From contig NZ_CBVJ010000093.1 in NCBI RefSeq assembly GCF_000513275.1, positions 1 to 24,000 of the forward strand: a DNA stretch of 24,000 nucleotides. The letters run 5' to 3'. The stretch is from Paenibacillus gorillae. Lineage in GTDB: Bacteria > Bacillota > Bacilli > Paenibacillales > Paenibacillaceae. A program made the position numbers and the translations under genes. Positions 1 through 24,000 of this stretch are shown here, piece by piece. The notes under the pieces were generated by a model that worked only from the letters and a program-made list of their open reading frames with translations, had not been told where the DNA came from and did no database searches. Numbering within the stretch: position 1 is the stretch's first letter; each line of letters opens with the position of its first letter.

Positions 1-236
1 AAAGAACGAAGCTAGCTTCGCTATTTAACGCAGGTCGGTTCGCAAATTATGCGGTATAGAACCCCATCTGGGGCGACTCTCCAGTATTTGCGAAGAAAAT
101 TTCGCTTTTGGAGAAGCTGCGTTCACCAGTTGCGAAGTTTGCTTCGCTGCAGCTTATATTGCCACTATTTTGCTCTCATACAGCGAACTTTGATTCGCTC
201 TTTTGCGAACCAGGTTCGCTATAGGGTAAATACTTA

Positions 237-270
237 CTAATCAAACGGTTCAATTCCGTTTGACTAGCCA
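237..270 (+). other. Hairpin resembling a tRNA acceptor/T-arm minihelix followed by CCA, inside repeat copy A
   Basis: ctaatca-aacgg / ttcaatt / ccgtt-tgactag, then cca. This is a 12-bp stem with one A.C mismatch and a 7-nt loop. GGTTCAATTCC matches the T-arm consensus GGTTCRANNCC. No D arm or anticodon arm is present, so it is not a tRNA gene. Confidence 0.4.
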
Positions 271-554
271 TATCCCGAGGTTTCCCCCGGAAATTCACAA
301 TATCATCAAGCCGGTTACCAAAAAACGAAGCAGCTTCGCTATTTAACGCAGGCCGGTTCGCTAATTATGCGGTATAGAACCCTATCTGGGGCCACTCTCC
401 AGTATTAACGAAGAGAATTTCGCTTTTAGAGAAGCTACGTTCACCAGTTGCGAAGTTTGCTTCGCTGTAGCTTATGTAAACACGATTTGGTACTTATATA
501 GCGAACTTTGATTCATTCTTTTGCGAACCAGGTTCGCTATAGAGTAAATACTTA

Positions 555-588
555 CTAATCACACGGTTTTATTCCGTTTGACTAGCCA
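555..588 (+). other. Second, more degenerate copy of the minihelix-like hairpin plus CCA, inside repeat copy B
   Basis: ctaatca-cacgg / ttttatt / ccgtt-tgactag, then cca. It sits at the same position in the unit as 237-270 and has one extra stem mismatch and an altered loop. Confidence 0.3.
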
Positions 589-1077
589 TACCCGAGGTTT
601 CCCCCGGAAATTCACAATACCATCAAGCCGGTTGCCAGAGAACGAAGAAGCTTCGCTATTTAACGCAGGTCGGTTCGCAAATTATGCGGTATAGAACCCC
701 ATCTGGGGCGACTCTCCAGTATTAGCGAAGAGAATTTCGCTTTTGGAGAAGCTACGTTCACCAGTTGCGAAGTTTGCTTCGCTGCAGCTTATGTAAACAC
801 GATTTGGTACTTATATAGCGAATCTTGATTCGTTCTTTTGCGAAGCAGGTTCGCTAATATACGGCAGAACACCCTAATACAACGCTACACCGGGCTCTGG
901 GAGCTGCGCCTGATAAGAAGTGTTTGTTAGGGCAAACGCCATACGTGCGTGGTTCTGACAGATTGGAGCATTAGTAATACCTTCATTTTAGGAGCCGCAG
1001 TTGAGAAGTTCACTAAATGTCAGTTTCTCTCTACTCACAATATCCGGCTCCTTCCTTACCATCGCCATGCTGGTTCG

Positions 1078-1684
1078 TTATTCAATGATACGAGTAACGG
1101 CCAGAGGTCCACGGTACATAATTCGGGTAAGCAGTAAAGCAAGCTCCTCGACCGGGAGGCTCATGCCACTGTGAATCCAGTGCGTTAACATGCCGATGTT
1201 GGCTGAGGTCATAAAAGCAATCAAATATTCTTTTGGAAAACTCGGATCGCGTTCGCCTACTAGTTTCATAAACGTCTGGTTGTACAAGCGCTCGGTCATA
1301 AATTCCCTGATCTGCATCGGAAACCGGGCATCCCCATTAGGTCCCAATATGACACGGCAAAAAATCAGCATGCTCGGCAAAATAATTAAGCACGTTCAAA
1401 CTAACTGGATAAATTTGATCCTTCTCGGCGTAGCGGATCATATCCAACGGATTCAAATGACTCATAGTCTCTGTAAGACCTACAAAAACCTCCTGTTTGA
1501 TCTGTTCCATCAGATCCGGCACATCCCGGTAATGCAAATAAAAGGTCCCCCGGTTAATTTCCGCCTTCTCGGTCAAATCAATTACAGTAACCCGTTCAAG
1601 TCCTCTTTCATCGACAAGCTCAAGCAAGGCTGTCCGAAGCAGACGCCTCGTTCTTTTTTTGCGCAAATCCGTTTTTTCTCCCAT
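1078..1684 (-). pseudogene. TetR/AcrR-family transcriptional regulator, split by a frameshift in a homopolymer
   Basis: Two overlapping minus-strand ORFs (1337-1756 and 1078-1380) read as the N- and C-terminal halves of one TetR-like protein. The N-terminal half, 'KRTRRLLRTALLELVDERGLERVTVIDLTEKAEINRGTFYLHY', is an HTH. The C-terminal half is 'ILGPNGDARF...LTHWIHSG'. The frames switch at the A6 run at 1359-1364 (T6 on the coding strand), and removing one base fuses them as '...YFAEHADFCRVILGPNGD...'. The likely start is the ATG at 1684, with SD aaggag 8 nt upstream. Confidence 0.75.
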
Positions 1685-1765
1685 CAGCCGAACTCCTTTT
1701 TTCAAATTAATAAACAGAGGAAACTCAAAGTGCCGAATACTCGACAAATGGAGCAAGATTGATTA

Positions 1766-1828
1766 TTGAATGGATACTTAACATCCTTATAATTAACATT
1801 GTGATCTTTAATAAACAGTTTGTCTATT
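1766..1828 (+). promoter_or_regulatory. Candidate sigma-A promoter for the membrane-protein gene, plus an imperfect palindrome that could be a TetR operator
   Basis: TTGAAT (1766-1771), a 16-nt spacer, then TATAAT (1788-1793). Downstream is the 19-bp imperfect palindrome aataaacagtttgtctatt (1810-1828), with 7 of 9 arm positions complementary. It lies in the divergent TetR/membrane-protein intergenic region. Confidence 0.4.
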
Positions 1829-1862
1829 ATTTAACGAAAGAGAAAAAGGAGAGAAATGAACG

Positions 1863-3086
1863 ATGAATGCTTCGAAAAACATGCTGCGCAATAAATGGGT
1901 ATGGCTCGGATTAGTTTTAGTGATCGGCGTTATTTTTATTATCGGTTTGGCTCAGTTAGGTTCCTCCTCCAATCCAGTGCCAAAAAACATGCCGGTAGCT
2001 CTCGTCTCGCTTGATAGGGATGTGCAGCTGCCTAACGGTCAGACGCTGGCTATTGGAAAAATGATTGAACAACAGCTCATGACTGCTGCACCTGCCCAAG
2101 GTACAGAACCTCCGCTTAAGTGGGAACGGGTTGACAGTAAAGCTAGCGCAATACAAGGTCTCGACGAGAAAAAATATTACAGTGTGCTGATTCTGCCGGA
2201 ATCGCTCAGCGCCAACATTGCTACGTTGTTCAGTCCACAGCCAAAAGCTGCAACGATTGAGGTTTATCTCAATCAGGGCATGAACGTGACCGGTGCTAAC
2301 CTCGTCTCCCAAATCATCGGCAAAATCGGCGAAGGTATGAATAGCCAATTGCGCAAACAAATACTGGAGGGCATAAAAGTCCAAGGTGATGTGTTGAACA
2401 GTGCTCAAGCTGCCGCACTTGCTTCACCTGTCATACTGCAGACAGAGACCGTAAATCCCGTACCGTCACACAGCGCCAATGGAAACGCACCAGTAGCGTT
2501 TACCGTTCTCGCATGGTTTGGTGCGATCATCGCATCCGTACTCACCTTTCAGGCTTCCGCCAAAGCCCGTTCCTTCAGCAGGCTAAACAATGCAGGCGTT
2601 GCTGTCTCGCAAGCCGTTATCGGCCTGCTTTATGCACTGGTGTCACTGGGCGCAACACTATTGCTAGCCAAAACAACCTTAGGAATGACGATTGCGGACA
2701 GCTGGCAATTCAATATTTACTTTACGTTCATTAGCTATTGCTTCTTTCTGATGCAATCCTGTCTGTTGAACTGGCTCGGCATGGGCGGAATGCCGGTTAT
2801 GATTCTAATCTTCTTCTTTGGCTCACCGATACTTGGATTACCTTCTCAAATGCTGCCTGCCATTTCGCAGGATTGGCTGTACTCATGGATTCCCCTTCGC
2901 TTCGGTACTGAAATTATACGCGAAGTGCTTTACTTCGGCGGCAGCTCGTTCTCCTCTACGTCTGCAGTTACTCTAATTATTATTGGAGCTATCTCCCTAT
3001 GCCTGTCGCTGTTGGCCGCAGTGTTCAAGCCTTATAAAAACAAGGAGAAGAGTGGAGCAGCAACGGAAAGTAAACTTGCTGTTTAA
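1863..3086 (+). CDS. YhgE/Pip-like or ABC-2-type (DUF3533-like) integral membrane protein
   Basis: 407-aa ORF with SD aaggagag upstream of the ATG. It has an N-terminal TM helix, a soluble loop of about 170 aa, then about five C-terminal hydrophobic segments. That topology is typical of YhgE/Pip/ABC-2 permease-like proteins. It is divergent from a TetR gene, and no ATPase gene is adjacent. Confidence 0.7.
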   Translation: MNASKNMLRNKWVWLGLVLVIGVIFIIGLAQLGSSSNPVPKNMPVALVSLDRDVQLPNGQTLAIGKMIEQQLMTAAPAQGTEPPLKWERVDSKASAIQGLDEKKYYSVLILPESLSANIATLFSPQPKAATIEVYLNQGMNVTGANLVSQIIGKIGEGMNSQLRKQILEGIKVQGDVLNSAQAAALASPVILQTETVNPVPSHSANGNAPVAFTVLAWFGAIIASVLTFQASAKARSFSRLNNAGVAVSQAVIGLLYALVSLGATLLLAKTTLGMTIADSWQFNIYFTFISYCFFLMQSCLLNWLGMGGMPVMILIFFFGSPILGLPSQMLPAISQDWLYSWIPLRFGTEIIREVLYFGGSSFSSTSAVTLIIIGAISLCLSLLAAVFKPYKNKEKSGAATESKLAV

Positions 3087-3104
3087 ACGGACTCACTAAA
3101 TAAA

Positions 3105-3150
3105 AAGAAGGCAGGAACCGTTTTGTCTGGTTTCCTGCCCTTCTTTGCTT
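3105..3150. terminator. Bidirectional intrinsic terminator between convergent genes
   Basis: Imperfect hairpin agaaggcaggaacc / ggtttcctgcccttct (3106-3143), flanked by an A-run upstream and 'tttgctt' downstream. Confidence 0.6.
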
Positions 3151-3158
3151 CGTCTGTA

Positions 3159-3668
3159 TTAGGCCGTTGGCATTTTCGTATCGGTTGGCTTGGCAAAGCC
3201 TTTCCCATAAGCCTCATCGATCCACTCGCGGATTTCAAGCGTCGTTTTGCCCGCTTGCTTCATCGTTACCGCCTGTGCAGCAATTTTCAAGCAGACGCCG
3301 CAGCGCGTTCCATGATCATCCCATACTACTGAACCATTGTCTTTCAATTCCGCGATAAAACAATTCAAATTGCTCTTATGATTAGCGCTCTCGCCGCATC
3401 CGCAGAAGCAAGGAATCCACTCCAGCAAGTCAGCAGCTTGTCCCGCCGCCTGATACACAATTCGCATATCCTCGCTTTGACCGTCCAAAAATTTCGGGAG
3501 CACAGCAGCAGATGCCGTCTCCTCCTGTAAATCGCCATTTACAGCGTGACTGCCATGCCCGTCATTTCCATGACCAGCGTGCTCGTTGTTTGGACTGCCT
3601 CCGTTGTTTCCGCCGCAGGCGGATAACAAAACAAGCGACAGCAAAGCCAAAATCGCAAGCTTTTTCAT
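3159..3668 (-). CDS. PCYCGC-motif lipoprotein with a His/Gly/Asn-rich N-terminal linker (putative metal-binding)
   Basis: Signal peptide with lipobox 'LLSAC', then 'GGNNGGSPNNEHAGHGNDGHGSH', then the cysteine cluster 'WIPCFCGCGESANHKSNLNCF' and a later 'HGTRCGVC'. Confidence 0.8.
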   Translation of the reverse strand: MKKLAILALLSLVLLSACGGNNGGSPNNEHAGHGNDGHGSHAVNGDLQEETASAAVLPKFLDGQSEDMRIVYQAAGQAADLLEWIPCFCGCGESANHKSNLNCFIAELKDNGSVVWDDHGTRCGVCLKIAAQAVTMKQAGKTTLEIREWIDEAYGKGFAKPTDTKMPTA

Positions 3669-3719
3669 CGTTTCCTACCCCATCCCCTATTGTAAATCGC
3701 TAGTACCGATTGATTTAAA

Positions 3720-4556
3720 TTATTCCTGCAGCTGCCGCTCTACGATTGGCTGCTCGTCCACAAACCCTCTCCGTTTGAGCCAGTTCGCACAATTAAGCGT
3801 CCAAGTATGCGCCTCTGGATGATCATAGGCAAGTCCAAGACCATGATGTCCGCTCTCATAGACATGCAGATCGAATGGCACGCCATGTTCGCTTAGCGCT
3901 TGCGAGAACATTAAGCTATTTTGTACAGAAACACCGCTGTCGTCAGCAGTATGCCACAGAAAAGCTGGCGGTGTATCGGACGTTACGTGCAGCTCGCCTG
4001 ACAGTAAGTCACGCTGCTGCTGGGACGAATCCTCGCCAAGCAGATTCAGCAATGACCCCGCATGGGTGTGCTTCCCTAATGAAATAACGGGATAGCACAA
4101 TACCATGAGATCCGGCCTGCTGCTGACCCGTTCCACAGGATCGGCACTCGATGAGTCGCCGGCATCATAATGCGTACCTGCAGTGGATGCAAGATGACCA
4201 CCCGCCGAGAACCCTAATATGCCGATGCGATCCGGATCTACACCGAATTCCGCAGCCCGGCTGCGTACAAGGCGGAGAGCCCGCTTCGCATCATTTAGCG
4301 GATGCGGATGCTGATTAGGAGCAACCCGGTAATCCAATACAAAAGCATGCAAACCAATATCGTTCAACCATTCTGCTATAGGTCTTCCTTCATGTTCCGC
4401 TCGGTAAGCATAACCCCCGCCTGGCAGCACGACAATAGCCGCGAGCGGCTTGTCCGATGCCTTCAAGTATGGGGTCAAAAACGGAATTTCACTAGCCTCA
4501 TCAATCGCACCCTCTGGCCAAATCGCAAATTTCTCCAATTCTTTGGGCACCTCCAT
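3720..4556 (-). CDS. Alpha/beta hydrolase (esterase/lipase-like)
   Basis: 278-aa ORF with an oxyanion-type 'VVLPGGGY', the nucleophile elbow 'GFSAGGH' and a C-terminal 'HGL' region. No clear SD precedes the ATG at 4556, so the start is less certain. Confidence 0.8.
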   Translation of the reverse strand: MEVPKELEKFAIWPEGAIDEASEIPFLTPYLKASDKPLAAIVVLPGGGYAYRAEHEGRPIAEWLNDIGLHAFVLDYRVAPNQHPHPLNDAKRALRLVRSRAAEFGVDPDRIGILGFSAGGHLASTAGTHYDAGDSSSADPVERVSSRPDLMVLCYPVISLGKHTHAGSLLNLLGEDSSQQQRDLLSGELHVTSDTPPAFLWHTADDSGVSVQNSLMFSQALSEHGVPFDLHVYESGHHGLGLAYDHPEAHTWTLNCANWLKRRGFVDEQPIVERQLQE

Positions 4557-4662
4557 TAAAGCGTTGTCATCTTATGATAACAGGTTGCTGGATCTTTTTA
4601 CAGATAGGATTGAATCGGTGGAGCTATTGCATTTCATAATCATTCTTGAAGGAGAGATTCCC

Positions 4663-4758
4663 TTGAAAAAACTTACCTATTGGGAGAAAAGACTTCTGAT
4701 CAGCTTAACGGCCTTTGCTGTAATCGGTATTATCGCCTATATCAGCAAGCATTTTTGA
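4663..4758 (+). CDS. Candidate 31-aa single-TM micro-protein with a TTG start
   Basis: SD gaaggagag (4649-4657), a 5-nt spacer, then TTG at 4663. Translation is MKKLTYWEKRLLISLTAFAVIGIIAYISKHF, with one hydrophobic helix. It is in frame with the 3' end of track ORF 4450-4758, whose upstream part overlaps the hydrolase gene antisense. Confidence 0.3.
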   Translation: MKKLTYWEKRLLISLTAFAVIGIIAYISKHF

Positions 4759-4956
4759 CTGTCGGTATGTGCATTAGAGCAATTCGGTAAAAATGGACAC
4801 AAGCACCTTTCCATTTGATCATGGAGGGTGCTTCTTGCTATCATTAGAATTAGCTATCATTAGCCACAGTCTCCCGGAAGCTACGGAATGGATCTCGCGT
4901 TCGCCTGCCTTGCATGCCTACGTGCAGCATCCATTCACCGACAAGGGAGGTTATGT

Positions 4957-5913
4957 ATGTTAAAAAGGATGTTGAAGTTGGTACTTTCCATTGCGGCTAT
5001 TTTATTCATCGTTATTACAGGAGCGAGCTTTTATTTCTACAATGTCGCGATTGCAAGGGATGATAAAAGCTTCCTTAACGGCAATCCCGATCTCGCTGTT
5101 ACTACAGCGGCTGCAGAGGCAGATGTTATCGACGGGGACGAGCATTGGTGGGAGAGACAGCTTTTCGAAGATTGGAAGCTACACTCCGAGGATGGCCTGA
5201 ACCTGCATGCTTATTATCTCACTGCACCTGCTCCTACCGATAAAACCGTCATTATTGCGCACGGTTATTCCGGCCAAGCCGTAACCATGGGCAAGTTGGC
5301 GCAAATGTATAGCGAGAAGCTGGGCTACAACGTTCTGTTGCCTGACGCCCGTGGCCATGGAAGAAGCGAAGGGCGCTATATCGGCTTTGGCTGGCCGGAG
5401 CGCAGAGATTACCTCGGATGGATTGCAAATGTGCTTGATCGCAGTGGAAGCAACTCTCAAATTGTGCTGCATGGCATCTCCATGGGCGGTGCGACCGTAA
5501 TGATGACCAGCGGCGAGGAGCTTCCGTCTCAAGTGAAAGCCATTATAGAAGATTGCGGCTATACTTCCGTACAAGATGAATTATCTTATCAGTTAAAACG
5601 GATGTATCGCCTGCCGTCCTTTCCGCTGCTGCATTCAACCAGCCTGTTGACCAAAATACGAGCCGGCTACGCTTTTAATGAAGCTTCAGCTTTAAAGCAA
5701 GTGAAAAAAACGGATACGCCGATGCTGTTCATCCACGGCGATGCGGACTTGTTCGTACCGACTGACATGGTCTACGAGCTGTACGAGAACGGCCCGGAGC
5801 ATAAGAAGAAGCTTTATGTCGTGCCGGGAGCCGGTCACGGCCAGGCTAGGAAGACCGACCCGGTCACCTATGACCGTGAGGTGTCGGAGTTTATCGGGGC
5901 ATATGTGAAGTAG
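4957..5913 (+). CDS. Membrane-anchored alpha/beta hydrolase (serine hydrolase; resembles, from memory, the Bacillus YqkD/YfhR group)
   Basis: The start was moved to the ATG at 4957, with SD agggagg 6 nt upstream. There is an N-terminal TM 'LVLSIAAILFIVITGASFYFY', the nucleophile elbow 'GISMGG', then 'HGDADLFVP' and 'GAGHG'. Confidence 0.85.
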   Translation: MLKRMLKLVLSIAAILFIVITGASFYFYNVAIARDDKSFLNGNPDLAVTTAAAEADVIDGDEHWWERQLFEDWKLHSEDGLNLHAYYLTAPAPTDKTVIIAHGYSGQAVTMGKLAQMYSEKLGYNVLLPDARGHGRSEGRYIGFGWPERRDYLGWIANVLDRSGSNSQIVLHGISMGGATVMMTSGEELPSQVKAIIEDCGYTSVQDELSYQLKRMYRLPSFPLLHSTSLLTKIRAGYAFNEASALKQVKKTDTPMLFIHGDADLFVPTDMVYELYENGPEHKKKLYVVPGAGHGQARKTDPVTYDREVSEFIGAYVK

Positions 5914-5920
5914 CTCAGCT

Positions 5921-6127
5921 TGAACTCGAATCGCTAAGCTCACCCTGATAGCATACTTCCGGGGTCGCTGCGTGATTCGGTTCATGCCGCTATTCTTGAT
6001 TCCATTGTTCCATCGCTTTCACGATGATTAAATGGATTGAATCTGCAAAAAATCGTCCTGAACTCGAATCATTACGCTCACCCTTGCTGCATCAGTCCGG
6101 GTCTCTACGCGTTTCGGTTCGCTCACC
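5921..6127 (+). repeat. Two diverged direct copies (~68 bp each, 138 bp apart) of a second short repeat
   Basis: 5921-5988 'tgaactcgaatcgctaagctcaccctgatagcatacttccggggtcgctgcgtgattcggttcatgcc' aligns with 6059-6127 'tgaactcgaatcattacgctcacccttgctgcatcagtccgggtctctacgcgtttcggttcgctcacc'. The word 'gctcaccct' occurs three times in the region 5937-6130. Confidence 0.7.
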
Positions 6128-6135
6128 CTTACCCG

Positions 6136-6353
6136 ACAACGAACCGGGTTCGTTAATTAGCGAAGGCTGATTCGCTGATTTGACTGTAAATCATGGATTT
6201 GAAGCTGCTCCTCAGCATTAGCAAAGAGATTTTCGCTATTGGCGAAGCTGCGTTCTTGAAAAGCGAAATTTAGTTCGCTGCAGCCGCTGCAAATGCCATT
6301 CGGCTCAGTAAGAACGAACTTTGATTCGTTCTTTTGCGAAGCAGCTTCGCTAT
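6136..6353 (+). repeat. Diverged dispersed copy (D) of the GCGAA/TTCGC repeat unit, in the same orientation as the array at 1-857
   Basis: It aligns by eye to unit positions ~6-222. It opens with the palindrome aacgaacc-g-ggttcgtt (6138-6154). It then has 'gcgaagctgcgttc...agcgaaatttagttcgctgcagc' and 'gaacgaactttgattcgttcttttgcgaagcagcttcgctat'. It lacks the minihelix/CCA module. Confidence 0.85.
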
Positions 6354-6487
6354 ATTGCTCAGCAGACCTAGTCACTGTCATAAACAGTGCCAGTGTCCTC
6401 CTTAAAGAGGTACAGCCCTGAGAAAAACAAAGCAGAACGGCCCTAAAAGCAACCTGCAAAGCATACAGCTTGCGGAAATTACTCTAT

Positions 6488-6530
6488 AAAGCACAAGAGA
6501 CTGCCTTCGCAGGCAGCCTCTTGTGCTTTT
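6488..6530. terminator. Strong stem-loop, possibly a bidirectional terminator
   Basis: aaagcacaagag-a-ctgcc / ttcgca / ggcag-c-ctcttgtgcttt, followed on the plus strand by 'ttttatcgttt'. It lies 46 nt beyond the stop of the minus-strand small ORF and downstream of repeat D on the plus strand. Confidence 0.6.
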
Positions 6531-6575
6531 ATCGTTTCACAGCCTTCATCAAATGTTGCGGAACGATAATTCTTC

Positions 6576-6749
6576 TTATCCGATAAATTGGTTAGCATGC
6601 ATCGTAACTTCCTCGATGCTCACATCTTTTATTTTCTTATCGCGAACATCTTTCCAGTTCTCATAATACTCTTGCTTCATATAGACATTCATATCGAATC
6701 TGCCCATGCGGAACATGACTCTATAACCGGTAATTTTATCGCTTGCCAT
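6576..6749 (-). CDS. Hypothetical 57-aa protein (below the ORF-track cutoff)
   Basis: My own translation of the minus strand is MASDKITGYRVMFRMGRFDMNVYMKQEYYENWKDVRDKKIKDVSIEEVTMHANQFIG. SD ggaggg (6761-6766) lies 11 nt upstream of the ATG at 6749, which is longer than ideal. The stem-loop at 6488-6530 follows. I recognise no family. Confidence 0.4.
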   Translation of the reverse strand: MASDKITGYRVMFRMGRFDMNVYMKQEYYENWKDVRDKKIKDVSIEEVTMHANQFIG

Positions 6750-6864
6750 CGATCCCCGTACCCTCCTGACGCTAATTCTTTACATAGATGCCGGAAAATC
6801 GCCTACTTTAAATTCCAACTATTCATCACGCCGGAGGCTCAAGATAAATCGTCGATCCGACCTG

Positions 6865-7225
6865 TTAAACCAGCGCCCTAATAATTGCCGTAATCGCTTG
6901 AGCTCGCGTCGTCTGCTCTTTTAGGGTGAAACAAATTCTCACCCGTTCCCGTCATAATATTCAATTCGGCCAGCCGTTGTACGGCTTCCGCGTATTTTTG
7001 ATCCATTGCTTTAGAATCCGTAAAATGAGGCGAACGAATATTTGCACTGGTATCGTCAATTTGCAGCGGTGCTACAGCTGTCGCCAGCATACCCGCCATC
7101 TCCTCCCGCGTCAAGGGCCGTTCGGATCTTACCTTCAATTACCGGGCCCACATACGCCCATGCCATTCTTTTCAAATCAGCTGGCCATACAACTAATAGA
7201 GGGCCAAGCTGATTCAAACAACCCG
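6865..7225 (-). pseudogene. Remnant of the C-terminal part of an SLH (S-layer homology) domain protein, with at least two frame breaks
   Basis: Track ORF 6878-7138 reads '...RPLTREEMAGMLATAV...FTDSKAMDQKYAEAVQRLAELNIMTGTGENLFHPK'. After the run 'aaaa' at 6920-6923 the SLH-type ending 'EQTTRAQAITAIIRALV*' continues in another frame, with its stop at 6865-6867. Upstream, 'ADLKRMAWAYVGPVIEGKI' is SLH-like in a third frame and is separated by a stop codon. There is no upstream catalytic or N-terminal part and no signal peptide. Confidence 0.55.
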
Positions 7226-7339
7226 TATTTTCACGATTTCATCCCATTCGTCATTGAAAAAATCTTCTACAGCACACTAACTTATTTTACCATCACCAAC
7301 GTGAAGTAGGCTATTGAAAATTAGAGTTTCCTCGTATAG

Positions 7340-7380
7340 AGCAAAATTTGACTCATTCTTTTACGATACAGGTTCGCTAT
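7340..7380 (+). repeat. Short degenerate fragment (E) matching the 3' end of the GCGAA/TTCGC repeat unit
   Basis: 'agcaaaatttgactcattcttttacgatacaggttcgctat' aligns with unit 182-222 'agcgaactttgattcgctcttttgcgaaccaggttcgctat'. Confidence 0.55.
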
Positions 7381-7411
7381 TACTCGTATTTCCAGCCACC
7401 GTTCCTCCAAC

Positions 7412-7449
7412 AAAAAAATAAGCCGTTCTCCAAAATAGGAAAACGGCTT
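7412..7449 (-). terminator. Intrinsic terminator of hxlAB
   Basis: On the minus strand: aagccgttttcct / atttt / ggagaacggctt, followed by a T7 run (plus-strand A-run at 7412-7418). It lies 40 nt after the hxlB stop. Confidence 0.8.
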
Positions 7450-7488
7450 AACTCAATAACTATCAGGCGAGCAGTTCCAGCATTTCTT

Positions 7489-8046
7489 TTACTCCAAATT
7501 AGCATGTCTGGCATACATTGTCGCGGAATCCAAATGCCGGCTCTCCATTAATTTCAAAACAACCGCGTCGCAATACAATAGCAGGGTTTGCTCGAACAAG
7601 GCTCCCATAGGCTGGATGGTCTTGTATCCATCGCCTGATTGGTCTTTCGGAGAGCCTGGCAATTTGATGATGATATCTGCCATTTTTCCTATGGTGGATT
7701 CAGGGGAAATCGTTATAAGCGCAACCGTTCCGCCCAAGCTTTTCGCTTTGTCTACCATGGAGACCAGACTGCTGGTCCCGCCCGAGCCGGATCCAATAAT
7801 AAGTAGATTATCTTTTCCTAAGCTTGGGGTTACCGTCTCGCCTACCACATACACTTCGATCCCCATTTGCATCATGCGCATGGCAAAAGCACGCATCATC
7901 AGCCCTGATCTTCCCGCACCGGCTACAAAAACTTTGCCCGCTCGAAGGATATGATCTACCAGTTGGTCGGCTTCTTCCTCTGCAATGAGAGCTGTCGTCT
8001 GATTCAGCTCTTTTACAATTACAGCTGCATACTCAATCGTTTGCAT
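7489..8046 (-). CDS. hxlB: 6-phospho-3-hexuloisomerase (SIS domain)
   Basis: 185 aa, the same length as I recall for B. subtilis HxlB. SIS motifs 'VFVAGAGRSG' and 'LLIIGSGSGGTSS' are present. It lies immediately downstream of hxlA with a 7-nt gap. Confidence 0.9.
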   Translation of the reverse strand: MQTIEYAAVIVKELNQTTALIAEEEADQLVDHILRAGKVFVAGAGRSGLMMRAFAMRMMQMGIEVYVVGETVTPSLGKDNLLIIGSGSGGTSSLVSMVDKAKSLGGTVALITISPESTIGKMADIIIKLPGSPKDQSGDGYKTIQPMGALFEQTLLLYCDAVVLKLMESRHLDSATMYARHANLE

Positions 8047-8053
8047 AGGGGCA

Positions 8054-8686
8054 TTATCCTTGCTTGATTAATTTTTGCATTTCAGCAGCTGTAGCCGGCT
8101 TATCTTCCGAACCGGTAATTCCGCCGCCTACAATAATAAGGTCCGGCTTCGCCTTAATGACCTCCGGCAGGGTGCTTAGCTTAATACCGCCTGCGACTGC
8201 TACCTTAGCATGCTTCACGACGCGCTTGATCGTCATCAGATCTTCAAAAGAGTTTTTACCGATCGCTTGAAGATCGTAGCCCGTATGCACACAGATGTAA
8301 TCGACCCCAAACGCATCAAGCTCCTTCGCCCGTCCTTCAATGTCATGAACGCCAATCATATCCACCAGAATTTGCTTCTGTTGATTCTTAGCCTCTTCCA
8401 CTGCCCCCTTGATCGTCATATCTTCAGCTACGCCAAGGATCGTAATAATGTCAGCACCGGCTTCAGATGCCTTCATCACTTCATAACCTGCCGCATCCAT
8501 CACTTTGAGGTCAGCCAGCACTTTCAAATCAGGGAATGCCTCTTTAATTTCCTTCACCGCTCTCAGTCCCTCATTAATAACGACTGGCGTACCGATCTCA
8601 ACGATATCGATATAAGGCGCCACTTCTTTGATCAGTTCCTTCGCTTCCGGGATATTGACAAGGTCTAATGCTAGTTGCAGTTCCAT
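8054..8686 (-). CDS. hxlA: 3-hexulose-6-phosphate synthase (OMPdecase-fold)
   Basis: 210 aa beginning 'MELQLALDL...', with 'DLKVMDAG' and 'VAGGI' motifs. SD ggagagg lies 7 nt upstream of the ATG at 8686. It is divergent from an HxlR-type regulator, the arrangement I recall for B. subtilis. Confidence 0.92.
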   Translation of the reverse strand: MELQLALDLVNIPEAKELIKEVAPYIDIVEIGTPVVINEGLRAVKEIKEAFPDLKVLADLKVMDAAGYEVMKASEAGADIITILGVAEDMTIKGAVEEAKNQQKQILVDMIGVHDIEGRAKELDAFGVDYICVHTGYDLQAIGKNSFEDLMTIKRVVKHAKVAVAGGIKLSTLPEVIKAKPDLIIVGGGITGSEDKPATAAEMQKLIKQG

Positions 8687-8877
8687 CTATAATCCTCTCC
8701 TTATGCATTTTATTTATGGAATGATTCTTTGGTATAATGATGCGACTGTCTCATTTCAAAATCTTGCGAATTGCCGGCTGTTCAAATACTAAAGGATGTC
8801 TTCACAAAAAAGAAGAATGCACTTTAATGTGCGGTAGTTACAAAAAAGTAACCTTTGTGCGGGGAGGGGAAAGTCAG
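8687..8877. promoter_or_regulatory. Divergent hxlAB / hxlR control region
   Basis: On the plus strand there is an extended -10, TGgTATAAT (8730-8738). On the minus strand there is TTGAAA, a 17-nt spacer, then TATACC, overlapping the same sequence; a weak -10 is consistent with an activator-dependent hxlA promoter. A perfect inverted repeat GTTAC-aaaaaa-GTAAC (8837-8852) lies just upstream of the hxlR SD and is a possible operator. Confidence 0.4.
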
Positions 8878-9255
8878 ATGTCCGATCTAAGAAAAGAAAT
8901 TATGGATAAGGTCAGCAACGGGGATTTCAACTGTGAAAAAGAATTAACGCTGTCCGTTATCGGCGGCAAGTGGAAATTAATCATTTTGTGGCATCTCGGA
9001 AAACAAGGTCCCCAGCGCTTCAGTGAGCTTCAGAGGCTGCTGCCGAAAATTACACATAAAATGTTAACCAGCCAGCTGAAAGAATTAATGGATGATGGCA
9101 TTATTCATCGAGAAGTATTTCCGGAAGTGCCTCCAAGAGTCGAATATTCGATGACAGGGCTTGGCATGACGCTGCTGCCGATTCTGGAGATGATGTACAC
9201 ATGGGGCAGAAACCGAATAACGGATATCAAACAAATGCAGGAACAGCCTTTATAA
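8878..9255 (+). CDS. hxlR: HxlR-family winged-helix transcriptional regulator
   Basis: The start was moved to the ATG at 8878, with SD ggggagggg upstream. The protein is 125 aa and contains '[75 protein letters not shown]', the canonical HxlR-type HTH core. Confidence 0.9.
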
Positions 9256-9279
9256 CAATATGGATAGATGTGCTGGCAC

Positions 9280-9322
9280 AAAAAAACGGACTCGCCTTAA
9301 AAAAGGCAAGTCCGTTTTGTAT
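9280..9322. terminator. Bidirectional intrinsic terminator between hxlR and argC
   Basis: acggactcgcc / ttaaaaaa / ggcaagtccgt (9286-9315), with an A7 run before it and 'tttgtattt' after it. Confidence 0.75.
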
Positions 9323-9350
9323 TTAGCTTTTAATGAGGGCTCATTAACCG

Positions 9351-10298
9351 TTATAACAAACCATTACTTTCATCGAATCCGAGCATGAGATTCATATTTT
9401 GTACAGCGGCTCCTGAGGCCCCTTTGCCTAAATTATCGTATCTTGAAATAATATTGATTTTGTCTCCTTTCCCAAAGACAAAAATTTCGAGCTGGTTCGT
9501 ATCATTACACTCGGACAGCATAAAATGGCCTTCATCGAGGTAAGCCTCTGAATCGTACGGCATGACATGAACGAAGCGCTCTCCTTCATAGTATGCGGAC
9601 AATGCTTCATGAACATCTTTTGCAGAAGCGTCCTTCATATACCTGCCAGTTAACGGAATCGACATCGCTATACCTTGAGCATAATTCGCTTTGACAGGTG
9701 TAAATATCGGCTCAAATGCAAGTCCGGAATACAGCTTCATCTCAGGAAGGTGCTTATGATTGAGCTGCATGGAATAATGCCGGGGCACATCCAGCTTTTT
9801 CTCAGCCGCGATGGTTGCATTCTCGTATTCCTCTATCCCGCTTCTGCCAGCCCCTGAATAGCCTGTCACAGAGCTACACGTAACCGGGTAATCCTGCGGA
9901 AGAATGCCAGCCTCAATCAATGGCCGAATGGACAAAATAAGACCAGTAGCATGACAGCCCGGAACAGAAACTCTGGTTGCCCTGCGGATCAATTCACGAT
10001 GATTTTTCAGCTCAGGCAGCCCATAAACCCAGTTACGATCCGTTCTAAAAGCGGTACTGGCGTTAATAATTTTCGTTTTTTCATTCGTCACAAGCGCAAC
10101 GGACTCTTGTGCAGCCGAATCCGGAAGACATAGAAAGACAAGATCCGCTGCATTCAATAACCGGCTTCGTGCCTCGATATCTTTTCTTTTATCAGAGTCT
10201 ATTCTTAGAATCTCGATATTCGATTGTTTGGATAAATACTCAAAAATCTTCAAACCCGTCGTACCTTCTTGCCCGTCAACAAACACTTTATACGGCAT
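9351..10298 (-). CDS. argC: N-acetyl-gamma-glutamyl-phosphate reductase, short ('uncommon') form
   Basis: The start was moved to the ATG at 10298, with SD gagggtga upstream. The protein is 315 aa and contains 'KVFVDGQEGTTGLKI', the catalytic 'VSVPGCHATG' and a C-terminal 'DNLGKGASGAAVQNMNLMLG'. Confidence 0.88.
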   Translation of the reverse strand: MPYKVFVDGQEGTTGLKIFEYLSKQSNIEILRIDSDKRKDIEARSRLLNAADLVFLCLPDSAAQESVALVTNEKTKIINASTAFRTDRNWVYGLPELKNHRELIRRATRVSVPGCHATGLILSIRPLIEAGILPQDYPVTCSSVTGYSGAGRSGIEEYENATIAAEKKLDVPRHYSMQLNHKHLPEMKLYSGLAFEPIFTPVKANYAQGIAMSIPLTGRYMKDASAKDVHEALSAYYEGERFVHVMPYDSEAYLDEGHFMLSECNDTNQLEIFVFGKGDKINIISRYDNLGKGASGAAVQNMNLMLGFDESNGLL

Positions 10299-10312
10299 GA
10301 TCATCACCCTCA

Positions 10313-10369
10313 AATGAATAATTATTCTTGATAATGATTAATTATACATTCCGAGTTTAATTTATTCAA
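10313..10369 (-). promoter_or_regulatory. argC promoter with two adjacent ARG boxes (ArgR/AhrC operator)
   Basis: On the minus strand: TTGAAT (10364-10369), a 17-nt spacer, then TATAAT (10341-10346). Box 1 at 10313-10330, 'aaTGAATaattATTCttg', matches 9 of 10 core positions of TGAATwwwwATTCA. Box 2 at 10333-10350, 'aaTGAtTaattATaCAtt', matches 8 of 10 and overlaps the -10. The boxes are 2 bp apart. Confidence 0.55.
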
Positions 10370-10581
10370 TCGAGAGCTTATAGGATCAACAGAAAACTTG
10401 TAGCTCATGGATGCTGTATGAGGTATACTATGGAAGTCGAAACGCGAATTTTGCGTCCGCTGGGGTCGGCCTCCTAACGCTGATGATGACAAGCCTTTAT
10501 GCAATTTTACCGCTTCTGTATAAGTTCACGAAGAAAGTAATGAAAGCCGTGAAGAAAATTACAAAAGAGGTGAAGAAAACA

Positions 10582-10665
10582 ATGAAAAAACTTGCTTACC
10601 CCGCTTTCGTATTAGCTGTTGTATTAGGAATTTCTGCCGATCCTACTTATAGACTAATCTACTGA
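10582..10665 (+). CDS. Candidate 27-aa peptide with a signal-peptide-like N-terminus
   Basis: SD agaggtga lies 8 nt upstream of the ATG at 10582. Translation is MKKLAYPAFVLAVVLGISADPTYRLIY. An intrinsic terminator follows about 40 nt downstream. It is the 3' part of track ORF 10411-10665, whose upstream ATGs lack an SD. Confidence 0.4.
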   Translation: MKKLAYPAFVLAVVLGISADPTYRLIY

Positions 10666-10702
10666 TGAGCTCGTGAAAGCCGAGCGAAAAGTAAACCAGC
10701 GG

Positions 10703-10724
10703 CCGCTCAATGAGCGGTTTTTTT
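10703..10724 (+). terminator. Intrinsic terminator (plus strand)
   Basis: ccgctc / aat / gagcgg, followed by a T7 run (10718-10724). Confidence 0.65.
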
Positions 10725-10751
10725 ATTACATTTTACAAACAGACAGACGTA

Positions 10752-10785
10752 AAAACCTCCCTAACGACGATCGTTAGAGAGGTTT
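10752..10785 (-). terminator. Intrinsic terminator of the HesB/IscA gene (minus strand)
   Basis: aaacctctctaacga / tcg / tcgttagggaggttt, then 'tttta' when read on the minus strand. It lies 46 nt after the stop at 10831. Confidence 0.6.
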
Positions 10786-10830
10786 ATGCTGTAGCTATTT
10801 ATATGGAAATGTTAATGCGCCGCTAAGCTC

Positions 10831-11190
10831 TTAGCAAGGATCAGCAGCCGGATTGCCCGCTGCCGTAGCTGTACGGAACGACGACCCACAACCACAGGTA
10901 GCAGTTGCATTCGGATTGTCAATCGTAAAGCCCCCGCCCATCGCGGAGTCCTTCCAATCGATCAGAAGGCCATTCAAATATTTCATGCTTTCCTCGTCCA
11001 CGACGACCTTCATACCGGACAATTCAAGCGATTTATCGCTGTCGCTTTCCTCGTCATCGAAGCCCATGCCGTAGGAGAAGCCGCTGCAGCCGCCTTCCTT
11101 AACGCCAATCCGTAGAAACAAGCCCGGCGTGCCTTCCTCTTCCAGCATTTCTTTTATTTTATCTGTTGCCGAATCACTAATTGTGATCAT
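10831..11190 (-). CDS. HesB/IscA-family iron-sulfur cluster insertion (A-type carrier) protein
   Basis: 119 aa containing 'FLRIGVKEGGCSGFSYGMGFD' and a C-terminal 'CGCGSSF', which together form the three-Cys A-type carrier signature. SD ggaggga precedes the start. Confidence 0.9.
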   Translation of the reverse strand: MITISDSATDKIKEMLEEEGTPGLFLRIGVKEGGCSGFSYGMGFDDEESDSDKSLELSGMKVVVDEESMKYLNGLLIDWKDSAMGGGFTIDNPNATATCGCGSSFRTATAAGNPAADPC

Positions 11191-11357
11191 GCCTCATCCC
11201 TCCAATTTTCACTAATTGCATCCTTCAGGCCGCTGTAGAACAGCCGTTACCTACCTGTAGTATACTCCTCTTCCGCCGCTTCCTCAAGAGAATAACGCCT
11301 GTCTCATCGGGCATAAAGTGTAACAATCATGTAAGCGCAGTGAATTCACTTTAATGG

Positions 11358-11386
11358 TTGCCCCTGTTTCGGAACAGGTTTATAAT
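11358..11386 (+). promoter_or_regulatory. Near-consensus sigma-A promoter with a perfect palindrome in its spacer, upstream of the mqnE-like gene
   Basis: TTGCCC (11358-11363), a 17-nt spacer, then TATAAT (11381-11386). The spacer contains CCTGTT-tcgg-AACAGG. This implies a leader of about 200 nt before the ATG at 11594. Confidence 0.5.
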
Positions 11387-11593
11387 AATGACAGCTTCTT
11401 AATCGTTATAGCAAGTTCTTTTTTTCACAATCGTATTCGACAAACGAATCGAATCGCTATAGGATTCCCTTCGCACAAAAGCTGCGCCTCCTACTCGAGA
11501 CGCGGCAAGCTTTTCGTTACGCCAGTTATATAGAAGCGTATGTAGTTAGATGATGTCTATACGGACTGTATTTAGACAAAGGAGGCTGTCAGC

Positions 11594-12697
11594 ATGAACA
11601 TAGCTGTACAAAGCGAGAATAAGCAAATGCAGGAAATCGTTGAGAAGGTTCGCCGGGGCGAAAGGCTCACGCTGGAAGACGGTGTGTTTCTGTACAAATC
11701 CGACGATCTGCTCACAATCGGACAGTTGGCAAACGAAGCCAATTTGCAAAAGAACGGTAAAAGGGTTTATTTTATCGAAAATATGAGCCTCTACTTCACG
11801 AACGTATGCGAAGCGCATTGCGCATTCTGCAATTTCCGCAAGGATGAAGGCCAGGAAGGCGCCTATACGCTTAGCGGCGAACAGATGATTGAATACGTCG
11901 AGAAGCATATTCACCCGGGCGTACGCGAGTTTCATATCGTAGGCGGCCACAATCCGCATGTGCCTTTCCAATATTACGTCGACTCCATCAAAGCGTTGCA
12001 TGAAAAATATCCGGATGTCACTCTAAAAGCATATACTGCAGCCGAGATTGATTTCTTCTCGCGCATCAGCGGATTGAGCTATAAAGAGGTGCTGCAGGAG
12101 TTGATGAAGGTTGGCCTGAAATCGCTGACCGGCGGCGGCGCAGAGATTTTATCCGATCAATACCGCAAAAAAATGCGCGTCGACAAAGCCGATGTGAGTC
12201 AGTATCTGGAGGTTCACCGTACGGCACACGAGCTCGGACTGCGCACGCATACGACGATGCTCTACGGTTCCATCGAATCCCATGAAGACCGCATCAAGCA
12301 TATGCTGCAAATACGGGATCTCCAAGACGAAACAAACGGCTTCCAAGTGTTCATTCCGCTGTCGATGCAGCCGATCAACCCGAAAGCAGGCATACGCCGC
12401 CGGAACTCGGCCTTCGAGGACTTGAAGACGATCGCGATCAGCCGTCTCATGCTTGATAATATTCAGCATATTAAAGCTTACTTCATTAATATCGGTACGC
12501 AATTGACGCAGGTCTCGCTGACAATGGGCGCCTCCGACGCGCACGGCACGATTGTGAAGGAAAGAATCAGCCACGCAGCTGGCGCATTAACCCCGGAAGG
12601 TATTACACGCGAGGATCTGATCTGGCTCATTAAAGGTGCTGGACGCATACCTGTAGAACGGGACACTTTCTATAACGAAATTAAAGTATACGAGTAA
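11594..12697 (+). CDS. mqnE: Radical SAM enzyme of the MqnE/MqnC/CofH family, most like aminofutalosine synthase MqnE
   Basis: 367 aa with SD aaggagg 8 nt upstream. The radical SAM cluster motif is 'CEAHCAFC'. It also has 'KAYTAAEI', 'GGGAEIL', 'TMLYGSIE', 'LQDETNGFQVFIPL', 'HIKAYF' and 'PVERDTFYNEI'. From memory these fit MqnE better than MqnC. Confidence 0.7.
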   Translation: MNIAVQSENKQMQEIVEKVRRGERLTLEDGVFLYKSDDLLTIGQLANEANLQKNGKRVYFIENMSLYFTNVCEAHCAFCNFRKDEGQEGAYTLSGEQMIEYVEKHIHPGVREFHIVGGHNPHVPFQYYVDSIKALHEKYPDVTLKAYTAAEIDFFSRISGLSYKEVLQELMKVGLKSLTGGGAEILSDQYRKKMRVDKADVSQYLEVHRTAHELGLRTHTTMLYGSIESHEDRIKHMLQIRDLQDETNGFQVFIPLSMQPINPKAGIRRRNSAFEDLKTIAISRLMLDNIQHIKAYFINIGTQLTQVSLTMGASDAHGTIVKERISHAAGALTPEGITREDLIWLIKGAGRIPVERDTFYNEIKVYE

Positions 12698-12772
12698 TTG
12701 ACCATACGGACGCACATATTAGTATCATAAAATCGGCATCATTACAGACATTTGATAGGGTAGGGAACCGGA

Positions 12773-13843
12773 ATGAGAAAATTTGTGATTTTAGGCGGCG
12801 GATACGGAGGTCAAGCTATTGCAGCAGATTTGCTGGATAAGCAGCTCCCGCTTGACGTCGAGATTATACTGATCGACCGTATGCCGCATCAGGGGTTAAA
12901 AACGGAGTATTACGCGCTTGCCGCTGGCACGGTATCCGATCTTGAGCTGCGCGTAAAGTTTCCTCACGATCCAAGAATAACGACGAAATACGGTGAAGTA
13001 ACCGGGCTCGATTTGGATGAAAAAATGGTGCATATTGAAGGACATGATTCCATCGCTTATGAATGGCTGGTCATCGGACTTGGCTGCACGGACAACTATC
13101 ACGGCATTGAAGGCGCCGAGCAGTTCTCAACGAGCATCCAGACGTTTTCAGCTGCCAGACGTACTTATCAATTGCTCAATGACGTAAAACCATACGGACA
13201 AGTATCCATTATTGGCGGGGGCTTGAGCGGGGTTGAAGTTGCAGCTGAGCTTAGAGAAAGCCGTCCGGATCTAAATATCCGGATTATCGATCGCGGGCCA
13301 AGCGTTCTGTCGGCTTTTCCCAACCAGCTTCAAAAGTTTGTAGCCGTATGGTTCAAAGAGCATCAAGTGGAGATGCGGAGCCACGTTTCACTTTCCCGTG
13401 TCGAGCAAGGCGCATTGTATGATAACAATGCCGGCGAAACAATTCTAACGGACGTGACCGTCTGGACAGCGGGCATCCAGCCTGTTGAGCTCGTTCAACA
13501 GCTGAACCTTCCGAAGGACAACCAAGGTCGTCTTATAATTAATGAATGGCATCAGCTGCCGGATCACACCGATGTGTTTGTTGTCGGCGACTGCGCTTCC
13601 CTTCCGCTTTCTCCAAGCGGTCAAGCCGCAGGCGCACAAGGCAAGCAGATTGCGGAAGTGATGCATGCGGTATGGCAAGACAAAACGCCTCCTAAGCTTG
13701 GCAAGCTCAAGCTCAAGGGCGTTCTCGGATCACTTGGCAAAAAAAGCGGATTTGGGCTTATGGGCGGCACGCCGCTCGTCGGTAAAATTCCGCGTCTCGT
13801 GAAAAGCGGCGTGCTCTGGAAGTCGAAACGGCATTTCGGGTAA
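12773..13843 (+). CDS. FAD-dependent pyridine nucleotide-disulfide oxidoreductase / type II NADH dehydrogenase-like (YutJ-like)
   Basis: 356 aa with the N-terminal Rossmann motif 'VILGGGYGG', a second dinucleotide motif 'SIIGGGLSGVE' and 'VFVVGDCA'. SD gggtaggga precedes the start. Confidence 0.85.
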   Translation: MRKFVILGGGYGGQAIAADLLDKQLPLDVEIILIDRMPHQGLKTEYYALAAGTVSDLELRVKFPHDPRITTKYGEVTGLDLDEKMVHIEGHDSIAYEWLVIGLGCTDNYHGIEGAEQFSTSIQTFSAARRTYQLLNDVKPYGQVSIIGGGLSGVEVAAELRESRPDLNIRIIDRGPSVLSAFPNQLQKFVAVWFKEHQVEMRSHVSLSRVEQGALYDNNAGETILTDVTVWTAGIQPVELVQQLNLPKDNQGRLIINEWHQLPDHTDVFVVGDCASLPLSPSGQAAGAQGKQIAEVMHAVWQDKTPPKLGKLKLKGVLGSLGKKSGFGLMGGTPLVGKIPRLVKSGVLWKSKRHFG

Positions 13844-13849
13844 TGCTAA

Positions 13850-14113
13850 TCAGGAGCGTCCTCCGCTCGTTTCTCGTTCGTTATCGCTGCAAGCCTGCTT
13901 CATAACCCGTTCCTTAAGCAGCGATATATTGGCAGCCGAGACGATTAAGCCGTCGACAAGCGCGAACGGAAGCAGATAACATTCGCCGCAATTGCCCAGG
14001 CAGCCGTATTCGATCACTTGAAGAGAGGTATTCTTCGTAAGCTCCTTCATGAAGGCTTCGGTGCCATCATGGTGCATATTGCCGGCGCAAAATTCGATTG
14101 TTGTCTTACTCAA
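13850..14113 (-). CDS. yuzB: YuzB-family (DUF1450) small cysteine-rich protein
   Basis: 87 aa with a TTG start and SD ggtgag upstream. 'IEFCAGN...VIEYGCLGNCGECYLLPFALVDGLIV' matches the pattern I recall for B. subtilis YuzB (EFC..N...EYGCL..CG.C...A.V.G). It is convergent with the NDH-2-like gene, 6 bp apart. Confidence 0.8.
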   Translation of the reverse strand: MSKTTIEFCAGNMHHDGTEAFMKELTKNTSLQVIEYGCLGNCGECYLLPFALVDGLIVSAANISLLKERVMKQACSDNERETSGGRS

Positions 14114-14147
14114 TTTTGCTCACCACGCCTTAAAGGTTTGATATCCA

Positions 14148-14176
14148 TTTTCATTCGCTTCACTTTGTACTATAAT
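14148..14176 (+). promoter_or_regulatory. Candidate sigma-A promoter for the NifU-like gene
   Basis: TTTTCA (14148-14153), a 17-nt spacer, then TATAAT (14171-14176), 24 nt upstream of the ATG at 14200. Confidence 0.4.
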
Positions 14177-14199
14177 AGGGGAGAAAGGAGATGATTGCA

Positions 14200-14445
14200 A
14201 TGAGTGAACAAGTACAAGACACTATGTACGACGAAGTATTGGACGTACTCGATAAATTGCGTCCGTTCCTGCAGCGTGACGGAGGCGACGTTGAACTCGT
14301 GGATGTGGAGGACGGCATCGTTAAACTCCGCTTGATGGGTGCTTGCGGCAGCTGCCCAAGCTCAACGATCACACTGAAAGCCGGTATCGAACGGGCACTG
14401 CTCGAAGAGGTAGAAGGCGTTCAAGAAGTCGTTCAAGTATTCTAA
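14200..14445 (+). CDS. NifU C-terminal-domain (Nfu-type) Fe-S scaffold/carrier protein (YutI-like)
   Basis: The start was moved to the second ATG at 14200 because SD aaaggag (14184-14190) abuts the first ATG at 14191. '[41 protein letters not shown]' carries the CxxC Nfu motif. Confidence 0.9.
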
Positions 14446-14451
14446 TTGAAA

Positions 14452-14491
14452 ATAGCGGCGTCAGGATTATCCCTGACGCCGCTATTTTTTT
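14452..14491. terminator. Strong bidirectional intrinsic terminator
   Basis: A perfect 14-bp stem atagcggcgtcagg / cctgacgccgctat (14452-14485) with loop attatc, then a T7 run on the plus strand and an A-rich stretch upstream. It lies between the convergent NifU-like and SDR genes. Confidence 0.85.
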
Positions 14492-14504
14492 ATCTTCGGA
14501 TTGT

Positions 14505-15281
14505 CTAAGACAAAATATTGTTGCGGATCGGATCAAAGCCGCCCGTCACATTCATAATATTGCCCGTTAAATAATCCGATTGGGGATGACAGAGAAAGCT
14601 GATAACGCGAGCCACATCCTCGCCCGTACCGGGACGGCCAACCGGCGACTCACAATCCTGCTCACCTTTTACTTCCGAGATGGAACGCTCTTTGTTCGCT
14701 CCTTTTATATCGCCTGGCCCAACCATATTGACCGTAATGCCATATGGTGCCTCCTCGACAGCAAGCGTCTTTGTGAAGGAGACGAGGCCGGTCTTCGCAG
14801 CGGCGTAGACCGCCCTGTGCGGCCATGCCCGGGCTTCACCTGCATGGCCGAATCCCAGATGGATGACTCGTCCCCAGCCTCTCTCCCGCATCCCTGGGAG
14901 CAAATGATGATCGAGCAGCATAGCTCCAAGCAGATTGCCGTTCATCAATCGGATAATCATCTGCGGGTCATAATCGGCAAACAACACCCGTTCCCGGATG
15001 AAAGGGCCTGCATTGTTAACCAGAATATCGATGCCGCCATTCCAAGCTGCTGCTTCAGCGGCGAGCTTGTCAGCTCCCTCTACAGTTGCAATATCGGCCT
15101 GAACGACTGTCGCTTTAACTTTCAGCCCTTCAATTTCCCTCTTCGTCTGCAGCGCTTCTTCCTCGCTATCGACGTAATTCAGTACGATGTGACAGCCCAG
15201 CTCAGCAAGCTGAATTGCCGTCCGTTTGCCAAGACCCTTTGCGCTACCTGTAACCAGTGCCGTCCGGCCACTCAGCACCAC
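14505..15281 (-). CDS. SDR-family oxidoreductase (3-oxoacyl-ACP reductase-like)
   Basis: 'ALVTGSAKGLGKRTA' is the TGxxxGxG motif, 'NNAG' is present, and 'AVYAAAKTG' is the YxxxK motif. The start was moved to the GTG at 15281, with SD gagggggga 6 nt upstream. That removes the overlap with the upstream gene and leaves a 19-nt gap. Confidence 0.85.
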   Translation of the reverse strand: MVLSGRTALVTGSAKGLGKRTAIQLAELGCHIVLNYVDSEEEALQTKREIEGLKVKATVVQADIATVEGADKLAAEAAAWNGGIDILVNNAGPFIRERVLFADYDPQMIIRLMNGNLLGAMLLDHHLLPGMRERGWGRVIHLGFGHAGEARAWPHRAVYAAAKTGLVSFTKTLAVEEAPYGITVNMVGPGDIKGANKERSISEVKGEQDCESPVGRPGTGEDVARVISFLCHPQSDYLTGNIMNVTGGFDPIRNNILS

Positions 15282-15300
15282 GAGTATTCCCCCCTCGCAA

Positions 15301-16026
15301 TTAACCTTGCTTGGTTCGCAGCTTGTCACAAGCATATTGGAAGGTGAGCCGGAGTGATTCCGTCACCAGCTCCAATCCTTGCGCCAGATCCGCCGATTGC
15401 GAAGCGATGTTTTCCAATTGCACCTCTTCGCCGTACTCTTTGTGGCTTTGCGCCAGGTCATCCTGCATTTCTGAATTCATATAATGAATTTCTACGTTGC
15501 GCCGTTTACGCAGCCTGCCAGTGGACTCCTTTAGCTTTTCTTTCACGTCATTCAGCTTCCAGGTCAGATTCGGATGAGCGTTTTTCTCACGCATATTGCG
15601 CAGCACGGTAAAATAAGAAAAATGTGCCTTTATCCGCTCCGTCTTCATTCCCAGGAAATCGTTTAGAAAAATGCTTAATTTGTCCATGAGCGAGAACACC
15701 CGGATAAACGCGTTTTTGTCAAAATAGACATAACGGCGGTAATCCAGCAGCTCCTCAGCCGACATATCGCTTACGGTATTGGCTTTAATCCGCCCGCGAA
15801 AGGCTTGAGCTGCATAGCAACTCTGCTCAAGCTCATTCAAGGAAGCAATCAAGCCTTTAGTCCATATTTCATAAGTTCGAAGTTTGTGATCAGTATCTTT
15901 GCCTGCCTCCACCCGGCTTTGCAGCATGGAAATAAAGTTCTCCATCAAGTGAATGGCATTCGCCAAAGAGCCCTCGGCTTTCCGTTCAGACTCCCCAAAC
16001 ATGAATCGCAGCATACGGATCAGCAC
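15301..16026 (-). CDS. All-helical hypothetical protein with an RNxxxH motif; candidate HEPN-domain protein, possibly Cthe_2314-like
   Basis: 241-aa ORF rich in Leu, Glu and Lys. The exact 'R-N-V-E-I-H' (residues 176-181) is encoded at 15484-15501 as cgc aac gta gaa att cat. The start is ambiguous: GTG at 16026 abuts the SD-like 'agaaggg', whereas the ATG at 16014 has a spacer of about 11 nt. The family assignment is from memory of the Rx4-6H signature only. Confidence 0.6.
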   Translation of the reverse strand: MLIRMLRFMFGESERKAEGSLANAIHLMENFISMLQSRVEAGKDTDHKLRTYEIWTKGLIASLNELEQSCYAAQAFRGRIKANTVSDMSAEELLDYRRYVYFDKNAFIRVFSLMDKLSIFLNDFLGMKTERIKAHFSYFTVLRNMREKNAHPNLTWKLNDVKEKLKESTGRLRKRRNVEIHYMNSEMQDDLAQSHKEYGEEVQLENIASQSADLAQGLELVTESLRLTFQYACDKLRTKQG

Positions 16027-16047
16027 CCTTCTCTATTAGCCATTTCG

Positions 16048-17814
16048 TTATTTGTTGAAATATTCCTTCCAGCGATTGTCAACGAGCGAAGAAATATCTT
16101 CACGCGGGAACAATTCATCCGGATAGCCCGGCTTCATACGCGCATCAATGACAATCGGCAGCTTGTAGCCAAAGTGGTGACGACGGACCTCCGCATAGGC
16201 ATAAATATCGTCTGCCGGGTTAAAGCGCGTAAACACCGTCCACAGGAATGGAGTCTGCGCATGCGCAATTTCAGCATCATCAGCCAAAATAATGAGCGGC
16301 CATTCCGTGCCGCGCTGCGACAGACGTTCTAATAAACGCTCCGCCAGCTTCGGCTCGGCTTCATAAGAAGCTCCGGATACAACGAGACATCCGCGGCAAT
16401 ACACTTGGGCGTTCGTAATTTCTTCAATCGCGCCTTCTTCATAAATAGCAGGCAGCTTGCGAACCGGCTCGCCGACGCCAAGCATAACGGCCTTGCTGCC
16501 GTGATTCAGCTTGCCGCTCGTATAATCTAGTGTGTCATGCGACGTTTCGTCAAATACGAACAGATCGGAATGCGGCTGGAATCGCTCCAGAACCGTCTCC
16601 AGCAAGACATCGAATTTAGACAAATCGATAGGCTGATCGGTAATCATTAAGAACTTGGTCAGCGTCAGCTGGCCTTGACCCAAAATGCTAAACGCCGTCG
16701 ACAATGCCTCACGCGAATAGGATTCCCTTACGACTGCTGCTGCAAGCGCATGAACGCCAGCTTCAGCGTAGGCCCACAGCTCTTTCACACCCGGCATCAC
16801 CATATTGAAGGCCGGTGAAAGCAGTCGCTGCAAATATTCGCCCAAGTAGTAATCCTCTTGGCGCGGTTTGCCGACAATCGTTGCCGGATAGATCGCATCT
16901 TTCCGGTGCCATACATGGTCGACTTCAAACACCGGAAAATCATGCGTTAACGAATAGTAGCCGAAATGGTCGCCAAACGGCCCTTCCGGACGGCGGAGAT
17001 GCGGCGGCACTTTACCGCTAATTACGAATTCCGCTTGTGACGGAATACGATGTCCGCCTTGCGGATTTTGTACGACGGGAAGCTTGTCTCCCAAGATCAG
17101 CGAAGCCATCAACAGCTCAGGCAGATGCTCTGGAAGCGGTGCAATCGCCGATGCGATCAACGCTGGAGGACCGCCCAGGAACACAGATACCGGCAGCGCT
17201 TCGTTACGCTGCTCAGCTTCGTAGTAGTGGAAGCCGCCGCCTTTATGTATTTGCCAATGCATGCCCGTTGTCGAATCATCGAAGATTTGCATCCGGTACA
17301 TGCCCAAATTATGTTTTTTACGGGCTTGCAAGCTTTCGGTATAGACGAGCGGAAGCGTAACGAACGGTCCGCCATCTTCCTGCCAGCTTGTCAGCTTAGG
17401 CAATCCTGCAAGCGGACGTTCCTTGCGGAGCGTCTGCAGAATCGGTGCATTCGCCGGAGGTGTTTCCTTCATCCCTACCTTCAGCATGTCCCAAATCAAA
17501 TTCTTTTCTCCCCAGATCGCCTTCAGCGTAGGCGGCATAATCCGGTCTGTTGCGCCGACAATTTGTTTCATAAGTGCTTCTGGCCGAGGGCCAAATGCAA
17601 GATCCACGCGCCGGCTTGTACCAAAAAGATTGGTCACGACAGGAAAAGAGCTGCCCTTCACATTTGTGAACAGCAGCGCTGGTCCTTCCGATTCAATAAC
17701 GCGACGATGAATTTCAGCCAGCTCCAAATAAGGATCGACCGGTGCGTCGATAATGGCCAAATCATTGTCTTTTTTCAAAACCTCAATAAATTCACGCAAA
17801 TTGTTAAAAATCAA
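16048..17814 (-). CDS. UbiD-family decarboxylase (menaquinone biosynthesis decarboxylase type)
   Basis: 588 aa. The N-terminus 'NLREFIEVLKKDNDLAIIDAPVDPYLELAEI' and internal 'GMYRMQI', 'WQIHKGGG' and 'PEGPFGDHFGYY' are typical of UbiD. The start is TTG at 17814, and it overlaps the ctaA stop as 'TTGA'. Confidence 0.88.
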   Translation of the reverse strand: MIFNNLREFIEVLKKDNDLAIIDAPVDPYLELAEIHRRVIESEGPALLFTNVKGSSFPVVTNLFGTSRRVDLAFGPRPEALMKQIVGATDRIMPPTLKAIWGEKNLIWDMLKVGMKETPPANAPILQTLRKERPLAGLPKLTSWQEDGGPFVTLPLVYTESLQARKKHNLGMYRMQIFDDSTTGMHWQIHKGGGFHYYEAEQRNEALPVSVFLGGPPALIASAIAPLPEHLPELLMASLILGDKLPVVQNPQGGHRIPSQAEFVISGKVPPHLRRPEGPFGDHFGYYSLTHDFPVFEVDHVWHRKDAIYPATIVGKPRQEDYYLGEYLQRLLSPAFNMVMPGVKELWAYAEAGVHALAAAVVRESYSREALSTAFSILGQGQLTLTKFLMITDQPIDLSKFDVLLETVLERFQPHSDLFVFDETSHDTLDYTSGKLNHGSKAVMLGVGEPVRKLPAIYEEGAIEEITNAQVYCRGCLVVSGASYEAEPKLAERLLERLSQRGTEWPLIILADDAEIAHAQTPFLWTVFTRFNPADDIYAYAEVRRHHFGYKLPIVIDARMKPGYPDELFPREDISSLVDNRWKEYFNK

Positions 17815-18743
17815 CCGTTATCCGTCCTCTCCTGCAACCGTCTGGAACGTATCAGCATATCGATTAAAATGCCGAACAAACCGGTAATTATTAAGTTATG
17901 AAGCAAGCTTGTGAATATAAACCAGTTTTCATTTGTAAGTGTAGCTGTCAGCCATGCGCCGCTTAGTACTTGGCAAACGACGAGCAGTACGGTCCAGCCT
18001 GCAGGAATCAACAGACCTGCTTTGCCATTCGTCACCCGGCGGATATGCGTGTACAAGCCCAGTATCGAAAGGCCAAGCAGCATGCCGGCAACGCGGTGAA
18101 TAAAGACGATCGTTGTCGCCCCTTCGAATTCGGGAATTACCTGTCCGTTACAAAGCGGCCAGCCAAGACACCCGCCTGCTGATTCGGTGTGGCGGATAAA
18201 TGCCCCCAGATAGACGACTACATAACAAAAAATACATACAGCCAGCACTCTTGGATATACGGACCGCGGAACCGTAAAGACCGCTTGGCGTCCGTTCTTG
18301 ACCCGATAGGACCATACGACAAGCAGCAGCGTAGCTGCAAATGCAAGCAGTGAGATCCCGAAATGAATGGCCATGATTGGCGGAGATTGCGGCCATAGTA
18401 CGGCAGCAGCACCCATTAATGCCTGTACAATTGTGAAAAGCAATGCGCCTCCTGCGTAATAAAGCGGCTCTTTAAAGTCGGCCTTATTGGAGCGGAACAG
18501 CCGGTAAGTGGCCAGGAAAGCAGCTAATACAAGCAGTCCCTCGAAGCCTGTGACCAGACGGTGCGAATACTCAATTAATGATTCCAGCGTGTAAGAAGGA
18601 ATAAATTTGCCGTTACAGAGCGGCCAGTCATCTCCACAGCCCCGCCCCGATCCGGTGTTCGTGACTAATGCTCCGGCAAGCAGTACGAGAAGCATTCCGA
18701 TGCACGATGCGATAGCAAGCGTGCGAAAACGGCCGGTTACCAT
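17811..18743 (-). CDS. ctaA: Heme A synthase (COX15/CtaA family)
   Basis: Polytopic membrane protein with paired-Cys loops 'GCGDDWPLCNGK' and 'GCLGWPLCNG', and His residues in 'EYSHR', 'MAIHFG', 'FIRHTE' and 'FIHRVAG'. The start was moved to the ATG at 18743, with SD aaggtga 7 nt upstream. A TATAAT (plus-strand 18783-18788) lies inside the longer track ORF, which argues against the 18812 start. Confidence 0.88.
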   Translation of the reverse strand: MVTGRFRTLAIASCIGMLLVLLAGALVTNTGSGRGCGDDWPLCNGKFIPSYTLESLIEYSHRLVTGFEGLLVLAAFLATYRLFRSNKADFKEPLYYAGGALLFTIVQALMGAAAVLWPQSPPIMAIHFGISLLAFAATLLLVVWSYRVKNGRQAVFTVPRSVYPRVLAVCIFCYVVVYLGAFIRHTESAGGCLGWPLCNGQVIPEFEGATTIVFIHRVAGMLLGLSILGLYTHIRRVTNGKAGLLIPAGWTVLLVVCQVLSGAWLTATLTNENWFIFTSLLHNLIITGLFGILIDMLIRSRRLQERTDNG

Positions 18744-18900
18744 AATAAAATCACCTTTTTTCGGGTTTTCTTTACACCTCACATTATATCGGTAACAATC
18801 GGCAAAAGCCATGTTGAAAATGTGACGATTCGCAAGGAGAAGCGAAGATAAGCCTTATTTTTTGCTCTTCGGCTTAGCCTTATGCTCATCACCAGGCGAT

Positions 18901-18929
18901 AAAAAAATCCGTGCATCGCTGCACGGATT
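18901..18929 (-). terminator. Intrinsic terminator after the thioredoxin-like gene
   Basis: On the minus strand: aatccgtgca / gcga / tgcacggatt, followed by a T7 run (plus-strand A-run at 18901-18907). It lies 9 nt after the stop. Confidence 0.85.
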
Positions 18930-18937
18930 TGCTTGGG

Positions 18938-19285
18938 TTACGCCTTTGGCAGTGACTCCGCAACTTGTACGGCACGATCCAGAAATTGTTCAATTTCTTC
19001 TCGTGTTTTACGCAGCTTGCTTACGAAGCGGATAAGCTCCTGCCCGCCGCGGAATGCGACAAAGCTTGGAATGCCCAGGATGTTCAGCTCCGAGCAGATA
19101 TCCGGCAGCTCGTCGCGGTCTATCTCGAAGAACGAGATCTTGCCGCTGTACTTCTCCTCCAGATCGGGCATAAACGGCTCGATGTAATGACAATCCGGAC
19201 ACCAGGTCGTCTTGAATACCGCTACCGTAACCGCATCGCTTTGAATCGCTTCGCGGAACGCGTTTTCCGTATTTAGTTTATTCAT
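18938..19285 (-). CDS. Thioredoxin-family protein
   Basis: Active-site motif 'WCPDC'. The start was moved to the ATG at 19285, with SD aggagg (19295-19300) 9 nt upstream. The track start at 19294 is a TTG that directly abuts the SD. The protein is 115 aa. Confidence 0.88.
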   Translation of the reverse strand: MNKLNTENAFREAIQSDAVTVAVFKTTWCPDCHYIEPFMPDLEEKYSGKISFFEIDRDELPDICSELNILGIPSFVAFRGGQELIRFVSKLRKTREEIEQFLDRAVQVAESLPKA

Positions 19286-19305
19286 CGCCTGCAACCTCCT
19301 TGATG

Positions 19306-20892
19306 TTAGCCAACTTCGCGCTCAAGTACAAATACTTGCCCGTCCCCATAGGATTCCCAGTGGATTTTAGCTTTGACCGCTGTAGCGAAGCTGCGGGCTG
19401 GTACATAAAGCGTACCGTTGACTACCGTAGCCGGGAATGGCATTTTTACAGTTTTCCCGTTTACGTTCACAATATCGCTGCCTTCCTTAAACGCAAGCGT
19501 TGTGTTCGTCGCTTTATCGACTACTTTCACTTGCTTCGTCTTGGAATCGTAGCTTACTGCTCCGCCCAATTGCTCAGCGACGTCGCGAAGGGGAATAATC
19601 GTTACATATTGCGGGGTAACGATTGCCGGTCGATAGTCATAGTCGGAATAGATCACTACAGATTGATGACCTAACTGCAGCTTGTTTTTGAGCAGATCAT
19701 AAACGACCGATTTATTGTCGAACAGTTGAAGCGTTTCATACGCGTGCATATTAAACAATTGCTCGCTCGTAATCGCCCCTGCCGGAATAACGACTTCATC
19801 CGATTTTACCGTACCATTCACATTCCATTGCTCGCTAACTGTGCGAAGCACGATGCCTTGGATCGGGTACAGAAAATCGTCTGAAGGCTTGAAGGTTGCT
19901 TCTACAATTTGCTTACGGATATCCAGCTTGCTGTCAACGAAAAGTTCCGCCTTTACCGAGCTGTCTTTATTGAAGATTGTATCAAGCGTTTCTTTATCTT
20001 CCTTCTCGAATGCTTTCAGTTCCTCTTGCAGGCTAAGGAGCAGATCTGTAATTTCTTTGACGGCTTCCTTAATCGTTTCTTGCTTCGTTGCCGCGTCAAG
20101 GTTCACATCCTCGAACGGATTAACTTCGCCAAGCGCAGCCCAGACGTCTTGATTCTCCGACATGATCGTAACGATAGTTGTCACGAAAGTCTCGAGACCT
20201 TGTTTATCAGCAGCAAGTGCGTCTACATACGATTTGATCCAAGCCCAGATCGCTTGACCGTCAAGCTCAGCTTTCACATGTACGAGAGAAGTGGATACGC
20301 CATTAATCGGCTCATTCACAGTCTCAACAGACAGCTTCTGCGGATTCGGCAAGTTGTTGATCAAGAAATCGCCTGCACTGTCGATCAGTTTGTGTCCCAG
20401 TTCAGTCAGCGAAGCTTGCGCCTCAGCCGAAGGAGCTCCTGCAGCATCAATCGGCAAGCCTGTCAGCTCTGCAAGACCCGCCTCTGTAAGATCGATGGCA
20501 ATTGGCGCTTTCGCTCCTTCGATCTCAAGCAGCATCGCTTTAGGCGAAATTTTAGCAGAGAAGGCTACGCTAGCTTTCTCACCCAGAATAAGCTTCCCTT
20601 TATACGAAGCATTGGATGCATCCTGTACTTTAATATCGTCCAGCTGTACTTTCAGTTTCGAGAATAATTGAATAAGTGCTAATTCCTCTTCTGGCAAGCC
20701 TTCATAGGCCTCTTCGTTAACGAGCAAATTCAGCTCTAAAGTCTGCTTGCCCTCCATCGAAGTCACTTTCAGTGTATTCTTCAAAACGGTGTTCAAATTA
20801 AGGCCGTTTACCGCCTGACAGCCTGCGGCAATAACAAGAACGAGAGCAAGCATCAGAGCTAGCCCTGTTCTCCATGTAAGAAATCTTTTCAA
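19306..20892 (-). CDS. Lipoprotein with a C-terminal copper amine oxidase N-terminal-like ('stalk') domain
   Basis: TTG start with SD gagggga 8 nt upstream. The signal peptide and lipobox are 'LVIAAGC'. The C-terminal ~90 aa, 'VTIIPLRDVAEQLGGAVSYDSKTKQVKVVDKATNTTLAFKEGSDIVNVNGKTVKMPFPATVVNGTLYVPARSF', match the Cu_amine_oxidN1 pattern. I recognise nothing in the N-terminal ~420 aa. Confidence 0.8.
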   Translation of the reverse strand: MKRFLTWRTGLALMLALVLVIAAGCQAVNGLNLNTVLKNTLKVTSMEGKQTLELNLLVNEEAYEGLPEEELALIQLFSKLKVQLDDIKVQDASNASYKGKLILGEKASVAFSAKISPKAMLLEIEGAKAPIAIDLTEAGLAELTGLPIDAAGAPSAEAQASLTELGHKLIDSAGDFLINNLPNPQKLSVETVNEPINGVSTSLVHVKAELDGQAIWAWIKSYVDALAADKQGLETFVTTIVTIMSENQDVWAALGEVNPFEDVNLDAATKQETIKEAVKEITDLLLSLQEELKAFEKEDKETLDTIFNKDSSVKAELFVDSKLDIRKQIVEATFKPSDDFLYPIQGIVLRTVSEQWNVNGTVKSDEVVIPAGAITSEQLFNMHAYETLQLFDNKSVVYDLLKNKLQLGHQSVVIYSDYDYRPAIVTPQYVTIIPLRDVAEQLGGAVSYDSKTKQVKVVDKATNTTLAFKEGSDIVNVNGKTVKMPFPATVVNGTLYVPARSFATAVKAKIHWESYGDGQVFVLEREVG

Positions 20893-20949
20893 AATAATTT
20901 TCCCCTCTCTCGCACAAAGATAATAATAAAAAAAGAACGAGCATTAATT

Positions 20950-20978
20950 ATTGTACAATGAGATGAATATCTTGTAAA
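20950..20978 (-). promoter_or_regulatory. Candidate sigma-A promoter for the lipoprotein-thioredoxin pair
   Basis: On the minus strand: TTTACA (plus-strand 20973-20978), a 17-nt spacer, then TACAAT (plus-strand 20950-20955), about 55 nt upstream of the TTG start. Confidence 0.45.
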
Positions 20979-21013
20979 TGTATGGAAAACGTCGAATACT
21001 CACTTTTTTAGTC

Positions 21014-22669
21014 TTACGCCTGCGCAGATTTGGTAAAAGGCTTCAGCAGCTTCATGAACAGCTTGCGCAGCGGCCCCGGGAATGACTTGGCATCTTCCAT
21101 CGTCACAACGCGCAATACAATCAGAAGCGCCAGATAAAGCACGACAATCACGATGCCCGCAGCTGCGGCTGACACCAGATATTCCAGCTTGTCCGGCAAA
21201 CTGTGCACCAGCTTGCGTACGCCAGCTTCTGTTCCCCAGCCACCGGCAATAGCGATTAGGATGGTTGCCAGATACGGCAGCCAGCGACGGCCAAGCACTG
21301 TAATTTTCACATCCTCGCGGATGGAATCCATATTAAGCCATGTAATGACGATAAAGCAGACGGTTGAGGCCAGAATAAGTCCATAGACGCCGAGAAGCGG
21401 TGCCAGTGCTACACTAAGCACAAGCTTCAGCCCGATACCGGCAAATGTATGCTTCATCGGCTGACGCGGCTTGCCGAGCCCGAACAGAATCGAGTTGCTG
21501 GTCATCATCGTAATCTGGAATACAGTGCCGGCTGTAAGCGCGGCTACAATGCCGCTGCCGGAAGGCCCGCTGAACAGGAAGCCCGTAACGGAATAGGCAG
21601 CTGCCGTCAATGTTAAGGCAATCGGTACTCCAGTAAACAAAACAATACGCATCACAAGCGAGGTTTGCCGCTGTACTTCCCCCATATTACGAAGTGAATA
21701 GGCCGACGAAATAACCGGTATGATCGACGTGCTGAGCGCGATTGCCAGAATCGGCGGAATGCCTGCAATCGACTGCGCTTTAAAGCTGAATTCCGTCAGC
21801 GCGCTCAATGCCTCTCTATAATCCTTGTAATACCAGCCCTCCGTTAATCGGATAAGAAGCGAAGTATCGAACATGTAGATGAGTTGAACCGTCATGGCAG
21901 TAATGACGACCGGAATGGACATTTTAAAAATTTCCCGGTAGATCGAACGGTAAGGCAGCTTGCTTGCAGCCGCTTTTGCTTCCGCCCGTTCTGCTTCCGA
22001 TCTCTGAGCGACAGGATCTTTCGCATCCATCCGCTTTAGCTTGCGTGCGAACCAGAGCATAACGAGAAACGCCCCTACGCCGCCAAGCACGTTGCCAAAC
22101 GTAGCGGAGGCTGCCGCCCAGCGGTCTCCCCAACCCCATGCCAAAACGAGAATGGCCAAACCAACCCCGACGATAACCCTTAAAATTTGCTCTACGATTT
22201 GCGAGAGACCACCGGCCGACATCAGTTGTCTGCCTTGGAAGTAGCCCCGCATCATCGCGATGACAGGAAAAATAAGCAGTGTTGGCGCGACAGCACGAAT
22301 CGCAAGCTCGGCGCCTGGCGTCTTGGCAATATGCACAGCATAGAATGGAGCCGCTGCATAAAGCAATCCTGTCAGTATAACGCCGGTTACCACGCCGAAT
22401 AAAAGCGCGGCCTGATAAATGCGGTGCGCCTCTTCCGGGCGCTGGAGCGCGTAACGTTCTGATACGAGCTTGCTGATCGCGCTCGGAATGCCTCCCGTAG
22501 CGACAACAAGCAGTGTTAAATAGAGCGTATTGGCAACGGCAAAATGCGCCATTCCCTCCTCCAGCAGGATATGCTCCAGAGGAATCCGCTGGAAAATGCC
22601 AAGAAACCGCGCTACAAGCGCGGCTGCGGCTAATATAAGCGTGCCTTTAATAAGCGAATCTTTTTTCAT
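21014..22669 (-). CDS. MOP-superfamily polysaccharide biosynthesis / putative lipid II flippase protein (YtgP/SpoVB/MurJ-like)
   Basis: 551 aa with about 14 predicted hydrophobic segments. The N-terminus 'LIKGTLILAAAALVARFLGIFQRIPL' is typical of this family. Confidence 0.85.
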   Translation of the reverse strand: MKKDSLIKGTLILAAAALVARFLGIFQRIPLEHILLEEGMAHFAVANTLYLTLLVVATGGIPSAISKLVSERYALQRPEEAHRIYQAALLFGVVTGVILTGLLYAAAPFYAVHIAKTPGAELAIRAVAPTLLIFPVIAMMRGYFQGRQLMSAGGLSQIVEQILRVIVGVGLAILVLAWGWGDRWAAASATFGNVLGGVGAFLVMLWFARKLKRMDAKDPVAQRSEAERAEAKAAASKLPYRSIYREIFKMSIPVVITAMTVQLIYMFDTSLLIRLTEGWYYKDYREALSALTEFSFKAQSIAGIPPILAIALSTSIIPVISSAYSLRNMGEVQRQTSLVMRIVLFTGVPIALTLTAAAYSVTGFLFSGPSGSGIVAALTAGTVFQITMMTSNSILFGLGKPRQPMKHTFAGIGLKLVLSVALAPLLGVYGLILASTVCFIVITWLNMDSIREDVKITVLGRRWLPYLATILIAIAGGWGTEAGVRKLVHSLPDKLEYLVSAAAAGIVIVVLYLALLIVLRVVTMEDAKSFPGPLRKLFMKLLKPFTKSAQA

Positions 22670-22699
22670 AACAGTCCGTCTCTTCTTTCTGTGCCCGAT

Positions 22700-23179
22700 C
22701 TATAAAATCCAAAAAATAAACAATACGATCATCGCGGCTTGTAAAATGACTTTCACAACGACGCTAGTTAACAGGCCGACCAACGAGCCGAATCCGACCT
22801 TAAGCGATTGAACGAAACCCGTGCCGACAAAAAGTTCCCCGATGACGGCTCCTGCGAAAGGGCCGATAATGAGGCCGAATGCAGGAATGACGAACGGCCC
22901 GATAATGAGGCCGATCGTACTTCCGACAACGGATGCCCTTGAGCCGCCGAATCGTTTGACCCCCCATGCGCTAACCGCATAATCGGCTATAAACAAGACA
23001 ACGACTATAAGCGTCTGAATCGTCCAGAACACCCAATTGAAGGGTGAAAAGGAAAAGAAGAAGCCATAAACGAAAAAAGCGCCGTAAATCGCGAGTGCAC
23101 CCGGCAATATCGGATAGATAGCGCCAGCCATCCCGACAACGAATAAAATAACGACCAGCGACCAGCCTAAAATATCCAC
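22700..23179 (-). CDS. DUF456-family small integral membrane protein
   Basis: 159 aa with four hydrophobic segments and repeated 'GLIIGPF' motifs. GTG start with SD aggagag 10 nt upstream. The HAD gene's stop lies within its SD region. Confidence 0.75.
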   Translation of the reverse strand: MDILGWSLVVILFVVGMAGAIYPILPGALAIYGAFFVYGFFFSFSPFNWVFWTIQTLIVVVLFIADYAVSAWGVKRFGGSRASVVGSTIGLIIGPFVIPAFGLIIGPFAGAVIGELFVGTGFVQSLKVGFGSLVGLLTSVVVKVILQAAMIVLFIFWIL

Positions 23180-23194
23180 TGTCTATCAGCTCTC

Positions 23195-23941
23195 CTACAG
23201 GACGTATCGTTTAAGAACTTCCGCAATGCCATGCTCATTATTCGACAAGGTTACCGCATCAGCCGCTTCTTTGACAGCATCCTGCGCATTGCCCATAGCG
23301 ACGCCAAGCCCGGCTTCCCTTATGGCGGCGATGTCGTTCAGGCTGTCGCCAACGGCAACAACCTGCGACATGTCAATGCCCATCACCTTGCAAAGCTCGC
23401 GAATCGCGCTTGCCTTGGTTATGCCTTGCGCATTCATCTCCCAGTTGCATGGTGATGAGTTTGTAATTTCCAGAGCTCCCCATTCGGCTACCTCGTCATA
23501 AATGCGCTGACGGACAGGCGCATCTTCCGTATAATAGCCAAATTTCAGCCAATGGTAATCTTCGATCTCTGTCCCCGCTTCGATCCATTTCTCCAAATTA
23601 TATACTTCGTCGGTTGTATAAGCCCAAAACCATGTTCCCGTATGCTTCATCGCCAGCTCATGAAGGCGTCTGACATAGCCCGGACCAAGCAAGGTACGCT
23701 TATGTAGAACATGAGGACGGCTCCATACCTCGCTCCCGTTGACAGTAATCATCGGCGTCTCCAGCTTTAACTGCTCCGCAAACGGAAGCGCGCTGCGGAA
23801 GCCTCTGCCCGTCGAGAAGCTGACCGTAATGCCGGCATCCAGCGCACGCTGAATCCATTCGGCATTCTCCTTGCTGATCTCGCTTTGTTCATTCAGCAGC
23901 GTTCCATCCATATCGAGCGCTACCAGCTTGTAATCTCCCAT
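23195..23941 (-). CDS. Cof-type HAD-IIB family hydrolase (sugar-phosphate phosphatase-like)
   Basis: The start was moved to the ATG at 23941, with SD ggaggag (23946-23952) upstream. HAD motif I is 'LDMDGTLL', and motifs III/IV are 'GDSLNDIAAIREAGLGVAMGNA'. Confidence 0.9.
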   Translation of the reverse strand: MGDYKLVALDMDGTLLNEQSEISKENAEWIQRALDAGITVSFSTGRGFRSALPFAEQLKLETPMITVNGSEVWSRPHVLHKRTLLGPGYVRRLHELAMKHTGTWFWAYTTDEVYNLEKWIEAGTEIEDYHWLKFGYYTEDAPVRQRIYDEVAEWGALEITNSSPCNWEMNAQGITKASAIRELCKVMGIDMSQVVAVGDSLNDIAAIREAGLGVAMGNAQDAVKEAADAVTLSNNEHGIAEVLKRYVL

Positions 23942-24000
23942 TTTGCTCCTCCTGTCGTGCATAGCTGTACTACAGCCATTTTAGCACAAACCGGGGAGTT

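Follow-up and report, generated by a model that had tools for sequence, protein, structure and literature searches.

Helically phased palindromic modules, solitary and in tandem arrays, in intergenic DNA of a small Paenibacillus clade

The window analyzed here, a stretch of 24,000 nucleotides from Paenibacillus gorillae (contig NZ_CBVJ010000093.1, positions 1 to 24,000), begins with a tandem array that lies 3' of a gene for a split TetR regulator, in a neighborhood that also encodes an ABC-2/YhgE permease, a PCYCGC protein, hydrolases, and HPS/PHI. The initial annotation of this sequence had described at least 2.7 tandem copies of a repeat of approximately 318 bp at 1-857. Tandem Repeats Finder bears this out, calling positions 1-856 as one array with a period of 317, 2.7 copies, 91% matches, and 0% indels. 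The unit had been taken to be a single repeat, and its period stands; alignment of the three copies, however, resolves it into a palindrome-rich module of approximately 215 bp and a linker of approximately 95 bp, and the module is the entity that is repeated. Matches at other loci cover the module part of the 317-bp unit alone, with 65-81% identity on either strand, and the linker could be aligned solely with that of the orthologous array in P. radicis. The array terminates at approximately 857, right after a module, and in the alignment the similarity between copies stops past GGTTCGCTA. The features of the window are as follows, with the dyads of the first module copy labeled D1 to D6 around a central dyad C:

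5-220, + strand: module copy A, a full-length nhmmer match of 144 bits, also supported by the sequence and by a 68-sequence alignment
6-21: D1 of copy A, ACGAA-N6-TTCGC
28-43: D2 of copy A, degenerate, ACGCA-N6-TTCGC
90-105: D3 of copy A
111-126: central dyad C of copy A, GAGAA-N6-TTCAC
132-147: D4 of copy A
183-198: D5 of copy A
205-219: D6 of copy A, with N5 spacing
221-323, + strand: array-specific linker A, outside the dispersed family (only unit positions ~5-225 match other loci)
243-261: small hairpin in linker A, caaacgg-N7-ccgtttg
324-538, + strand: module copy B, nhmmer match of 148 bits
539-640, + strand: array-specific linker B, from the alignment of array copies
641-855, + strand: final module of the array, copy C, nhmmer match of 147 bits
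~5915-5950 and 6085-6135: partial copies of a companion repeat, R2
5960-6084, + strand: R2, ~124 bp, containing a nested hairpin of its own; nhmmer found 15 copies at 7 loci
6138-6351, + strand: solo module of the window array's subfamily, nhmmer match of 138 bits, orthologous to P. radicis L109 14472-14686
7324-7380, + strand: decayed D5-D6 fragment of a module, nhmmer E=2e-6 at model positions 167-223

Within the array GCGAA begins at positions 90, 132, 183, 205, 450, 501, 523, 725, 767, 818, and 840, and TTCGC at 17, 39, 101, 143, 194, 215, 335, 357, 419, 461, 533, 652, 674, 736, 778, and 850. Copy A holds 10 of these motifs in approximately 220 nt, versus approximately 0.4 expected, and the strong excess reported in the initial annotation is confirmed. 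The five inverted pairs that it listed for this copy (7-20, 90-109, 114-155, 182-204, and 205-219) are all present. Across the 24-kb window GCGAA-N6-TTCGC occurs 8 times where 0.17 would be expected, a number that 0 of 100 shuffles reached. D2 (ACGCA...TTCGC) and the center (GAGAA...TTCAC) are degenerate in the window-array copies, which consequently carry fewer intact sites than the consensus described below.

Several simple assignments were rejected. The array had been judged non-coding, and this holds up: all six frames are closed by stop codons that recur between copies, and array periods in the family are not multiples of three, which leaves no place for a protein-coding gene or pseudogene. 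The open reading frame at 49-240 is open in copy A only; at one and the same codon copy B has TAA and copy C has TAG, yielding MRYRT.SGATLQY*. No tRNA or tmRNA was found in the sequence. An operator of the neighboring TetR was also considered and dismissed, since no GCGAA dyad is present in the TetR/ABC-2 promoter region (1757-1862) and the array is on the other, 3' side of the TetR gene.

The 68-sequence alignment defined a consensus module of 14 half-sites (GCGAA/TTCGC; [G/A]CGAA and TTCG[C/T]) that form seven dyads grouped 2+3+2. From left to right it comprises D1 (GCGAA-N5-TTCGC) and D2 ([A/G]CGAA-N6-TTCGC); an unconstrained region, V1, of about 33 nt, or 44 nt in the window's subfamily; D3, the central dyad C (GTGAA-CCTAGG-TTCAC), and D4; a second region, V2, of about 33 nt; and D5 followed by D6, the latter with N5 spacing. 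The half-sites vary little or not at all, and the N6 spacers and V regions carry little or no information (~0 bits). D1 and D6 (AGCGAAnCTGnTTCGCT) are the two ends of the module and form terminal inverted repeats around a unit of 204-215 bp. The whole is close to two-fold symmetric, with forward and reverse strands scoring almost equally against the family profile. Consensus half-sites start at positions 2, 12, 23, and 34 in the left group, at 74, 85, 95, 106, 116, and 127 in the middle, and at 167, 178, 189, and 199 on the right, and these starts are periodic at 10.35 bp (resultant length 0.96). Because they lie on a 10.35-bp lattice, the half-sites all face one side of B-form DNA. Distances between dyad centers cluster at 21-22, 42, 50-52, 61-62, 72-74, and 82-84 bp, and the two length classes of the module differ by 11 bp, or one helical turn, inserted at mirror positions of V1 or V2.

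Two further properties concern the pairing within modules. Among stem positions that are not Watson-Crick pairs, D1 and D2 show 64 A.C against 7 G.T when read on the top strand, and D5 and D6 show the reverse preference, with 37 G.T against 14 A.C. In a subset of modules the spacers of D3 and D4 are exact reverse complements (7 distinct pairs matching at 6/6, z = 5.4), and D3-C-D4 there makes a near-perfect palindrome of approximately 60 bp. We read this complementarity as the mark of a DNA-level hairpin or cruciform, with birth as a perfect palindrome or correction by template switching and subsequent decay, because most modules have lost it and yet kept their half-sites. It points to pairing of single strands at D3 and D4, for which a model with binding to double-stranded DNA alone has no need, and it counts somewhat against such a model. 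A single long hairpin spanning the module was discarded as a description, given that V1 and V2 are not complementary and that minimum-free-energy folds do not form one long stem.

To find other copies, one genome per species was scanned for two GCGAA-N6-TTCGC dyads 24-28 bp apart, and nhmmer searches were then iterated. The dyad-pair scan matched loci in Paenibacillus sp. NPDC058174, P. radicis, and Paenibacillus sp. NEAU-GSW1, with counts that are minima. Together, these three genomes and the window hold at least 67 full modules of 204-215 bp and at least about 50 partial ones at no fewer than 35 intergenic loci; copies per genome and chromosomal distribution are likewise lower bounds. Modules occur alone and in arrays, which have periods of ~225-490 bp and each repeat a linker of their own. 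Sub-arrays of just the D1-D2 or the D5-D6 pair also exist (L037, L074, and L012). The module ends are sharp (A[G/A]CGAA...TTCGCT) and sit in unrelated flanks, and no direct repeat indicative of target-site duplication was present in the 30-bp flanks of 67 copies. Stop-to-stop open frames across the modules are rare and inconsistent. Flanking genes show no overall bias in orientation (about 8 convergent, 7 divergent, and 12 co-directional pairs), and the loci are chromosomal, among housekeeping genes, with no adjacent rep, par, or integrase genes.

By DNA similarity, neither the window array nor an array of the 204-bp type had a match in phage and plasmid collections; a scan of IMG/VR yielded zero family members, its matches being unrelated dyad arrays and REPIN-like pairs; and the family is almost absent from JGI metagenomes, where a scan for D3-C-D4 found two unrelated 21-bp tandem arrays. 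Matches of the first scan in other phyla were mostly GTAG-tagged REPIN-like pairs. The family appears confined to a small Paenibacillus clade of P. gorillae, P. radicis, sp. NPDC058174, and sp. NEAU-GSW1. The initial annotation had not recognized the element, and neither Rfam nor the phage and plasmid collections describe it; the searchable literature on these motifs and on Paenibacillus repeats held nothing relevant. We therefore report a non-coding, DNA-level palindromic repeat family that is previously undescribed in the searchable literature.

Comparison with P. radicis provides a view of how these copies evolve. The orthologous site there (L109) carries an array with a period of 318 between the permease gene and the TetR gene, with 1.9 copies plus a decayed third; two of its modules are complete, and of the third a decayed 3' end is left. 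The permease of the window is 86% identical to its P. radicis orthologue. Because an array of the same period recurs at the orthologous position in an independently assembled genome, the window array is not an assembly artefact, a possibility raised when it was first noticed. The array is real, older than the split between P. gorillae and P. radicis, and variable in copy number. The solo module at 6138-6351 is 79% identical to its P. radicis orthologue, within a syntenic block that is 83-87% identical, and further syntenic module pairs that differ in copy number were found at L018/L105, L039/L065, and L089/L090. A P. radicis counterpart of the fragment at 7324-7380 was not found.

These orthologous pairs also allowed us to ask where the module is constrained. 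Four-fold degenerate sites in four flanking genes, where P. gorillae and P. radicis show 63% identity, served as the neutral reference. In orthologous module pairs the V regions are 59-74% identical, the intradyad spacers 70-85%, and the half-sites 93-99%. Pooled over four independent pairs, half-sites match at 266 of 280 positions (95%) versus 178 of 264 (67%) for V regions (Fisher p = 1e-17). The V regions mark these copies as genuine orthologues that drift neutrally, with the pentamers held constant, and the constraint acts on half-site sequence beyond mere pairing. Gene conversion among copies, rather than selection at each locus, could partly maintain this conservation. V regions of the window's solo module are 50% identical to those of the array copies, compared with 21-32% between subfamilies, and this likeness among loci of one subfamily points to past copying.

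Modules of the 215-bp type have a companion. R2 always lies upstream of such modules, in the same orientation and in convergent intergenic regions; this applies to the window, L030, L033, L058/L109, L074, and L086, as well as to the P. radicis array, which also has R2 on its upstream side. Because the DNA that separates R2 from the module is unconserved among loci, the two are separate units that co-localize. Copies of R2 probably lie just upstream of the window start.

We believe that the family is best read as a kind of interspersed palindromic repeat, similar to REP and BIME elements and working at the DNA level, in which each module is a phased multi-site platform for a dimeric DNA-binding protein; we put the probability of this at slightly above one half (about 0.55). 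The observations behind it are the architecture of the module, its phasing, its intergenic dispersal, constraint limited to half-sites, persistence at orthologous sites, and reiteration of module plus flank. The window array would then have arisen by local tandem amplification of a single member of the interspersed family and comprise three or more units. Each module of 204-215 bp would display its 14 half-sites on one face of the helix, where a dimeric, probably oligomerizing, sequence-specific protein could bind them cooperatively. Each bound module would be a compact nucleoprotein platform, with REP/BIME clusters, iteron or centromere arrays, and titration loci as parallels. Arrays presumably grew by tandem duplication of a module with its flank, through unequal recombination or slippage. 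The initial annotation had left three readings side by side. One of them, a dense array of dyad binding sites, is supported by the near-invariant half-sites, the free spacers, the 10.35-bp phasing, and purifying selection on half-sites only. A second, a MITE- or satellite-like element, also gained support, from a dispersed multi-copy module with sharp ends that occurs both solo and arrayed. The third, a multi-hairpin RNA, fared poorly, as detailed below.

Mobility is the rival that we take most seriously, although on balance we consider it rather unlikely as the full account: a selfish, non-autonomous MITE- or REPIN-like element, its half-sites and ends recognized by a transposase or recombinase encoded once elsewhere, with arrays as a by-product. 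The discrete units with sharp palindromic termini in unrelated flanks are what such an element would leave, and the subfamily likeness in unconstrained V regions (50% versus 21-32%) implies copying. Published REP surveys find that REP clusters are often reiterated in tandem together with flanking DNA (PMC3733652). The lack of target-site duplications around the 67 copies counts against such an element but is compatible with HUH/Y1, IS110-type, or serine/tyrosine recombinase mobility. The ORFs in approximately 300 kb of flanking DNA, however, include no recurrent transposase, and tblastn found no RAYT (Y1/HUH transposase) gene in approximately 300 kb of the loci. A conserved GTAG/CGTC tag is missing at the position expected of a REP: GTAG after D4 and CTAC before D5 are present in a minority of copies only, with low information, and this tag is 3' of the hairpin, not 5'. 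The family's absence from phage and plasmid collections also weighs against mobility, and dead selfish copies should decay evenly, whereas here half-sites are kept while V regions drift. The binding-platform and selfish-element readings are not mutually exclusive; REPINs are thought to be host-bound and selfish at once.

A structured non-coding or cis-acting RNA, in which the module is transcribed, for example in a 3' UTR, and its seven small hairpins stabilize, terminate, or bind protein, seems to us very unlikely. Single modules do fold better than shuffled sequences (z = -4.1, -5.8, and -3.0), but any DNA rich in palindromes would be expected to give high folding z-scores. The 215-bp subfamily with R2 does lie in convergent intergenic regions just downstream of genes, at all 6-7 of its loci; in the family as a whole, however, modules point either way and are found in divergent, convergent, and co-directional regions alike. 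Rfam 15 gave no match for window positions 1-1100 at the gathering threshold or even at E<1, and only chance miRNA/sRNA matches for 5900-6600. The complementarity of the D3 and D4 spacers amounts to some real covariation, yet the RNAalifold consensus over 228 columns reached just -19 kcal/mol, and its covariation term was -0.32 kcal/mol; the stems are invariant in sequence rather than covarying. Promoter and terminator scans produced matches at chance level. The mismatch types described above favor a different strand in each half of the module (A.C on the left, G.T on the right), a mirror symmetry that would penalize one half of any single transcript and therefore fits a two-fold symmetric DNA element. 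The last reading, that the dyads are leftover origin or partition sites of an integrated plasmid, ICE, or prophage, is largely refuted by the distribution of the family, and we give it hardly any credence. A 21-bp dyad periodicity is typical of iterons and partition sites, and unrelated contigs carry 21-bp-periodic GCGAA-N6-TTCGC arrays, one next to Rep-/RHH-like ORFs (L118) and one by phage early genes (L110), which may be iteron- or operator-like sites. The present modules, in contrast, are found at dozens of loci in each genome, scattered among ordinary housekeeping genes and away from rep, par, and integrase genes; their loci are kept in synteny between species and have no similarity to any plasmid or phage record.

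To return to the favored binding-platform reading, a fixed 14-half-site lattice of 10.35 bp, orthologous persistence across species, and selection on half-sites only are unusual traits, and in combination they lead us to predict a specific protein partner. Interspersed palindromic repeats such as REP, BIME, and REPIN are well studied in Proteobacteria and poorly known in spore-forming Bacillota. The identity of the partner would tell domesticated binding platforms from long-lived selfish DNA in Gram-positive bacteria. In practical terms, array copy number varies between species, and the arrays can break short-read assemblies.

As one candidate, we point to LexA. The Gram-positive LexA operator, or Cheo box, has the consensus CGAAC-N4-GTTCG, and the dyads of the module (CGAA-N6-TTCG) match, with identical spacing, its four outermost positions on either side. 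The central dyad holds GAAC-N4-GTTC in 50 of 68 modules, although the full CGAAC-N4-GTTCG is present once in the 68. Unlike a Cheo box, D1 and D6 have N5 spacing, and the center in the window array is GAAG-N4-GTTC. We therefore treat LexA as a lead suggested by motif resemblance and not as grounds for membership. The more specific proposal that the modules are genome-wide, phased operator arrays for a global repressor, with LexA or a LexA-like paralogue as prime candidates, we judge decidedly improbable. If it is true, dozens of seven-site platforms would serve to titrate or store the repressor, or as nuclei of higher-order nucleoid structure, under clade-wide selection; to our knowledge, a chromosomal "decoy" repeat family of this sort is without precedent in Bacillota. 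Other known sites, compared by their consensus forms, were not adopted: the Spo0A box (TGNCGAA) mismatches the half-site at the G2 position, ARG boxes share the geometry of the dyads, which lack the AT-rich center, the Rex operator has N4 spacing rather than N6, CRP/FNR sites would be in the wrong register, and a type I restriction site CGAA-N6-TTCG is contradicted by the N5 dyads.

Among known repeat systems, CRISPR arrays are the easiest to set aside, as the initial annotation had done: their repeats are 24-48 bp with unique spacers, whereas the unit here is 317 bp and its V regions repeat within the array and are orthologous between species. Iteron arrays, parC/parS-type centromeres, and datA-type titration loci share with the module a set of sites spaced by whole helical turns (21-22 bp) within approximately 200 bp. 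Those arrays are either single-copy beside rep or par genes or loci with a known binder, whereas copies of this family are dispersed by the dozen, no partner gene adjoins them, and each site is itself a dyad. MITEs and similar elements (bcr1 of the Bacillus cereus group, BOX, ERIC, and Correia/NEMIS) resemble the family in being non-coding, intergenic, 100-300 bp long, and ended by inverted repeats, and in having modular sub-parts that can be amplified, here the D1-D2 or D5-D6 sub-arrays. The family differs from them in that it makes no target-site duplication, no parent insertion sequence was found near the modules, no Rfam family matches it, and its conservation resides in 14 phased pentamers and not in the termini. 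The closest likeness is to the REP, BIME, and REPIN elements of Proteobacteria; IHF, gyrase, and other host proteins bind to BIMEs. Like the present modules, these elements are extragenic, multi-copy, and palindromic, lack target-site duplications, occur singly or in tandem clusters with their flanks, and are inherited vertically and retained at orthologous sites. Unlike them, this family is found in Bacillota and has stems of only 5-6 bp, and where a REP, BIME, or REPIN consists of one or two hairpins of 20-40 bp, each module here is a fixed composite of seven dyads in strict helical phase.

Three pairs of syntenic loci from different Paenibacillus species (L039 and L065, L018 and L105, L089 and L090) carry module arrays at matching positions, yet the numbers of full and partial modules differ within each pair; module arrays therefore grow and shrink over time. 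Within the window, the following features accompany the array and the solo module:

1078-1756, - strand: TetR-family gene adjoining the array, as two overlapping ORFs
5915-6135: R2, a second repeat family of ~124 bp, with a full copy at 5960-6084
7324-7380: decayed module fragment (D5-D6 part), between two genes

The D5-D6 fragment is missing from the orthologous site in P. radicis and suggests a gain or loss that is specific to lineage.

Across the loci compared, which contain 15 R2 copies, R2 always lies on the upstream side of 215-bp-type modules and shares their orientation. The repeat contains a nested hairpin, may have GGGGTCGC and GCTCACCC as its ends, and found no match in Rfam.

The TetR-family gene is divided between ORFs 1337-1756, which encodes the TetR_N domain, and 1078-1380, which encodes TetR_C_8, while its P. 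radicis counterpart is unbroken (201 aa). Either a frameshift has made the window's gene a pseudogene, or the split reflects an error in sequencing.

Elsewhere in the window, a 21-bp tandem repeat, GAAGAAAATAATGAAAGACGT, occupies 10530-10587 (2.8 copies, 72% matches), within or close to ORF 10411-10665.

Similar dyads also occur on other contigs:

L110 (IMG/VR phage contig), 3850-3945: five GCGAAATGTATTTCGC dyads at ~21-bp spacing
L118 (metagenome contig), 65-200: six 21-bp tandem units, each with GCGAA-N6-TTCGC
L117 (metagenome contig), 90-175: 21-bp tandem units, each with CGAAC-N4-GTTCG
L001, L008, L013, L020, L035, L041, L091, L099 and others: GTAG/CTAC-tagged hairpin pairs

The dyad-pair pattern used for genome scans also matches the last of these, inverted pairs of GGGCGAA-N6-TTCGCCC hairpins from many other phyla; they are REPIN-like and without relation to the Paenibacillus module family. 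The L110 dyads, in an AT-rich intergenic stretch preceding a P-loop ATPase gene, probably form an array that serves the phage as operator or origin. The L118 units, with RHH-like and HTH Rep-like ORFs downstream, and those of L117 look like plasmid iterons or operators.
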